In this document: piece after piece, positions 1 to 64,000 of the stretch | Layout: every line of letters starts with the position of its first letter | Numbering within the stretch: the stretch's first letter is position 1 | Notes under the pieces: generated by a model | What the model saw: the letters and a program-made list of their open reading frames with translations, nothing else | Database searches by the model: none | Told to the model about the DNA's origin: nothing | Source of the DNA: Clostridia bacterium | GTDB taxonomy: Bacteria; Bacillota; Clostridia; Christensenellales; UBA1242 | Assembly: GCA_017444785.1 (NCBI GenBank) | Contig: JAFSVX010000010.1 | Span: forward strand, 4,648 to 68,647 | Direction of reading: 5' to 3' | DNA length: 64,000 bases | Position numbers and translations under genes: made by a program

Positions 1-382
1 GTGCAGGCAGAAGATATAAAACAATGCCGGTCGTGGTGTCCTGATGAAAGAGGATTGTAAGAAGATTTGGGAAACAATAAAGGACAATTGACACAAGCAC
101 GCTGATCGCAAGTGTCACCACCAAACAGGCAGTGATTGTGCTGTGCGCACCCTTTCTGTCGCCCACCGACTTTTTATAGGCTACAGTTCTGCTGGCAACA
201 AGCGGAAGTCCACTTGCAACAAGTGTCATAAAGATACCAAAAATGCTCATTGCCACCTGATAGTGTCCAAGCATTTCTGCGCCAAGTTCTCGCGACAAAA
301 TAATTCGCAAAATAAAGCCAAGCCCACGCGTCAAAACCGAGAATATTGTAACAATCATTGTCGCTTTAAAAAGTCTGTGCAT
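1..382 (-). CDS. MOP-superfamily flippase (SpoVB/MurJ-like), N-terminal 127 codons; gene runs off the window start
   Basis: Not in ORF track (edge-truncated). Reverse strand from ATG 380-382, GGGGAG RBS at about 388-393, reads MHRLFKATMIVTIFSVLTRGLGFILRIILSRELGAEMLGHYQVAMSIFGIFMTLVASGLPLVASR, typical of SpoVB/MurJ-type flippase N-termini. Confidence 0.55.
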   Translation of the reverse strand, partial: MHRLFKATMIVTIFSVLTRGLGFILRIILSRELGAEMLGHYQVAMSIFGIFMTLVASGLPLVASRTVAYKKSVGDRKGAHSTITACLVVTLAISVLVSIVLYCFPNLLTILFHQDTTTGIVLYLLPA

Positions 383-565
383 AAAGTCTCCCCTTTTTCT
401 TTAAAACTTACGCACGGACAGATTTTGCTATGATAATTCATCACTAAAATAGCAAAATTATGCATTTTTTTACAAAAATTGCGCACGAATTTGTTGAATG
501 CTTGCAATATCGCAAATTTTGGCTTAATATATTGTTATACTAAAAATGTAAAAGAAGGCAAAATT

Positions 566-1693
566 ATGATAACTGTCAGACAAATAAACAGCAAAAAAGA
601 CTTTAAAAAATTCGTCAAGTTCCCAGCTTGGCTCTATAAGGGCAATCCATACTATGTTCCACCATTTGAGCAGGACGAACTTGATTTAACAAATCCAAAG
701 AAAAATGCATGCTTTGAAGAATCCGAGGGCGCCTACTTTTTGGCAGAGGACGAAAATGGCAAGGTTGTTGGAAGAATTGCCGGAATCATTTCACACGCAT
801 ATAACCAAAAGAATAACACCAAGCGTGCAAGATTTTCCCGCTTTGAATGCATAGACAACAAAGAAGTTGCAGACAAACTTTTAAAAGCTGCAGAAACTTG
901 GGCAAAAGAGAATGGTATGGACAGTATCCATGGCCCACTTGGTTTCAACGATTTGGAGCGTGAAGGCCTTATGGTTGAAGGCTTTGACACCATGGGTTGC
1001 TATTTGACAAGCTATAACATGCCATATTATCAAAAATTCATCGAGGACAACGGTTACAGGCCTGACGCTCGCTGGGTTGAATGGCGAATTGGCGTTCCGG
1101 ACAAGCAAAACGAACGTGTTGTTAAAGTGGCTGATATGGTTGCAAAACGCTATGGTTTTTATGAAAAGCAATTCAAAACCTCAGGCGAAATCATTGACAA
1201 ATATGGCCTTAAATTCTTTGAACTTTTGGACGAGTGCTATAAGGATATCTATGGCACAATTCCTTTCAATAAAAAACTTGTAGCGCAGACAATCAAAGCG
1301 TTCAAACTTATAATCGATAAAAAATATGTCAGCCTGATTTTCAATAAAGAGGACGAACTGATTGGTTTTGGAATTGGCTTCCCTTCCCTTGCAAAAGCCC
1401 TCAATAAATCAAAAGGAAGATATCTTCCATTTGGAATATTCAGACTGCTTAGAGCAATCAAACACCCAAAAGTTTTGGAGCTTGGACTTATCGCAGTCAA
1501 GCCAGAATATCAAAAGCAAGGCGTGACCGCTCTGATTATCAAAAACATGCAACAGCGCATGATTGAAAACAAGATTGCCTATTGCGACACCGGTTGCCAG
1601 CTTGAAGACAACACGCAAGCCATTGCCGCTCTTGACATGTTCGACCGCGACCTGATCCGAAGAAAGACTTGCTATATAAAAGAAATGAAATAA
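566..1693 (+). CDS. GNAT-family N-acetyltransferase-like protein
   Basis: ORF 479-1693 opens with TTG; ATG 566 follows a GAAGG RBS. C-terminal KPEYQKQGVTALII resembles the GNAT acetyl-CoA motif (Q/R-x-x-G-x-G/A). Confidence 0.6.
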   Translation: MITVRQINSKKDFKKFVKFPAWLYKGNPYYVPPFEQDELDLTNPKKNACFEESEGAYFLAEDENGKVVGRIAGIISHAYNQKNNTKRARFSRFECIDNKEVADKLLKAAETWAKENGMDSIHGPLGFNDLEREGLMVEGFDTMGCYLTSYNMPYYQKFIEDNGYRPDARWVEWRIGVPDKQNERVVKVADMVAKRYGFYEKQFKTSGEIIDKYGLKFFELLDECYKDIYGTIPFNKKLVAQTIKAFKLIIDKKYVSLIFNKEDELIGFGIGFPSLAKALNKSKGRYLPFGIFRLLRAIKHPKVLELGLIAVKPEYQKQGVTALIIKNMQQRMIENKIAYCDTGCQLEDNTQAIAALDMFDRDLIRRKTCYIKEMK

Positions 1694-1709
1694 TATTTAT
1701 ATAAAAAAG

Positions 1710-1757
1710 AAAACATAAAAATGACTTAGCAAACTGCTAAGTCATTTTTATGTTTTT
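1710..1757. terminator. Bidirectional intrinsic terminator between convergent genes
   Basis: Perfect long hairpin AAAACATAAAAATGACTTAGC-aaact-GCTAAGTCATTTTTATGTTTT with A/T runs on both sides. Confidence 0.8.
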
Positions 1758-1764
1758 GCATTTA

Positions 1765-2250
1765 TTAAGCAACTTTTGCAAGAGTTAAAACTATTGTGGT
1801 ATTACCATCAACAATTGTTACAACAATTTTACTGTCTTTATACTCTGCAGTAGCAGTGCCTGAACCAAATGCTGATTCAGATATTGTAAAATTCAATTTG
1901 TTGTCTTTGATTTCCCAAGTTCCACATTCGGTATACTCAGCATTTTCAGCATAAGTTGCAGCTTTCAGTTTGTTATCATCAGTTAATTGATATTTTAAAA
2001 ATACTCCACTTAACTGATTGTATTCATAGTTTTCTGCACCAGTTCTGTCGTCGCCTTTTGTATGCAATTCATTGAATCTTTCATATGTATAGGTTGTTGT
2101 ATCCTCTTCTTGAGTACGTGATACTGATACAGTATACCAGCCACCAACCACATCGGATTTCTTCAAACCATCCTTGTTACATCCAGCAAGACCGAATGCA
2201 AGTGGTAAAACAAGCACAAATGCGAGCAATGAATAAATGAATTTTTTCAT
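1765..2250 (-). CDS. Secreted lipoprotein of unknown function
   Basis: ATG 2248-2250 preceded by GGAGGA; MKKFIYSLLAFVLVLPLAFGLAGC is a lipoprotein signal peptide with lipobox L-A-G-C. The longer ORF start at 2310 lacks an RBS. Confidence 0.7.
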   Translation of the reverse strand: MKKFIYSLLAFVLVLPLAFGLAGCNKDGLKKSDVVGGWYTVSVSRTQEEDTTTYTYERFNELHTKGDDRTGAENYEYNQLSGVFLKYQLTDDNKLKAATYAENAEYTECGTWEIKDNKLNFTISESAFGSGTATAEYKDSKIVVTIVDGNTTIVLTLAKVA

Positions 2251-2406
2251 ATTTTTTTCCTCCTTGAATTGATTGTAGCACTTCAAAAATTTTATGTCAA
2301 ACAAAATCATTGTCTAAATTAAAAAGATTGTAAATTTTTGTATTATTTTATCTTTTTAAAAATTTAGGATTACCTTAAATATTTTTAAATGTAGAGATTT
2401 ATTGGA

Positions 2407-2802
2407 TCACAAAATGTTTTCAAGACTAAATTTAAAATCATCGCTATAGTGCGACACATAGTAAGTCAGGCTTTCAAGTTCGGTCAACGCTTCGGTGAAG
2501 TTATCCTCTTCCACATAGGTTTTTATGCGCGCCATACCAACCTCAATATCTTTCAGACCGCTGTGCCAAATAAGTGATTTCAGCACTTTATTTTTTCCAT
2601 GCCAATAGTCGTGAATATCATCAATATAGGTGATGTTTTCTTCGGTGTCAATCTTGTCCTTAGTCGCCTCAAGCATTGTTTTATAGGTTTCAAGTTTGCC
2701 TTCAAGCACTTCAAACTCTTTGTTGACAAAATGATATTCAAGAGCGCAGGCAACGGCAAGCGACAAAATTATTGCAATCACGACAATCCATTTCTTTACC
2801 AT
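2407..2802 (-). CDS. DUF4363-like membrane-anchored protein
   Basis: Single N-terminal TM helix plus helical domain; overlaps by 7 nt the upstream DUF421 gene, the usual partner of DUF4363 in Firmicutes. Confidence 0.5.
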   Translation of the reverse strand: MVKKWIVVIAIILSLAVACALEYHFVNKEFEVLEGKLETYKTMLEATKDKIDTEENITYIDDIHDYWHGKNKVLKSLIWHSGLKDIEVGMARIKTYVEEDNFTEALTELESLTYYVSHYSDDFKFSLENIL

Positions 2803-3518
2803 TTTCCCACCCCGTCAAATGGCATTTTAAAAGTGAAATATTGCCCAGCATTTTTCCCCTGCAAAAAAACATTACCATTGTTATCAAGGGTAAACAAAAG
2901 CACATTTTTTATCTTCTCAATTTTTGCTTTTTTAAGGCAAGAATGTATAAATTCATCATTTATTCCAGTCAAATTTACATTTTCACGCATCAAAACTCCG
3001 TCCATAATAATATTGACGGGAAGTCCGTTTGGCTGAATCTGCACCTTCATATCTTCACGAGTTGGGGGCTCAATTGTTGCTTTTTTTATCACTGCAATTT
3101 TGCCATTTGTCTCCATTATGGCATAGGCCGTGTCCTCAACATTAAACACCCCATTACCACGAAGTGCTTCAATAAGGTCGTCAAGGTTCATATTCAGTTT
3201 TCGCATTTCGTTATAGTTGATACCTTTAGGGCTGATTATGATTGCCGGCCTGCCCGAAACAAGATAGCGCACACCCATACTCTTTCTGCTTAAAAAACAG
3301 ATGAAAAAGTGAACAACAAGCAGTGTAAAAATAGGCACAATTCCGTGCAAAAGAGGAACAGCCAACTCTTGCATAGGGTTGCAGGCAAGATCTGCGATTA
3401 TAAGCGTTATGACGAACTCAAATGGTTGCATCTCCCCCACTTGACGTTTGCCCATAAGGCGAATCACCACAAGCACAAAAAGATAAATCACCACCGACCG
3501 AATCAGCATTATACTCAT
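2796..3518 (-). CDS. DUF421 (YetF-like) membrane protein
   Basis: N-terminus MSIMLIRSVVIYLFVLVVIRLMGKRQVGEMQPFEFVITLIIADLA matches the conserved YetF/DUF421 N-terminal pattern. Confidence 0.7.
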   Translation of the reverse strand: MSIMLIRSVVIYLFVLVVIRLMGKRQVGEMQPFEFVITLIIADLACNPMQELAVPLLHGIVPIFTLLVVHFFICFLSRKSMGVRYLVSGRPAIIISPKGINYNEMRKLNMNLDDLIEALRGNGVFNVEDTAYAIMETNGKIAVIKKATIEPPTREDMKVQIQPNGLPVNIIMDGVLMRENVNLTGINDEFIHSCLKKAKIEKIKNVLLFTLDNNGNVFLQGKNAGQYFTFKMPFDGVGKW

Positions 3519-3571
3519 ACATCAAGTGTTGACAAATGAATGTGATTTATACTTATTTATTGTCTTGAAAA

Positions 3572-3811
3572 TCAATCATCTAAACTAACCAATTTAAAAT
3601 AATCACGATTAAAAAATTCAGTAAATTCAATTTCTAATCCAGAACATATATCATATATAGTACTCAACTTAACAGTTTTAATTTCACCACTTGCAATCGT
3701 ACTTAATGTAGATTGAGGAACACCTGTTAATCTAAAAAGTGCATATTGAGTCAAATTCTTCTCTTTCAATATTTCTTTGATTCTTTTTGCAACAGCTTCT
3801 TTTAATAACAT
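3572..3811 (-). CDS. XRE-family helix-turn-helix regulator (cassette 1)
   Basis: 79 aa; RIKEILKEKNLTQYALFRLTGVPQSTLSTIASGE is a classic Cro/C1 HTH; divergent from the SLOG-like gene. Confidence 0.8.
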   Translation of the reverse strand: MLLKEAVAKRIKEILKEKNLTQYALFRLTGVPQSTLSTIASGEIKTVKLSTIYDICSGLEIEFTEFFNRDYFKLVSLDD

Positions 3812-3917
3812 ATTTCACCTCTATCGTTGTATTGAAGTATTTATATGTTATGCAAAATTTAAGTTATTATACTTCGACGCATTGATATTTTTGAAAATTT
3901 ATGTTATCATTTAATAT

Positions 3918-4381
3918 ATGAATAATTTATATAAAATCTGTTCGTGTTTTGGTCATCACAAAATTGAGATTGATGAAGAACTTAAAAATAAAATTTTTAA
4001 TATCGCTGAAAGCTTGTTTTAAACGAAAAAGTGGAAACTTTTTTATTTGGTGGATTTGGTATGTTTGACAACCTTTGTCATCAAATTGTCACAAAGTTAA
4101 AAGAAATCTATCCTAATATAAAAAGAGTGTATGTTTTGGAAGAAGAAAAATGGATTGATGAATACAAGCGTCCTAAATATCTATCAAATGACGATTATGA
4201 AGAATTTGTTTATTATTCACCAAGATTTAATGGATTTTACAAGCGAATATATTTCAGAAATCTTGAGATTATCGACCGAAGTGATTTTATTTTGTTCTAT
4301 ATCAGAAACACTGAAAAAAGTGGAGCATATAAAGCCTATAAGTATGCTGAGAAAAACAAAAAGAAAGTCATAAATTTGTGA
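3918..4381 (+). pseudogene. SLOG/DUF1273-like protein, frameshifted paralog of 10107-10562
   Basis: ATG 3918 reads MNNLYKICSCFGHHKIEIDEELKNKIFNIAESLF then TAA at 4020-4022; homology continues in another frame from about 4019 (LNEKVETFLFGGFGMFD...). One extra T in the T4 run 4017-4020 would restore a full-length protein colinear with the paralog. Confidence 0.7.
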
Positions 4382-4414
4382 CTCTCTTCTTTATTTGCTA
4401 CTATATACAATAAT

Positions 4415-5179
4415 TTAAAAAATTATTTCTTTGAATATTTTTACAATTTTTTCCAATTCTCCAGGATTTTTATAGCGATGATTTGCATTTTCAAAGTAAT
4501 AAATTTTATAGTTATCTTTCAATTTTTCCTTGAAAAACTTTTCATTTTTCTTATAATTCACAACATCATCTTTTTTGCCTTGAATTATGTTTAAAAACAA
4601 CTTTTTACTATAAATATTTTCAAGTCTATTTTCTTTTAGCTCTTGCAAAAACTTTTTATCAATATAAAGTGGTTTAGCATAACCAAGATTAATAGCTTTT
4701 GTTTCAAGATTTTTTCCTGAATATCCATGCTCTGGTAAAATAACATTAACAAGCACTTCATCCATATAAATTGCAGGAGCCCGTAAAATAATTGATTTAT
4801 ATTGATTATCACTTTTTTGTATATGAATTAAAGTTAAATAAGCACCAAAACTTGTGGAAAAATAAGAAATTGGAGCTTTGTAATTTTGGGCATAACTTTC
4901 AATTATTTCCACAGCTTTTAAGCAGTCTTTCAATGATAAGATTTTTGCATTATCATTGTTACCATGACAAGGCAAGTCAAATGTAATAAGAAGTGTATTG
5001 TTTTTCATACATTCTTCACCAATAGCCTGCAAAACTGAGCTTTCCTTATCCCCTGCAAACCCATGAACACCAATGACGATCTGATCAATTTTACCAGGGA
5101 TATATTCTGTCGTGCTGATATTATTGATAATTGAGTTTTTAATCATTTGAAACAGGTTCTCCTTCGCTAAACAATTCAT
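4415..5179 (-). CDS. Alpha/beta-fold hydrolase
   Basis: VIGVHGFAGDKESS, nucleophile-elbow-like FSTSFGAY, and C-terminal NANH consistent with a Ser-Asp-His triad. ORF opens TTG 5182 then ATG 5179; ATG 5146 is also possible. Confidence 0.65.
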   Translation of the reverse strand: MNCLAKENLFQMIKNSIINNISTTEYIPGKIDQIVIGVHGFAGDKESSVLQAIGEECMKNNTLLITFDLPCHGNNDNAKILSLKDCLKAVEIIESYAQNYKAPISYFSTSFGAYLTLIHIQKSDNQYKSIILRAPAIYMDEVLVNVILPEHGYSGKNLETKAINLGYAKPLYIDKKFLQELKENRLENIYSKKLFLNIIQGKKDDVVNYKKNEKFFKEKLKDNYKIYYFENANHRYKNPGELEKIVKIFKEIIF

Positions 5180-5204
5180 CAACTAAAGTAATTATCATTC
5201 AACC

Positions 5205-8018
5205 TTAAACTAAAATTGGAGCCAAGGCTTGACCTGTATAAGATTTCTTAACTTTGGCCACCTCTTCTGGGCTGCCTTCGGCGACGATTGTTCCGCCCTT
5301 GTCGCCACCCTCTGGGCCAAGATCAATTATGTGGTCAGCAATTTTAATTATGTCAAGGTTATGCTCTATCACGACAACAGTGTTGCCACCGTCAACAAGA
5401 CGCTGAAGTATCTTTGAAAGTTTATGCACATCATAGGCTGAAAGGCCGGTTGTTGGTTCATCCAAAATATACATTGTCTTGCCAGTTGCACGCTTTGCAA
5501 GTTCGGTTGCAAGTTTAACACGTTGCGCCTCACCACCAGAAAGTGTGGTTGCAGCCTGACCAAGTTTGATATAGCCAAGACCAACATCAAAAAGTGTTTG
5601 CAGTTTATTTGATATTGCAGGGATATTTTCAAACAATTTCAGGGCATCTTCCACCGTCATTTCAAGCACATCATTGATATTTTTCCCCTTGAATTTGACT
5701 TCCAAAGTCTCGCTGTTATAACGCTTTCCATGGCACTCTTCACAAGTGACATACACATCTGGTAAAAAGTGCATTTCAATTTTGTTCACACCATCACCAC
5801 CACATGCTTCACATCTTCCACCCTTTACATTAAAACTGAAACGGCTTGACGTATATCCCCTTGCTTTTGCATCAGAGGTGCTTGCAAAAATGTCTCGGAT
5901 TGGAGTGAACACGCCTGTATATGTTGCCGGGTTAGAGCGTGGCGTTCTTCCAATTGGTGTTTGGTCAATAACAACCACTTTATCAAGAAAATCTATACCA
6001 TCAATTGCTTGACATTTGCCACCCACCAGCTTTGTTGCACCGTTAAGGTGTGTTGCAAGTTCTGGATATAAAATATCATTGACAAGGCTACTTTTTCCAC
6101 TTCCTGAAACACCAGTCACGCAAGTAAGCAGACCAACTGGGAACTTAACGTCAATGTTTTTGAGGTTGTGCTGAGATGCGCCATGGATCGTGATATATCT
6201 TCCGTCTGGCTCTCTGCGTTTTTTAGGAATTTCAATCTTTCTTTCGCCAGACAAGTATTTGCCAGTCAACGATTTTTCGCTGGCGATGATGTCATCAACA
6301 GTGCCTTGTGCAACAATCTGCCCACCATGAACCCCAGCCTTTGGACCAACGTCAACAATGTGGTCCGCCGCCCTTATGGTTTCCTCATCATGCTCAACCA
6401 CAATAACAGAGTTGCCAATATCACGCAGTTTTTCAAGCGTTTTGATAAGTTTCTTTGTGTCGCGTGGGTGAAGTCCAATGCTTGGCTCGTCAAGAACATA
6501 AAGCACACCAACTAAGGCACTTCCAATCTGACTTGCAAGCCTTATTCTTTGTGCCTCCCCACCAGAAAGTGTTCCTGCACTTCGTGAAAGTGTCAAATAG
6601 TCCAGTCCAACATCACTTAAAAATGTCAATCTTGATTTGATTTCTTTGAAAATATCTGCACCAATCTTTTGATCTTTTACAGAAAGGTTAAGTCCATCAA
6701 TCCACTTGATGATTTCTTTCACACTCAGATCTGTGACATCTGCGATATTTTTCTTTTCAATATAAACACTCAGTGCCTCGTCAGAAAGTCTTCTTCCATG
6801 GCATTTTTCACAAGGTTTAGCAATCATAAAACGCTCTATGTCCTGTTTGATAAAATCAGATGATGCCTTGGCATAGCGACGCATAAGGTTGTTGATGATA
6901 CCCTCGTATTCTCCACGATAGCTTCCAGAAAAACGGTCGGTGTTGTATTCAAGATCAATCTCTTCCCCATTTGTGCCATAGAAGATTATATCTTTAATTT
7001 CCCTTGGCAAATCTTTAAATGGAGTGTTCAAACTGAATCCATACTTCTCAGCAAGTGAGCGATAATACATCTTTGAAAATCCACCATCTGTCCAACCAGA
7101 CACATTTATCGCACCCTGATTCAAAGAAAGCTCTGGATCTTTCACAATCAAGTTTTCATCAATTACCATTTTAAAGCCAAGACCAGAACATTCTGGGCAT
7201 GCACCATATGCAGTGTTGAATGAAAACAGTCTTGGGCTGACCTCAGAAAAAGAATATCCACATTTCTCGCACGCATGCTTTGTGGAATAGAGTTTTTCTT
7301 TGCCGTCAGTGTCAATCACAACAAGTCCGTCTGCAAGTTTAAGTGCAGTTTCAATGCTGTCGTTCAGGCGTGATTTTACATCTTCACGAACAACAATACG
7401 GTCAACAACAACGCTGATGTCGTGCTTTTTTTGTTTGTCAAGCCTGATTTCGTCATCAAGGTTGTAAATCTCCCCATCAATTTTCACACGAACATAGCCA
7501 TTTTTCTTGAAACTTTCAAACAGTTTGCCATACTCGCCCTTTTTCCCTCGCACAACCGGAGCAATAACCATAAGTTTGCTTCCCTCTGGCGCCGAGAGTG
7601 CACTTTTAACAATTGCATCAATAGTGCTTGGTTTAATTGGTGTATGACAATTTGGGCAATATGGCGTTCCAACATGTGCAAACAAAAGACGTAAATAGTC
7701 ATAAATTTCAGTGATTGTTCCAACAGTTGAGCGTGGGTTGGCACTGGTTGTCTTTTGGTCGATCGCAATTGCTGGAGAAAGCCCCTCTATCATGTCAACA
7801 TCTGGTTTTTGCATCTGTCCCCAAAACTGGCGCGCATAAGAGGACAACGACTCCATATATCTTCTTTGCCCCTCTGCAAAAATAGTATCAAAGGCAAGTG
7901 ATGACTTACCACTTCCCGAAAGCCCCGTGAACACCACAAGTTTGTTTCGTGGTATTTCAAGGCTGACATTTTTAAGATTGTTTTCTCTTGCACCAACTAT
8001 TTTTATCGTCTTTTCCAT
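5205..8018 (-). CDS. uvrA: Excinuclease ABC subunit A
   Basis: 937 aa; two ABC ATPase modules ([26 protein letters not shown] twice) and Zn-finger Cys pairs. Confidence 0.97.
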
Positions 8019-10021
8019 TTTCCACCTGTATTTTGTTTTTTCACTGGAGCCTCACCTTTAAGCTCCAAAAGTCTGTCACGAAGAATGATCGCCTTTTCAA
8101 AGTCAAGGTCTTTAACAACCATTTCAAGCTGTTTTTCAATCTCTTGAATTTGCAGTTTTCGCTCCTTTTCAGAAAGCGTATCTTTATCCGACAACTTCTT
8201 GGAAATTGTCAGCGTGTCTTTAACTTCTTTTATAATTGTCTTTGGCGTGATGCCATGCTTTTTATTGTATTCTTGCTGGATTTTTCTTCTTCTGTTTGTT
8301 TCGTCAATGGCACGCTGCATACTTCCAGTTATCACGTCACCATACATAATCACACGCCCTTCAGCATTTCTGGCAGCCCTTCCAATGGTTTGAATCAGTG
8401 CACCTTCACTGCGCAAAAATCCTTCCTTGTCTGCATCAAGAATTGCAACAAGCTTGACCTCTGGCATATCAAGTCCCTCACGAAGAAGGTTGATGCCAAC
8501 AATCACATCACACTGACCACTTCGAAGGCTATTGATAATCTCCATACGCTCCATGGTCTTGATTTCGCTGTGAAGATATGTGGTCTTGATGCCATGCTCC
8601 TCTAAATAGGCTGACAGGTTCTCTGCCATCTTCTTTGTAAGCGTGGTCACAAGAGCCCTGCCACCGGTTGCTATGGTCTTGTTCAGCTCGCCCAAAAGGT
8701 CGTCAACTTGGCCTTTGACCGGCTTCACAACAATCTCTGGATCAAGAAGCCCGGTTGGTCTGATAATCTGCTCAGCAACGTTGTCGGCGTGCTCCATTTC
8801 GTAAGGCCCAGGAGTCGCCGAAACACAGATAAGTTGATCAACTTTCTTCTCAAACTCATTGAATTTGAGTGGTCTGTTGTCATAAGCAGACTTCAAGCGA
8901 AAGCCATAGCCCACCAAACTGTCCTTTCTTGCCCTGTCACCATTATACATGGCGCGAATTTGCGGAATGGTCATGTGGCTTTCATCAATAATCATCAAAT
9001 AATCATCTGGGAAATAGTCCAAAAGTGTGTAGGGTGCCTGGCCTGGCTTTCTGCCATCAAAATAGCGCGAATAGTTCTCCACCCCACTGGTATAGCCCAT
9101 CTCTCGCATCATGTCTATATCATACAAGGTTCTTTGACGAAGGCGCGCAGCCTCCACAAGTTTGCCCTGATCTTCAAAGGCCTTGACCTCTTTTTCCATA
9201 TCTTCTTCAATTTGTTTCAGACATGCTTCCATTTTTTCTGGCGAAGAAACATAGTGCGATGCCGGATAGATTGCAACATGGTCAAGTTTTGCAATTGCTT
9301 TGCCAGAAATTGCCTCCACCTCATAGATACCGTCAATCTCGTCACCGAAAAAATCTATGCGAACTGAATGCTCACTTGATGATGCTGGAAATACTTCCAA
9401 AACGTCCCCACGAACACGAAAATCCCCACGATTGAAATCAATGTCATTGCGCATATATTGGTTGTCAACAAGTCTTTCAATCACTTTTTCCCTTGAAATT
9501 TGCTGGCCAGGGCGCAAACTTATTGCAAGTTTTTCATATTCAGCCGGCTCACCAAGGCCATAGATGCAAGAAACTGATGCAACAATTATGACATCTTTTC
9601 GCTCAAACAAACTGCAAGTTGCACTGTGGCGGAGCTTGTCAATCTCGTCATTGATTGCAAGGTCCTTTTCAATATAAGTATCAGAAGACACAATGTATGC
9701 CTCTGGCTGATAGTAATCATAGTATGAAACAAAATAGTTCACGCTGTTTTCTGGGAAAAATTCACGAAGCTCGTTGCAAAGCTGTGCAGCAAGAGTTTTG
9801 TTATGCGCAATCACAATGGTTGGACGCTGGACTTTCTCAATAATATTTGCCATGGTAAAAGTTTTACCGCTTCCGGTAACACCAAGCAAAACCTGCTCCC
9901 TAAGTCCATCTTTTACGCCCTGCACAAGACTTTCAATAGCCTGTGGTTGGTCGCCCGTTGGCTTAAATTTACTGTGAATTTTAAACTCCAACTCTTTGCC
10001 TCTTTTGTTTATTTTTTCCAA
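8003..10021 (-). CDS. uvrB: Excinuclease ABC subunit B
   Basis: 672 aa; [17 protein letters not shown] helicase motifs and C-terminal UVR domain. TTG start; 16-nt overlap with uvrA. Confidence 0.97.
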
Positions 10022-10106
10022 TACGTTTATATTTTACTCTTTTTATTAAATAATTTCAAGTAAAAGAATACCATAAATAAAATTTCTCAAACTTTTGTTT
10101 GTAAAA

Positions 10107-10562
10107 TTAAATACTGATAATTTTTTTCTTACATTTCACAGCATATTTATAGGCTTTATATGCCCCACTTTTTTCTGTGTTTCTTATATAAAATATAACA
10201 AAATCACTTCGGTCAATTATTTCAAGATTTCTGAAGTAAATACGTTTGTAAAACCCGATATATCTTGGTTGATAGTATTCAAATGATTCATAGTCATCAG
10301 TGCTTAAATATTTTGGTCGTTTGTAATCATCAAGCCATTTTTCATCTTCCAAAACATAAACTCTTTTTATGTCAGGAAATTTGGTTTTCAATGTTGTAAC
10401 AATTTGATGACACAAATCATCAAACATTCCAAAACCACCAAATAAAAATATCCTTACATTCTCATTCAGAATAAAATTTTCAATAATATGATAAAGATTT
10501 TCTTTAAGATTTTCAGTTATCTCAATTTTAAGATGTCCAAAGCAGGAACAGGTTTTATACAT
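10107..10562 (-). CDS. SLOG/DUF1273-like (YpsA/YoqJ-type) protein, intact paralog
   Basis: 151 aa; N-terminal CSCFGH and FLFGGFGMFD (GG-x-G-x-x-D-like) resemble SLOG/DUF1273 motifs; GGAG RBS 8 nt upstream of ATG. Family call made from memory and is tentative. Confidence 0.5.
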   Translation of the reverse strand: MYKTCSCFGHLKIEITENLKENLYHIIENFILNENVRIFLFGGFGMFDDLCHQIVTTLKTKFPDIKRVYVLEDEKWLDDYKRPKYLSTDDYESFEYYQPRYIGFYKRIYFRNLEIIDRSDFVIFYIRNTEKSGAYKAYKYAVKCKKKIISI

Positions 10563-10688
10563 TTACGTAACTCCGTAAAAATTATAATAATTTATCAGAA
10601 GTAAGTAAAGTAATTTACCGAATTCAGTAAGATTATTTTTATCATAAAATCTAAAATATTTACCAAACTAAGTAAATATGAGGTTTTT

Positions 10689-10931
10689 ATGAAATTAGAT
10701 GATGCTATAAAAAAGAGAATTTTAGAATTAGCAGAAAATCAAGGTATTTCCTTGACTGCTTTGTGTTTAAACTCAAATTTAACGCCTTCAACAATATTCG
10801 GTTTTATGTATGGTGATAGTAAGTGTCCTAAAGTTATTACTATCAAAAAAATATGTGCAGGTGCAGGAATTACATTACAAGAATTCTTCTCTCCTAAATA
10901 TTTTAATGATAATACTGAAGTTTTTGAATAA
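10689..10931 (+). CDS. XRE-family helix-turn-helix regulator (cassette 2)
   Basis: 80 aa, same architecture as 3572-3811; divergent from the SLOG-like gene; GAGG RBS. Confidence 0.75.
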   Translation: MKLDDAIKKRILELAENQGISLTALCLNSNLTPSTIFGFMYGDSKCPKVITIKKICAGAGITLQEFFSPKYFNDNTEVFE

Positions 10932-10961
10932 ACCCAAATTGCGAATATTACATAAAATCAC

Positions 10962-10990
10962 TTGACAACGTTTGTTTATGGTGCTACAAT
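10962..10990 (+). promoter_or_regulatory. Sigma-A type promoter of the glyQS leader
   Basis: TTGACA (10962-10967), 17-nt spacer, TGcTACAAT extended -10 (10985-10990). Confidence 0.7.
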
Positions 10991-10996
10991 TTCATC

Positions 10997-11162
10997 AATC
11001 TGATAGGCAAAGTGGCGACTTGTCTGGAAATACTCAAATGGTATTCGTACACCTCGCGTAAGTGGGCTAAATTAAGGTGGGATTTATCCAATAAGGGTGG
11101 AACCGCGGTTAAACTGTTAATCGTCCCTTGGCAATTTTATTTATATTGCCTTGGGATTTTTT
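10997..11162 (+). promoter_or_regulatory. T-box riboswitch leader (glycine-type) with terminator
   Basis: AATAAGGGTGGAACCGCGG at 11090-11108 matches the T-box consensus. Its UGGA would pair with a tRNA 3' end UCCA (U73, as in tRNA-Gly). Terminator stem 11125-11135/11145-11155 plus T-run. Lies upstream of glyQS. Confidence 0.8.
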
Positions 11163-11192
11163 AATTGCAAAATAAAAACAGGCAAAATATAA

Positions 11193-11297
11193 GTGTGTCA
11201 TACTGAGCGAACGAAGTGAGTCGAATGTATCTATCATAATTTAAAAAATCGGACAGACCCATTCGGTTCGGCTTACGCCTCTCTCAGGGTGACACAA
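11193..11297. repeat. Imperfect inverted repeat inside the glyQS 5' UTR
   Basis: GTGTGTCATACTGAGCGAACGAAGTGAGTCGAATG (11193-11227) versus reverse complement of 11256-11297 (TTGTGTCACCCTGAGAGAGGCGTAAGCCGAACCGAATGGGTC). Ends match, centre diverged. Confidence 0.5.
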
Positions 11298-11351
11298 TTG
11301 GGAAAATTTATCATTTAAAACAAAAAAACTAAATAAAGGAGATAGAAAAAA

Positions 11352-12725
11352 ATGGAAAAGAAAATAACAATGGACACAATCGTCAATCACTGCAAAACAA
11401 GAGGTTTTGTGTTCCCTGGAAGTGAAATCTATGACGGTTTTGCAAACACTTGGGACTTTGGACCAATTGGTGTGGAGCTTAAAAACAACATCAAGCGTGC
11501 TTGGTGGAAACGCTTCGTTCAAGAGGACAAAAATACCTATGGCGTGGACGCTGCAATCCTTATGAATCCACACGTTTGGGAGGCTTCTGGTCACGTTTCA
11601 AGTTTCAGCGATCCACAAATGGACTGTAAACAGTGTAAGCAACGTTTCCGTGCCGACAACCTTATCGAGGCGCACAGCAAAGGCACAGTTGTTCCAGACA
11701 AAATGACAAACGAAGAAATGGAACAATATATTGCTGACAATAAGATCAAATGCCCACATTGTGGTGGCTTTGACTGGACAAAAATCCGCAACTTCAACCT
11801 TATGTTTGCCACTTCTCGTGGAACAATTGAAGACGCTTCTGCAAAGGTTTATCTTCGCCCAGAAACTTGCCAAGGTGAATATGTGAATTTCCTTAACGTG
11901 CAAAGAACAATGCGTGCAAAAGTACCTTTTGCAATCGCACAGATTGGTAAGTCTTTCAGAAATGAAATCACACCAGGAAACTTCCTTTTCAGAACGGTTG
12001 AGTTTGAACAAATGGAACTTCAAAAATTCTGTCACGAAAAAGATAGTATGAATATCTATGCAGACTATAAGGCACGCGCTCTTAAGTTTATTGAAGATCT
12101 TGGACTTGCGGCAGATCATTTGCGTTATCACGACCATGACAAGCTTGCACACTATGCAAAAGCCGCTTGCGACATTCAATACCTATTCCCTATCGGCTGG
12201 CAAGAGCTTAATGGTATTCACCACCGTGGAACTTGGGACTTATCTCGTCATCAAGAATTCAGTGGAAAAAATATGATCTATACCGATCCATTCACCAACG
12301 AAAAATTCTTGCCAAACGTCATTGAATACTCTATTGGTGCCGACCGTTTGACACTTGCAATCATGTGTGAGGCTTATGATGAAGAACAGCTTGAAAACGA
12401 CACAAGAATTGTTATGCACCTTCACCCTGCCCTTGCCCCATACAAAGTTGCAATTTTGCCACTTCAAAAGAATTTGAGCGAGAAAGCAAATGAAGTGTTT
12501 GCCACACTTTCAAAACAATTTATGTGCACCTATGACGAAGCCGGTTCAATCGGTAAGCGCTATCGCAGACAAGACGAAATTGGAACACCATTCTGCGTGA
12601 CAATCGACTTTGACAGTCTTGAAGACAATACCGTCACAATCCGTGACCGCGACACAATGGAGCAAATCCGCCTTCCAATTGACCAAGTCGCAGAGTACGT
12701 TGAAAAAAGAATTAAGTTTAACTAA
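11352..12725 (+). CDS. glyQS: Glycyl-tRNA synthetase, alpha2 (GlyQS) type
   Basis: 457 aa; conserved class II GlyRS sequence (FVFPGSEIYDG, WKRFV, RPETCQG, FRNEITPGNFLFR); AGGAG RBS. Confidence 0.95.
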   Translation: MEKKITMDTIVNHCKTRGFVFPGSEIYDGFANTWDFGPIGVELKNNIKRAWWKRFVQEDKNTYGVDAAILMNPHVWEASGHVSSFSDPQMDCKQCKQRFRADNLIEAHSKGTVVPDKMTNEEMEQYIADNKIKCPHCGGFDWTKIRNFNLMFATSRGTIEDASAKVYLRPETCQGEYVNFLNVQRTMRAKVPFAIAQIGKSFRNEITPGNFLFRTVEFEQMELQKFCHEKDSMNIYADYKARALKFIEDLGLAADHLRYHDHDKLAHYAKAACDIQYLFPIGWQELNGIHHRGTWDLSRHQEFSGKNMIYTDPFTNEKFLPNVIEYSIGADRLTLAIMCEAYDEEQLENDTRIVMHLHPALAPYKVAILPLQKNLSEKANEVFATLSKQFMCTYDEAGSIGKRYRRQDEIGTPFCVTIDFDSLEDNTVTIRDRDTMEQIRLPIDQVAEYVEKRIKFN

Positions 12726-12750
12726 TTTTAATAAATAATTTTAATAAAAT

Positions 12751-12788
12751 AAAACCAGATGTCCCATGCCATCTGGTTTATTTTTTTA
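12751..12788. terminator. Bidirectional intrinsic terminator
   Basis: AAACCAGATG-tcccatgc-CATCTGGTTT followed by a T-run, preceded by an A-run; lies between convergent genes. Confidence 0.85.
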
Positions 12789-12791
12789 TTC

Positions 12792-13658
12792 TTATCCATT
12801 TACAATTGCGTTGTATTCTGCTTGTAAATCTGCAATTCTTTGCGCAGATGATGATGCGTTTGTTTGATCGTTGACGCTTTCATAATATGTGTGCTTCATG
12901 TTCTCAATTTTAAGCAATGCATAGATGCACATAACTTTTTCTTTGTCAGTTTTTCCAGCATAATCAAGAGCATCAATTTTCTCTGCAATTAAAGTTTCAA
13001 TCGTCTTTTCGCTGACCGCAGTTGACATAAGTGATGACAAGTCAAAGGACTTTTCTTTGCTTATTAAATCAACATAACTTGCAAGTGGAACACTATATTT
13101 ATTTGTGCTTTCTGCAAGGTTTTTTGTGGCGAACTCAAACGCTTTGTCTTTCTTGTTTTGCTTGTAAAGCGCAATCACCTTTTGCTCTGCCAAATAGCTG
13201 TCATAGTCGCCAACATATGCAACATATTTGATGTTTGCCTTTTGAGCCGCCGCCGTATTTACTTGCGCGCAAAAACTTGCATAGTCCTCTTTATTTTGCA
13301 TTTGATCAACATATTTAACAACCTTTGCATAATCTTTATTTGAAATGGCTTTTTCAATCAGGTTATAAAGGTCACTGTTTTTCTTGGACTGCAAATAAAT
13401 CCTCTCATAGCACGCTGTTTCCAAACCCTTAAATCCAAAAGCTTCATTTATTTTCAGCGCAGTTTTTGGGCTTAGGCAAAATATGGCCGTGAAGATAAAA
13501 ATTACACTAACAAAAAGACATAAAAGCGTTTTAAGACACGTGAAAACAATGGTTTTGCTTAAATTTCCTTTTTTATTCACATCACTCTCTTTTTCTGTCT
13601 TATTCAAATTTATGCTTTCCTGATTTTCTTTTTCTATTTGTTTTTTGCTCTTTGCCAT
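12792..13658 (-). CDS. Hypothetical membrane-anchored protein
   Basis: 288 aa; Lys/Glu-rich N-terminus, one TM helix (TIVFTCLKTLLCLFVSVIFIFTAIFCL), helical ectodomain; no family recognised. Confidence 0.5.
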   Translation of the reverse strand: MAKSKKQIEKENQESINLNKTEKESDVNKKGNLSKTIVFTCLKTLLCLFVSVIFIFTAIFCLSPKTALKINEAFGFKGLETACYERIYLQSKKNSDLYNLIEKAISNKDYAKVVKYVDQMQNKEDYASFCAQVNTAAAQKANIKYVAYVGDYDSYLAEQKVIALYKQNKKDKAFEFATKNLAESTNKYSVPLASYVDLISKEKSFDLSSLMSTAVSEKTIETLIAEKIDALDYAGKTDKEKVMCIYALLKIENMKHTYYESVNDQTNASSSAQRIADLQAEYNAIVNG

Positions 13659-13667
13659 TGTTGTTCC

Positions 13668-14132
13668 CTATTCTTTTGCAATTTTGTCCAAAAGTGCAAC
13701 TCGTTTTATGTGTCTGCCAGCCTCATAGCCGGTGTTCAAGAAGGTATCCACCATTCTTGCAGCTTTGCGGTTGCAAGATGCAACCTCTTTGATGCCATCG
13801 CTATAGCCCGCCGCCAAAACAAGCACATTTGCGTCCTCGTGTCTGCGGGCAAAATAAGCGTCCGCCTCACTTTGAGCAAGCACTGCACGCACGCCCTCAA
13901 AACGATTTGCCGCAACAGCCATACCAATACCTGTTCCGCAAAGTAAGATGCCAACGCTGTCTTTTGTTTTAAGCACCTTTTCGCAAACTGCTTTTGCAAT
14001 CACTGGGTAGTCATCATTTTCGCCGCCCTCGTCATATGGCTCATTCACATCATGACCGTCCTCGATCAGTTTTTCAATAAGTTTGTATGCCATCTTAACT
14101 CCGCGATGGTCGTATCCTACAAAAATTTTCAT
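13668..14132 (-). CDS. rpiB: Ribose-5-phosphate isomerase B (RpiB/LacAB family)
   Basis: MKIFVGYDHRG ... LLCGTGIGMAVAANRFEGVRA, typical RpiB motifs. Confidence 0.9.
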   Translation of the reverse strand: MKIFVGYDHRGVKMAYKLIEKLIEDGHDVNEPYDEGGENDDYPVIAKAVCEKVLKTKDSVGILLCGTGIGMAVAANRFEGVRAVLAQSEADAYFARRHEDANVLVLAAGYSDGIKEVASCNRKAARMVDTFLNTGYEAGRHIKRVALLDKIAKE

Positions 14133-14575
14133 TAAATTTTACCTGCCTTTTTCAAGTTCTCAACAATTATATCAGAAGCTTTGTCCAAAACCGCCGCACA
14201 CTCGCTGTAACTTCTTGTGCCAAAGCCAAAAGGATCTGGAACATTGAAGCCAACCGCCTGCCTCATTGAATAGATTTTATATGCACAAATGTTGCCACTT
14301 AAATATTTTTTAATCTCCTCAGTCATGGTGATTACGGTATCTGCCCTCTGCAAGTCTTCCTGTTTAAGCTGAATTGGCTTGTGTCTTATGACAATGTTAT
14401 AACTTTTCAGTGCATTTCTTGCTTCTTGTGTTACTTTGTCGCCCTCGCCAACTGAAACTCCCACGCTTTTCACTTCTACTTTTTTGTCAAATTTTTTCAA
14501 CTTTTCCTTAAGTAGTGCCTGAAGCATAGGGCTTCTGCATGTGTTTCCAGTGCATATAAGTAAAATTCGATACAT
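14132..14575 (-). CDS. Low-molecular-weight protein phosphatase (YwlE-like)
   Basis: N-terminal CTGNTCRS (C-x5-R-S P-loop); sits upstream of rpiB as in the Bacillus ywlE-ywlF pair. Confidence 0.85.
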   Translation of the reverse strand: MYRILLICTGNTCRSPMLQALLKEKLKKFDKKVEVKSVGVSVGEGDKVTQEARNALKSYNIVIRHKPIQLKQEDLQRADTVITMTEEIKKYLSGNICAYKIYSMRQAVGFNVPDPFGFGTRSYSECAAVLDKASDIIVENLKKAGKI

Positions 14576-14640
14576 AATCTTACTCCCTATCTGCTTTCAA
14601 GCATAGCAAATCAAAAAACTTTTGTCAAACAAATGGGAAT

Positions 14641-14661
14641 TTATACTTAAAATAAGTATAA
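14641..14661. promoter_or_regulatory. Perfect 21-bp palindrome, operator-like
   Basis: TTATACTTA-AAA-TAAGTATAA; two further GTATAAA half-sites at about 14687 and 14706, in a divergent intergenic region. Confidence 0.4.
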
Positions 14662-14737
14662 ACTGTCAGATTAAGGTATAAAGTTTGAGCAAAAAGTATA
14701 AAATATTTACAAACAGTTCCTTAAAAGTGAGAAAAAT

Positions 14738-14929
14738 ATGAGTGAAAAGAAACAAACCATTCCGTCAAGTTTTATGGGATACAATAAAGATGCTGTAAGA
14801 AAACTTTTGCAAGAAAAAGATGAGCTTCTTGAAACCCAGCGCCAAGACATAGAGTATCTTCGGAAAGAACTATCAAGATTTGAGAAGAATAAAAAGGACA
14901 GGCCAAACGACAGCGAACCTGAACGCTGA
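14738..14929 (+). CDS. Small coiled-coil protein with DivIVA-like N-terminal motif
   Basis: 63 aa; SFMGYNKDAVRKLL resembles the DivIVA-domain F-x-G-Y-x-x-x-x-V motif; weak RBS. Confidence 0.4.
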   Translation: MSEKKQTIPSSFMGYNKDAVRKLLQEKDELLETQRQDIEYLRKELSRFEKNKKDRPNDSEPER

Positions 14930-15110
14930 TATTAAATAAAGAAATCTCTTTTTCAGCAATTCACAAAACAAGCAATTCACAAAACAAATAACACTAAAAT
15001 ATAACAATACCCACAACAAGTATGAAATTGCACTGCTTTTCATAAATCATCACAAAAAATTTGTTAAAAACTTACAAAAAATTCATGAAAAAATTATATA
15101 AAAACTATGA

Positions 15111-15140
15111 AAAAAATCACAAAATTTTTTGTGATTTTTC
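15111..15140. terminator. Bidirectional A/T-flanked hairpin terminator
   Basis: AAAAAATCACAAAA/TTTTGTGATTTTT palindrome between convergent genes. Confidence 0.6.
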
Positions 15141-15215
15141 TTTCTTTAAATTTTTAAGTAAATTTTTGATAAAATTTTCAATTTTTATCCATTAAAATTG
15201 TCTTACACAATTGTC

Positions 15216-15863
15216 TTATTGATTTGGAGAAACAATCCCGAGTCCCTCTGGTGTCAGCAAAAAGATGTTACCAGCAACGCGCTTTATGCTTCCATTGACA
15301 GCATAAACTGCACCTGACGAAAAGTCCAGCATACGCTGTGCTTCAGCATCAGAGATTCCGTCAAGATTGAGCATCACTGACTCGCCATTTTTAAGATAGT
15401 CAATCAATTTTTGCACTTCGCTGTAACTTTTTGGATAGAAAAATATGATATTTTTGTTTCCATAGTTGCTCATGCTTGTCTGTGAATACATGTTACCGTC
15501 ATAACCACCAAAGCTCTGTTGAGCCTGTCCATATGATGGGTTGTATTCATATTCTGAAGATTGAGTTGGCATCTGTGAAGAAGAAAACGTGGTCTCTGAG
15601 ATTTCTGGTCTTTCTTCAAGACCGCCAGAAAAACTCTCTTGGAAATTCTCATCACGATAAGTTTCAAAAGAAAGCTCTTTCTTATTATTTTTTCTGCGCT
15701 GTTTTTCAAGCTTTTTGTTCAATCTTTCTTGTTTTTTAAGCTCCTTAGCCCTCTTTTTCTCTTGCGCTAAGGATAATTTTTGGTCTTCGATTTGGGAATT
15801 TTCAAGTTCCTGCTCTTCGTTTTCAAATCCAATTCCATTCATAAGCCATTTAAATAAGCCCAT
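15216..15863 (-). CDS. sepF: Cell division protein SepF
   Basis: C-terminal DUF552 core (IIFFYPKSYSEVQKLIDYLKNGESVMLNLDG...RMLDFSSGAVYAVNGSI). ATG 15863 (MGLFKWLMNGIGF amphipathic head) has a GAGGG RBS; ORF-track start 15881 is less likely. Confidence 0.85.
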   Translation of the reverse strand: MGLFKWLMNGIGFENEEQELENSQIEDQKLSLAQEKKRAKELKKQERLNKKLEKQRRKNNKKELSFETYRDENFQESFSGGLEERPEISETTFSSSQMPTQSSEYEYNPSYGQAQQSFGGYDGNMYSQTSMSNYGNKNIIFFYPKSYSEVQKLIDYLKNGESVMLNLDGISDAEAQRMLDFSSGAVYAVNGSIKRVAGNIFLLTPEGLGIVSPNQ

Positions 15864-15951
15864 TTTACGCCCTCGTTTCAATAAGTTTACACATATATTA
15901 TAACAAAAATATATATATTTACAAATAAATTTACAATATTTTTAGCACAAA

Positions 15952-16746
15952 TTATATTTTATTTAATTCTTTTCTCAACGAAATTTCATTTTCACATATG
16001 TCAATAAATAAAAATTTAGTGTAAACTGAAACATTTTCGCCTTTGTATATTTCAGTTTTACAACTTTCAAAGCTGTCTTTAATATAACTTAAACTTGTAA
16101 TAAATTGTTTTTTTATGTTATTTTTATACAAATTATCACAGTTTATATTATTAACATTATTCATCATTTCCTCAATTTGTAAACAATTTTTCACCAAATA
16201 TTTATAAATTTCTCTGATATCAATAGTTGATTGATCAAATGCTGTCGCAAGATTATAAATTTCATTTTCAATTTGGCTTAAAAATTTAAAATAATCTTTA
16301 TAATCACTTATTGAACTGATATATCTTTTAACTCTATTTTTAATTTTGGGAAAATTTTGTGTCAACACCAAAGCTTCAGAAAATGATTTCGACATATTTT
16401 CTTTAACCTTGTTGGCATCACTCTCTGAAAAATATCCAAAAGCTAATATATATTTTGCATCATTTAAACCAAGCACATAGCCTGCTCCATTGATTTTTCT
16501 GACGTCAGCCTGCTTTTCTGTGCTTTGTGAATTGTTCTTAGCCCTCATAATGCTTAAATAATATACATTTTTCTCTGAAAAGTAATCATTTTTATTATAA
16601 AATAATGACATTATTATTGTAACTGAAAAAATAATTATAAATGTAATTGATATAAATATAATTAAAAATTGGCCATGTTCTGAATTTTTGATTTTTTTGC
16701 ACCCTTTATATCTAAAACCCGCCACTGCAAATTGCACAAATTTCAA
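15952..16746 (-). CDS. Membrane-anchored protein, possible SPOR-like domain
   Basis: One TM helix, then YYLSIMRAKN...GAGYVLGLNDAKYILAFGYFSESDANKV resembling a SPOR repeat. ORF opens TTG; GTG 16737 has better RBS spacing. Confidence 0.4.
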   Translation of the reverse strand: MKFVQFAVAGFRYKGCKKIKNSEHGQFLIIFISITFIIIFSVTIIMSLFYNKNDYFSEKNVYYLSIMRAKNNSQSTEKQADVRKINGAGYVLGLNDAKYILAFGYFSESDANKVKENMSKSFSEALVLTQNFPKIKNRVKRYISSISDYKDYFKFLSQIENEIYNLATAFDQSTIDIREIYKYLVKNCLQIEEMMNNVNNINCDNLYKNNIKKQFITSLSYIKDSFESCKTEIYKGENVSVYTKFLFIDICENEISLRKELNKI

Positions 16747-16890
16747 CCTCTATAATATAATTTTTGTGTCAGTGGCAGAGTTTAACTTTATTTTTCAAAA
16801 TATCCTATAAGTCCACAAAAAACTATAAATTTTGATAATAATAATGCACTGCCACTTCAATATAATAAATATGAAAAAGGAGAAACAAGT

Positions 16891-18788
<1,898 letters not shown>

Positions 18789-18841
18789 ACTCAAACAGAT
18801 AAAATGTAGTTTTTAATTTTATTTTTTATTATTTTTTACAA

Positions 18842-18866
18842 ATAAACATGTTTTTCATGTTTATTC
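18842..18866 (+). terminator. AT-rich hairpin downstream of groEL
   Basis: AATAAACATG-ttttt-CATGTTTATT; weak T-run. Confidence 0.45.
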
Positions 18867-19013
18867 ATTTTACCAAACAAATATTTGTTTAAAAAGATTT
18901 TATAAATGTTAAATGAAAATTTGAATAAACTATTTATGAAATAAATAAAAATAATTAGATTACACAACAAAAATCATCACATTAAACAACAAAATAAATC
19001 ATTTGTAAATAAA

Positions 19014-19045
19014 AAAGAGCAACAAAAATGTTGCTCTTTTGCTTT
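19014..19045. terminator. Hairpin terminator downstream of the DivIVA-like gene
   Basis: GAGCAAC-aaaaat-GTTGCTC flanked by A-run and T-run. Confidence 0.65.
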
Positions 19046-19053
19046 ATTTTTTT

Positions 19054-19803
19054 CTATTCATCATCACCAATAAGATCTTTCATGATATCTTCAAGACTGT
19101 CCACCGGATTGAGTGCTTCTTCAAAGTCAAAATCACTGTCGCCTTTTGCTGGATAAACCGGTTTTTGTCTTTGCTTTGATGCTTTGTTTTGCTTTTCAGA
19201 AATCCCCTTGACACTTACGGTTTCACCCTTCTTTGGTCTACCCCTGCCTCTTGTTGCATTGTCGCCAATTTTCATGTTAAATTCAAGCACAAGTCGGTCA
19301 AAACGATCAGAAAGATCACTGTTTTTCTTTTCTTTCACAACTTTAAGCCTGTTGATCTCGTCAAGATGCGACTTTTCCGCTTCAGAAAGTGGTGCATCAT
19401 TAAACCCATCTTCCATTTCAAGCATGTTATCAATGGTCGCAGAAATCTCTTTTTTGAACTCAGACAGCTTTTCTTTATCAACAGCCTCATATTTCTCAGA
19501 AAGCCCTGCAAAAAACTCATCCCATTTATCAGCGAGCCTGGCAAGACGCTCGATTTCTATGGCACACCTGCTTCGAGTTGTCGTTTCAAGATACCTTGCC
19601 TTGCGCTCTGCAATAACAAGCATTCTTGATATTGATTTCTCTTTTTTCTTATACTCCTCCAGCTCTGCAAGGAGTTTTTCTTTCTCTTTACGCTCTTTAT
19701 CAAGCTGTTCTGCCTTATGAGTCAGCGCAATCTCACTGTCTGTCATAAGCTTACGGACATAATCATCAACTTCAGTTTTTGTATAGCTTTTCTTGGTACT
19801 CAT
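19054..19803 (-). CDS. DivIVA-domain coiled-coil protein
   Basis: 249 aa; YTKTEVDDYVRKL head then long Lys/Glu coiled coil; 4-nt overlap with lgt. Confidence 0.55.
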   Translation of the reverse strand: MSTKKSYTKTEVDDYVRKLMTDSEIALTHKAEQLDKERKEKEKLLAELEEYKKKEKSISRMLVIAERKARYLETTTRSRCAIEIERLARLADKWDEFFAGLSEKYEAVDKEKLSEFKKEISATIDNMLEMEDGFNDAPLSEAEKSHLDEINRLKVVKEKKNSDLSDRFDRLVLEFNMKIGDNATRGRGRPKKGETVSVKGISEKQNKASKQRQKPVYPAKGDSDFDFEEALNPVDSLEDIMKDLIGDDE

Positions 19804-20579
19804 TTGGCACTCCTTTTACTTTTTATATTTTTAACAATCAGATATGTAAAGATGATAACTCCGGCTGCAATCATCACAAAGCACATCAGCTGAGACACCG
19901 CCACAGAGCCAAACTTCAGCACATATTCGGCTTGCCTTCTCGTTTCAAGTATTGCACGAATTGTGCCATAGTAAACAAGATATGAAGCCACGCACCAGCC
20001 TTTTTGCTTCACAAACCAGAACATACACATAAGCCAGGCAAAGCCCAAAAGGTCAAGCATACATTCATAAAAAAACAAGGCTTCATAATATGCACCATCA
20101 ATTTCAACCGCAAAAGGCAGATGTTGAAGTGCCGGATTTGTCACCAATTGACCATAAACCTCGCCATTAAAGTAGTTTCCCCACCTGCCAATTCCTTGCG
20201 CCAGAATCAGAACAACAACCAAAAGGTCAGCCACTTCAAAAAAGTTATGTTTTCTGACTAAGCAAAGGATGACAATGCCGACAAACCCGCCAATAATGGC
20301 GCCAATAATACTCATTCCACCGCCCGCAAAATCGAAATAGTCCGCAATGGTAAGCCCAGGCTCAAAGATCACCGAAAACAATCTTGCAGAGAGTATGCCA
20401 AGTGGCAAAATGGCAATCAAAATCTCGTATGGACGATTAGAGCTCAATTTTCTGCGTTTTGCAAGCACAAAAGCAAGCACAAAGGCCAAAATAATGGCGC
20501 ATGTGATAATAATTCCATACCAATAGATATTTCTCCCAAAAAGCGTGAAGGCCACGCGGGATAACATTAAATTTGTCAT
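19800..20579 (-). CDS. lgt: Prolipoprotein diacylglyceryl transferase
   Basis: IYWYGIIIT, GGMSIIGAIIGG, GRWGNYFNGEVYG motifs. Confidence 0.93.
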   Translation of the reverse strand: MTNLMLSRVAFTLFGRNIYWYGIIITCAIILAFVLAFVLAKRRKLSSNRPYEILIAILPLGILSARLFSVIFEPGLTIADYFDFAGGGMSIIGAIIGGFVGIVILCLVRKHNFFEVADLLVVVLILAQGIGRWGNYFNGEVYGQLVTNPALQHLPFAVEIDGAYYEALFFYECMLDLLGFAWLMCMFWFVKQKGWCVASYLVYYGTIRAILETRRQAEYVLKFGSVAVSQLMCFVMIAAGVIIFTYLIVKNIKSKRSAK

Positions 20580-20585
20580 AATATT

Positions 20586-20614
20586 ATTATATTAAACTGC
20601 AATCTTGTTGTCAA
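20586..20614 (-). promoter_or_regulatory. Consensus promoter placed for a leaderless lgt mRNA
   Basis: Reverse strand TTGACA (20609-20614), 17 nt, TATAAT (20586-20591), then only AATATT before ATG 20577-20579; no Shine-Dalgarno. Confidence 0.6.
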
Positions 20615-20635
20615 CATAAAATAACGCAAATAAAA

Positions 20636-20672
20636 ACAAAAATTCCGCAGAAAAAATATTTTTCTGCGGAAT
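20636..20672 (-). terminator. Intrinsic terminator of the 82-aa gene
   Basis: ATTCCGCAGAAAAA-tat-TTTTTCTGCGGAAT followed by a T-rich run on the minus strand. Confidence 0.8.
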
Positions 20673-20691
20673 ACTTGATATTCAATTTTGC

Positions 20692-20940
20692 TTAGGCACC
20701 CATTTCCTCTTCCACTTCACAGGAAGATTTCCTTGCGGCTTCTTTTGCAAGCCTTGCCTCACGGCGTTCTTTCTTGCCAACAATGTCGGACTCAGTCAAT
20801 TTGTTAATAAGATTCATTCTTGCAATCCAACCATTTTTTGCATCTTCTTGATATTCTTTTTGAGTGATAGAATCTTCGTATGCCCTCAGTGCCTTGTCAG
20901 CGTCAAGCCATACCATTTTAGTTTGTGTTTGATTTTCCAT
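20692..20940 (-). CDS. Hypothetical 82-aa protein
   Basis: GGAGGTGG RBS, own promoter and terminator; no family recognised. Confidence 0.55.
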   Translation of the reverse strand: MENQTQTKMVWLDADKALRAYEDSITQKEYQEDAKNGWIARMNLINKLTESDIVGKKERREARLAKEAARKSSCEVEEEMGA

Positions 20941-20969
20941 AAATCCACCTCCAAACTTTTGTTGGGCAG

Positions 20970-20998
20970 ATTATACTATGAAAATTTTGATTTGTAAA
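20970..20998 (-). promoter_or_regulatory. Promoter of the 82-aa gene
   Basis: Reverse strand TTTACA, 17 nt, TATAAT. Confidence 0.5.
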
Positions 20999-21036
20999 TA
21001 CCTTTTTGAAAAATTTTTTATTTTTATTTTCACAAA

Positions 21037-24000
21037 TTAACTATTCTTCACATATTTCTTATATCCAGCTTTGTCACTTTCTGATTGCAAAGTGAAACCA
21101 GTAATGCCATCAGGACAAATTGCATCTTCATTAACATAAATAACACTTGCCTTGCCTGTAAGGTGTCCAGAAGAATCTGGGACAGAAGCTATCTCATGAC
21201 CGATGAAAGTTACCGTAAGGTTAGAGCACTGATTAAATATATTAGCAAAATTGACTGAAATTCTATTTTTATTTTCTGGTAATATCACAGTAATTTCTTC
21301 TATATTAGGATCATTATAGAACATTCCACTGCCTAATTGAAGTACATTAGAACCATTAATGACTTCACCATTGATAACAACTTTGGTCAATAAACTATTC
21401 ATATGTGCATTCCATGAAACAAGGCTATCATAATTTTCTGATGCACCTGAAATTATAAATGTTGTCATGTTATACACATAAGTAAATGATTCTTGATTTA
21501 TTATTGCAATACTACCCGAAATTTCCACACTTACCAGCTTATCACATTGAAAGAAGGCACGAGTAGGAATTTCTACTCCATCTTTATTAATATTTAAGTT
21601 GATTACTGAACTTGATGTTGGTAAATACTCTTGTGACAAAATTGGTCCAGTAATATCTTTTAAAGCACTGAAGCTATTAAGTAAAGTATTTTGAATTACA
21701 CAATCGCCAGGTATTACGATTCCTTTTAATAAGGTAACATCTGATACTGATATACTTGTTATCTCTGTACATCCTTCAAAACTAAATGGATTTATAATAT
21801 CTGTACAATCATTATCAAAAGCATATACTGTTGCACTTGGATCCACAATACCATATGCAATTTTATAAGAACTATCACTACTTTTAAAATATTTTATGTT
21901 GTTTGATTCAATTTCACTCCAACTGTGGAATACATGTGAAAAATCATCACTTATGACAACCGCATATTTTGCAATATAGCCATTTTCAGAACTGCCCTTT
22001 TCCATTGTTATTGCTGACAAATTCACGATTTCAAGAATCATTTGTCCTTTAAATGCCTCAGATCCAATACTTGTCACTCCATTTGGTATTGCTATTGTCT
22101 TAAGACCAGTCCAATTTGGATCTTGCTGTTTTGCATAGTCTGTCAATTTAAACGCACCTGCACCAATGCTTGTCACACTGGATGGGATTGTGATACTTGT
22201 AAGCCTTGTGCAATTATAGAATGCAGAACTTCCAATACTTGTCACACTATCCGGGATTGTCACACTGGTAAGCCCACTGCAATCGTAGAATGCATGCTGA
22301 TTAATCTCTTTACATCTTGAATCCAATGTTATGTTTGCTATACCGCTATCTGCCAAACCAACAGCTATGTAATCCGTTTCACTCTCTTTGTAATATATCA
22401 CATTATTTATTGTTGTTAATCTGCTTGGAATATCTGCGCTTGTATTTATCACTTTTGCGCGATATCCTGCATATCCATTATCCGAACTTCCTGCCGTGAT
22501 TGTTAAACTTGATAAATTATATACTTCCACCAATCTGTAACAAGCATCAAATGCCCTCTCTCCAATGCTTGTCACACTGGCTGGAATTGTGATACTTGTA
22601 AGTCCTGTGCACTCATAGAATGCATCACTTCCAATGCGTGTAAGAGTGCTTGGCAATGTTACTGATCCTGTTATTCCTTGTGGCACTTGTATAATTGATG
22701 TCTTCGCTTTGTTATATAATATTCCATCTTGTGATGCATATACTGTGTTATTCTCATCAACTGTAAATTGGGTAAGTCCACTGCACTCATCAAATACTCT
22801 ATCACCAATTGTCTGCACTCCTGCACCAATCGTCACTGTTTCAAGAGACGAACATCTCATGATTGCCCTTGCTCCAATGCTTGTTATGTTGTCAGACAAT
22901 GTCACACTTGTAAGACCACTGTTGAAATAAAATGCCCAGTCTGGAATCTCTGTAATTCCATTTGGAAATGCAAGATTTGTTACCGCTGTGTTATTTATGT
23001 AAAGAGTCCAATCTGCCAAAATCCAATAATTACCAAAACTAATGTTTGTTAAGTAATCATTTAATGAGCCAGAATAATAAAGCGAAATTGCAGGGCCTGT
23101 ACCATCATCTTTTGTCCTGAATGCATTGTTTCCAATACTCTCAATTCCAGCCCCAAAATTAATTCTTGTTAATGTGCAATTATGGAATGCATCTTTACCT
23201 ATTGTTTCAACACTGTTTGGAATTGTTATGCTTGTCAATCCTGTGCAACTGTTGAATGCAGATTCACCAATGGTCACAAGGCTTGTTGGCAAAGAGATGT
23301 TGCTTAAACTTGTGCAACCATAAAATGCAACATAGCCAATGCTTGTTATACTGTTCGACCAAGTTACAGATTCAAGTTCAGAACATTGATAGAATAAATA
23401 AGATCCAATATTTGTTACTCCACTGCCAATTCTTACAGTTTCCAAATCAAAACATCTGTAAAATACAGTATTGCCAAGTGATGTCACACTGTCTGGAATA
23501 ACCACGTCAGTAAGTGATTCACAACGAGCAAATGCTGCCCCATCAATTGTCACAAGCCTATTTGGCAATATCAAATTTTCAAGGCCTGTACATCCTTCAA
23601 ATGCACTTGAATGAATTGTTGTCAAAGTGTCTGGCAATGTCAAAGTTGTAAGATTTGAACAGTTATAAAACGCCTTTTCACCGATTTCTGTCACACCTGA
23701 GCCCAATGTTACACTATAAAGACCAGTGCCGAAAAACGCACGCGATCCAATTGTAACATTGCCTGACGTGGTTACTTGTGCCAAACCACTAAAACCTTCA
23801 AATGCAGAACTACTGATATTTATATCACCGATAAGTTCAAGATTAACATCATAAATTTGAACACCACCAGTAACAAATGAACTTCTGTTTAAAGTCCCAT
23901 TACCAATTACAGAAACATTATTTACAAAGCAGGTGAGAGTGTTTGTATAAGACCAGGAACCATTATACGTAACAAGTGACATAATGAGTTTGTTAGGGTT

Positions 24001-25075
24001 ATATACCATTAATGCCGCTGTATTATAAATTTCAGTTACACTATCTGGCAAAACCAAGTCATTTTCAATCTTTGTATCATAAAATCCAACAGTTCTTAAA
24101 CTACTTGGTAAAGTAAGAGAATCACAATATAACGAATCACACTCCACTTGGTGACATGTATATAGTTCCCCATCCACAAATTGTCTTGGAACAACGATGT
24201 TCGTCTTAGCATTCGTTAAATAAACTAATTCACCTCCACATATAGTGTTATCTATAAGCTCTGGAGTTGCAGTTTTTGTGTAAAGATTATAAATTGCAAA
24301 ATTTTGATTTGATGCAACTGCACTTTGTGCAACTGGGGCAAGAGCCTCGCCATCTTCAATGCCTGTTAAAAGTATTTCCTCTTTAAAGTATCCACAACAT
24401 TCAGTATAAGGGAGAGGGGCATCTGAAAGATTAAATGTTGTGCTGTTTCCAAGACTTACCGATCTTGCAAGTACTCCATCTACATAAAAGTCTATGTAAT
24501 TTCCATAAAGCTGGGTATAGTTGTTCACAATGTTACATCCATCAACAACAAGTGTTCCACCATCTTCAACATAAACTGCTGTGGCTTCCTCACTGGCATT
24601 TCCTGTGATTGATCCACCAAGAAGATGGCAGGTTCCACCTGCCTCAACATAAATGGCACCTCCCCATTTTGCTTGGTTATAGGCAATAACTCCACCTGTC
24701 ATTGTGAATGTCCCACCATTGGCAACATAAATTGCTCCACCATACTCGGCAGAGTGTGACCTTATTGCACCTTGTGACATTGTAAAGCTACTGCCACTGC
24801 CAACATAGATTGATCCGGCCTTTGCTGTCAGTGGCGCCTGCGATGCACCACTATCTTCATTCTCTGAAGCATAATAAACACCAGGGATATCATATCTCTC
24901 TGGTGTTGTTTCTTCAACTTCCACTGGTGTGGAAGGTTTATTATTTCCTCTATTTACAAAGATTAACCCTATCGTAAGGGCAACGGCAAAGACCGCAAGT
25001 ATGATACTTGTTAAAAGTCTATACCCCCCCCCCCATGACGGTTTTGTTCTTATTTGACTTATTTGTCATTGCCAT
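21037..25075 (-). CDS. BspA-like leucine-rich-repeat surface protein with GGAIY beta-helix head; N-terminal signal-anchor exon out of frame at a poly-G tract
   Basis: ORF 21037-24924 (1295 aa): GGAIYV repeats, then many about 23-aa LRR_5-type repeats (IPxSVTSIGxxAFxxCxxLTS). RBS GGAGAGG plus ATG 25073-25075 encode MAMTNKSNKNKTVM. The main frame encodes YRLLTSIILAVFAVALTIGLIFV right after the tract. The two frames differ by 1 nt. Confidence 0.75.
25024..25034 (-). repeat. Homopolymeric G11 tract (C11 on plus strand) inside the 5' coding region
   Basis: Counted directly: C at 25024-25034. G10 would be in frame. Confidence 0.95.
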
Positions 25076-25167
25076 AATTTTATCCTCTCCTTCGTGTATT
25101 ATTTGGCTTTATTTTGCCTGTTTTTATCCGTTTTTATACACTTTTATTTTTTTATTGAACAATTATC

Positions 25168-25196
25168 ATTTTATACATTTATAAAAATCTTGTCAA
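25168..25196 (-). promoter_or_regulatory. Promoter of the 1295-aa LRR protein gene
   Basis: Reverse strand TTTGACAAG with TTGACA (25191-25196), 17 nt, TAAAAT (25168-25173). Confidence 0.6.
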
Positions 25197-25215
25197 ATGA
25201 TTTTTATCATTTTTT

Positions 25216-25740
25216 TTAATTTACTCCATAAAAAGATTTTATTTTTCGTAGCACTTCGCTGGCAATTTTAAGAACTGATTGATCATAAATGTCAATCACT
25301 ATGTCAGCATCAGTCAAAAGGTGATTATCTCTTCTTTGAATAGCATTTGGAGATGCATAGTAAAACGCTTTCAATATCTCATCTTTAAATTCCTTTTTGT
25401 TCATTGTCTGCAAAAAATCGCGTATATCCTGGCGAAGATATATAACCAAACAGTTTGTTTTAAGCTCCTTTAAGTTGCCACCAAACTCTGCTGCGCCACT
25501 CTCTATGTTTATCACACTGTTGGTAAATCCGGTAACATATTTGATTGTTCCCTTCTCTTTTTGCCTGAAATATCTTATACCAAACTGGCTCAACATTTCG
25601 CTTAATGTCCTTGGTTTGTTGTCAAATTCGAACAAATCAATAGTATCAAGAAAGTGCATCTCAAGTTGATTTGCAACCATTTTTGAAACTTCGTATGCAA
25701 CATCTCTGTCCAGCCCAATTATAGCAATGTTTTGAACCAT
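25216..25740 (-). CDS. Shikimate-kinase-like fold protein with degenerate P-loop
   Basis: 174 aa; layout IAIIGLDRDVAYEVSKMVA...FLDTIDLFE...FRQKEK resembles shikimate kinase, but G-x-x-G-x-GKS/T is replaced by GLDRDVAY; strong RBS. Confidence 0.35.
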   Translation of the reverse strand: MVQNIAIIGLDRDVAYEVSKMVANQLEMHFLDTIDLFEFDNKPRTLSEMLSQFGIRYFRQKEKGTIKYVTGFTNSVINIESGAAEFGGNLKELKTNCLVIYLRQDIRDFLQTMNKKEFKDEILKAFYYASPNAIQRRDNHLLTDADIVIDIYDQSVLKIASEVLRKIKSFYGVN

Positions 25741-25904
25741 ACCCCTTTCTCCTTTTTTCAGTGATATACTTGCTGAAATATCAATTTATAATTTTTACGT
25801 ATTGATTTGATTTCCTTATATTTTGCATGAAAATTTTGCTGTAATATGTTATTTTGCCTATAAACTAAATCACATATAAATTCATGCAAAACGAATACAA
25901 ACGT

Positions 25905-27239
25905 TTATTTGTATTTCTTCACCTTATTTACCACTCTTTTTGTCGTTGCATGCACATTTTTAGTAAATTTCACGCTGATAATAACCACTGTGACAACGAC
26001 AAAAATCCCAAGCGCAATCTCCCACCAATAAACAGTGATAGCGTTTCCTGAACCCGCCTGCGATGCATAGTATAACAAACTGCCGTCCTCAGAGTATCCA
26101 AAGACAATATCCCCCATTTTGTCAGTGCGAAGCAAATAGTCGTTCACATCATGTGAAAGATTTTCGAGCCTTTGAACAAAGGCCTCTGACGGATGCTTGT
26201 ATTTATTGTTAAGCCCACAACTTACAACAACATATGTTGGCTGAATAAGATTAAGGAACTCTTCAGAATTGCTTGTCTCGGCGCCATGATGTCCAGCCTG
26301 AAAAACATTAACTTTTTCAAATCTTGCTCTTTCAGATGCTGTCAAAGAATCTCTTACATCATCTTCCACAAGATTTGTTGCGTCACCGGTGAATAAAAAC
26401 GAATTTTCTTTATACTCAAGCAGCATCACGCCCGAGCAAGAATTTTTTGTTACACCTGATGCAACTTTATGACCTTCCCTGTCCTCGTCATAAATTTTGG
26501 TTGGATAGCCATATGTTTGTGTTGATTCATAATCAAAGGCCGTTGTTGAACGAATAAGAGGAGCAAAAAATTCAAACGTAAAGTTCACATCGGTATTGTT
26601 TGCTATGATTTTAAGTCCATCATATGAAACTGTTACCTTGGCCTGTTTTTCCACCCCATTTTCAGTATATTTCTCACCATAGGCGGCGGTTATGAAATTT
26701 CTGTAAACATTTGTTGTAACAAGACTGTATTTTTCTGATTCGTGCGAAGTGTAATAGCTTGCAAGTTTTTCGTCTGCGTAAGGAATTGTGCTGTTTGAAG
26801 CATCCATGGCAATTTCAAAAGGACGATAAATATTTTTTATTTCAAAAGCATCAAAAATCTTCTTTGCCCCACCACAATGATCGCTGTCGCTGTGTGTTAA
26901 AATAAAATAGTCAATCTGCGTTACCCCAAGAGCCGTCACATATTCAATAATGTGATCTGCCTTGCTTGAAAGTGATGCATCGATCATCATATTGGTTCCG
27001 TCTGGCAAACAAATAAATGTGCAATCCCCTTGCCCTACATCAAGATAATGAATCGTAAGGTCATCTTCAACAATCTGTGTTTTGTCCGCATATGATGATA
27101 TTTTTTCTTTATCGCCAATACCAAGCGCTGTTTCTATTTTTGCAGAGAAAAACAGAGAGGTGCCAAGTATCGCACCAAGCAAAACTATTAAAATAAGTTT
27201 AAAAGCAATGACTTTTTTATTTACAGTTTTCCTTCTCAT
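25905..27239 (-). CDS. Membrane-anchored MBL-fold hydrolase (ComEC C-terminal-domain-like)
   Basis: IHYLDVGQGDCTFI and ILTHSDSDHCGG metallo-beta-lactamase motifs; N- and C-terminal TM helices. Confidence 0.7.
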   Translation of the reverse strand: MRRKTVNKKVIAFKLILIVLLGAILGTSLFFSAKIETALGIGDKEKISSYADKTQIVEDDLTIHYLDVGQGDCTFICLPDGTNMMIDASLSSKADHIIEYVTALGVTQIDYFILTHSDSDHCGGAKKIFDAFEIKNIYRPFEIAMDASNSTIPYADEKLASYYTSHESEKYSLVTTNVYRNFITAAYGEKYTENGVEKQAKVTVSYDGLKIIANNTDVNFTFEFFAPLIRSTTAFDYESTQTYGYPTKIYDEDREGHKVASGVTKNSCSGVMLLEYKENSFLFTGDATNLVEDDVRDSLTASERARFEKVNVFQAGHHGAETSNSEEFLNLIQPTYVVVSCGLNNKYKHPSEAFVQRLENLSHDVNDYLLRTDKMGDIVFGYSEDGSLLYYASQAGSGNAITVYWWEIALGIFVVVTVVIISVKFTKNVHATTKRVVNKVKKYK

Positions 27240-27290
27240 TTATTAGTTCCTTTGTATCTTTTTATATTATTTATGTAAAAATTTTACAAT

Positions 27291-28202
27291 TTACTCATCA
27301 ACTTTATTTTTATGTTTTTTGTTTTTATAATTAAGTTTAAGCCTGCTGAGTTTACGTGAAAGCCTTGTTATTTTGAACGCTGGTCTTTCTGTCAGGTATC
27401 TTACGATCAAATCTTTTTGCGACATAACCGCATCATATCCTGCCTGAACCATAGCATCTATGTCGCCAATTTTGGATGAGCTGAACATCTCAAGCCCCGG
27501 CAAAATAAGCAGGTCTGCAAACTCCAATCGCTTTTGGACATTCGCTTGCATAACCATTCCAAGTGAAGCCCTGAGAACATCAAGGGTTTTCATAGACTCT
27601 ATGCCATGACCACGACCACGGTTGACATCAATCGCAAAGACAACATTTGCCCCCATATTTCTGACAACATCAGCAGGCACATTGTTTTTAAGCCCTCCAT
27701 CAACAAGGTGCATGTCCTCATATTCCACCGGCTTGAAAATCCCCGGCACAGCCGAACTTCCACTGCAAGCTTTTGCAACACTACCACCTTTGATTTCCAC
27801 CTCAATACCTTTGCGTATGTCCGTTGCAACGACCGTAAATGGAATCTTCAGCTCTGAAAACATCAAATCTTTTTGAAAGATTTTTTTAAGCATTGACTCT
27901 ATATTTTCTGAATCAGATGGACACCAAATAAAAAAGCTGTTTTTAATATCGCGCACACGAAGTTTTTTAACTTCCTCAAGCATCTGAGCACTTGTAAAGC
28001 CTGCCGCATAAAGAGCGCCAACAATACTGCCAGCACTTGTTCCTGCGGTAAAGTCCGGTTTCACTCCAAGTTCTTCAAAAGCTTTAATGACACCAATATG
28101 CCCAATGCCACGAAGTCCACCACCGCCAAAAGCCACGCCAAGCCGAACTTTTTTGTTTACTATAATTTTTCCACTACTGTCAAACTTTTTGCGCCCAAAC
28201 AA
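27291..28202 (-). CDS. Patatin-like phospholipase
   Basis: GGGGLRG oxyanion motif, GTSAG nucleophile, DGG. Preferred TTG start 28200-28202 has a GGAGAA RBS 7 nt upstream. The ORF-track start 28256 would overlap a TGtATAAT -10 box (28227-28234). Confidence 0.8.
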   Translation of the reverse strand: MFGRKKFDSSGKIIVNKKVRLGVAFGGGGLRGIGHIGVIKAFEELGVKPDFTAGTSAGSIVGALYAAGFTSAQMLEEVKKLRVRDIKNSFFIWCPSDSENIESMLKKIFQKDLMFSELKIPFTVVATDIRKGIEVEIKGGSVAKACSGSSAVPGIFKPVEYEDMHLVDGGLKNNVPADVVRNMGANVVFAIDVNRGRGHGIESMKTLDVLRASLGMVMQANVQKRLEFADLLILPGLEMFSSSKIGDIDAMVQAGYDAVMSQKDLIVRYLTERPAFKITRLSRKLSRLKLNYKNKKHKNKVDE

Positions 28203-28418
28203 TGCAATTTTCTCCTCTATATAATTATTATACAATAAAACTTCAACTAAAATCAAACCAAGTACACATTTTTAACAAATTGTATTAAAAATAATTTATT
28301 TATTCAATGAATATTCCAATTTTTTATAATATAACCAATGAAAAGTTTAAATGCACTACTAAATATTACTTATACCACTATTTTCAAGCCACATAAAAAA
28401 TTAAATATTTTATAAGAA

Positions 28419-28450
28419 CAAAAAAATCCAGGTAAATTATATTACCTGGA
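28419..28450 (-). terminator. Intrinsic terminator at the distal end of the rplQ downstream spacer
   Basis: Minus strand TCCAGGTAA-tataat-TTACCTGGA followed by T8. Confidence 0.6.
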
Positions 28451-28855
28451 ACAAAGGAAAGTGAGATATACGGCAACAACAACACTCCGCATATCTATAA
28501 GTATTATAACATGAATACTTAAATATTGCAATACCCTTTTTAAAATTTCTTTAATTTTTTTACAAATATTTCAGCCCGCTCGCTCACTCGCTGACCTACC
28601 CACCGCATCTTCAGTTATCTTTTTGTTTTATCCTTTAAAAAACCATTTATTATACGCAAAAATATCTGACTAACATTTTTATAATACTACCCAATTCAAA
28701 TAACATTGTTTAAAGACGAACTTATAGTGATAATTATTAAACAAAATCCGTATATGGTTAAATAAAAATGCAGAAGAAGGCATAAAACATATAAAATTTT
28801 ATTTATTCATATAACGTTGTTTAAAGGCGAAAATTGACGATTAGACAAGGCTCAT

Positions 28856-28904
28856 AAAAAAATCCAGGCACGACTTTATTTTCATAAATGAGTGTTTGGA
28901 TTTT
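28856..28904. repeat. Conserved-core hairpin module, copy A
   Basis: A-run, ATCCAGGCAC, core GACTTTATTTTCATAAATGA, GTGTTTGGAT, T-run; two G.U pairs on the plus strand. Confidence 0.8.
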
Positions 28905-29016
28905 GAATATGTTTATTCAAATAACGTTGTTTAAAGGCGAAAATTGTGCTGTTGACTTTTATATTTATTCATATAACGTTGTTTCAGGGTGCAAGTTTGC
29001 GTATATAACAAGGCAA

Positions 29017-29070
29017 CAAAAAATCGCGACGCTCGATTTTATTTTTCATAAATGAGTGTGTCGCGATTTC
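29017..29070. repeat. Conserved-core hairpin module, copy B
   Basis: ATCGCGACGC, core TCGATTTTATTTTTCATAAATGA, GTGTCGCGAT. Confidence 0.8.
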
Positions 29071-29120
29071 GTAGTTAACGCAGTTATTTAATTCACGATT
29101 TACTCAATTCAAATAACGTT

Positions 29121-29248
29121 GTTTAAAGGCGAAAATTGTGCCAATAACGAGGCACAAAAAAATTCCAACGCATGATTTTATTTTCATAAATGAGTGTGTT
29201 GGAATTTTTTTAGTAACATAGTTAGTGGTGCAATTTTCGCCTTTAAAC
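29121..29248. repeat. Complete nested palindrome unit abutting and overlapping the rplQ stop codon (contains hairpin copy C, 29156-29211)
   Basis: Outer arms GTTTAAAGGCGAAAATTGTGCC (29121-29142) and GGTGCAATTTTCGCCTTTAAAC (29227-29248): 22/22 pair on the plus strand with two G.U. Inner ATTCCAACGC/GTGTTGGAAT flanks the conserved core. Confidence 0.85.
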
Positions 29249-29752
29249 CAATTCGACAATAGCAAGTTGTGCATTATCCCCACGTCTTACAGAAGTCTTA
29301 ATAACGCGAGTATATCCACCAGCTGTGCCTTTTTCAGTTGCACGGTTTACATATTTTGGTGCAAGATCTTCAAACAATTTTACGATAAGTGGATATTTGA
29401 TATCCCCTTTTCTTGCCTTGAATGCAGCTTTTTTCTCGCCCTTAACACGTTGTTCTTGGCGATCTTCAAGCATACCAAGTAACTTTCTTCTTGCAGCAAG
29501 TTTTGCAGGACCATCTTTTGAAATTGTAACTTTCTTTTCTTTTCCGCTGGCATCTTTAGTAGCTTTTTCTTCAGTTACAACATCTTGATAGTTCTTCACA
29601 GCCAAAGTGATGCATTTTTCAGCATATCTTGCAGCTGCTTTTGCTCTGTCAAGAGTGGTTTCTATTCTGCCATACCAAAGTAAATCACTTGCAAGTCCGC
29701 TTACCAGTGCAAGTCTTTGGTCTGTTGGTTTACCTAATTTTTGTGTATTCAT
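29243..29752 (-). CDS. rplQ: 50S ribosomal protein L17 (169 aa, with internal/C-terminal expansion)
   Basis: QRLALVSGLASDLLWYGRIETTLDRAK... and GGYTRVIK; last gene of the alpha operon. Confidence 0.95.
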   Translation of the reverse strand: MNTQKLGKPTDQRLALVSGLASDLLWYGRIETTLDRAKAAARYAEKCITLAVKNYQDVVTEEKATKDASGKEKKVTISKDGPAKLAARRKLLGMLEDRQEQRVKGEKKAAFKARKGDIKYPLIVKLFEDLAPKYVNRATEKGTAGGYTRVIKTSVRRGDNAQLAIVELV

Positions 29753-29762
29753 AATATTCTCC

Positions 29763-30716
29763 TTATTCTTCTCTGGCTTTCAGACTTAATCCAAGACCTT
29801 CAAGTTTATTGATAACTTCGTCAAGAGATTTACGTCCAAGATTTTTAACTTTAAGCATATCATCTTCAGTTCTGCGGATAAGATCTTCAACGATGTTGAT
29901 TCCTGCACGTTTTAAGCAGTTGTATGAACGAACTGACAAGTCCATATCCTCAATACTCATAGTCATAAGTTTGTGTACTTTATCTTCTTCACGGCTTACA
30001 AGAATTGATACATTTTCCATTGATGCAACAAGCTCAACATAAAGGTTGATGTGTTCATTCAATAATTTTGCAGCAAGACTTACAACTTCTTTACCTGAAA
30101 TTGTGCCATTTGTTGTAACATCCAAAATAAGCTTATCAAAGTCAGTGTTTTGACCTACACGAGTGTTCTCAACTTCATAAGAAGCTCTGCGAACTGGTGT
30201 GAAGATACTGTCAATAGCGATATATCCGATTGGAAGTGAAACATCTTTATTGTGGTCAGCAGAAACATAACCACGGCCTCTTCCAACCAAGATTTCCATA
30301 TCAAGAACACCATCAGCTTCAAGAGTGCAGATATACATTTGAGGGTTAAGGATTTTTACCTCATCATCTTCTTCAATGTCCGCAGCTGTAACAACGCAAG
30401 GACCTTTTTTCTTAAGATGCAAAACCTTTTTGAATGAAGGTTTAGTATCTTCAGTTTTAACAGCAAGACCTTTCATGTTTAAAACGATCTCAGTAACGTC
30501 CTCTTTAACACCTTTAACGGTTGTAAATTCATGAGAAACGCCTTCAATTTTAATGTTTGTAACAGCAGCGCCAGGAAGACTTGACAAAAGCATTCTTCTG
30601 AGAGCATTACCAATGGTAACACCAAAGCCACGCTCAAGTGGTTCCAAAACAAATTTACTTGTTACACCGCCATCTTCTTCTATACATTCAATTCTTGGTC
30701 TTTCGATTTCTAACAT
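29763..30716 (-). CDS. rpoA: DNA-directed RNA polymerase subunit alpha
   Basis: 317 aa; LERGFGVTIGNALRRMLLSSLPGAA and C-terminal LSVRSYNCLKRAGI. Confidence 0.97.
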   Translation of the reverse strand: MLEIERPRIECIEEDGGVTSKFVLEPLERGFGVTIGNALRRMLLSSLPGAAVTNIKIEGVSHEFTTVKGVKEDVTEIVLNMKGLAVKTEDTKPSFKKVLHLKKKGPCVVTAADIEEDDEVKILNPQMYICTLEADGVLDMEILVGRGRGYVSADHNKDVSLPIGYIAIDSIFTPVRRASYEVENTRVGQNTDFDKLILDVTTNGTISGKEVVSLAAKLLNEHINLYVELVASMENVSILVSREEDKVHKLMTMSIEDMDLSVRSYNCLKRAGINIVEDLIRRTEDDMLKVKNLGRKSLDEVINKLEGLGLSLKAREE

Positions 30717-30737
30717 AACATATCCTCCTTTCAGTTA

Positions 30738-31358
30738 TTACTTAGAATAAAGCTCGACAATTAAGTGCTCTTCAATGTTAAGATCAATATCATCACGTGC
30801 TGGAAGCGCTTTAACAATTCCAGACAATTTTTCGGTATCAAACTCAAGCCATTTAGGCATAACAATTCGAGATTTTCTTACAGCCTCGAAAGGAGCCTTT
30901 TTAGTTTTGTTCTCTTTTACAGAGATTGTATCGTTAACTTTAACCAAATATGAAGGTATAGTTACACGTTTTGCGTTAACACAAATGTGTCCGTGGTTAA
31001 CAAGTTGTCTTGCAGCAGCACGGCTTGTTGCAATACCCATTCTGTATACAACGTTGTCAAGTCTGCGTTCAAGCAAGCTGAGCATGTTTTCACCAGTTTT
31101 ACCTTTCATTCTTTCAGCTTCGATATAGTAGCCATGGAATTGTTTTTCCAAAAGGCCATAAGCTCTTTTAACTTTTTGTTTTTCACGAAGCTGAGTTAAA
31201 TACTCAGATGGTTTCTTTCTTGCGTTTGGATGTTGACCAGGGATAGCAGGTCTTCTTTCCATAGCACATTTCTTAGAAAGACATCTGTCGCCTTTCAAAA
31301 ATAATTTTACGCCTTCACGTCTGCAAAGTCTGCAGTCAGCATCAGTATATTTTGCCAT
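30738..31358 (-). CDS. rpsD: 30S ribosomal protein S4
   Basis: [26 protein letters not shown]...; operon position. Confidence 0.97.
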
Positions 31359-31369
31359 ATTCTTACTCC

Positions 31370-31762
31370 TTAAATCCTTCTACGCTTTGGTGGACGACAT
31401 CCATTGTGAGGTATTGGTGAAACATCACGAATCAAAGTTACTTCAATATCCTCAGCAGCAAGAGATCTTATAGCAGACTCACGGCCGTTACCAGGTCCCT
31501 TGATATAAACTTCAACAGATTTAATTCCAAATTCCTTAGCTTTTTTAGCAGCCTTTTCAGCAGCTTGACCTGCAGCAAAAGGAGTGCTTTTACGGTTACC
31601 ACGATATCCAAGTTCACCAGCAGAGCAAGATGCCAAAGCATTACCCTGAGTGTCAGTTATAGTGATAATAGTGTTGTTGAAAGAAGATTGAACGTGAACA
31701 ATACCCTTGTCAACATTAGTGGTTACTTTACGTTTTTTTGTTGTTTTCTTTACTTGTGCCAT
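31370..31762 (-). CDS. rpsK: 30S ribosomal protein S11
   Basis: [18 protein letters not shown]...; operon position. Confidence 0.97.
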
Positions 31763-31777
31763 TCTCTTTTATCTCCC

Positions 31778-32143
31778 TTATTTCTTCTTAACACCAGTAT
31801 TTCTTGGTCCTTTTCTTGTTCTTGCGTTGGACCTTGTTGACTGTCCTCTTACAGGAAGTCCTTTTCTGTGTCTTACACCACGGTAAGAACCAATTTCCAT
31901 AAGTGCTTTAATGTCCATGGCAACTTCACGTTTTTTGTCACCTTCAACACTTAAGTTTTTGTCAATGTATTCACGGATTTTACTTACGTCAGCCTCGGTC
32001 AAATCTTTACATCTTGTATCAGGATTAATTTTTGTTGCCTCCAAAATTTTATTAGAAGTAACTCTTCCAATTCCAAAGATGTAAGTCAAACCAATTTCAA
32101 CTCTTTTTTCGTTTGGTAAATCCACACCAGCAATACGTGCCAT
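31778..32143 (-). CDS. rpsM: 30S ribosomal protein S13
   Basis: [26 protein letters not shown]. Confidence 0.97.
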
Positions 32144-32257
32144 TTTTATCCTCCAAAGATAATATTTTAATTTTTTATTGTTTTTGATTTATTTTTACAC
32201 AGTCGGGTAAAAGTTTCCTTTTATGCCGCCCCGAGTGCGATAATTTTCGAACTTAAA

Positions 32258-32371
32258 TTAACCCTGAACTTGTTTGTGTTTAGGATTCTTACAAATAACT
32301 CTTACTTTACCTTCACGTTTGATAACTTTGCAGTTCTCACACATAGGTTTTACACTTGCTCTTACTTTCAT
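32258..32371 (-). CDS. rpmJ: 50S ribosomal protein L36 (Cys-containing form)
   Basis: Not in ORF track (37 aa). Reverse strand reads [37 protein letters not shown]; GGAGATAAGGA RBS. Confidence 0.93.
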
Positions 32372-32397
32372 TATCCTTATCTCCTTAAAGTAAAATT

Positions 32398-32616
32398 TTA
32401 CTTACTTCTCCAAATAATTCTGCCCTTGCTCAAATCATATGGGCTCATTTCAAGTTTAACTGAATCTCCCTCATAAATATGGATATAGTTTTTCCATAGC
32501 TTACCAGACAAATATGCAGTTACCACATGACCGCCGGCAATTTGAACTTTGAATGTAGCACCGGGCATAGCCTCCACCACGGTTCCTTCTGTTACGATAA
32601 CATCATCTTTACTCAA
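32398..32616 (-). CDS. infA: Translation initiation factor IF-1
   Basis: 72 aa S1-like fold sequence; position between map and rpmJ. Confidence 0.95.
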
Positions 32617-32633
32617 TGGTTTTTGCCTCCAAA

Positions 32634-33377
32634 TTAAATCATTGTTAGAATTTCGACTGAATCTGATTTGATAAGCACAGTATTTTCATAATGTGCGCTC
32701 GGTTGTCCATCCTCTGTTCTGCAATCCCAGCCATTAAGTTTGATTTTGTATGTTCCCATATTTATCATAGGCTCGATCGCAAGAGTCATACCCTCTTTCA
32801 GTTTCATACCAGTTCCTTCAGTTCCATAGTTACACACCGCTGGATCTTCGTGCATATGCGCTCCGATTCCGTGTCCAACCATTTCCCTTACAACACCATA
32901 GCCATGTTTTTCGGCATGATGCTGAATCCTGGCACCGATATCACCAAGTCTGCTTCCGTCTTTAAGGCCTTTTATTGCCTCGAAAAAGCATTCCTTAGTA
33001 ACCTCAACAAGTTTTCTTTTTTCTTCACTGACATTTCCAATCAAATATGTTCTTGTTGCGTCCGCGTGATAGCCGTCAAGGCTGAGCACGATGTCAACGC
33101 TCACGATCATACCGTCTTTAAGTATGTCAGTTGCCTTAGGTATTCCATGCACAACCACATTATCAATAGATGTGCAGATTGTGTTTGGATATCCCTGATA
33201 GTGCAAACACGATGGTTTTGCACCATGTTTAATTATATATTCATACGCAAATTTGTCAAGTTCTAGCGTAGAAATTCCTGGTTTTATGAACTTTGAAATC
33301 TCTTCAAACAGCTCTGCCAACAATTTTCCCGCCTTTCGCATCTTCTCAATTTGCGCCGGCGTCTTAATTGTTATCAT
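32634..33377 (-). CDS. map: Methionine aminopeptidase type I
   Basis: MITIKTPAQIEKMRKAG start overlaps the adk stop (TAATG); metal ligands in conserved context (D..D..H..E..E). Confidence 0.93.
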   Translation of the reverse strand: MITIKTPAQIEKMRKAGKLLAELFEEISKFIKPGISTLELDKFAYEYIIKHGAKPSCLHYQGYPNTICTSIDNVVVHGIPKATDILKDGMIVSVDIVLSLDGYHADATRTYLIGNVSEEKRKLVEVTKECFFEAIKGLKDGSRLGDIGARIQHHAEKHGYGVVREMVGHGIGAHMHEDPAVCNYGTEGTGMKLKEGMTLAIEPMINMGTYKIKLNGWDCRTEDGQPSAHYENTVLIKSDSVEILTMI

Positions 33378-34009
33378 TAGTTTTCCTTCTGGGCACAATC
33401 AAGAGCGTCAATAGCGTTTTTAAAAGTATCCATTGGATCATCCATACCTTTAACGGTTTTTAAGATACCTTTATCTTGATAATATTTGATAAGTGGTTTA
33501 GTGTTTTTCTCGTATGTTTCAAAGCGAATAGCGATTGCTTCTGGCTTATCATCATCACGAACATAAAGTTCACCACCACACTCACAAGTTGTTTCCTTGT
33601 AAGTTTTTGAGTTATAAATTTTTCCACAATCTCTGCAAGTTATTCTTCCGCTGAGTCTGTCAACAATAACGTCTTTGTCTACATCAAGGTAAAGACAAGC
33701 ATCAATGTCGGCAATATTCTCAAGAAGCTGTGCCTGTTCAATTGTTCTTGGAAATCCGTCAAGGATATATCCATTTTTTGTATCACTTTCACCAAGTCTG
33801 GCTTTAAGCATTTCAAGTACTGTTTCGGTTGATACCAAACCTCCGCTTGCCATAGTCTCCTTAATTTTGTTGCCAAATTCAGTTCCAGATGCTGCAGTTT
33901 TTCTTAAAAGATCACCAGTTGAAATTGTTGGAATATTAAGTTCATCAACAAGTTTACCTGCAAGTGTTCCTTTTCCGCTTCCTGGAGCCCCAAGTAATAC
34001 AATTTTCAT
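33377..34009 (-). CDS. adk: Adenylate kinase (Zn-lid form)
   Basis: MKIVLLGAPGSGKGT start at 34009 with GGAGAA RBS; lid CRDCG...CECGG. Confidence 0.95.
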   Translation of the reverse strand: MKIVLLGAPGSGKGTLAGKLVDELNIPTISTGDLLRKTAASGTEFGNKIKETMASGGLVSTETVLEMLKARLGESDTKNGYILDGFPRTIEQAQLLENIADIDACLYLDVDKDVIVDRLSGRITCRDCGKIYNSKTYKETTCECGGELYVRDDDKPEAIAIRFETYEKNTKPLIKYYQDKGILKTVKGMDDPMDTFKNAIDALDCAQKEN

Positions 34010-34085
34010 AAATATTCTCCTTTTATTTTGTTTTTTATAAACCGCATCTACGCCTTGGAGTGTATCCAAGGCGAGATGAAATTTA

Positions 34086-35393
34086 TTATAAGATGTTTTT
34101 ATGTCTTATTGCCATCAATCTTGAATCAAGCATAGTGTTGATTTCAATTGCGACACTTACGACAATCAGCATACCGGTTGCAGTGAATGCATTGATAAGA
34201 CCAAGCGAACCACCAGCAACATATCTGAATGCAATAGATGGAACTATTGCAATGAATGCAAGGAATACTGCTCCAAATAATGTTATTCTTCTTGATACCT
34301 TAGTTAAATAATCTGTTGTTGGTCTGCCAGGACGAATACCTGGGATAAATCCACCCTGTTGTTGAATATTTAAGCTTACATCAGCAGGATTGAATTGAAT
34401 TTGAGCATAGAAGAATGAGAAAAACAGAATGAGTAAACCAACAAGTATAGTATAGATAACACCACCAGCACCAATATAATCATAATAGAATCTTGCGAAC
34501 CAGCCGCTATCCCTTGTAACGCCACAAAGTTGCATTATAAGGTTTGGAAGTGTGATAATAGCTGTTGCGAAGATGATTGGAAGCACGCCACTTGCATTGA
34601 CTTTAAGTGGAATATATGAAGATTGACCACCATACATTTTTCTTCCCTTGATTTGTTTTGCGTATTGCACAGGAATCTTTCTCTCAGCAAGATCGAAGAA
34701 CACGATAAGTGAGAATACGATAAATGCCATTGCAAGAAAACCAAAGAGTTCCCAAATAGCACTTGTAACCCCTGCGAAGATATTTCCGATAGAGTTTGCA
34801 AGTGAAAGACCAGCAGTAGCAATGATACCAATAAAGATTATAAGTGAAAGGCCGTTGCCTACTTTTTGTTCAGTAATTCTGTCGCCAAGCCACATAGTGA
34901 ATGAAGCACCAGCAACAAGCGTTACAATAACAAACAGATATGCAAGCCATTTAAGGTTTTCACCAAATATTGGTTGAATTGAATCTTGGAAACCAAGAAC
35001 GATACCAACACCTTGTGCAATTGCAAGAACAAGAGCAACAATTTTTGTGATCATATCAATTTTCTTTTTTCCTTCATCACCTTGTTTGCTTAATCTTTCA
35101 AGAGCTGGAATACCAACAGTCAAAAGTTGCATTATGATTGATGCATTGATATAAGGTGTAACACCAAGGGCGAAGAACGCACCATTTGAAAGCGCACTAC
35201 CTGTTACCGCATTCAAAAGCGATAAGATTCCTGTTCCGTTTTCATTTGCGACAGCATCAGAATAGATTGATGCATCAAGACCAGGGACTGGCAAATAGCA
35301 TCCCAAACGATAAACCAAAAGAAGCAACAATGTAATTAAAATGTTTCTTCTTATATCTTTGTTCTTTAAAGCGCCTGCTAGTGTTTTAAACAT
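34086..35393 (-). CDS. secY: Preprotein translocase subunit SecY
   Basis: 435 aa polytopic membrane protein with conserved SecY sequence; operon position. Confidence 0.97.
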   Translation of the reverse strand: MFKTLAGALKNKDIRRNILITLLLLLVYRLGCYLPVPGLDASIYSDAVANENGTGILSLLNAVTGSALSNGAFFALGVTPYINASIIMQLLTVGIPALERLSKQGDEGKKKIDMITKIVALVLAIAQGVGIVLGFQDSIQPIFGENLKWLAYLFVIVTLVAGASFTMWLGDRITEQKVGNGLSLIIFIGIIATAGLSLANSIGNIFAGVTSAIWELFGFLAMAFIVFSLIVFFDLAERKIPVQYAKQIKGRKMYGGQSSYIPLKVNASGVLPIIFATAIITLPNLIMQLCGVTRDSGWFARFYYDYIGAGGVIYTILVGLLILFFSFFYAQIQFNPADVSLNIQQQGGFIPGIRPGRPTTDYLTKVSRRITLFGAVFLAFIAIVPSIAFRYVAGGSLGLINAFTATGMLIVVSVAIEINTMLDSRLMAIRHKNIL

Positions 35394-35836
35394 TATTTCA
35401 CCTCTACAGTTCCGCCCACAGCGTTGATTTTTTCAACAGCACTGGCAGTAAATTTTTCAGCTCTTACTGTTAATGCTTTTGTTAAAGTTCCGTTTCCAAG
35501 AACTTTAAGGCCATAAGGCTGTATCTTAGCAATAACACCTTTGCTCTTAAGCATTTCAGCAGTAACAACTGTTCCGTTATCAAATTTTTCCAAATCTGAA
35601 ACATTGATAGTTGTATACTCTTTGCGCCAATTATTTGTAAATCCACGCTTTGGAAGTTGACGGATAAGTGGCATTTGTCCACCTTCAAATCCTGGACGAA
35701 CTCCACCGCCACTTCTTGCATTTTGTCCTTTGTGACCTTTACCACTGGTTTTACCAGTGCCAGAGCCGATACCACGGCCGAGTCTTTTTGTGCCCCTTAC
35801 AGAGTTAGGAGCTGGAGACATTTGATGTAATTTCAT
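35393..35836 (-). CDS. rplO: 50S ribosomal protein L15
   Basis: [26 protein letters not shown]. Confidence 0.97.
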
Positions 35837-35837
35837 A

Positions 35838-36275
35838 TTAGTTCTCCTTTACGCTTGTAAATTCAACAAGGTGTTTTACTACGAAAATCATACCTCTTGT
35901 GCAAGCGTTATCTGGTTTAACGGTCTCACTTCCGATTTTTGTAAGTCCAAGAGCAGCAACTGTTTTTTGTTGTTTCTCAAGTCTGCCACTTACACTTTTA
36001 ACAAGCTTAATCTTAAGCATAGGACCTTTAACTTTCTTTTCTGCTTTAGGTGCTGCAGCTTTAACTTCTGCTTTAACCTCTTCAGCAACAGTTTTAACTA
36101 CTGGAGTTTCAACAACTTCTTCCTTAGCAGCAGTTGTCTTTTTTACTGCAGGTTTTGTTGCAGCTGCCTTTGCTGTTGTTTTCTTAGCAGCTTCAGTCTT
36201 AGGAGCAGCTTTCTTAGCAGGAGCTTTTGCTGTTGTTGTTTTTGCTTTTGTAGCTGTAGTTTTTGTTTCTGCCAT
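35838..36275 (-). CDS. rpmD: 50S ribosomal protein L30 with 85-aa Lys/Ala/Thr-rich N-terminal extension
   Basis: C-terminal 60 aa ([26 protein letters not shown]...) is L30. The long form starts at an ATG with a GGAGGAAG RBS, 11 nt after the rpsE stop. Confidence 0.85.
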
Positions 36276-36286
36276 GATGCTTCCTC

Positions 36287-36913
36287 CTATCTGATTTCCT
36301 CTATGGCTTTACCACGAAGAGCAGCGATTTTTTCAGCACTTCTGAGTTTCATAAGTCCATCAAAAGTTGCTTTAACACTGTTCACTGGATTGTTTGAGCC
36401 ATAAAGTTTTGTTGTAATATCTTTAATTCCGGCAAGTTCCACAACATCACGAACTTTACCACCGGCGATAACACCATTACCTTCCTTAGCTGGCATCAAG
36501 ATAACTCTTGTTGTCTCGAACTGACCAACCACTTCATGAGGTATTGTTGTTCCGTTTAATGCAATGTCAACCATATGACGTTTAGCATCAACACTTGCCT
36601 TTTCAATAGCAAGAGTAACTTCAGTAGCTTTGCCCATACCAACGCCAACTCTTCCCTTTTTGTCTCCGGCAACGACAACTGCGTTGAAACGCATTTTACG
36701 TCCGCCTTTAACAGTTTTGGAAATACGGTTTACATTAACCATTTTCTTGTCAATTCCGTCACTTACTTTCTCGCCTCTGCCTTCACGTTTGCCTCTTGGA
36801 CCTCTTTGACCATTTTTATTGAATTTTCTTTCATTTTTGTTTGCTGGTTCGCTTGTTTCTGTATTTTCTACAGTCTCAACAGCTTCAACAGTTGCTATAA
36901 TTTCTTCTGCCAT
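36287..36913 (-). CDS. rpsE: 30S ribosomal protein S5 (208 aa, extended N-terminus)
   Basis: VNRISKTVKGGRKMRFNAVVVAGD core; acidic/basic N-terminal extension of about 45 aa. Confidence 0.95.
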   Translation of the reverse strand: MAEEIIATVEAVETVENTETSEPANKNERKFNKNGQRGPRGKREGRGEKVSDGIDKKMVNVNRISKTVKGGRKMRFNAVVVAGDKKGRVGVGMGKATEVTLAIEKASVDAKRHMVDIALNGTTIPHEVVGQFETTRVILMPAKEGNGVIAGGKVRDVVELAGIKDITTKLYGSNNPVNSVKATFDGLMKLRSAEKIAALRGKAIEEIR

Positions 36914-36922
36914 AAATACCTC

Positions 36923-37291
36923 CTAAAACTCCAAACCAGCTGATCTTGCGCCTTCAGCAAGACTCTGAACGCGACCGGTGTAAATATATCCACCACGATC
37001 AAAAACGACTTGTTTTACTTTTGCTTTTGCAGCTTTCTTAGCGATTGCTTCACCAACTACATAAGCTTGTTCTTTCTTATTTTTACCTTCAAGTTTAGAA
37101 GCAAGTTCTTTATCCAAAGTACTTGCGGAGCAGAGTGTTTTTCCAGTGGAATCATCAATAACTTGAACATAAATATTTGCAACTGATCTGTAAACATTAA
37201 GTCTTGGTTTTTCAGTTGTTCCAACCAAAGTATGTCTTATACGATCATGTTTTGCTTTTCTTAATTTATTTTTATCTTCCTTTTTAAACAT
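36923..37291 (-). CDS. rplR: 50S ribosomal protein L18
   Basis: [18 protein letters not shown]... Confidence 0.97.
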
Positions 37292-37305
37292 ACGTCTTCT
37301 CCTTA

Positions 37306-37860
37306 TTACTTCTTACCTTTCTTAACTTCTTTCAAGTGAACAGGCTCGCTTGTGTAGTGTATGCCATATCCATGGTATGGTTCGATAGGTTTGATTGCTT
37401 TAATATCAGCAGCAAACTGACCAACCTTTTCCTTATCAATACCTGAAACCAAGATTTCAAGTGCAGAAGGACAAGTTACTGTCAAACCTTCTGGAATGGT
37501 AACGTTTACTGGATGAGAAAGTCCAAGGCTCATTGTAAGTTTGTTGCCAGCTACAGAAACTTTGTAACCAACGCCATCAACTGTCAATGACTTAGAGTAT
37601 CCTTCAGTAACACCTTTAACCATGTTTGCGATTAAAGCTCTGTATAAACCATGTTTAGCTTTTGTTTCATTTTCTTCGTTATCACGAGTGAGGATAACTG
37701 CAGGTTTACCAGCATGTTCACCTTTTGTTAATTTGATTGAAGGAGCAATCCACTGACGAAGTGTTCCCTTAGGTCCAGCAACGATAACAGTGCCATCAGT
37801 TGTTTGATCTACAGTAACATTTGCAGGGAGTTCAACAGGTAATCTACCAATACGACTCAT
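37306..37860 (-). CDS. rplF: 50S ribosomal protein L6
   Basis: [17 protein letters not shown]. Confidence 0.97.
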
Positions 37861-37871
37861 AATTCTCCTCC

Positions 37872-38270
37872 TTACCAGATATAGGCAAGCACTTCGCCGC
37901 CGATACCAAGTTTTCTGGCATTTTTATCAGTCATAACACCCTTAGATGTGCTGATTATGGCAATACCGAGGCCACCGAGAACTTTAGGGAGTTCTTCTGC
38001 ACCGGCATAGATTCTCAAGCCTGGGGTTGAGATTCTTTTTAAACCGGTAATAACTTTTTCTTTCTTTGGTCCATATTTTAAATTGATTACAAGATTTGTA
38101 AACTTGCCATCATTAACCTCTTCGAAAGAAGAGATATAACCTTCATCAAGTAAGATTTGTGCAATATCCTTTTTCATACGTGAGGTCTGCATAGAAACAC
38201 TATCTTTTCTTGTTACTTGGGCGTTTCTTATTCTTGTAAGCATATCTGCAATAGGGTCTGTTGTTAACAT
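37872..38270 (-). CDS. rpsH: 30S ribosomal protein S8
   Basis: [13 protein letters not shown]. Confidence 0.97.
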
Positions 38271-38289
38271 ATTCGTTGTCCTCCTTATC

Positions 38290-38475
38290 CTACCAACTAG
38301 ATTTCTTTACGCCAGGTATTTGACCTTTATACGCAAGATCTCTGAAACAGATTCTGCAGATACCATATTTTCTGAGAACTGCATGAGGTCTGCCACAGAT
38401 TGAACATCTTGTGTATTCACGCGTTGAAAATTTTTGTTGTTTTTGTTGTTTGTTTATCATAGATTTCTTAGCCAT
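38290..38475 (-). CDS. rpsN: 30S ribosomal protein S14, short Zn-binding (type Z) form
   Basis: 61 aa; [20 protein letters not shown]. Confidence 0.95.
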
Positions 38476-38492
38476 ATCTATCTCCTTCCGCC

Positions 38493-39035
38493 TTACGCCT
38501 TGAATGGCATGCCCATGTATTTAAGAAGGGCTCTTGCCTCATCATCAGTTTTTGCAGTTGTAATAAATGCAACGTCAAAACCACGGATCTTCTCAATTTT
38601 ATCATAGACAATTTCAGGGAATATAAGTTGTTCTTTTACACCATAGGCATAGTTTCCTCTTCCGTCAAAAGAAGATGGATTAAGGCCTCTAAAGTCACGA
38701 ACTCTTGGAAGAGCGATTGCCATGAATTTATCCATAAACTCATACATTCTTGTTCCACGAAGAGTAACCTTAGCACCTATTTTCATGTTTTGTCTTACTT
38801 TGAAGTTTGCGACACTTTTCTTAGCAGTTGTAACAATTGGTTTTTGACCAGCGATAACTGCAAGTTCATCAACAGCAAGGTTGAAGCTTTTGCTGTTGTC
38901 TTTAACATCACCAAGTCCCATGTTAAGCACGATTTTATCAAGCTTTGGAACTTCATTGACGTTTTTATAACCAAACTCTTTGACAAGTGCTGGCACTACT
39001 TCATTTTTATATTTTTCTTTAAGTCTGTTTGCCAT
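38493..39035 (-). CDS. rplE: 50S ribosomal protein L5
   Basis: 180 aa; [15 protein letters not shown]... Confidence 0.97.
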
Positions 39036-39038
39036 AAA

Positions 39039-39548
39039 TTACACTCCTCTCTGAGATTTTCTTGCTGCAGTAGGTTTTGCTGCTTCCTTATTAACTGAGG
39101 TTGCTTTAACCTTTTTCTCTGCAGTTTTCTTAACAGCTTCTGGTTTCTCTGCCTTTGCTTTCTCAGCTTTTTCAGCCTTTACTTCTTCAGCTGTTTGTTT
39201 CTTTATTTTCTTGGTTTCTTTAACAAATTTTTTGTCAAGAGATGCACCACATTTGCAAATTCTTACGTTTTTGCCTTCTTCATTGATCATGTGTTTAACT
39301 CTTGTAGCTTTGCCACATACAGGACAAACTACCATAACATTTGAAACATCGATAGAGCCTTCTTTCTTAACAATAGAGCTTTTTTCTTGAGCTTTTCTTG
39401 CTTTTTGATGACGACTTACAATGTTTACGCCCTCAACAACAATTCTGTTTTTAGAAGGATTAACACTTAAAACTTTTCCTTGTTTTCCAGCGTCTTTACC
39501 AGTTATAACAACAACGGTATCGCCAGTTTTTACGTTCAAATTTTTCAT
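39039..39548 (-). CDS. rplX: 50S ribosomal protein L24 with Cys4 cluster and Lys/Ala/Glu-rich C-terminal tail (169 aa)
   Basis: KOW head VKTGDTVVVITGKDAGKQGKV; CPVCG...CKC; about 60-aa low-complexity tail. Confidence 0.9.
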   Translation of the reverse strand: MKNLNVKTGDTVVVITGKDAGKQGKVLSVNPSKNRIVVEGVNIVSRHQKARKAQEKSSIVKKEGSIDVSNVMVVCPVCGKATRVKHMINEEGKNVRICKCGASLDKKFVKETKKIKKQTAEEVKAEKAEKAKAEKPEAVKKTAEKKVKATSVNKEAAKPTAARKSQRGV

Positions 39549-39558
39549 AAGTATCCTC

Positions 39559-39927
39559 CTAAATTACTTCTGGCGCAAGTGAAATGATTTTCATGTAATC
39601 TTTATCACGAAGTTCACGTGCGATAGGCCCAAAGATACGAGTTCCTCTTGGTTGCTTTTGGTTATCAATGATAACTGCAGCATTGTCATCAAATCTTATA
39701 TGACTTCCATCAGGACGACGAATACCTTTGCTTGTTCGAACGATGACAGCCTTAACGACATCACCTTTCTTAACGTTTCCGCCAGGAGTTGCAACTTTTA
39801 CAGAAGCGATAATAACATCACCAATGTTACCACTTCTTCTGAAAGAACCGCCAAGAACACGGATACACATAATTTCTTTAGCACCAGTGTTATCAGCAAC
39901 CTTTAATCTTGTTTGTGGTTGAATCAT
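39559..39927 (-). CDS. rplN: 50S ribosomal protein L14
   Basis: [27 protein letters not shown]. Confidence 0.97.
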
Positions 39928-39945
39928 AATACTCGCTCCTTTAAG

Positions 39946-40218
39946 TTACTTAACTTTTTCAACGATTCTAACTAAGCGCCATCTTTTGCTTTTGCTAAGA
40001 GGACGTGTTTCAGCGATTTCGACTGTATCACCGATATCACATTCGTTTTTCTCGTCATGAGCAACGAACTTAGTTGTTTCGTTAATTGTCTTTTTATAGA
40101 TTGGGTGTTTAACTTTTGTATGCACCTCTACAACAATTGTCTTGTCCATTTTATTTGATGAAACAATACCAATTCTTGTTTTTCTTAAACTTCTTTCTTT
40201 GCTTTCAACATTTGCCAT
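39946..40218 (-). CDS. rpsQ: 30S ribosomal protein S17
   Basis: [21 protein letters not shown]. Confidence 0.95.
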
Positions 40219-40227
40219 AACTCACCT

Positions 40228-40479
40228 TTAACCTCTAACCTTTTTGGTTACTTTTTTAGTCTCAGCAGGAGCTGGACTAGTCTTAGCAATCCCAAGTTCT
40301 CTTTCACGAATGACAGTTTTAACTTGAGCAATATTTCTTTTGCAAGCACGAAGAGCAAGAGGATTTGTTAAGTTACCAGTAGCATGTGTGAATCTTAAGT
40401 TGAAAAGTTCAGCTTTGAGATCACTGAGCTTTGTTGCAAGCTCTTTATCAGTCATTGACGCATAGTTCTCTGATTTCAT
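40228..40479 (-). CDS. rpmC: 50S ribosomal protein L29 (83 aa, C-terminal extension)
   Basis: [13 protein letters not shown] core; extra roughly 18 aa at the C-terminus. Confidence 0.93.
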
Positions 40480-40916
40480 TACTTATCCTCCCCTTCATTT
40501 GAGGCCACAGCCTCTTTCTTTACGACTTTTACTTTGCAAGGAAGTTTATAAGAAGCACGTCTTAAAGCTTCCACGCATATTTCCTCTTTCAAACCGCCGA
40601 TTTCAAATAAAACTCTGCCTGGTTTTACAACAGCGACCCAGAATTCTGGAGAACCTTTACCTGAACCCATACGAGTTTCAGCAGGTTTCTTTGTAACTGG
40701 TTTGTGAGGGAATATATTGATCCAAACTTGTCCGCCACGTTTTGTATATCTTGTCATAGCAATACGTGCAGCTTCAATTTGGTTTGATGTGATCCAACAT
40801 GGTTCTTCTGCAACAAGGCCAAACTCACCATGGCAAATTGTATTACCACGAGTAGCTTTACCTGTCATTCTTCCACGTTGAACCCTTCTTCTTTTAACTC
40901 TTTTAGGCATCAACAT
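40479..40916 (-). CDS. rplP: 50S ribosomal protein L16
   Basis: [17 protein letters not shown]. Confidence 0.97.
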
Positions 40917-41577
40917 GATTGTTTCCTCCCTTTTTTGCAGTTAAGTTTTGTTTACCAAAAACTTCACCCTTGTAAATCCAAACTTTTACGCCAAGTTTTC
41001 CTGAAACGTGAGCCTCAGCAAAACCATAGTCAATATCAGCACGAAGAGTTTGAAGAGGAAGTGATCCATCTTGGTAAAATTCACTTCTTGCAATTTCAGC
41101 GCCATCAAGACGACCGCTAAGCATGATTTTAACACCTTTAACGCCGGCTTTTTGGCATCTTGCAAGACCTTGTTTCATTGCACGGCGGAAACCAACACGT
41201 TGGTCAAGTTGTTGAGCAATTCCCTCAGCAACAAGCTGTGCATCAAGGTCTGGATTTTTGATTTCAATAACGTTAATGTTTACATCTTTACCAGTAAGAC
41301 GAGCAAGTCTTGCTTTCATATTTTCAACTTCAGCACCTTTCTGTCCAATAACCATTCCTGGTCTTGCAGTGTAAAGAGAAACAGTAACTTGTTTTGCAGT
41401 TCTTTCAACAACTACTTTTGAAATACCGCAATTTTTGTAATTTTTCTGAATAAATTCACGAATTTGGTGATCTTCAAGCAGATTTACAGCAAAATCTTTC
41501 TTGTTTGCGTACCAATTGCTGTCCCAAGACTTAATAACACCAACTCTGAGTCCATGTGGATTAACTTTTTGTCCCAT
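40903..41577 (-). CDS. rpsC: 30S ribosomal protein S3
   Basis: [13 protein letters not shown]. Confidence 0.97.
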
Positions 41578-41587
41578 AATATCCTCC

Positions 41588-41977
41588 TTAAGCCTTAGCC
41601 TCGTCCAAAATGACGGTTATATGACTTGTACGCTTTTTGATTGAATGTGCTCTGCCTTTGCTTACTGGTTGGAATCTCTTAAGAGTTGGGCCACCATCAA
41701 CAAAAGTTTCAGCGACTATAAGATCTGCCTTGTTAAGTCCAAGATTGTTTTCAGCGTTTGCGCCTGCACTCTCGAGAACTTTAACAACATATTCTGCGCC
41801 AGAATTTGGCATATTTTTAAGAATTGCAACAGCATCTTCATACTTCTTTCCGCGAATCACGTTAAGAACAATTCTTACTTTAGATGGAGAAATTCTTACA
41901 AATCTGGCTACAGCTTTAGCGCGTTTATCAGCATTTGCTTTTCTTGCAGCAGTTTTTTCACGAATTCTGGTTGCCAT
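41588..41977 (-). CDS. rplV: 50S ribosomal protein L22 (129 aa, extended N-terminus)
   Basis: [21 protein letters not shown] core preceded by a roughly 20-aa basic extension. Confidence 0.95.
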
Positions 41978-42261
41978 TATTTATCTCCTCCCTTTGTTGT
42001 CTTTGCACCTTTATGACCTTTGAAGGTTCTTGTTGGCGCAAATTCACCAAGTTTATATCCTACCATTTCAGAGGAAATATAAACTGGAACATGTTTCTTT
42101 CCATCATACACGCCAATAGTATGTCCAACCATTGAAGGTATAATAGTTGATGAACGAGACCATGTTTTAATTACATGTTTTTCATTTGAGGCGTTCATTG
42201 CATCGATTTTCTTAACAAGACTTTCAGCAACGAAAGGGCCTTTTTTAACACTTCTACTCAT
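41977..42261 (-). CDS. rpsS: 30S ribosomal protein S19
   Basis: [11 protein letters not shown]. Confidence 0.97.
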
Positions 42262-42272
42262 ATTTTCCTCTC

Positions 42273-43100
42273 CTAATTGATACGTTTAACAATAAACTTG
42301 TCAGTTTGATTTTTCTTTTTTCTTGTCTTAAGACCCATTGCAGGTTTACCCCAAGGAGTCATTGGACCAGCATGTCCGACTGGTGATTTACCTTCACCAC
42401 CACCATGTGGGTGATCCACAGGGTTCATAACTGAACCACGAACTGTTGGACGAACGCCCATATGACGTTTTCTTCCGGCTTTACCAAGAGAAACGATTTC
42501 GTGTTCGACATTGCCAACTTGACCAAGAGTGGCACGGCAAGTAACAAGAACTTTTCTCATTTCGCCAGATGGCATACGAAGTGTAGCATATTTTCCTTCT
42601 TTAGCCATATATTGTGCAGAAATACCTGCACTTCTTGCGATTTGACCACCACGACCAGGATGGAACTCGATGTTGTGAACAACTGAACCAATTGGGATAA
42701 GGTCAAGTGCAAGTGTGTTACCAACTTTAATTTCTGCATTATCACCACTCATAACGGTGTCGCCAACGTTAAGGCCAACAGGAGCCAAGATATATCTCTT
42801 TTCACCATCGGCATAGTTTAAAAGTGCGATGTAAGCAGATCTGTTTGGATCGTATTCAATAGATGCAACACGTGCAGGAATACCATCTTTATTTCTTTTA
42901 AAGTCGATTGTTCTGTATTTTTGACGGTTTCCGCCACCAATGTGACGAACTGTAATTTTACCGGCATGGTTTCTACCACCAGTTTTCTTCTTTGTTTCAA
43001 GAAGTGATTTCTCAGGGGCAGATTTTGTTATCTCGTCAAAAGACGCAGCTTTTCTTTGTCTTTGACCAGGTGTTGTCGGCTTAAATGTTTTAAGTGCCAT
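42273..43100 (-). CDS. rplB: 50S ribosomal protein L2
   Basis: 275 aa; [14 protein letters not shown]. Confidence 0.97.
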
Positions 43101-43121
43101 AATTATCCTTTTCCCCCTTTA

Positions 43122-43412
43122 TTATGATAAGCTGTCGAAGAACTCAATAGATTTGCTGTCAGCTGTAAGTTGAACGATTGCCTTCTTATAGCTTCCAGTT
43201 AAGCCTTCATGCTTTCCTTGTCTTTTTATTTTTCCGTAAACGTTAGAAATATTAACGCTTTCAACTTTTACTTTGAAAATTGTTTGAACCGCATCTTTAA
43301 CCATTGATTTATTAGCATCAGCAGCAACCTCAAAAGTATATTTTTTGTTTGCGATGTCTGCATAGCTCTTCTCTGAAAGAATAGGTCTTATAATAATGTC
43401 ATGTGCTACCAT
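43122..43412 (-). CDS. rplW: 50S ribosomal protein L23
   Basis: ATG 43410-43412 overlaps the rplD stop (TAATG) and has a GAGGAGG RBS. The ORF-track start 43421 is TTG inside rplD. Confidence 0.93.
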   Translation of the reverse strand: MVAHDIIIRPILSEKSYADIANKKYTFEVAADANKSMVKDAVQTIFKVKVESVNISNVYGKIKRQGKHEGLTGSYKKAIVQLTADSKSIEFFDSLS

Positions 43413-44032
43413 TATTTGCAAGCCTCCTCAATAGCCTTAACTGCGTCCTTAGTGATAAGAACTTTATCAGAAACAACCAATTCGTAAGTGTTAAGCATGT
43501 CAGCAGTTGTAACATTTACAAGTGGCAAGTTAGCCGCTGAAAGAACAACATTTTCGTTAACGCCGTTTGTTACGATAGTTACTCTCTTATCAAGTTTAAG
43601 GTTATTTAAAATTTGTGCCATTTCTTTTGTCTTTGGAGCTTTAAACTCAAGCTCATCAACAATCACAAGACATTTCTCTGCCAATGCAGTTGAAAGTGCG
43701 GAAACAAATGCGCCTTTTTTCATTTGTTTGTTGATCTTTTTACTGAAATCTCTTGGTTTTGGAGCGAACACAACTCCACCTTTGATCCATTGTGGAGCAC
43801 GAATAGAACCTTGTCTTGCGTTACCAGTTCCTTTTTGCTTCCATGGTTTTCTTCCACCACCACGAACTTCTGTGCGTGTGAGTGTGCTTTTTGTTCCTTG
43901 ACGTTGATTTGCAAGATATGCAACAACGATCTGATGAATAAGTGATTCATTGTAAGGCGCTTTGAAAACTTCATCACTTAAAGTAATTTTGCCAACTTCT
44001 TCGCCTTTGATATTTAAAACTTTAGTTTGCAT
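43412..44032 (-). CDS. rplD: 50S ribosomal protein L4
   Basis: 206 aa; EVRGGGRKPWKQKGTGNARQGS. Confidence 0.97.
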   Translation of the reverse strand: MQTKVLNIKGEEVGKITLSDEVFKAPYNESLIHQIVVAYLANQRQGTKSTLTRTEVRGGGRKPWKQKGTGNARQGSIRAPQWIKGGVVFAPKPRDFSKKINKQMKKGAFVSALSTALAEKCLVIVDELEFKAPKTKEMAQILNNLKLDKRVTIVTNGVNENVVLSAANLPLVNVTTADMLNTYELVVSDKVLITKDAVKAIEEACK

Positions 44033-44049
44033 AGCTTTCTCCTCCCGCC

Positions 44050-44679
44050 TTATGCCTTAACTGCAGTGCAGATGGTAACAAGTCCGCCTTTAGCTCCAGG
44101 TATAGCACCTTTAACATAAAGGAGATTTCTTTCAGCATCTACTTTTGCAATTTCAAGATTTTGGATGGTCACTTTCTCATTACCATATTGTCCAGGGAGT
44201 TTTCTGTTTTTGAATACTCTTGATGGATCACTGTTTGCTGAAAGTGAACCTGGTTCACGATGAACAGGACCAGTACCGTGTGTCATTTTCAAACGATGGG
44301 CATTCCATCTTTGAATAACGCCGCTGAATCCGCGACCACGAGTATAGCCTGAAACATCAACTTTGTCGCCAACCGCAAAGATATCACATTTAACCTCACT
44401 GCCAAGAGCAAGTCCCTCAGCAGAGATGCTGAATTCTTTAAGATATTTCTTTGGGGCGATGCCAGCCTTTTTGAAGTGGCCAGCTTCTGGTTTGTTAACG
44501 CGGTTTGCTTTTGCATCAACGAAAGCAAGTTGAACTGCGCTGTAGCCATCTTTTTCTTCTGTTTTGATTTGTGAAACTTGGCATGGGCCAGCTTCCACAA
44601 CGGTCACAGGGATTACAAGACCAGAGTCTGTGAAAATCTGTGACATGCCAATTTTTTTGCCTAATATTGCTTTATCCAT
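44050..44679 (-). CDS. rplC: 50S ribosomal protein L3
   Basis: 209 aa; ILGKKIGMSQIF. Confidence 0.97.
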   Translation of the reverse strand: MDKAILGKKIGMSQIFTDSGLVIPVTVVEAGPCQVSQIKTEEKDGYSAVQLAFVDAKANRVNKPEAGHFKKAGIAPKKYLKEFSISAEGLALGSEVKCDIFAVGDKVDVSGYTRGRGFSGVIQRWNAHRLKMTHGTGPVHREPGSLSANSDPSRVFKNRKLPGQYGNEKVTIQNLEIAKVDAERNLLYVKGAIPGAKGGLVTICTAVKA

Positions 44680-44701
44680 AATTTACGCTTTTCCTCCGAC
44701 C

Positions 44702-45010
44702 TTATAATTTTATATTGATATCAACGCCAGCAGGAAGGTCGATTTTCATAAGCGAGTCAACCGTCTTAGATGATGGATTATAGATATCAATCACTCTTTT
44801 ATGAGTTCTCATTTCAAATTGTTCTCTTGAATCTTTATGTTTGTGAACTGAACGAAGTATTGTTACAACTTCCTTTTCAGTTGGCATTGGGATAGGCCCA
44901 GATACCTTTGCACCTGCTTTCTTAGCAGTCTCCACAATTCTTGCAGCAGATTCATCAACAAGGTTGTGGTCATAAGCTTTTAACTTAATTCTTATTTTTT
45001 GTGTTGCCAT
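44702..45010 (-). CDS. rpsJ: 30S ribosomal protein S10
   Basis: [16 protein letters not shown]. Confidence 0.97.
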
Positions 45011-45184
45011 TTAATTTCCTCCAAGTAAATATTTTCAGACCGGATCAATCCCCGCACTTGCAATACATTCCGCGGTGAACACTGGATTGAATTTCTGTCG
45101 CCAAAATCGTTGTTTTGACTTGTCCACGGAAGTTATCCCAATCAAGGCTCATGGGTAACCTTCCGCATCTTCCCATATTGCAGC
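45011..45184 (-). promoter_or_regulatory. Structured roughly 175-nt S10-operon leader
   Basis: Lies between the consensus promoter and the rpsJ RBS. Contains bulged hairpin CGGAAGGTTACCCA...TGGGATAACTTCCG on the minus strand. Regulatory role is inferred only. Confidence 0.4.
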
Positions 45185-45190
45185 GTAGCT

Positions 45191-45219
45191 ATTATACTAT
45201 ACACACGGCGCCGTGTCAA
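45191..45219 (-). promoter_or_regulatory. S10 operon promoter (perfect consensus)
   Basis: Reverse strand TTGACA (45214-45219), 17 nt, TATAAT (45191-45196). Confidence 0.8.
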
Positions 45220-45335
45220 GAGTTTTTCATTTATTTTTTAAAACTTTTTCAAATATTTTTTTTAAGAGCACATAAAACTTATTTAAACCTCATTAAAAAA
45301 GATAAATCACATCGATTTATCTCTTTTAAATATCA

Positions 45336-46265
45336 CTATTTAGTCAACTCATCGCAAGACATAAGTTCTGCATTTTCAAAACATTTAGGCATATTTAAAT
45401 CCGCTTTTCTAAATCCTAGTATCTCAAAATTACCAGTAGCTTCTATATCCGTTACGTCTTTATATTCCCCACTGTAATTTTTAATTTGTATGTTCCCATA
45501 AACTTTCTTTATTTTGCAATCTCTATGCAAAAAACTACTATGCATATCTCCAACAATATATTTGATATTTTTACCATTCCCATAATACTTCCCCACATAT
45601 AAGTCACATGTGTGACAGTTTAAAAATTTGGCAATCATAGGACGTAAAGCTGATTCACTAAATAAAGCCTTTTTCACTTTTGGATAATACCTTTTTCCTT
45701 TTTCAAAAACATCAGCATTATCTGCCTGCCCTTTTCTATGAAGAGAGAATCCATTATAGCCTATGTCATCAACAAGTTGACCAACATCAATTTGCGAGTA
45801 TTTTTTGTTTTGAAAATAACATTTATAATGTCTTAATCTTTCAATCCAGTTAATATGGTATTTCCAACACTCCGCATTTATCAGCCCTGAATTTTTGTTC
45901 AAAAATTCATTCGCTACTTCTATAAAGTCACTGGATATGTTTTGTTCATACCCATCAACCGTACCTCTGAAATAATCAAGATACATTCCCATACAGGTAT
46001 TTCCAACTATCTGTGGCTGACCATAATTATCAACAAACACAAAAAATGGATCTTGTGACAGGTATTCCACCACATGAGCCTTATCGCATAAGCATACATT
46101 CTTATAGTTTTTAAATAATTCACATAAAGTTTCACAATTTTCTTCAAAGTTTTCTGCATCAAAAATCCGAGACGGAAAATATATCCATCTGCCCTTTCCA
46201 AAGGTATTTAAGTTTTTTAAATTCAACATGGTTAAAAGTATACCACTTAAAATCACATATTTCAA
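45336..46265 (-). CDS. Cys-rich hypothetical protein (orphan)
   Basis: 309-aa ORF opening with TTG; first ATG at 46229. 17 Cys, no signal peptide or recognised motif. Sits between the lysK terminator and the S10 promoter. Confidence 0.5.
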   Translation of the reverse strand: MKYVILSGILLTMLNLKNLNTFGKGRWIYFPSRIFDAENFEENCETLCELFKNYKNVCLCDKAHVVEYLSQDPFFVFVDNYGQPQIVGNTCMGMYLDYFRGTVDGYEQNISSDFIEVANEFLNKNSGLINAECWKYHINWIERLRHYKCYFQNKKYSQIDVGQLVDDIGYNGFSLHRKGQADNADVFEKGKRYYPKVKKALFSESALRPMIAKFLNCHTCDLYVGKYYGNGKNIKYIVGDMHSSFLHRDCKIKKVYGNIQIKNYSGEYKDVTDIEATGNFEILGFRKADLNMPKCFENAELMSCDELTK

Positions 46266-46285
46266 TAGGAATTTTAAAAGCTAAA

Positions 46286-46324
46286 TAAAAAGAACCGCAA
46301 AGCAAGCACATTGCGGTTTTTAAA
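46286..46324. terminator. Intrinsic terminator downstream of the lysyl-tRNA synthetase gene
   Basis: AACCGCAA-agcaagcaca-TTGCGGTT with flanking A/T runs. Confidence 0.8.
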
Positions 46325-46339
46325 ATAAATTTAAAGATC

Positions 46340-47905
46340 TTAAAACTTCAAAAGTTGCATCAATTTATCTTTCTCAATAGCCATAAGGAAAATACCAAGT
46401 TTTGGACCTTGACCTTTGCCAAGAAGAAGATTGTAAAGAATCTCAAAAAATCTCTTTTGAGTTTTCTTTAATACATCAGGTTCAAGGTTAAGGTATTTGA
46501 CAACTGCGTAAAGCTCTGTCATAAGCTCATCGCTTGTTGCAAAGTCTTTGTTTACAAGCTCAATGGTTTTTGCAACCCAAGATTTTTCATCGTCATTAAG
46601 AGTTGCATAAAATTCATTGTTTCTGTCCTCAAGCAAGTTAACTTGATATTCTTCACCATAGTTTTCCACCCAATACTCAGCTTTTGCAAGTCTTTCTTTA
46701 TAATATTTTGTTGTGGTGTCGATATTTTCTTTTTTCATCAACTTTTCAAGCATCTGCTTATTGAAGTTGTCAATAGGAAGGAATGTTGCAAGGTTGCTGA
46801 ATGATGGATAATTTAAATAATCCTCGGTAACACCTGTAAAATCAAGAATGTCTTTATTGCCTTGGTCAATTCTGCCATCGAAATACATTTTTACCCAACG
46901 GTCATATTCACTGTAATAGCGGATAACATCATTGTCAAAAGCAAGTGAAAACTGTTGCATAGGCTTATATTTTGAATAGAACCAAAGAAGTAAATGTGCA
47001 TCATAAACATTCAGCATCTTAGTTATTGTGAGAACCCCACCTTTTGAGGAACTCATCTTCGCTCCGCCGCCTTTAATACCTATAAAGTTATAAGGTTCAG
47101 CAACCGGAGGCTCAAATCCGAAGATTTTTCTTGAAACGACTTCGGCAACATCATGGCTACCATTTTTTGTGAAGTGATCCATACCACCACTTTCAAATGT
47201 AACATTTTCTTGTTGCCAACGCATTGGCCAGTCAACTTTCCACTGAAGCTTGATATCTCTGCAAGTTTCAACATTAACAGTCTCTTCATGACCACAAGCA
47301 CATCTGTAAGTTATATCCCCTGTCGCATCATCATAGTTTACAATCTTTGCTTCTTTTCTACATTTTGAGCAATACACATTTGCAGGGAAAAAGCTGTCGC
47401 GTTCACCAAGCTCTGCATCTTGAGTTCGGAAGCTGTCGATGATGTCGAAAATCTCTTTTCTTTTTTCAAGTGACAGGCGGATTTTATCCACATATCTTCC
47501 ACTTCTATACTCTTGTGCCTGATATCTGAAATCAACTTCATGTTCGACATCAATCCCCATCTTTTTAAGTTCACCCTTAAAAACAGTTTCAAAATAATGA
47601 GCATAGCTTTCATTTTCAGAAAAAGGACTTGGCATATCTGAATAGTTCATACCAATATATTTCTCATATTCAGCAGGGATATCTGCAGGAACTTTACGGA
47701 ATCTGTCAAAGTCATCAAATGAGAATAAAAACCTTACTTTTTTTCCAAGGTTTTTGAGAGCCTTTGCAACAAAGTAAGGTGTTATAACCTCTCTGAAATT
47801 TCCAATATGAATAAAACCAGAAGGACTTACACCTGTTGCAATTGTGTAAACCTCTTCATTTGGTCTTTCGTTTATTATTCTTTGTGCAATATCATATGCC
47901 CACAT
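46340..47905 (-). CDS. lysK: Lysyl-tRNA synthetase, class I (archaeal type)
   Basis: GVSPSGFIHIGNFRE (HIGH-like HIGN) and KMSSSKG (KMSKS). ATG 47905 has an AAGGA RBS; the ORF-track start 47965 is less likely. Confidence 0.85.
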   Translation of the reverse strand: MWAYDIAQRIINERPNEEVYTIATGVSPSGFIHIGNFREVITPYFVAKALKNLGKKVRFLFSFDDFDRFRKVPADIPAEYEKYIGMNYSDMPSPFSENESYAHYFETVFKGELKKMGIDVEHEVDFRYQAQEYRSGRYVDKIRLSLEKRKEIFDIIDSFRTQDAELGERDSFFPANVYCSKCRKEAKIVNYDDATGDITYRCACGHEETVNVETCRDIKLQWKVDWPMRWQQENVTFESGGMDHFTKNGSHDVAEVVSRKIFGFEPPVAEPYNFIGIKGGGAKMSSSKGGVLTITKMLNVYDAHLLLWFYSKYKPMQQFSLAFDNDVIRYYSEYDRWVKMYFDGRIDQGNKDILDFTGVTEDYLNYPSFSNLATFLPIDNFNKQMLEKLMKKENIDTTTKYYKERLAKAEYWVENYGEEYQVNLLEDRNNEFYATLNDDEKSWVAKTIELVNKDFATSDELMTELYAVVKYLNLEPDVLKKTQKRFFEILYNLLLGKGQGPKLGIFLMAIEKDKLMQLLKF

Positions 47906-48043
47906 TTTTACAGTATCCTTATCTTTAGATATAAGTAATATACCCCTTGCACGCGAATTTGTCAACTCTTTCTTGAAATAGCCTGAATTTCTAACTCATA
48001 AATCAAAAAATTTAAAAATATACTTTTCATATAAAGGAGCATT

Positions 48044-50680
48044 ATGGATTTTTATACCACCCCGCTTGAAAAGATATATAAAGAGTTTAAGTCTGGTAAA
48101 AATGGTCTTTCTTCTGACAGCGTAAAAACAAATCAAGAAAAGTATGGAAATAATCAACTGAAAGGTCAAAAGAAAGTCAGTTTTGCGGCTCGTTTTTTTG
48201 CCCAGTTTAAAAACATCATGATAATTGTGCTTCTTATAAGTGCAGTTATCTCCACAACAATTTCCATCACAAAACACGAATACAGCGATCTGTTTGAGGG
48301 TGGACTTATTTTTTTAATAGTCATCATGAACTCACTTATCGGAGCTCTGCAAGAAAAGCGCGCAGAAGACGCCCTTGAACTTTTAAACAAAAAGACTGAG
48401 CCATTTTGCAAAGTCATACGTGATGGGAAACTTATAAAAATTCCTACAACAGAGGTTGTGGTTGGCGATATTGTAAACTTAAATGCTGGCGATTTTGTCC
48501 CTGCCGACATCCGCCTTATATCCTCTGCAAATCTTAAATGCGATGAAAGCACACTTACAGGCGAAAGTCATGCAGTTTTTAAAAATGCTGATAAAACACT
48601 TTTAAATAACACCCCACTCGCCGAACAAGAGAACATGTGTTTTTCTGGGACCACATGCACCTATGGAAACGGCACAGGCATTGTCGTTCGCGTGGGGCAA
48701 AACACCGAGATTGGCAAGATTGCAGGCATGCTTTCAAATAATAAAAGAGAGAAAACACCGCTTGAAAAAAACATAGACAAAATTGGCAAGCTGATAACCT
48801 ATGGAGTGCTTATTATTGTTGCCATTGTTTTTGTAATACAGCTGATATTTTCTCGCCAGACAAATATGCTCGAAGCTTTTTTGATTGCCATAGCCCTTGC
48901 CGTTGCTGCCATACCTGAAAGCCTGCCCGCAGTGATCACTATTGTCATGGCACTTGGAGTGGAACGTCTTGCGAAACAAAGAGCGATTGTCAAAACCCTA
49001 AGCAGCACTGAAACGCTTGGCTGTTGCAATGTCATTTGCAGTGATAAAACCGGAACATTGACACAGAACAAGATGACGATAAAACATGTCTTCTTTGACA
49101 GAAAAATGATTGACAATTTCCAAGACAAAGACAACTTAAATCAACTTTATTTACCCATGCTTCTTTGCAATAACGCAAAATTCTCAGATGATGGAAAAAT
49201 CATTGGTGATGCAACAGAAAGCTCCATGTTGTTTCATCTTAAAACTTACTGTGATGACATCTTTGAAAAAGTTAATGCTTGCCCAAGAATAAAAGAATTT
49301 CCGTTTGACAGCTCACGCAAAATCATGAGCACAGTAAATAAAGTTAATGGGCAAAATTTTCTTTTCAGCAAAGGTGCATATGACTATCTTATTGACAAAT
49401 GCACAAAGATTTTAATAAATGGAGCGGAAACAGTCCTCTCCCCTTCGCTTCGATCAGAGATTGACAAAGCAATAAGCCACATGACTAAACGGGCAGAGCG
49501 CGTGCTTGCTGTGACCATGAAAAAAGTTGACAGCGAAGATGACATGATTGAAAATGGCCTTACTTTCGTTGGTCTTATTGGAATTATTGATCCACCGCGC
49601 CCTGAGGCCAAGTCCGCAATAAAAGAGTGCCACAAAAGCGGGCTTAAACCAGTCATGATCACCGGCGATCACCCAGACACCGCTTTTGCCATTGCCAAAG
49701 AGCTTGGAATTGCAAGCAAAAAAGAAGAGGTCGTCACCGGAAGCCAAATTGACAAACTTGACATAAAAAATCTTTCAAAAGTCATAGAAAATTTCAGTGT
49801 CTTTGCAAGGGTTACTCCCGAGCATAAAGTAAAGATAGTCAAAGCGTTTAAGAAAATTGGAAAGATTGTTGCCATGACAGGAGACGGCGTCAATGATGCC
49901 CCAAGCATAAAAGAGGCAAACATTGGAACATGCATGGGAATAAATGGAACTGATGTCACCAAAAGCGTTGCGGACCTTATCATCACTGACGACAATTTCC
50001 AGACTATTGTTGTCGCCATAAAAGAAGGCCGAACAATCTATAACAATATTCAGAAAATAATTTTATTTCTGCTTTCCACAAACCTTGTGGAAGTACTTGG
50101 AATATTTGTTGCAACAATAATCATGCGCGACCAGATTTTCTTAAGCCCCGCACAAATATTGTTTATCAATCTTGTAACTGACAGCTTCCCAGCTTTTGCA
50201 CTTGGTCTTGAGCCACCCGAACATGACATCATGCAAAAGCCACCAAGAAATGCAAACGACAACCTTTTCAGCGGAAGAGTGGGCACAAGCATACTCTATC
50301 AGTCGTTTGTGCAAACTATGCTGGTTCTTGTGATATTTGTTGTTGGCGTTCACAAATGGGGAAACGCAGTCGCAAGCACTATGGTCTTTTTAATCATCTG
50401 CCTGATGCAAATAATTCATGCGGTCAACTGCAAGACGCTTGAAAGCATCTTCAAAATCAATATTTTAAGCAACAAAAGTTTCAATATAAGTTTTATTGGA
50501 CTTTTTGCACTGATACTTCTTGTTGCCTTCGTGCCACTTCTTCAAACCGCCTTTGGAATTGTCGCTTTAAACAAAGTTCAATGGCTGACAGTCGCACTTG
50601 CCAGCATATCAATAATACCACTTGTTGAAATATGCAAATATTTCGTAAACAAGTGGTATCAAAAACACAATCTTTATTAA
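48044..50680 (+). CDS. P-type ATPase, Ca2+-transporting (P2) type
   Basis: 878 aa; CSDKTGTLT phosphorylation site, TGES, MTGDGVNDAP, 10 TM pattern. Confidence 0.88.
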   Translation: MDFYTTPLEKIYKEFKSGKNGLSSDSVKTNQEKYGNNQLKGQKKVSFAARFFAQFKNIMIIVLLISAVISTTISITKHEYSDLFEGGLIFLIVIMNSLIGALQEKRAEDALELLNKKTEPFCKVIRDGKLIKIPTTEVVVGDIVNLNAGDFVPADIRLISSANLKCDESTLTGESHAVFKNADKTLLNNTPLAEQENMCFSGTTCTYGNGTGIVVRVGQNTEIGKIAGMLSNNKREKTPLEKNIDKIGKLITYGVLIIVAIVFVIQLIFSRQTNMLEAFLIAIALAVAAIPESLPAVITIVMALGVERLAKQRAIVKTLSSTETLGCCNVICSDKTGTLTQNKMTIKHVFFDRKMIDNFQDKDNLNQLYLPMLLCNNAKFSDDGKIIGDATESSMLFHLKTYCDDIFEKVNACPRIKEFPFDSSRKIMSTVNKVNGQNFLFSKGAYDYLIDKCTKILINGAETVLSPSLRSEIDKAISHMTKRAERVLAVTMKKVDSEDDMIENGLTFVGLIGIIDPPRPEAKSAIKECHKSGLKPVMITGDHPDTAFAIAKELGIASKKEEVVTGSQIDKLDIKNLSKVIENFSVFARVTPEHKVKIVKAFKKIGKIVAMTGDGVNDAPSIKEANIGTCMGINGTDVTKSVADLIITDDNFQTIVVAIKEGRTIYNNIQKIILFLLSTNLVEVLGIFVATIIMRDQIFLSPAQILFINLVTDSFPAFALGLEPPEHDIMQKPPRNANDNLFSGRVGTSILYQSFVQTMLVLVIFVVGVHKWGNAVASTMVFLIICLMQIIHAVNCKTLESIFKINILSNKSFNISFIGLFALILLVAFVPLLQTAFGIVALNKVQWLTVALASISIIPLVEICKYFVNKWYQKHNLY

Positions 50681-50689
50681 ATTTAAAAT

Positions 50690-51610
50690 TTAATTTACAG
50701 TAAGAATAAAACCTTTCAAGCCTTGAGCATTGATTTGATTTTCAAATGAAATGTTGCCCAAATAGCCAAGACCTTGAGGGATAATCTTTTCAAATTCAGC
50801 AATGAGTTTTGCAGTTGTCATTTCATCTTGCTCTGGGAAGATAAATCCAATAAGCATATCAAGAAGAATTTGGCTTTGCTGCGCGGTGCGATTGTTTATA
50901 CCAACCGTTCCGTTTGTCATGGTATAAGTTCCGTCATCTTCAATTGTGATGTTAAACTCTGTCGTGATATAGATCACTTTTGGCAAAATCATATTCAAAA
51001 GAAACATTGGCGTATCCATTTCTTCTGCTATTTTATTTCGGACAGCAGAGGTGTCAAATTTGAATATAAATTTCACATCAGCACTTTTTTGTGAATAAGT
51101 TGTTTCGCCATCACCCTCTATCTTTTGAGGATAAATATCCACCTCAAGCACACTGATACTTGTTGTGTCAATATATTGAAGATATGGAAGCTTGTTTTCA
51201 AGAATGCCGCTGTGAAGCATTTGATTTATAATGGCAGCAAGTTCCTTGTCTGTAAACTTATATTCGCCGGCATGAAGAGTATAATTACCGCCGTCTGCAA
51301 TGGCTTGATAGTCAATGCTGTTATCATGAGTGGTTGGAAAGCCTGCCGCAATAAGTTTTTCAGTTGCCAAGTTTTCATCAGCTTTATTAAACCCATTGGT
51401 GATCATCTTATCTTCTTTTGGGCTTGTGTAAAGAGTTTTCATTGTTGTAACAAGCTCTTGCATGTTGTTTATGCCATAGGCTTTAAAGTATTTTGGAACG
51501 ACCCATTTGTCAAGAGCAAAATACACAGAAAAAACCACTGCCGAGATGACAGCAAGCACAACAAAAAGTCTTATAAAAAGATTGATAACTTTATTCTTTT
51601 TTCTCATCAA
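50690..51610 (-). CDS. Hypothetical membrane-anchored protein
   Basis: 306 aa; N-terminal TM helix; no family recognised. Confidence 0.5.
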   Translation of the reverse strand: MMRKKNKVINLFIRLFVVLAVISAVVFSVYFALDKWVVPKYFKAYGINNMQELVTTMKTLYTSPKEDKMITNGFNKADENLATEKLIAAGFPTTHDNSIDYQAIADGGNYTLHAGEYKFTDKELAAIINQMLHSGILENKLPYLQYIDTTSISVLEVDIYPQKIEGDGETTYSQKSADVKFIFKFDTSAVRNKIAEEMDTPMFLLNMILPKVIYITTEFNITIEDDGTYTMTNGTVGINNRTAQQSQILLDMLIGFIFPEQDEMTTAKLIAEFEKIIPQGLGYLGNISFENQINAQGLKGFILTVN

Positions 51611-51615
51611 TTTAC

Positions 51616-51732
51616 CTAGTTCACAATGTTATAGTTTATTTGTCCGCGAAGAAGAAAATACAAACAAACTCCGGCAATAACGATACCAAGAATAAGTCTT
51701 ATGATACTAAAACGTTTTTTGAAAAGTCCCAT
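51616..51732 (-). CDS. Candidate 38-aa single-TM micro-protein
   Basis: Not in ORF track. Reverse strand AGAGGAAAA RBS plus ATG 51730-51732: MGLFKKRFSIIRLILGIVIAGVCLYFLLRGQINYNIVN; stop lies 5 nt before the next gene's start. Confidence 0.4.
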   Translation of the reverse strand: MGLFKKRFSIIRLILGIVIAGVCLYFLLRGQINYNIVN

Positions 51733-51828
51733 AGTTTTTCCTCTTGTATAAAGTATATATTAAATTTTAAAATCTTGTCAAGCACAATGGCTTACAATAT
51801 TTCATGTAAAAAAAGTTTTTATAAACTG

Positions 51829-53160
51829 TTATTTTGAATATGAAATTTTTGCGATCTTATCAGTTCCTGAAGTTATTTTGACGCTGTCAGAGATATCGTA
51901 TCCTGCCACAACCAAAACCTTATTGCCACTTGCAAGAACCATTATTTCATCTCTCAGCCTCAGTGGTATTTTTTTGTCAGTAAAATAGTCGTTCAGTTTT
52001 TTACTTCCACTTCCGATCTTGGAAAACATGTCGCCGTCTTGACGTGTTCTCCACACGGCAGTTGCAGGGATACTTTCAAAATCCACATAGTGATTTCCAT
52101 CACCAAACACGGGCATCTCATCATCAGAAAGAAGCTTGATTTCAATGGCACCAAAATTTTCAATGTTTGTCTTGCCTGTTTTAAATTCATAGTATCCATT
52201 TTTAAGATCTGGTTTATTTTGAGTGAGCACCACGCCGTCATACTCTTTGAACGCAGTGATTTTGAAAGGCAAACTTATCTTGCTTGAATTTTTCATCTTG
52301 AAAAGATTAAGCACTTCGAAGATATGCTTTTCCTCTATGTCAAAGAAAGCCCCAAGTTGCTCAAATGCACGCTTAACAAGCCTTGTCTTGATTGCAAGAT
52401 GCAGACTGTCCACCTCATTTAAAAGTTTCACAGTTTTCTCTGAGCTCACAATCAATTTGTATGGAATTTGGCTTTGGATAAAGTCCTCATCAACTGCACA
52501 CTTTGAAGCGAACTTGCAAAGCGAGTTGACCACATCAGGATAAGCTTTCTCCACCACAGGAATAACTTTATGCCTTACATAATTTCTGTTATAGTTCACA
52601 TCATCATTTGAAGAGTCTTTGATGCTTGGAATTTTGTTTGCTTTGTTATACTCTTCAATATCTTTCCTTGTAAAATTAAGCAGAGGACGAATAATATTTC
52701 CACTCTTTATTTGCATACCTGTTGCGCCCTTCAAACTGCTTCCGCGAGCAATATGCATAAGCACAGTCTCTGCCTGATCGTCTTTGTGGTGAGCAACTGC
52801 CAAAACAGTTGCTTTTTCTTTTTGCATAATTTTTTCAAACGCCAAATAGCGCAACTCTCTTGCAGCCTGCTCTGTGGTCTTACCATACTTTTTGGCATGC
52901 TTTAACACGTCAACACTTTCACAAATAAATTTAATATCGTTTTTCTCGCAATATTTTTTGACAAAATTCTCATCTCTTTCAGATTCCTGCCCGCGAAGAT
53001 TGTGATTTATGTGGACGGCAAGAAGCTGAAATCCCATTTGAGACTTGGCTTTTAAAAGCATGCTCAAAAGACACATACTGTCTGTGCCACCGCTGACGCC
53101 AACCAAAACCTTATCAGTTTTTGTTATCAGTCCCTCTAAAACTTTGCAAGAAATTTCCAT
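51829..53160 (-). CDS. tilS: tRNA(Ile)-lysidine synthetase
   Basis: PP-loop VGVSGGTDSM; ATG 53160 has a GGAGA RBS (ORF-track start 53193 also possible); follows spoIIE as in many Firmicutes. Confidence 0.88.
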   Translation of the reverse strand: MEISCKVLEGLITKTDKVLVGVSGGTDSMCLLSMLLKAKSQMGFQLLAVHINHNLRGQESERDENFVKKYCEKNDIKFICESVDVLKHAKKYGKTTEQAARELRYLAFEKIMQKEKATVLAVAHHKDDQAETVLMHIARGSSLKGATGMQIKSGNIIRPLLNFTRKDIEEYNKANKIPSIKDSSNDDVNYNRNYVRHKVIPVVEKAYPDVVNSLCKFASKCAVDEDFIQSQIPYKLIVSSEKTVKLLNEVDSLHLAIKTRLVKRAFEQLGAFFDIEEKHIFEVLNLFKMKNSSKISLPFKITAFKEYDGVVLTQNKPDLKNGYYEFKTGKTNIENFGAIEIKLLSDDEMPVFGDGNHYVDFESIPATAVWRTRQDGDMFSKIGSGSKKLNDYFTDKKIPLRLRDEIMVLASGNKVLVVAGYDISDSVKITSGTDKIAKISYSK

Positions 53161-53213
53161 AAAAGTATCTCCATCACTCTCTATTATAACCAAATTCTTG
53201 CAAAGTGCAACAA

Positions 53214-55523
53214 TTATGCAAAGTTTTGATTAAGTTTAAATACAATAACTGTCATATCGTCAGGGTGCGCAGTTCTGCTTTCCGCTTCTTCCAAGATGCT
53301 GTCCGCAAGCATTTGCACATTGATGAACATTTCATTATTGACAAAATCTGCAAAGTTTTCAGGGGAAGAAAATGCGTCCACAATTCCGTCCGAGGCTATC
53401 ACAACAATATCCCCCACCTGCAAAACTTTTTTCTCGACCGTTGGATAGATCTTTTCCATAACTCCAAGTGGCAGACTGCTACAACTGATCACGGCACATT
53501 GATTTTTTTGCTTAATCACACTCACGCTTGCCCCAATCTTGACAAAATCCGCCATACCGGAGGAAAGATCAACCACAACGGCATCAAGAGTGGTAAAGTT
53601 TTCCTCCCCCGCAGGAATTAAAATCTTGTTAACACTGTGAACAATGGTCTCAGATGAAAACTGAGATTTATAAAAGCTCTCCACTATGGAAAGCGCAGAT
53701 GAGGAAATTTGATTTGCTTTCACCCCATGTCCCTTGCCATCAGCAATTGCAAAAAGATACCTTCCACTCCCAATCTTTTTATAGGAATAGACATCTCCGC
53801 TGAGCCCATCAACCGACTTTTGAGCAAACCCAATTGCAAGCGAATATTTATCTGCTGGCTCAAACTGAAGAATACTCCAACCAGAAAGTCTTGCAAATGT
53901 CTGTCTTATAAGCACCATACTCATCTTCAAAACAGTTTTCAGATCCTCAGAAATTTTTGGATTGACAATGTCACTGTTACGAACTGCAAGCACCACCTTT
54001 TTGACACCACTGTTTCCACTTATGACTTCACATTCATTGACCACAACTTTATCCGAAGTCAGCTGATCCAAAACAGCTTTTGCTTGCTTTTTATCAAAAA
54101 TCTCATCTTCAGAAATCGCAAGTGCAAGCTCACTAAAAATCTTTCCAGTTGCCCCCATCTGAGCACTGACAAGCATTTTCCCATTGTCAGAGGAAGCAAC
54201 CTGCTCTTGATATTTAAAGTAAAGTTTCAGTGCCTCGTTGACCTCGCCAATAAGCACGCTGAACTTATCACAACTGCCTGTTAAAAGATTGTTGGCATCA
54301 AGGATTGTAACTTTGCCCTTCTCCATACCAAAATCTATCAGCTGGTATATCGCCGAGTGTATCTGCGCATTTTCACTGCAATTATTTTTATTGATGCACG
54401 CACAACAAATTTTTGACTCAATCTCGTTTGTCAGCATCTGGCAATATTCATCTTTGTTGACTTTTCCAATACTGAGATTTCGGTATTCCACCTGCATAGA
54501 CCTAAACAGCTGAGACATACCGGTCAGTCTGCTTTTAAGTTCTTCCCTCCTTCCACTTATAAGGTATTCGCTGACAAGATTTCCGTCATAGTCAAAGCCA
54601 AATCCTTGAAGATAGACAAATAGCTTGCTTGGCACACACAAAAACAGAAAAAGACAACAAAGCGTGGCCAAAAGACACACATAGTTATAAACCGGATAGG
54701 CATTTAAAAACATACCAAATACCAAGTCTGCCAAAGCTGCCAAAACAGCAGGGAAAAATCTGCTGTTTTGTGCAAAACAAGAAAAGATTAGACCAAAAGT
54801 TACAAATACAGCAATAAAAGTTACATTTGCATTCACAAAAGAAAATCCAAGCCCAGCAAGAGCAGAAAAATAAACATTTGCACTTTTTGTCAAAATCCTT
54901 GACATACATGCAAGAAAAAATATCACCATAAGATAGCTTAGATTAACCATACCCACAAACACACCGGCGATGCCACTGAAAAATGCTATCAAAAAGATGC
55001 CAAAGCAGATGCTTTCATCAAGTGTGAACCTGCTTTGAAGTCCACGATAAAAAAGAGCCCCAAACGCAACAACCACGATATACATAAAGCAAAGCCCAAC
55101 CACAATTGAAACCAAGCTTATGATGATCTGCTTTGTGGAATAAATGTTGAAATACAAAAATCCCACTTGACTGAGCGCACAAAAAATCAGTGCAACAAAA
55201 AGAGGCATCTTCTTCTTAGAAATTTTGAAGATAAGATAAAGCAAAATTGCAAAAGACACCACGCTGACACTGATAATCAAATTCTGCAGTGTAAAACCAT
55301 AAATCAACGATATAAGCAAATAAAAAATGCAAAGTAAGACAGCATTTTTGTTAAGATAAATAAGCGCAAACAAAAAGCTAAAGGCAAAGGGATAAAGAAT
55401 ATGCATCACATTTGCACGCGCCAAAACAAGCATAATCAAGAAAACACCAAAATACAACAAAATTTGCTTCTTATTTGCAATCGTCCACTTTCTTAAATTT
55501 TTCATACAAGCATAATAGCACAT
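53214..55523 (-). CDS. spoIIE: Stage II sporulation protein E-like PP2C phosphatase with polytopic membrane domain
   Basis: About 10 TM helices, then the SpoIIE/PP2C domain (GDVYSY...FAIADGKGHGVKA...IASDGIVD). Start ambiguous (TTG 55535, ATG 55523, ATG 55505). Confidence 0.8.
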   Translation of the reverse strand: MCYYACMKNLRKWTIANKKQILLYFGVFLIMLVLARANVMHILYPFAFSFLFALIYLNKNAVLLCIFYLLISLIYGFTLQNLIISVSVVSFAILLYLIFKISKKKMPLFVALIFCALSQVGFLYFNIYSTKQIIISLVSIVVGLCFMYIVVVAFGALFYRGLQSRFTLDESICFGIFLIAFFSGIAGVFVGMVNLSYLMVIFFLACMSRILTKSANVYFSALAGLGFSFVNANVTFIAVFVTFGLIFSCFAQNSRFFPAVLAALADLVFGMFLNAYPVYNYVCLLATLCCLFLFLCVPSKLFVYLQGFGFDYDGNLVSEYLISGRREELKSRLTGMSQLFRSMQVEYRNLSIGKVNKDEYCQMLTNEIESKICCACINKNNCSENAQIHSAIYQLIDFGMEKGKVTILDANNLLTGSCDKFSVLIGEVNEALKLYFKYQEQVASSDNGKMLVSAQMGATGKIFSELALAISEDEIFDKKQAKAVLDQLTSDKVVVNECEVISGNSGVKKVVLAVRNSDIVNPKISEDLKTVLKMSMVLIRQTFARLSGWSILQFEPADKYSLAIGFAQKSVDGLSGDVYSYKKIGSGRYLFAIADGKGHGVKANQISSSALSIVESFYKSQFSSETIVHSVNKILIPAGEENFTTLDAVVVDLSSGMADFVKIGASVSVIKQKNQCAVISCSSLPLGVMEKIYPTVEKKVLQVGDIVVIASDGIVDAFSSPENFADFVNNEMFINVQMLADSILEEAESRTAHPDDMTVIVFKLNQNFA

Positions 55524-55659
55524 AAAATTTTGCAAACAAAATAAGCAAAAATCTAACTTTGTCGCAAATTGTCTTTTAATAAGTAATGCTTAAAAATAAT
55601 TATTTATTATTCTTGAAATTTACAAAAAATAATGCTAGAATAAAGCAAAGGAAAAATAT

Positions 55660-56802
55660 ATGGCAATTTCAGTTGACTTTAAAGATCTTATAAATAAAGA
55701 CAAAGATGCATATGACATCATTGACATCAGAAGCAGTGATGACTTTGATTTTGGACACATTCCCGGCGCAATCAACATACCTGAAACAGTGCTTGAAAAC
55801 TTTTCAAAACTGAATAAAAACAAAGAATACTATATCTGTTGCAAAAGCGGAGTGAAAAGCGAAGATGTTGCAGACACTCTTTGTGAAAACGGATTTAAAG
55901 CATTCAGCCTTAATGCCGGTTATATTGGTTACTTGCGCTCTCAAATAAAAGAGGTGAAAAATGGCACAATTGCCAGCAATGCAGAGCTCAGCCTTCAAAA
56001 AAAATTCAGAAAAGAAATACTAAGTAAGTTTTTAAAAGCAATCAAAACCTATGACCTTATCCAGCCAAACGACAAAATTGCAGTCTGCATTTCTGGTGGA
56101 AAAGACAGCTTCCTTATGGCAAAACTTTTTCAGGAGCTTTTGCGCTTCACTGAAATTCCTTTTGAAGTGGTATTTTTGTGCATGGATCCGGGATACAGCA
56201 AAGAAAATCGAGAGCTTATTGAAGTCAACGCAAAAAACCTGAACATTCCCCTCACCTTCTTTGAAACTGACATTTTTGACAGCGTAGTCAATGTGGACAA
56301 ATCCCCTTGCTATCTTTGTGCAAGGATGAGGCGTGGTCATCTTTACAGTGCTGCCGAGAAGCTTGGTTGCAATAAAATAGCCCTTGGCCACCACTTTGAT
56401 GATGTGATTGAAACAATACTTATGGGCATGCTTTATGGTGGACAAATTCAAACCATGATGCCAAAACTCCACAGCGACAACTTTGGAAACATGCAGCTTA
56501 TTCGCCCACTCTATCTTATTCGTGAAAAAGATATCAAGCACTGGCGCGATTATAATAATCTTCACTTTCTTCAATGCGCCTGCAGATTCACCGCAACTTG
56601 CTCTATTGATGGGGGAAATGACCAAACTGCAAGCAAGCGCAAAAAGGTCAAACACATCATCGCAAACATTGCCAAAGACGATCCTTGCATAGAGCAAAAC
56701 ATTTTCAAAAGCATAGAAAATGTCAACCTTGCCACCGTCATCGCCTATAAAGACAAGCACGGCACCCACCACAGCTTCCTTGATGATTATGATGAAAAAT
56801 AA
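55660..56802 (+). CDS. Rhodanese domain fused to TtcA-like PP-loop tRNA thiolase
   Basis: N-terminal rhodanese (IIDIRSSDDFDFGHIPGAINIP, active-site CCKSGVKS). C-terminal part has SGGKDS PP-loop and CYLCARMRRGHLY, as in TtcA. Confidence 0.7.
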   Translation: MAISVDFKDLINKDKDAYDIIDIRSSDDFDFGHIPGAINIPETVLENFSKLNKNKEYYICCKSGVKSEDVADTLCENGFKAFSLNAGYIGYLRSQIKEVKNGTIASNAELSLQKKFRKEILSKFLKAIKTYDLIQPNDKIAVCISGGKDSFLMAKLFQELLRFTEIPFEVVFLCMDPGYSKENRELIEVNAKNLNIPLTFFETDIFDSVVNVDKSPCYLCARMRRGHLYSAAEKLGCNKIALGHHFDDVIETILMGMLYGGQIQTMMPKLHSDNFGNMQLIRPLYLIREKDIKHWRDYNNLHFLQCACRFTATCSIDGGNDQTASKRKKVKHIIANIAKDDPCIEQNIFKSIENVNLATVIAYKDKHGTHHSFLDDYDEK

Positions 56803-56815
56803 AATTTAAGTTATA

Positions 56816-56845
56816 AAAAATGTAAGACGCCTGTCTTACATTTTT
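56816..56845. terminator. Intrinsic terminator after the TtcA-like gene
   Basis: TGTAAGAC-gcct-GTCTTACA flanked by an A-run and a T-run. Confidence 0.8.
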
Positions 56846-56858
56846 ATTTTCCAACTCA

Positions 56859-56897
56859 GTGCACAGAGGAAATATTGGGAAGGGTGCCTCTGTGCAC
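56859..56897. repeat. GC-rich 11-bp hairpin without U-run
   Basis: GTGCACAGAGG-17 nt-CCTCTGTGCAC, immediately downstream of the 724-aa LRR gene stop. Confidence 0.6.
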
Positions 56898-56903
56898 CGA
56901 ATG

Positions 56904-59223
56904 TTATGAATTCTTTATATATTTATTATACCCTGCTCTGTCACTTGTCGTTTGAGTGAATGAATCTGTGATATATGTTCCAACGCTTGTGATTGTGTCT
57001 TTCACATAAACTGTTGTGGCATTTGCGAGCAAATAGGAATCTGATGAATTTAGACCTGCTATCGTTGATGAATCTATTATTACTTCTGTAAGGCTACTGC
57101 AACCCAAAATTGCGCTATCTCCTATGTTGATCAAACCACTTCCTATTGTTATTTTTGTAAGACTACTACAACCGTTAAATATCCAACCAGCAATACTTGT
57201 TACACTATCCGGAATTGTAATTTCAATAAGTGAACTGCAACCTTCAAATGCAACAGTTCCAATACTTGTTAAAGTATTTGATAATATGACTTCTGTAAGA
57301 CCACTGCAACCGTTGAAAGCAGAAACTCCAATGCTAAGTACACCACTTGGAATATTTATGCTTGTAAGTCCAGTACAATTTTGAAATGCATTATTACGAA
57401 TAAACCTGGTATTTCCATTTATTCCACACGATGTTATAGAATTATTTTTTGCATAAATAAGCAATATATATGCATTTATATTGTTTCCAAGATATTTTGC
57501 ATTATCATATTCATTACAAATCAATGATGTGCAACCATTAAATACATAATCTCCAATACTTATAAGGCTGTTTGGAATCGTAACATTTGTAAGTGAACTG
57601 CAATCCCTAAATACTGAATCTCCTATACTTGTCACACCTTCTGGTATAATAACACTCGTCAGGTCTGAACAACTCCAAAATGCACACTCTCCAATGCTTG
57701 TCACACTGCTTCCAATTGTCACACTGCTTACTTTTGGGCTGTATGATGAGTTTGTGACATAAAACAAATTTGCCGGTATGCTTTCAACATTATTACCAAA
57801 TACAACTCCAATTCCATCCCCGTTTGCGCCTGCCCTATAGAATAAATTTTGTGGTACTGAGGCTATGTTAATTGCATTATAATATATGGTTTCTAGACCA
57901 TAACAACCACGGAATGCACCTGTGTCAATGCTTGTCACACTGTCTGGGATTGTTATACTTGTCAGTCCACTACAACTGCTGAATCCCCAAGATTTAATCC
58001 TTGTCACACCATCTGGAATTCTCAATGCCCCAGTAAGCCCGCTACAAGAAGAAAATACGCCATTTTCAATTCTTGTCAAACCACTTCCAAATTTCAGACC
58101 TGTAAATCCTGTGCAACCACCAAATGCAGAATCTTCAATAACTATCACACTGTTTGGAATTGTCAATGTCCCTGTAAATCCTGTGCAATGTAGAAATGCA
58201 CTCCATCCAATTTTTTTAATACAACCGGGAATTATCAATGTCCCAGTAATCTCACTGCAGTTTTGAAAGGCACCACCTTCAATGCTTGTCACATCTTGAT
58301 TTTCATGTTGCCTTGGAATAACAACTTCACCAGTTGGTGTTCCTTGTTTACTTACAAAATGCACATTATTACTTATATAAAAATATAATTTATCAAGTGT
58401 TGCAGTTTTTGTATAAAGTCTTACTGTTTCAAAATTATTTACTGTGGCACTTTGAACTGCCGTTGGAGTATAAATTGTGTCACCGTCTTCCAGATACTGT
58501 GTGCATTCTGCATCTTTGAAATATCCAGGACAATTGTTATAATCAAGTGGTAAAACATCTGTGTCGTAAACAAACTTACCATCTGTTAAATCCAATGCTG
58601 AAACCGCAGCAACTTTTCCATCAACATAATATACAACATAACTGTCATAAAGTTGTGAACTGTTGCTGTTTATTGTTGTCGTTGTTGTTTGTCCTTCAAT
58701 AACTGTTCCACCTGCATTATATATCGCAGCACCAGTTTCCGCTGCATTTCCGACAATCGCCCCGCCATTAAGATTAACTGTTCCACCTTCTTCAACATAG
58801 ATTGCACCACCACAAATTGCTTGGTTAAACATTATTGTTCCGCCATTCATGGTAAAAGTACCACCACTTGCAACATATACTGCCCCACCATATGTCGCTG
58901 ATGAACCTTTATATGTTCCACCATTCATCACATATGAACTTCCTGCACCAACATAAATTGCTCCGCCCTTTTCAGACATTGGGGCAAGTGCTGTACCATT
59001 TTCTTCAACTTCCTGCGCTGATGCATAATAAACACCAGGGATAGTTCTATCCTTGGTGTCCTGCTGGTTCTCAACCACTGTTGGTGATGTGGTTGCCTTG
59101 TTGTTATTAACAATTTTTACGGAAAAAGTAAAGATAAGCGCAGCAACAACTATCGCTATACTTATTAGTATCTTATTAAGCTGCCCCCCCCCCGATTTTT
59201 GCTGTTTTTACCTTGTTTTTCAT
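56904..59223 (-). CDS. BspA-like LRR surface protein (paralog 2); N-terminal signal-anchor exon out of frame at a poly-G tract
   Basis: ORF 56904-59078 (724 aa) has the same head (GGAIYV repeats) and tail (AGYNKYIKNS) as the 1295-aa paralog. RBS GGAGAAGG plus ATG 59221-59223 encode MKNKVKTAKI, then G10. The main frame continues QLNKILISIAIVVAALIFTFSV. Confidence 0.75.
59184..59193 (-). repeat. Homopolymeric G10 tract (C10 on plus strand) in the 5' coding region
   Basis: Counted directly: C at 59184-59193. G9 would be in frame. Confidence 0.95.
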
Positions 59224-59319
59224 ACCTTCTCCCTGCCTTTTGTGTTCCCACAATATTTTTCTGCCAACGGCTTTTCTGGGTTTTTCACCCCAACTTATTG
59301 ACATCTTTTGGATACCTAT

Positions 59320-59348
59320 ATTCTATATTTTTATTCTGCCCTTGTCAA
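59320..59348 (-). promoter_or_regulatory. Promoter of the 724-aa LRR protein gene
   Basis: Reverse strand TTTGACAAG with TTGACA (59343-59348), 17 nt, TAGAAT (59320-59325); same -35 context as the paralog promoter. Confidence 0.6.
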
Positions 59349-59442
59349 ACAATTTTTATCAATTTTGACAAAATTTTTATGAAATTTTTCGCCTCTCTAC
59401 CGAACCGGCGAAGAAAACTCGCCGCATCTTTGGCAAAATTTA

Positions 59443-59516
59443 TGTATATAACAAGGCATAAAAAAATTCCAACGCTCGATTTTATTTTCATAAATGAGTG
59501 TATCGCGATTTTGTAG
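59443..59516. repeat. Conserved-core module, copy D (arms no longer complementary)
   Basis: Close to 28999-29074 by eye (roughly 85-90 percent). However the 5' arm ATTCCAACGC is of copy-C type and the 3' arm GTGTATCGCGAT is of copy-B type. Confidence 0.75.
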
Positions 59517-59570
59517 TATATACATATAACGTGAATTAAGGTGAAAATTTTGATGCAGAAGAAGGCACTA

Positions 59571-59620
59571 AAAAATCCCAGGCAAGCGCATATTTACATA
59601 CGTAACTGTCTGGGATTTTT
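59571..59620. repeat. Hairpin module, copy E (variant core)
   Basis: ATCCCAGGCA/TGTCTGGGAT arms (one G.U on plus) around AGCGCATATTTACATACGTAAC; preceded by ATGCAGAAGAAGGCA, also seen at about 28768. Confidence 0.7.
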
Positions 59621-59648
59621 ATAGTAACAAATTTCTTTTTCACGTCAA

Positions 59649-59790
59649 TTCATACAAATAACGTTGTTTAAGGTTTAGAAAATGTGCAATAAGAAAGAAA
59701 CAAAAAAGTTCCACGCCCGATTTTACTTTCGTAAATGAGTGTGTGGAACTTTTGCAGTTTCTGCACTTAGTGTGCGTTTTGTAAGCCTTA
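59649..59790. repeat. Complete nested palindrome unit abutting the rplA stop codon (copy F)
   Basis: Box TTCATACAAATAACGTTGTTTAAGG; outer arms 59670-59701 / 59757-59789; inner AGTTCCACGC / GTGTGGAACT around CCGATTTTACTTTCGTAAATGA. Confidence 0.8.
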
Positions 59791-60468
59791 AACTTTGACT
59801 TTAATTCCTGGGCCCATTGTAGAAGCAACAACTATACTCTTTAAATATGTTCCCTTTGCAGCTTGTGGTTTTGCTTTAACAATTGCATCAAGAAGCACAT
59901 CAAAGTTCTCTTGAAGTTTCGCAGCACCAAAGCTCTTTTTACCGATAACGCAGTGAATGATACCAAATTTGTCAAGACGATACTCAACTTTACCAGCTTT
60001 GATATCCTTTATTGCTTTTGCAACGTCAGGTGTAACTGTTCCACTTTTTGGGTTTGGCATAAGACCACGAGGTCCAAGAACTCTTGCAGCTCTACCAACA
60101 ATACCCATCATGTCAGGTGTTGTAACGCAGGCGTCAAAGTCAAGCCAACCTTCTTTAACGATTTTATCAACCATTTCTTCAGCACCAACATAGTCAGCAC
60201 CTTCAGCTTTGGCGATATCAGCCTTATCACCTTTTGCGATAACAAGGACTTTCTTTGATTTACCAGTTCCGTTTGGAAGAACTATTGAACCTCTTACTTG
60301 TTGGTCAGCGTTCTTAGGGTCAACGCCAAGCTTAATATGAACTTCAATAGACTCATCAAATTTTGCAGTTGCAGTTTCAACAGCAAGGGCAAGACCTTCG
60401 TTCACATCATACTGCTTTTGAGCTTCGATTTTTGAAGCAGAAGCGTTATAATTTTTTCCGTGTTTCAT
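59788..60468 (-). CDS. rplA: 50S ribosomal protein L1
   Basis: 226 aa; [15 protein letters not shown]... conserved L1 sequence. Confidence 0.97.
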
Positions 60469-60482
60469 AGCATAGTCCTCCC

Positions 60483-60914
60483 TTAGTCAACCACAACAAT
60501 TCCCATAGATCTTGCAGTACCAGCGATCATGCTTTCAGCGGCCTCAAGGCTTGCAGCGTTAAGGTCAGGCATTTTTTGCTCTGCGATCTTACGAACTTGT
60601 TCTTTTGTGATTTTTCCGACTTTTTCTTTGTTTGGTTTTCCACTTGCCGTTTCAATACCAATAGCTTTCTTAATTAAAACTGCTGCAGGAGGAGTTTTAA
60701 GAACGAAAGTGAATGAACGGTCTTCATAGATTGTCATCTCAACAGGGATAATAAATCCGTCTTGAGCTGCAGTTTTGTCGTTAAACTCTTTAACGAAAGC
60801 TGGAATGTTGATACCATGAGGTCCAAGTGATGAACCAACTGGAGGACCAGCGGTTGCCTTACCAGCTTGAAGTTGAAGTTTAACTACGGCTTTAATTTTT
60901 TTAACAGGTGCCAT
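60483..60914 (-). CDS. rplK: 50S ribosomal protein L11
   Basis: ATG 60914 ([27 protein letters not shown]) with AAGGAGAA RBS; the ORF-track start 60977 is upstream of the RBS. Confidence 0.95.
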
Positions 60915-61148
60915 ATTCAATTCTCCTTTAAGTTTTTCTGTGGTCTGTGTGAGGCATACAAAATTTACCTCTGCCACATATATTTAAAACATTTAGCTTA
61001 CACCCTACTGCAAGTCAAATGATTTAAAACTAAATAATTTATTTCAATCCATTCTCGAATATAAATATCGATAACGGGATTTAAAGGCTAAATTCAGATT
61101 AAGAACAATCTTATTTACTAGAATTCATAGATTTAATTACGCATTTAG

Positions 61149-61264
61149 GGCGTCAGAATGGTGCAATAAGAAAGAAACAAGAAAGCTGAACGCACGACTT
61201 TATTTTTATAAACGAGTGTGTGAAACTTTCGCAGTTTCTGCACTTAGTGTGCCGTTATCACGCC
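61149..61264. repeat. Nested palindrome unit abutting the nusG stop codon (copy G, inner stem decayed)
   Basis: Outer arms GGCGTCAGAATGGTGCAATAAGAAAGAAAC / GTTTCTGCACTTAGTGTGCCGTTATCACGCC; core GACTTTATTTTTATAAACGAGTG; ends 1 nt before TAA 61265-61267. Confidence 0.75.
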
Positions 61265-61801
61265 TTAAATTACTTCGATTTGGGCGAAGTCAAGGTCAAC
61301 CGGCGTCTGACGTCCAAACATCTCTACCGAAACCTTGCATTTTTGATTAGCAGTGTCAACTGAAAGGACATCACCAACGAAACTCTCAAGTGGACCAGCA
61401 ATAACTTTAACTTTATTGCCAACCTCAATTTTGAGGTCAATAACAATCTTTTCAAGTTGCATCTTTCTTACTTCCTCATCAGGAAGTGGAAGAGGTCGTC
61501 CCGCAGGGCCAACGAATCCAGTAACTCCACGAGTGTTTACAATTGTGTGCCACAAATTGTCAGTATAGCGCATCTTGATAAACACATAGCATGGAAACAT
61601 TTTTCTTTGCACAACTTTTTTCTTGCCATTTTTCTCTTCAATGGCATCTTCCATAGGTATCTTTACTTCAACAATGAAATCTTGAAGTTTGTTATGGTCG
61701 ATTGTCTTATAAAGATTCTCTTGAACCATACTTTCATAGCCAGAATAAGTGTGAAGCACATACCACTTTGGATCTTCTTTTAAAACATCACTATCACTCA
61801 T
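61265..61801 (-). CDS. nusG: Transcription termination/antitermination factor NusG
   Basis: 178 aa; WYVLHTYSGYE NGN domain and C-terminal KOW. Confidence 0.95.
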   Translation of the reverse strand: MSDSDVLKEDPKWYVLHTYSGYESMVQENLYKTIDHNKLQDFIVEVKIPMEDAIEEKNGKKKVVQRKMFPCYVFIKMRYTDNLWHTIVNTRGVTGFVGPAGRPLPLPDEEVRKMQLEKIVIDLKIEVGNKVKVIAGPLESFVGDVLSVDTANQKCKVSVEMFGRQTPVDLDFAQIEVI

Positions 61802-61811
61802 AATTCACTCC

Positions 61812-62081
61812 TTAAATATTGCTTATAAGCTTCAAAATCCAGTTAAGCAAACTGTCGATACCAAGAGTAACAAGCATGAAAAGAGCAACAACCGAGATAA
61901 CCATGCCCGTTTGTTTCATAGTCTTTTTAAATGAAGGCCAAGTTACTTTTTTAAGTTCGCCAAAAGTTTCCTTAACTTTGTTTCTTTTAGGGGCTTGATT
62001 AGCCTGAGCTTTTTTGTTTTTCTTCTGTGTTTTTTGAGCTTTTACGCTGTCCTTAGCAAGAGTTTTTTCTGCTTTTGCCAT
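61812..62081 (-). CDS. secE: Preprotein translocase subunit SecE
   Basis: Basic N-terminus, then ELKKVTWPS and one TM helix; position between rpmG and nusG. Confidence 0.85.
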   Translation of the reverse strand: MAKAEKTLAKDSVKAQKTQKKNKKAQANQAPKRNKVKETFGELKKVTWPSFKKTMKQTGMVISVVALFMLVTLGIDSLLNWILKLISNI

Positions 62082-62100
62082 AAATAAAGTTCCCCCTTAA

Positions 62101-62250
62101 TTACTTAGCTTCTTTATGAACTGTGTGTTTTCCGCAGAATCTGCAATATTTAGTCAATTGGATTCTGTCAGGATCGTTCTTTTTATTCTTATAGTTGTCA
62201 TAGTTTTTTTGTTTGCATTCTGTGCATTCAAGAGTAATCTTAGTTCTCAT
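62101..62250 (-). CDS. rpmG: 50S ribosomal protein L33 (Cys4 form)
   Basis: Not in ORF track (49 aa). Reverse strand reads [49 protein letters not shown]; GGAGAA RBS. Confidence 0.92.
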
Positions 62251-62300
62251 AAAAAATTTTCTCCTAAAAAATTACACCCTACAACGAGGAGTGTGAATAT

Positions 62301-62330
62301 ATAATAACACACGGCCAAGTTGTTGTCAAG
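62301..62330 (-). promoter_or_regulatory. Promoter of rpmG-secE-nusG
   Basis: Reverse strand TTGACA (62325-62330), 18 nt, TATTAT (62301-62306). Confidence 0.55.
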
Positions 62331-62372
62331 CATGATTTTAATATTTTTATAATATTTTATTATATTTTCAGG

Positions 62373-63407
62373 TCATAACTGAACTGTTGCGCTTGGGGCA
62401 AGAGTAAACGGATCGGCAATGTTCTTGTTTTCAATGAAACAGAAGTAGCCTGCTGATGCAATCATTGCGGCATTGTCAGTGCAAAGTGAAATGTCCGGAT
62501 AAAAAACATCAATGCCATTTTTCTTACCCTCATCTGTCATGGCCTGACGAAGTCTTTTGTTTGCGCTTACCCCTCCGGCCAAAACAAGCGTTTTAAGTCC
62601 AAACTTTTTGCAAGCCTCTATACTTTTATAAACAACCTGTCCAACAGCTTCTTCTTGAAAAGAGTGGCAAACATTTGCAATGTTGATTTCCTCTCCACGT
62701 TGACGCTTGTTGTGAAGATAGTTAATAACCGCCGTCTTAAGCCCGCTGTAACTGAAATTAAAATCTTTAAGTTTCTCGTGTGGTTTCACCACAAAGTTAA
62801 TTGTCTTTTTTCCTTTTTCTGCCATACGTTGAACATTTGGCCCACCAGGATACTCCAGTCCACACTCGCGTGCAACTTTATCAAAGCACTCACCAATCGC
62901 ATCATCTGTTGTCGTGCCAATAAGTGATCTGTTTGTAAAAGATTCCATTTTGCAAAGCGCCGTGTGTCCACCACTGACAATAAGACAAGCAAATGGTGGT
63001 TTCAGGTCATGATGAGCAATATAGTTTGCCGCGATATGTCCCTCTATATGATTGACAGCAATAAGTGGTTTGTTGTTCGCATAAGCAAGGGCCTTTGCAA
63101 AGTTGACACCCACAATCAGTGCACCCAAAAGACCTGCGCCATAGGTCACAGCTATTGCATCAATGTCATCAAGAGTCACACCAGAGGCTTTCAATGCCTC
63201 ATCAAGCACAGTGTCAATGTTTATAACATGATTACGTGAAGCAATCTCTGGCACAACTCCACCATAAAGCTTGTGTATGTCTATCTGGCTGGAAATCACA
63301 TTTGAAAGCACTTCTCTTCCATTTTTTACCACACTTATACTTGTTTCATCACAAGAGGACTCTATACCAAGTATCAAAATATCTTTCTTTTTCATAATTT
63401 TATCCAT
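62373..63407 (-). CDS. tsaD: tRNA N6-adenosine threonylcarbamoyltransferase
   Basis: ILGIESSCDETS, HIEGH, GGVSAN motifs; alternative ATG at 63395. Confidence 0.93.
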   Translation of the reverse strand: MDKIMKKKDILILGIESSCDETSISVVKNGREVLSNVISSQIDIHKLYGGVVPEIASRNHVINIDTVLDEALKASGVTLDDIDAIAVTYGAGLLGALIVGVNFAKALAYANNKPLIAVNHIEGHIAANYIAHHDLKPPFACLIVSGGHTALCKMESFTNRSLIGTTTDDAIGECFDKVARECGLEYPGGPNVQRMAEKGKKTINFVVKPHEKLKDFNFSYSGLKTAVINYLHNKRQRGEEINIANVCHSFQEEAVGQVVYKSIEACKKFGLKTLVLAGGVSANKRLRQAMTDEGKKNGIDVFYPDISLCTDNAAMIASAGYFCFIENKNIADPFTLAPSATVQL

Positions 63408-63498
63408 TTTTTATCATTATTTTACATTTTTGGTCGATTTTAGTCAATTTTGCATCTTTTTTATGACAAAATTTCCTATTTTTTTGAATATTTATCAA

Positions 63499-64000
63499 TT
63501 ATTTATCGTTATTTTCACTGTTTGTTTTGATAAGGTTTGCAGTGATAAACTCTTCAATATCTCCACCAAGGAATTTGTCTACATCAGAGGTCTCTGCACC
63601 TGTTCTTAAATCCTTGATCATCTTATAAGGATAAAGCACATAGCTTCTTATCTGACTGCCCCACTCATTCTTTTGTTGAGTACCAAGTTTTGCCTGCCTT
63701 TCCTTTTCCTTTTGTTCTTCTTCAAGTGCCTTTAAACGAGAAAGCATCATCTGCATCGCCATCTCTTTATTTTGAAGCTGGCTGCGTTCGTTTTGGCACT
63801 GCACCACGATACCAGTTGGAATGTGAGTGATACGAATAGCCGTCTCAACTTTATTGACATTTTGTCCACCAGCACCGCCACTTCGGTAGGTGTCGATCTT
63901 CAAATCCGACATGTTAAGATTGACATCTTTTTCTTCCACGACCGGCGAAACTTCCACACTCGCAAATGAGGTATGCCTGCGCTTGTTTGCATCAAAAGGG
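63499..64000 (-). CDS. prfB: Peptide chain release factor 2, C-terminal part (runs off window end)
   Basis: Frame stays open to the window edge ([17 protein letters not shown]...). [35 protein letters not shown] and [21 protein letters not shown] are RF2-type. Confidence 0.88.

Follow-up and report, generated by a model that had tools for sequence, protein, structure and literature searches.

An interrupted gene for a predicted surface protein

The window, a 64,000-nucleotide stretch of a metagenome-assembled genome (MAG) of an uncultured gut member of the Clostridia, contains two genes of one family on the reverse strand, each with a long G homopolymer shortly after its start codon. The features are as follows, with OFF and ON denoting tract lengths that put the start codon out of frame or in frame with the rest of the gene.

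59320 to 59348, reverse strand: putative sigma-70-type promoter, TTGACA-17 nt-TAGAAT, the best promoter-like site of the region (11 of 12 matches)
59225 to 59232, reverse strand: Shine-Dalgarno sequence GGAGAAGG; the GGAG core lies 5 nt 5' of the ATG
59194 to 59223, reverse strand: start ATG (59221-59223) and n-region codons, MKNKVKTAKI
59184 to 59193, reverse strand: G10 homopolymer (C10 on the plus strand), the proposed slippage switch, eleven codons into the gene
59176 to 59178, reverse strand: premature stop TAA that ends the G10 (OFF) reading at 15 codons
59118 to 59171, reverse strand: h-region and predicted membrane anchor ILISIAIVVAALIFTFSV, translated only with the tract in frame
59076 to 59078, reverse strand: GTG start of the 724-aa open reading frame (ORF) and of the database protein
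56904 to 59183, reverse strand: predicted surface protein body (linker, beta-helix-like GGAIYV region, middle domain, BspA-type LRR_5 repeats, stop)
25168 to 25196, reverse strand: putative promoter of the paralogue, TTGACA-17 nt-TAAAAT, aligned with 59320 to 59348
21037 to 25075, reverse strand: paralogous gene, ATG at 25073-25075, 1,345 aa when ON, same architecture
25024 to 25034, reverse strand: G11 tract of the paralogue at the junction of n- and h-regions, counted with the G of the ATG codon just ahead

The first-pass annotation had described a ribosome-binding site, the ATG, and the codons for MKNKVKTAKI followed directly by G10, and direct reading found all of these in place. Past the tract, the start frame reads GGG-A-A and then TAA (59178-59176), yielding a product of 15 aa. 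The 724-aa ORF belongs to a frame that opens at 59207 and reads ...SGGGQLNKILISIAIVVAALIFTFSVKIVNNNK, and the first ATG, GTG, or TTG in it is the GTG at 59078; the earlier statements that the start frame ends at this TAA and that the long frame has no usable start ahead of the GTG were thus correct. When tract length was varied in silico, G9 and G12 gave ORFs of 772 and 773 aa, encoding GGG and GGGG residues, respectively (junction peptide ...AKIGGGQLNK...), while G7, G8, G10, G11, and G13 gave products of 14 to 19 aa. Changes of ±1 nt at 59184-59193 therefore switch the gene between full-length translation and premature termination, and the anticipated restoration of a continuous signal-anchor protein by G9 or G12 was borne out.

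The paralogue is about 31% identical to the 59223 gene overall and 39% identical over the N-terminal region. Its tract, 34 kb away from that of the 59223 gene, is ON at G10 or G13 (1,345 or 1,346 aa). As proposed earlier, both genes carry the tract at the junction of n-region and h-region, with Gly-Gly-Gly encoded when ON, and both recorded lengths are one base above the nearest ON length (G10 versus G9, G11 versus G10). The promoter core at 59320 to 59348 is conserved in the promoter of the paralogue and in that of a relative (L172). Both window promoters have ordinary 17-nt spacers that contain no G tract, and a promoter-spacer switch of the PorA type was rejected for these genes. A 773-aa ORF at 53214-55535 encodes SpoIIE and has no tract upstream.

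A 15-codon ORF with a good Shine-Dalgarno sequence ahead of a long ORF could also be a regulatory leader peptide, the real protein then starting at GTG 59078. That GTG is not a credible start, because no Shine-Dalgarno sequence precedes it and its product, although built of extracellular-type domains, lacks an export signal. Homologues, moreover, have a single continuous N terminus spanning both parts, and a conserved anchor is encoded between the tract and the GTG. We rejected this arrangement, to which we give next to no weight. An Rfam search of the whole window returned no match; the 5' region thus cannot be accounted for by a known RNA element, and the 5' untranslated regions fold no better than shuffled sequences. 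The database proteins MBQ7466601.1 and P0253 (1,295 aa) start at internal GTG codons and carry no export signal; these starts are spurious.

Predicted protein and membrane anchor

Both genes are predicted from their sequences to encode BspA-type leucine-rich-repeat surface proteins. The Pfam model LRR_5 (PF13306) matched the product of the 59223 gene in 5 stretches (E = 4.4e-97) and that of the paralogue in 8 stretches (E = 3.8e-131), in both cases with several repeat blocks scoring above the Pfam gathering threshold, and the latter also matched Beta_helix (PF13229) at 26.6 bits. The LRR_5 architecture and the predicted N-terminal anchor together point to a surface-exposed product, and the family name suggests that it may act in adhesion or coaggregation.

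Features of an export signal are found only in the restored frame: a positive n-region, with a net charge of +5 ahead of the hydrophobic core in the 59223 gene product, a 19-residue core, and a modeled helix. Over 19 residues of the anchor at 59118 to 59171, Kyte-Doolittle hydropathy reaches a maximum of 2.52; values are 2.5 to 2.7 for the ON forms versus 0.4 to 0.55 for the annotated starts. In the AlphaFold model, a helix begins directly after GGG. The restored N termini align with those of the intact homologues P0004, P0015, and P0122, anchors included, and an N-terminal hydrophobic stretch is present in 73 of the 84 family members retrieved. Hydropathy, modeled helix, homologue alignment, and the hydrophobic N termini of most family members all argue that the ON frame is the real gene.

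The model has a pLDDT of about 83 to 96 over the beta-helix block (residues ~61 to 180), and when the N-terminal model was compared with PDB folds, no match had E < 0.1. The GGAIYV motifs resemble the GGA[ILV] repeats of chlamydial Pmp proteins, some of which have poly-G tracts, a resemblance only. Membership in that family was rejected, since PF02415 scored 9.7 and 11 bits, well below its cutoff of 20.6, and the autotransporter barrel domain was not detected. A type IV prepilin-like signal, in which Gly precedes a hydrophobic stretch, was likewise rejected by eye, as there is no Glu at +5.

Long G tracts are confined to the two family genes

We regarded a homopolymer as hypermutable if it was about 8 nt or longer and far above compositional expectation, and the G10 and G11 tracts are of this kind. 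No other G/C run in the 64 kb exceeds 5 nt, the length of the next longest. Runs of G8 or longer were expected 0.3 times in shuffled sequences and observed 7 times, a count that no shuffle reached. The remaining simple-sequence repeats in the window are three A/T runs of 8 and one (AT)5. GGG accounts for 10.8% of Gly codons in the window, the bodies of the two genes encode Gly-Gly 20 times, never as GGGGGG, and the longest G run within either body is 4. The window thus has just two family genes and just two long G/C runs, one in each gene at the same junction, and chance does not explain this pattern.

Both ORFs lie among core genes (UvrAB, GroEL, SecY, SpoIIE, and L1) and are otherwise intact. 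The tracts might nevertheless mark recent pseudogenes, in which a homopolymer frameshift was a one-way inactivation and the genes are now decaying. Such selective inactivation has a precedent in the poly-A frameshift of InlA, an LRR protein of Listeria (PMC2831843), and here neither gene is in frame in the sole assembly of the species found. A full-length protein search returned only the entry of the source MAG, with the next match 48% identical; a search of metagenome contigs for the exact flanks with a variable gap found no other strain of the species; and the ON allele, a pure GGG at the junction, occurs in no database homologue. There is, however, no further lesion over 724 and 1,295 codons, and each gene keeps an intact promoter, Shine-Dalgarno sequence, and ATG. 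The disruptions fall exactly at pure tracts that are improbable under neutral codon usage, and paralogues as divergent as these two both retain the pure tract at the same junction. We therefore consider decay quite unlikely.

Junctions and promoter tracts in relatives

Gly-Gly is also encoded at this junction in relatives, with interrupted tracts in two cases (GGGGGGAGGG and GGGGGGTGGTGG). The junction reads AAC GGG GGG AGG GTA in L172, whose promoter DNA is homologous to that of the 59223 gene, CAT GGG GGG TGG TGG in L003, and GGA GGC in L171.

Long tracts are also found in the family at a second position. In seven family loci of related gut Clostridia MAGs, a sense-strand tract of G10 to G13 lies between TTGACA and a TATAAT-like box, and an eighth locus has G8 without promoter context; the relatives with a tract inside the promoter spacer are L025, L037, L039, and L163 to L167. 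Spacers are exactly 17 nt in L037 and L039 and 14, 16, 18, 19, or 20 nt in others. A family scan of metagenome contigs yielded no further tract-bearing locus beyond L083, which is the L025 contig. Across related genomes, a single family thus carries the G tract either in the promoter spacer or in the export-signal codons.

The promoter tracts differ in length between nearly identical sequences. Contigs L166 to L170 show 0 mismatches over 1,455 bp of coding sequence and have tracts of G11, G10, G9, G7TG5, and G13, respectively; between L166 and L170, the tract is the sole difference over about 1,650 bp. These contigs come from low-coverage assemblies (3 to 13x), so some of the differences may be assembly errors, and L168 and L169, whose sequences part from the others upstream of the tract, are possible chimeras. 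That the variable tracts of relatives lie in promoters and not in coding sequence counts against a switch at the window tracts.

Assembly error also has to be weighed for the window itself, where the tracts could be real and their recorded lengths a +1 sequencing or assembly miscall in a dominant population that is in frame (G9); the OFF state would then be an artefact, with or without switching of the tract. The first-pass annotation had itself noted that a systematic homopolymer over-call would place both tracts at +1. Both window tracts are off by exactly +1, the N terminus seems to be missing from all four of the MAG's paralogues, contigs of several assemblies end within about 40 to 200 nt of family tracts, and Illumina chemistry misbehaves at G tracts (PMC9187656). 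The assembly nonetheless runs through both tracts inside a 74-kb contig, the promoter tracts of other assemblies have no uniform +1 offset, and an OFF consensus is usual for loci of this kind. On this balance, a miscall is unlikely.

Possible recoding of out-of-frame tracts

Two further paralogues of the MAG, MBQ7466695.1 and MBQ7466987.1, are annotated from an internal Met just past the anchor, so that 4 of 4 paralogues are apparently OFF. Chance allows this outcome, with a probability of (2/3)^4, or about 0.2; a systematic miscall or a decoding route that does not act on DNA would also produce it.

Such a route could be programmed recoding, with the DNA length fixed one base out of frame and constitutive low-level expression from a fraction of transcripts or ribosomes, through slippage of RNA polymerase on the G run or +1 slippage of tRNA-Gly on GGG GGG GGG G. 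The two paralogues that can be checked share the +1 phase, a G run should permit perfect re-pairing after a one-base shift, and homopolymers are documented sites of transcriptional slippage in bacteria. We took programmed slippage or frameshifting to require a slippery run and a dedicated stimulator (a structure, a Shine-Dalgarno-like element, or a slow codon). Folding around the tracts is mildly better than in shuffles (z = -2.5 and -2.8), an effect driven by the G run; no discrete conserved hairpin or distinct stimulatory element was found near the tracts, and no hungry codon, obviously rare codon, or stop lies beside the run. Tract lengths differ at the DNA level among relatives, and the effect in the closest experimental precedent was attributed to replication slippage (PMC9187656). 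Recoding is accordingly highly unlikely. The stronger version, that all four paralogues are permanently one base out of frame and expressed mainly by programmed slippage, is just as hard to accept; if true, it would mean that Clostridia have a device for constitutively recoding their surface proteins.

A candidate contingency locus

We favor the reading that the G10 tract is a genuine contingency locus, switched by slipped-strand mispairing and recorded here in its OFF state, with a probability of about 0.7. This rests on the anatomy of the gene, in which promoter, Shine-Dalgarno sequence, ATG, and 10 codons lead into G10 and an early stop that is relieved by the loss of one base or the gain of two, and on the confinement of G/C runs longer than 5 to the same junction of the two family genes. 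The Gly-Gly residues and interrupted tracts of relatives, the length-polymorphic promoter tracts, the otherwise intact ORFs among core genes, and precedents in other bacteria point the same way. The first-pass annotation had read the two tracts as phase variable, and homologue N termini, junction Gly-Gly residues, and family promoter tracts support that view.

We propose that slipped-strand mispairing during replication would add or remove one G. With the tract at G9 or G12, ribosomes starting at ATG 59223 would read via Gly-Gly-Gly into the anchor and make a cell surface protein of 772 or 773 aa. At G8, G10, G11, or G13, ribosomes would halt after 14 to 19 codons, leaving the 2.2-kb body untranslated, and any internally started product would lack the export signal. 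We infer that slippage at 59184-59193 is reversible and that the OFF state may have a polar effect on downstream mRNA. The paralogue tract at 25024-25034 would switch likewise and independently, so cells of one population could display different protein combinations; the assembly would have captured both genes OFF. The protein may serve as an adhesin or be exposed to immune defenses or phages.

On/off switching by slippage is a textbook property of mucosal pathogens. To our knowledge, it is barely documented in the uncultured Clostridia that dominate animal guts, and we found no published description of a poly-G slippage switch in this bacterial group. If confirmed, the locus would reveal a lineage able to switch each of a set of adhesin-like LRR proteins independently. 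The two tract placements would offer a natural system for studying how switches arise, move, and become locked by interruptions. MAG annotation pipelines misreport such genes, with start calls that lose the export signal, and consensus MAG sequences hide population heterogeneity at such tracts.

Comparison with known systems

In Neisseria pilC, a G tract in the signal peptide coding region mediates frameshift ON/OFF switching, and the present tract likewise lies inside the export-signal codons of a predicted surface protein or adhesin. Neisseria porA has its G tract in the promoter spacer (PMC3639595), between -35 and -10, as do family members in related genomes. These switches are from Gram-negative pathogens and the proteins are unrelated, whereas here both arrangements occur in one family across related lineages.

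The poly-G contingency loci of Campylobacter jejuni (PMC8437040, PMC3025981) also belong to a low-GC, gut-dwelling genome in which rare, conspicuous G/C runs of about 8 to 13 mark switchable surface-related genes. C. jejuni is an epsilonproteobacterium, its targets are mostly glycan-modifying enzymes and not LRR proteins, and its switchable set was defined genome-wide, compared with 64 kb here. Listeria monocytogenes inlA, like the 59223 gene, encodes a Firmicute LRR surface protein with a homopolymer frameshift near the 5' end that abolishes expression (PMC2831843). The inlA tract is a short A7, causes mainly one-way inactivation, and is not conserved across paralogues, in contrast to the long G run described here.

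Candidatus Mycoplasma girerdii has BspA-like genes with simple-sequence repeat (SSR) switches whose consensus is often OFF and whose phase variation was seen in metagenomic reads (PMC5476646). It shares with the present case a BspA/TpLRR-type multigene family, a frameshifting simple repeat, an OFF consensus, and an uncultured, host-associated lifestyle. Its repeats are mostly dinucleotide (CA)n instead of poly-G, it is a Mollicute and not a sporulating member of the Clostridia, and its within-population length variants were counted from reads, whereas our tract is known from one assembly.

In Bifidobacterium breve UCC2003, the sortase-dependent pilus genes bbr_0113 and bbr_1889 reportedly have an intragenic G tract that varies by replication slippage; the tract splits the Sec signal from the protein body, and the reference genome is OFF (PMC9187656). 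Switching was shown experimentally there, whereas we infer it here. B. breve is a high-GC actinobacterium in which G runs are less exceptional, its cargo consists of LPXTG pilins with a sortase operon rather than BspA-type LRR proteins, and in bbr_1889 the whole Sec signal lies in the upstream ORF, while our tract falls inside the signal, between n- and h-regions. Both organisms, however, are Gram-positive gut commensals with two independent loci per genome. In both, a 5' G tract parts a short ORF bearing the promoter, Shine-Dalgarno sequence, and start codon from the surface protein body, the annotated downstream start has neither Shine-Dalgarno sequence nor signal, and the reference sequence is OFF. 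By analogy, then, the tract at 59184-59193 would most resemble the B. breve pilus G tract and the BspA-like genes under SSR control in Ca. Mycoplasma girerdii.

Poly-G tracts part two start codons from their genes

The window gene, annotated as a 724-aa open reading frame (ORF), had been described in the first-pass annotation as separated from its ATG by a G10 run, and reading of the minus strand bore this out, including the early TAA and the absence of any earlier start than GTG 59078. Read in the start frame, the bases after the run are GCA GCT TAA, which ends a 15-codon ORF at 59176. The long-ORF frame is free of stops from 59207 on, across the run; it reads SGGGQLNKILISIAIVVAALIFTFSVKIVNNNK, and its first ATG, GTG, or TTG is the GTG at 59078.

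Expression signals, tract, and annotated starts
59348-59320, minus strand: sigma-70-like promoter TTGACA-17-TAGAAT, best site of the region, ~95 nt upstream of the true ATG
59232-59225, minus strand: Shine-Dalgarno sequence GGAGAAGG, read from the sequence
59223-59221, minus strand: start ATG, then nine more codons (MKNKVKTAKI)
59193-59184, minus strand: G10 run, directly after the MKNKVKTAKI codons
59076-59078: spurious GTG start of MBQ7466601.1 (724 aa)
25196-25168, minus strand: paralogue's sigma-70-like promoter TTGACA-17-TAAAAT, best site of the region, ~95 nt upstream of the true ATG
24922-24924: spurious GTG start of the paralogue's 1295-aa entry

When the run was edited in silico, G9 produced an ORF of 772 aa and G12 one of 773 aa, as had been proposed, while all other lengths from G7 to G13 produced 14 to 19 aa. 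In the paralogue (21037..25075, minus strand), the tract lies downstream of ATG 25075 and spans 25024-25034; it is a G11 if the last base of the ATG codon just before it is included, and the frame is restored by G10 or G13 (1345/1346 aa). Both tracts are thus one base longer than an in-frame length, in agreement with the earlier claim. In both restored proteins a positively charged n-region is followed by Gly-Gly-Gly and a 19-residue hydrophobic core (KD 2.5 to 2.7), which places the tract at the n-region/h-region junction as originally described. A structure model has a helix at residues 9 to 28 of the stop-to-stop translation, immediately past GGG. The GTG-started versions lack the hydrophobic segment (KD 0.4 to 0.55) and have an acidic N terminus. 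That the 15-codon ORF is a leader peptide upstream of a gene starting at the GTG is scarcely credible, as this GTG has neither a Shine-Dalgarno sequence nor a signal; reading of the sequence found no Shine-Dalgarno sequence upstream of either internal GTG. The promoters of the two genes are visibly homologous.

Both products contain BspA-type LRR_5 repeats (E = 4e-97 for the window gene and 4e-131 for the paralogue), preceded by a conserved N-terminal region of ~300 aa with GGA[IV]YV motifs. In the paralogue, this region is scored as a right-handed beta-helix; the region was modeled as stacked strands (pLDDT about 83 to 96, mostly >90). The neighboring genes are those of a core chromosome (UvrA, UvrB, GroEL, SecY, LysRS, TilS, SpoIIE, ribosomal protein L1, and TsaD), which indicates that the locus is not a mobile element and that the host, a Firmicute, is probably a spore former. 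The SpoIIE homologue is full length (SpoIIE_N plus SpoIIE) and lies between the two family genes at 53214-55535 on the minus strand. No Rfam family reached its gathering score in the 64-kb window (no tRNA, riboswitch, or leader), despite a ribosomal-protein/SecY cluster and several tRNA synthetase genes.

The tracts depart from chance

Window GC content is 35 to 39%, and apart from these two tracts, G or C runs never exceed 5. Matches to G8 numbered 7 versus a mean of 0.3 in shuffled sequences, which never reached 7. A profile of the family N-terminal domain matched exactly two window genes, the two that bear tracts. GGG makes up 10.8% of Gly codons, and among the 20 Gly-Gly dipeptides of the two gene bodies none is encoded by GGGGGG; G runs there never exceed 4. 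The two proteins are only ~31% identical overall and 39% over the N-terminal region, and a pure tract at the same junction in such diverged paralogues would not be a product of neutral codon choice. The minus strand, which carries both genes, is G-rich throughout the window, with negative plus-strand GC skew.

Database entries and same-genome paralogues

The 724-aa ORF is 100% identical to MBQ7466601.1 ("MAG: Clostridia bacterium"); because the public entries for both genes start at the internal GTG, their export signals are missing. The next-best full-length match is MBQ7466695.1 (P0002, 48%), and the best N-terminal match is MBQ7466987.1 (P0121, 45%). Their close accession numbers and identical source label suggest that they come from the same MAG. 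Both are annotated from a Met just past the anchor (MVEQTEDTKDKSIPGVYY and MEVEQSTPERYDIPGVYY), homologous to the position of the window's spurious GTG. With the two window genes, the genome therefore seems to hold at least four paralogues, all anchor-less as annotated. No other strain of the species was found in the protein and metagenome-contig collections searched.

A +1 miscall of tract length would account for truncation of four of four paralogues and for the shared offset of both window tracts, and Illumina sequencing has known trouble at G tracts (PMC9187656). However, both tracts were assembled through within a long contig of 74 kb, and a uniform +1 offset is absent from other assemblies, which makes this explanation unlikely. 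Recent pseudogenization is quite improbable given that the ORFs are otherwise intact, the expression signals are intact, and the pure tracts are conserved.

Relatives carry interrupted tracts at the same junction

Intact homologues (P0004, P0015, P0122, and others) have a single continuous N terminus that aligns with the restored one, and an N-terminal hydrophobic stretch is present in 73 of the 84 family members retrieved. Relatives translate the junction as Gly-Gly. At locus L172, which shares clear homology with the window gene in promoter and 5'-UTR DNA, it reads AAC GGG GGG AGG GTA (NGGRV), a ten-base run broken by one A. It reads CAT GGG GGG TGG TGG CTT in L003 and GGA GGC in L171. These junctions mark the frame through the run as a coding frame.

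Interrupted tracts at the n/h junction of in-frame relatives
L172, 597-606: GGGGGGAGGG
L003, about 4028-4039: GGGGGGTGGTGG

The two interrupted tracts could be "locked-ON" descendants of the pure tract or else its precursors. A pure tract in one genome that is interrupted or recoded at the corresponding site of other genomes is what would be expected of a repeat that was gained, used, and locked.

Promoter-spacer tracts and their length polymorphism

Scanning of GTDB species representatives with the N-terminal profile yielded 80 family loci, eight of which have a G8 to G13 run, always on the sense strand and upstream of the family gene. In seven of the eight, the run directly follows TTGACA and precedes a TATAAT-like hexamer. 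The spacer is exactly 17 nt in L037 (G12) and L039 (G10), 19 nt in L025, and 14 nt in three rabbit-gut loci; it is 17 to 20 nt across the tracts listed here, the -10 box of L055 not being clear-cut.

Promoter-spacer tracts in related gut Clostridia MAGs and human-gut contigs, sense strand (G10 to G13)
L025, 39-49
L037, 44-55
L039, 3714-3723
L055, 60-72
L163, 529-539
L164, 535-545
L165, 39-51
L166, 527-537
L167, 83-92
L170, 148-160

Poly-G thus accompanies this family in two settings: the promoter spacer in these relatives and the codons of the export signal in the window genome. The association has exceptions, as the loci of the sheep-colon MAG RGIG5459 have no run longer than G8. This MAG (JAFVWN01; loci among L006-L048) holds 28 of the 80 family loci, a large expansion of beta-helix plus LRR_5 paralogues. 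Counting the two window tracts with the eight tract-bearing relatives, the sense strand carries G in 10 of 10 loci and C in none. In the rabbit-gut loci (L036 3603-3660, L049 3779-3830, and L051 3641-3700), TTGACAT and G12 are immediately followed by a perfect palindrome with a 12- to 19-bp stem (RNA dG -15.6 to -22.7 kcal/mol, z down to -7.8). It overlaps the putative -10 box, varies in sequence among loci, and may act as an operator or form a 5' stem-loop.

Human-gut contigs for two promoter-tract genes were collected by exact-protein look-up. L166 to L170 match perfectly over 1,455 bp of coding DNA, but their tracts are G11, G10, G9, G7TG5, and G13; coverage of the polymorphism contigs is 3 to 13x, and several tracts are near contig ends. 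On the upstream side of the tract, L168 and L169 are entirely divergent, possibly through misjoining. The sole difference between L166 and L170 over ~1,650 bp is G11 versus G13, and L164 and L165 (G11 versus G13) are one coding-sequence base apart. Such length differences are those predicted for a hypermutable tract. Short-read contigs from several independent assemblies (L001 1-40; ends of L025, L165, and L167-L170) start or end within the anchor codons or no more than ~40 to 200 nt away from a G tract of the family, which suggests assembly breaks or misjoins near G runs.

Proposed switch and comparison with known systems

The poly-G observation is confirmed, and its interpretation as a contingency locus is supported; judged from sequence, we put the probability that the window tract switches by slipped-strand mispairing at about 0.7. 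Replication slippage would alter the run by one G. In-frame lengths would yield a surface protein complete with its anchor, the n- and h-regions being joined by a hinge of Gly3-4, while out-of-frame lengths would end translation after 14 to 19 codons and, by analogy with Bifidobacterium breve, may cost the downstream mRNA through polarity. The two, probably four, paralogues would switch independently of each other. A role in adhesion, or as an antibody or phage target, is suggested solely by the BspA family name. Programmed transcriptional or ribosomal slippage could also join the two frames, but it is very improbable: no dedicated stimulator was found around the tracts, and the closest experimental precedent is ascribed to replication slippage (PMC9187656).

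A literature search, which cannot prove absence, found no account of BspA-like proteins of Clostridia being switched by poly-G. The nearest analogue to the switching proposed here is a pilus-gene pair of B. breve UCC2003 in which an intragenic G tract likewise lies between a short upstream ORF, holding the expression signals, and the body of a surface protein, the reference being OFF (PMC9187656). In "Ca. Mycoplasma girerdii," simple repeats switch proteins of this class, and the consensus is likewise often OFF (PMC5476646). The relatives' promoter-spacer tracts are of the PorA type (PMC3639595), inlA, with its 5' poly-A tract, offers a Firmicute precedent for homopolymer inactivation of an LRR protein (PMC2831843), and, as in Campylobacter, G runs are rare and conspicuous in a low-GC genome (PMC8437040, PMC3025981). 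The mechanism would be familiar and the uncultured commensal lineage unfamiliar, with the added twist that one protein family has two placements of the same putative switch, plus interrupted, possibly "locked" versions at the same site.

Follow-up and report, generated by a model that had tools for sequence, protein, structure and literature searches.

The bacterial MITEs that fold as RNA hairpins include ERIC/IRU (127 bp) in enterobacteria, Correia/NEMIS in Neisseria and RUP in the pneumococcus. These elements are about 100-170 bp long, carry terminal inverted repeats, insert in TA-rich contexts and lie where transcription units end, and they have been reported to influence termination or the stability of the mRNA. 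REPINs, another class of hairpin-forming repeats, have been described mainly from Proteobacteria. They are doublets of REP sequences that form hairpins and are mobilised by RAYT tyrosine transposases (Bertels & Rainey 2011, PMC3116915).

Here we compare with these systems a repeat family that is represented in a 64,000-nt stretch of Clostridia DNA (hereafter, the window). Like REPINs, these repeats are short, non-coding and multi-copy, form a long hairpin that is kept by compensatory changes and cluster by insertion into or beside existing copies, and in both cases a single-stranded intermediate is proposed (PMC3116915). Unlike in REPINs, however, the arms (e.g., GTTTAAAGGCGAAAATTGTGCC) are not REP palindromes and lack a conserved GTAG-type tetranucleotide, conservation is highest in the tip and the internal loop rather than in the arms, the units lie across stop codons with a constant orientation, and the examined loci yielded no RAYT gene. 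Compared by description only, the ERIC, Correia and RUP elements are similar in size, terminal inverted repeats, TA-rich contexts and location at transcription-unit ends. They differ from the present family in that here no clear target duplication is seen in the Clostridia copies and the family spans two phyla. In the present family, the terminal repeats vary by locus and the centre is conserved, which is the opposite of what DDE-type MITEs show. The unit has the ends GTTTAAAGG...CCTTTAAAC, and conservation is concentrated between them, in the centre.

Repeat units in the window

The neighbourhood of rplA is encoded entirely on the minus strand and consists of secE, nusG, rplK and rplA, followed by a gene for a BspA-type leucine-rich-repeat protein. 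Accordingly, "downstream of rplA" denotes lower coordinates, and the plus strand is antisense to rplA, rplQ and nusG. The GC skew of the plus strand of the window is negative throughout. The window encodes SpoIIE and the closest metagenome-assembled genome (MAG) encodes SpoIIP, which places the organism in the spore-forming Clostridia.

Unit boundaries were taken from a covariance model, R1, that was built from Clostridia copies, and are slightly wider than those in the original prediction, which was made from the letters of this stretch. The R1 search of the window yielded seven units, all on the plus strand, and unit C, with its diverged tip, makes eight units or relics in 64 kb. They are confined to three places: after rplQ (four), after rplA (three) and after nusG (one). 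The motif TTTCRTAAATGAGTGT occurs 6 times on the plus strand of the window, at 28880, 29044, 29182, 59486, 59727 and 61204 (the last with 2 mismatches), compared with 0.19 occurrences expected by chance. The relevant features are the following.

28688-28720, 28768-28782 and 28918-28969: further relics of the rplQ array, recognized from direct-repeat families and motif positions
28820-28936, plus strand: third unit of the rplQ array, with the inner stem TCCAGGC/TTTGGA and without the 3' junction and 3' arm (R1, 50.5 bits)
28989-29106, plus strand: second unit of the rplQ array, with a TCGCGA core, 3' arm lost; the closest relative of copy D (R1, 78.5 bits)
29121-29249, plus strand: intact rplQ unit with a TTCCAAC core, its 3' arm covering the rplQ stop codon at 29243-29245 (R1, 136.9 bits)
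29243-29752: rplQ (L17), the last gene of the alpha operon, 30 kb from rplA
56904-59078, minus strand: BspA-type leucine-rich-repeat gene, 724 aa, after rplA
59437-59538 (approximate), plus strand: copy D, decayed and furthest from the gene (R1, 58.7 bits)
59532-59652, plus strand: unit C, with a variant apex, found as inverted repeats, with its own outer stem (59532-59547 / 59637-59652)
59654-59665, plus strand: unpaired 5' leader ACAAATAACGTT, preceding the 5' arm of unit A
59666-59794, plus strand: unit A, intact, 129 nt (R1, 132.5 bits, full length)
59696-59760, minus strand: inner-stem (P2) hairpin followed by UUUUUU on the gene strand (-18.8 kcal/mol, z = -3.7)
59788-60468, minus strand: rplA, ribosomal protein L1 (Pfam PF00687 Ribosomal_L1, E = 1.7e-68)
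60483-60977, minus strand: rplK
61071-61097, plus strand: solo leader and 5' arm relic ATAACGGGATTTAAAGGCTAAATTCAG, read directly in the sequence
61143-61271, plus strand: intact nusG unit of the unit A subfamily (R1, 118.7 bits)
61265-61801, minus strand: nusG

The original prediction held that members of the family are found again past rplA, all oriented the same way with respect to the gene, and that a full nested unit lies at the rplA stop codon. Units A, C and D bear out the first of these statements, and unit A, with the predicted inner arms AGTTCCACGC (59707) and GTGTGGAACT (59741), bears out the second. Unit A is composed of an outer stem (P1), a junction helix, an inner stem (P2, GTTCCAC/GTGGAAC) and a conserved tip. 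Its outer arms (59666-59693 / 59766-59793) form 22 Watson-Crick pairs and exactly the four G.U wobbles that had been anticipated, with 2 mismatches and no A.C. The predicted fold is -58.8 kcal/mol (z = -11.5) on the plus strand and -37.4 kcal/mol on the minus strand. The rplA stop codon (59788-59790) and the last codon are within the 3' arm, with the stop 7 nt inside the unit. Orthologues of unit A were found in two related contigs, L076 and L077.

The variant-core hairpin that had been noted at 59571-59620 is the intact inner stem of unit C, with 14-nt arms (59571-59584 / 59607-59620) of 93% complementarity. The tip of this unit is diverged and shortened, and its fold is -35.3 kcal/mol (z = -5.1). 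Its 5' arm, GTGAATTAAGGYGAAAATTTTGATGCAGAAG, persists as a distal relic after rplA in L073, indicating that unit C is older than unit A. A short motif, ATGCAGAAGAAGGCA, is shared by the two arrays as had been observed, occurring in the window only at 28768 and 59553. A leader motif, (C)A(A/T)ATAACGT(T/G), precedes the units at 28808, 28918, 28970, 29110, 59525 and 59654, is found also in L007, L008, L019, L071 and L073, and has no partner on the 3' side.

The third place occupied in the window is the end of nusG, where the 3' arm of the unit covers the stop codon (61265-61267) and the inner stem is imperfect; orthologues of this unit are present in L071 and L073. The solo relic at 61071-61097 is conserved in L073 and L076, and in L076 the whole unit is still present.

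Two independent metagenome assemblies with an identical L1 (contigs L001 and L002) are identical to the window, base for base, over units A, C and D. An assembly artefact as the source of this array is ruled out by the identity of the three assemblies, which are, for the same reason, uninformative on polymorphism.

A strand-specific hairpin maintained by compensatory change

The intact Clostridia units are 128-131 nt long, and the consensus fold of ten aligned copies, obtained with RNAalifold, is one long hairpin. The outer stem P1 comprises 26-28 bp. P1 and P2 are separated by an internal loop whose 5' strand reads AAGGC(A) and whose 3' strand reads GTAGTTAACGCAG; within this loop, AAGGC and GTAACGCAG are conserved. 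P2 comprises 13 bp, namely, an A-run paired with a T-run, 5-6 variable pairs and then ACGC/GUGU including a conserved G.U pair. On the tip side of P2, there is a 1x1 mismatch, a C-G pair and a symmetric 3x3 loop with tandem G.A pairs, and the hairpin ends in UUUAC/GUAAA closed by a tetraloop.

In the ten Clostridia copies, 96% of the cells at paired positions are indeed paired, compared to 75% in shuffles and 34-48% in slid controls, and both sides have changed in 30 of the 45 pairs, compared to 8-12 in the slid controls. Thus, the hairpin is maintained by compensatory change. The strand on which it is maintained is also apparent. The Clostridia alignment contains about 39 G.U cells against 2 A.C cells; in 35 of the 36 copies compared across the two phyla, the strand with GTAAATGAGTG folds more stably than the opposite one, the mean fold over the 36 copies being -46.1 kcal/mol for the forward strand and -33.8 kcal/mol for the complement, a difference of about 12 kcal/mol; and the tandem G.A pairs and the conserved G.U are present on the forward strand only. 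One strand, the plus strand in the window, is therefore the folding strand.

Two other accounts of these patterns were considered and rejected. A mutational artefact of replication or transcription as the cause of the wobble bias is at odds with contig L007, where the bias is seen in both of two units, and also with the Bacteroidota copies, which are biased in either orientation relative to genes. A small open reading frame that starts from the conserved ATGAGTGTG lacks a ribosome-binding site, and the "peptide" alters with the stem.

A fold of this kind would also be expected if the units were genes for structured small RNAs of about 100-130 nt, expressed from the forward strand and acting as cis-antisense or protein-binding RNAs, with copy D as a pseudogene. 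Strand-specific folding in both phyla, the restriction of the conserved G.U and the tandem G.A pairs to the forward strand, the conservation of the internal loop and tip together with covarying stems, as in functional RNAs, and the conserved unpaired leader ending in ATAAC directly upstream of many units are all compatible with such genes. However, no convincing promoter was found upstream of the units, where the sequences have no -35/-10 pair in common; the 3' arm enters coding sequence and is not followed by a terminator; and the units have no Rfam match. Furthermore, the copies are gained and lost at orthologous sites and are stacked in decaying arrays, which is unusual for RNA genes, and in Bacteroidota their orientation relative to the neighbouring genes is mixed. 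Altogether, we consider small RNA genes to be an improbable identity for these units.

Placement on stop codons and a probable role in termination

All 11 intact Clostridia copies that were tested are convergent with a gene whose stop codon falls within the 3' arm, at a depth of 2-28 nt. The abutted genes are unrelated and encode L17, L1, NusG, an RpoC-like protein, SpoIIP, a P-type ATPase, a CofE-like protein and a pseudouridine synthase. In contig L007, two units located 1.4 kb apart have opposite orientations, each being convergent with its own gene. Hence, orientation follows the gene and not the replichore, and this opposed pair contradicts an orientation set by the replication strand in the manner of IS608.

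In the Clostridia copies, all of which have an A-run of 6-8 nt 5' of P2, the gene strand continues from P2 into a tract of 6-8 U. At the rplA locus, the inner stem and the UUUUUU tract at 59696-59760 constitute the first terminator-like signal past the gene. From these sequence features, the Clostridia version can be predicted to serve as the intrinsic terminator of the abutting gene, a use that would explain the fixed orientation. The A- and U-runs that flank P2 are absent from the Bacteroidota copies. A consensus terminator scan of the window left P2 uncalled on account of its loop, which exceeds 8 nt.

Resemblance to intrinsic terminators thus consists of an A-run flanking P2, then 6-8 U, at the ends of operons (rplQ, rplA, an rpoC-like gene), whereas the differences are that the "loop" is a conserved, structured tip of 24-30 nt, that the stem is nested within a second stem of 26 bp, and that the opposite strand folds better. 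The last of these is odd for a structure selected as the terminator of a gene: the gene-strand hairpin is weaker by about 12-21 kcal/mol than that of the antisense strand. The stronger antisense fold fits a single-stranded intermediate of transposition or recombination, or else an RNA made from the forward strand, but not a structure whose evolution was driven solely by termination of the gene.

Another reading would be that the units are ordinary intrinsic terminators accompanied by local tandem duplications, immobile and alike only through convergent constraints. Apart from P2 and its U-run, this possibility can draw on the position of the units, which occupy the place of a plain terminator in contig L072. 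It is, however, very improbable, given that at least ten gene ends without relation to one another, and also the two phyla, have the 27-nt tip and two junction motifs in common, that the unit length is fixed at 128-131 nt, that cores at unlinked loci are 92-100% identical, and that differing unit types are found at one and the same site among relatives with 90-97% identical L1.

For the terminator role proposed above, a further difficulty is that selection acting only on termination would not account for so strict an overlap with stop codons. This overlap, together with the native codons contained in P1, leaves room for a more unusual mechanism that targets gene ends.

Location directly after a gene, an imperfect palindrome of 60-140 nt, a strand-specific fold and organization in arrays are also characteristic of the attC sites of integrons. 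In contrast to attC sites, RYYYAAC / GTTRRRY core sites are lacking here as judged by eye, the centre is conserved instead of variable, the neighbours are core housekeeping genes and not cassettes, and no integrase is present. Identity with attC was rejected because the core sites are absent.

Turnover of units and movement of cores

The state of the rplA site was compared among relatives whose L1 is 88-97% identical to that of the window; contig L079 was excluded because its expected rplA end is unlike the other rplA ends. The occupants of the site are as follows.

Window: unit A, then C and D
L076 and L077: unit A only
L071, L073 and L075: a different unit, with a TTCCAAC core
L078: a unit with a TCGCGA core
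L072: no unit; a plain hairpin and U6 terminator 14 nt past the rplA stop

In total, the relatives display four states of the rplA site and three of the nusG site, which shows that the sites at gene ends stay fixed while their units turn over from one close relative to another. In arrays, the units beside the gene are intact and the gene-distal ones are decayed, lacking the 3' arm or containing mismatched inner arms, as observed in L008, in L071 and in the rplQ array of the window.

Sequence identity was compared segment by segment. Paralogues of the same subtype have cores that are 92-100% identical but are only 52-79% identical in P1. Comparison of the orthologous rplQ units of the window and of a related genome, Clostridiales bacterium MAG-R002, yields 80% identity in P2 and the tip, 50% in the 3' junction, 78% in the outer 5' arm and 93% in the outer 3' arm. 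The presence of shared cores within locus-specific outer stems implies that cores move between outer stems, and accordingly, the exchange between family members that had been proposed for one copy is general. From the alignments, this movement could proceed by gene conversion or by insertion of a core into an existing frame.

Another proposal is that only a core of roughly 77 nt, from the AAGGC junction to the GTAACGCAG junction, is mobile and either enters, site-specifically, a hairpin at the stop codon of a gene or builds one there. The outer stem would then come from local sequence, via an inverted duplication of the gene end or via template-switch "perfecting" of a quasi-palindrome; the arrays would reflect successive insertions beside the gene; and the element would be of a new, gene-end-targeting kind. 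Locus-specific outer stems around shared cores speak for this proposal. So does the unit in L071, L073 and L075, in which the 3' arm consists of the last six rplA codons (GGAATTAAGGTTCGTATTTAG) and the 5' arm repeats them almost exactly in inverted form. Additional observations in the same vein are the location of the stop codon 13-28 nt inside the arm in several copies, the match of all three 5' arms in the rplQ array to the single gene-adjacent 3' arm, and the placement of the new rplQ unit between an older core and this shared 3' arm. The counterevidence is that a consensus, TTAAGGnnGAAAATTG, can still be recognized in the outer stems from one locus to another and also resembles the ends of the Bacteroidota copies (TTAAGGTGA...), so that P1 appears to be inherited with the element and not made from the target. 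Moreover, no sufficiently close empty site was found, L072 being too diverged, and we know of no enzyme that catalyzes such an insertion or hairpin-building reaction. We therefore regard mobility of the core alone as unlikely.

Copy D, a mosaic of two subtypes

Copy D (59443-59516) had been estimated by eye to be about 85-90% identical to 28999-29074, and the measured identity is 87% (66/76). Its two inner arms, as had been noticed, match different family members. The 5' arm, ATTCCAACGC, has its sole other occurrence at 29162, and the 3' arm, GTGTATCGCGAT, differs from the 29058 arm by a single G>A change that is private to copy D. As expected from this combination, copy D folds no better than shuffled sequences (z = -1.6 on the plus strand and -0.7 on the minus strand), and of its outer stem, only a 10-bp remnant is left (59441-59450 / 59517-59526).

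The characters of copy D fall into two sets. The 5' junction GTATATAACAAGGCA, the 3' arm and the T4-GTAG tail (cf. 28999 and L019) are those of the TCGCGA subtype. Within this background there is a patch of the TTCCAAC subtype, A7-TTCCAAC, with an A-run of 7 rather than 6 and three substitutions in the arm. Independent mutation is a very unlikely source of this patch because three clustered substitutions and one indel exactly reproduce the arm of the other subtype. Judged by these shared characters, copy D is a genuine mosaic in which the TCGCGA and TTCCAAC subtypes are combined.

The original prediction further suggested that copy D is a product of recombination or gene conversion between family members 30 kb apart. 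The mosaic stands, but its tie to the two copies 30 kb away does not. Beside the 5' arm, the 29162 copy reads CGCATGA, whereas copy D reads CGCTCGA, as does the distal unit in L071, so that the 29162 copy specifically cannot be the donor. The exact string A7-TTCCAACGCTCGATTTTA is found in this distal unit, at the rplA site of MAG-R002 (L071). Because both subtypes occupy the rplA site in relatives, exchange over 30 kb is unnecessary, and recombination between successive occupants of the rplA site appears, from these sequences, at least as likely a source of copy D.

Exchange had also been described as ongoing, and polymorphism of copy D among strains had been named as a check. Ongoing exchange finds no support in the sequences compared: copy D has no counterpart at the rplA site of any relative examined, and the identical strain, represented by three identical assemblies, shows no variation. 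Among 16 cores that fit the strict pattern, copy D and the L071 distal rplA unit are the only ones with non-matching arms. Mismatched inner stems are common in gene-distal units (L008 distal, L071 distal), and an imperfect P2 is present also in the gene-proximal nusG units of the window and of L073. Copy D is one visible product of family-wide swapping of cores and, alone, a minor one.

Distribution of the family and searches for known relatives

Species-representative genomes were scanned for exact matches to a 21-nt degenerate core. Multiple matches were obtained in two genomes, MAG-R002, in which L1 is 96% identical to that of the window, and the Bacteroidota genome MAG096; four further Bacteroidota MAGs contained single matches. 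There are at least 12 copies on 6 contigs in MAG-R002, and the copies in MAG096 are likewise spread over 6 contigs. A scan of metagenomes added many more copies of the Bacteroidota type and a third, longer variant with extra hairpins.

The relationship between the copies from the two phyla is evident from the full-length matches of the Clostridia-only model to the Bacteroidota copies, at 45-78 bits, and from the Bacteroidota alignment, which has the same architecture, the 27-nt tip, the AAGGC and GTAACGCAG loop motifs and the conserved G.U. In Bacteroidota, orientation relative to neighbouring genes is mixed, and about 6 of 14 copies have a 3-nt direct repeat (TTA, ATA or TAA) on both sides, a pattern that hints at a short target duplication. 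No clear target-site duplication was detected in the Clostridia copies, where the flanks continue the inverted repeat (TTAA...TTAA, CAA...TTG).

Searches against collections of known sequences gave the following results. At the gathering threshold, no Rfam 15 family matched the window or any of 17 loci drawn from the two phyla, and an E-value search of the region with Rfam produced only noise (E >= 0.47). BLAST of unit A against phage and plasmid collections returned no match, and a scan of IMG/VR returned one chance match only. In the literature, a full-text search for the core sequence retrieved unrelated matches, and keyword searches found no description of the family. It is, then, apparently a repeat family new to description that spans two phyla, Clostridia and Bacteroidota. 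No transposase or other partner enzyme was found in the window, and no RAYT gene in the window or in the related loci examined. An insertion sequence beside the L027 copy was considered as a parent element and discarded, its 21-nt inverted repeats being unrelated.

Origin and implications

The units are short, have no coding capacity and are present in many copies per genome; they have terminal inverted repeats in the form of an outer stem of 26-28 bp that differs in sequence between loci; and at orthologous rplA and nusG sites they are present, absent or replaced. These are properties of MITEs, and in our assessment, the odds tilt slightly toward a new hairpin repeat of the MITE/REPIN kind that was co-opted as a gene-end terminator. 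Under this interpretation, the three-unit array after rplA would consist of non-coding, non-autonomous hairpin repeats that are about 129 nt long when intact. Such repeats may spread and be homogenized via a single-stranded hairpin intermediate together with recombination or gene conversion between copies, and they would be retained at gene ends because P2 and 6-8 U on the gene strand provide the gene with its intrinsic terminator.

On the same interpretation, copy D would be an old, displaced unit in which a short tract of conversion took the place of the inner arm on the 5' side. Alternatively, it might result from a crossover between successive occupants of the rplA site, or from a crossover in the conserved tip that was followed by a second event. 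By any of these routes, the replacement of the arm or the crossover would have deprived copy D of its fold, and it is probably inert.

There is also a bolder combination of claims, to which we assign, as a whole, a low but appreciable probability. According to this scenario, the core of roughly 77 nt would be a new mobile cassette that is shared by Clostridia and Bacteroidota and homes, always in one orientation, to stop codons. It would be enclosed by an outer stem to which the last codons of the gene contribute, and cores would be replaced by other cores at the same site. Movement would involve a single-stranded hairpin, of DNA or RNA, and an enzyme, and the arrays would be a chronological record of insertions.

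If the co-opted hairpin repeat of the MITE/REPIN kind is indeed the correct interpretation, a family from Gram-positive anaerobes and Bacteroidota joins a field that is dominated by the proteobacterial REP/REPIN, ERIC and Correia elements. Its mechanism would be testable, given the fixed length, the folding strand, the placement on stop codons and a cross-phylum tip that something must recognise. There is also a consequence for annotation: because the last codons and the stop codon of some genes are inside the repeat, assemblies and gene callers can be misled. Finally, the locations of the units suggest that the terminators of core operons, such as the alpha operon, the rplK-rplA L11 operon and that of an rpoC-like gene, can come from an exchanged repeat.

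Relics of the repeat family and growth of its arrays

The window contains relics of the repeat family, solo copies of the leader together with the 5' arm and one junction relic, none of which was picked up by the covariance model built from intact Clostridia units:

61071-61097, relic that is kept in the relative L073 and forms part of a complete unit in L076, another unit-bearing relative
28918-28969, relic
28688-28720, relic
28768-28782, relic

After nusG in MAG-R002 (locus L071, 3095-3400), the distal unit is a near-exact copy of only the forward 5' half of the proximal unit, comprising the 5' arm, the junction, the 5' inner arm and half of the tip. At the sequence level, this partial duplicate suggests that partial local duplication is an additional route of array growth. 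In L007, a Clostridia locus, two units lie in opposite orientation, 1.4 kb apart, one following an RpoC-like gene (C-terminus ...LIPAGTGLRKYREMSPVSR) and the other a convergent CofE-like gene, and an additional truncated unit is present:

691-821, minus strand, unit
2144-2272, plus strand, unit
~846-880, truncated unit

The motif also has a third, longer variant, which shares the tip and the AAGGC/GCATAAY loop motifs with the other units but contains additional hairpins. In L035, a methanol-corrinoid methyltransferase (MtaB/MtaC-like) gene cluster lies between two inverted copies of it. The loci with this variant are:

L027, 1500-1860
L035, 1560-1900 and 6440-6790
L067, 2280-2650 (the same as L070)
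L038

A search of the whole 64 kb against Rfam returned no families at the gathering score, and no ribosomal-protein leader was detected by this search, despite the presence in the window of S10-spc-alpha operons, the rplK-rplA (L11) operon and nusG.

The region downstream of rplA

In place of rplJ-rplL, rplA is followed by a gene for a BspA-type LRR surface protein (the two genes together span 56904-60468), a gene order found also in the relatives L071 and L072. In the interval that separates the LRR gene from the repeat array, the promoter scan identified a near-consensus promoter:

59348-59320, minus strand, TTGACA-17-TAGAAT

The BspA-type LRR ORF is called from a GTG start at 59078. Between this ORF and a minus-strand ATG at 59223 that has a strong ribosome-binding site, there is a C10 run on the plus strand (59186-59195), that is, G10 on the gene strand. 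With 9 G instead of 10, the frame from the ATG would encode a signal-anchor sequence and then continue into the LRR ORF. The independent metagenome contig L002 has GGGGGGGGTG at this position. The tract may be phase-variable or a homopolymer assembly error.

A possible promoter in the conserved tip

In the Clostridia units, the tip reads nnnACA-16/17-TAAAAT on the gene strand, and was flagged by the promoter scan at 59720-59747 and 61197-61224 of the window. The Bacteroidota tip (alignment A5) includes TACTTTTG, 21 nt downstream of a conserved TTTC; this sequence is compatible with TAnnTTTG, the -7 box of Bacteroidota promoters. Going by these motifs, the conserved tip might double as a putative outward promoter.
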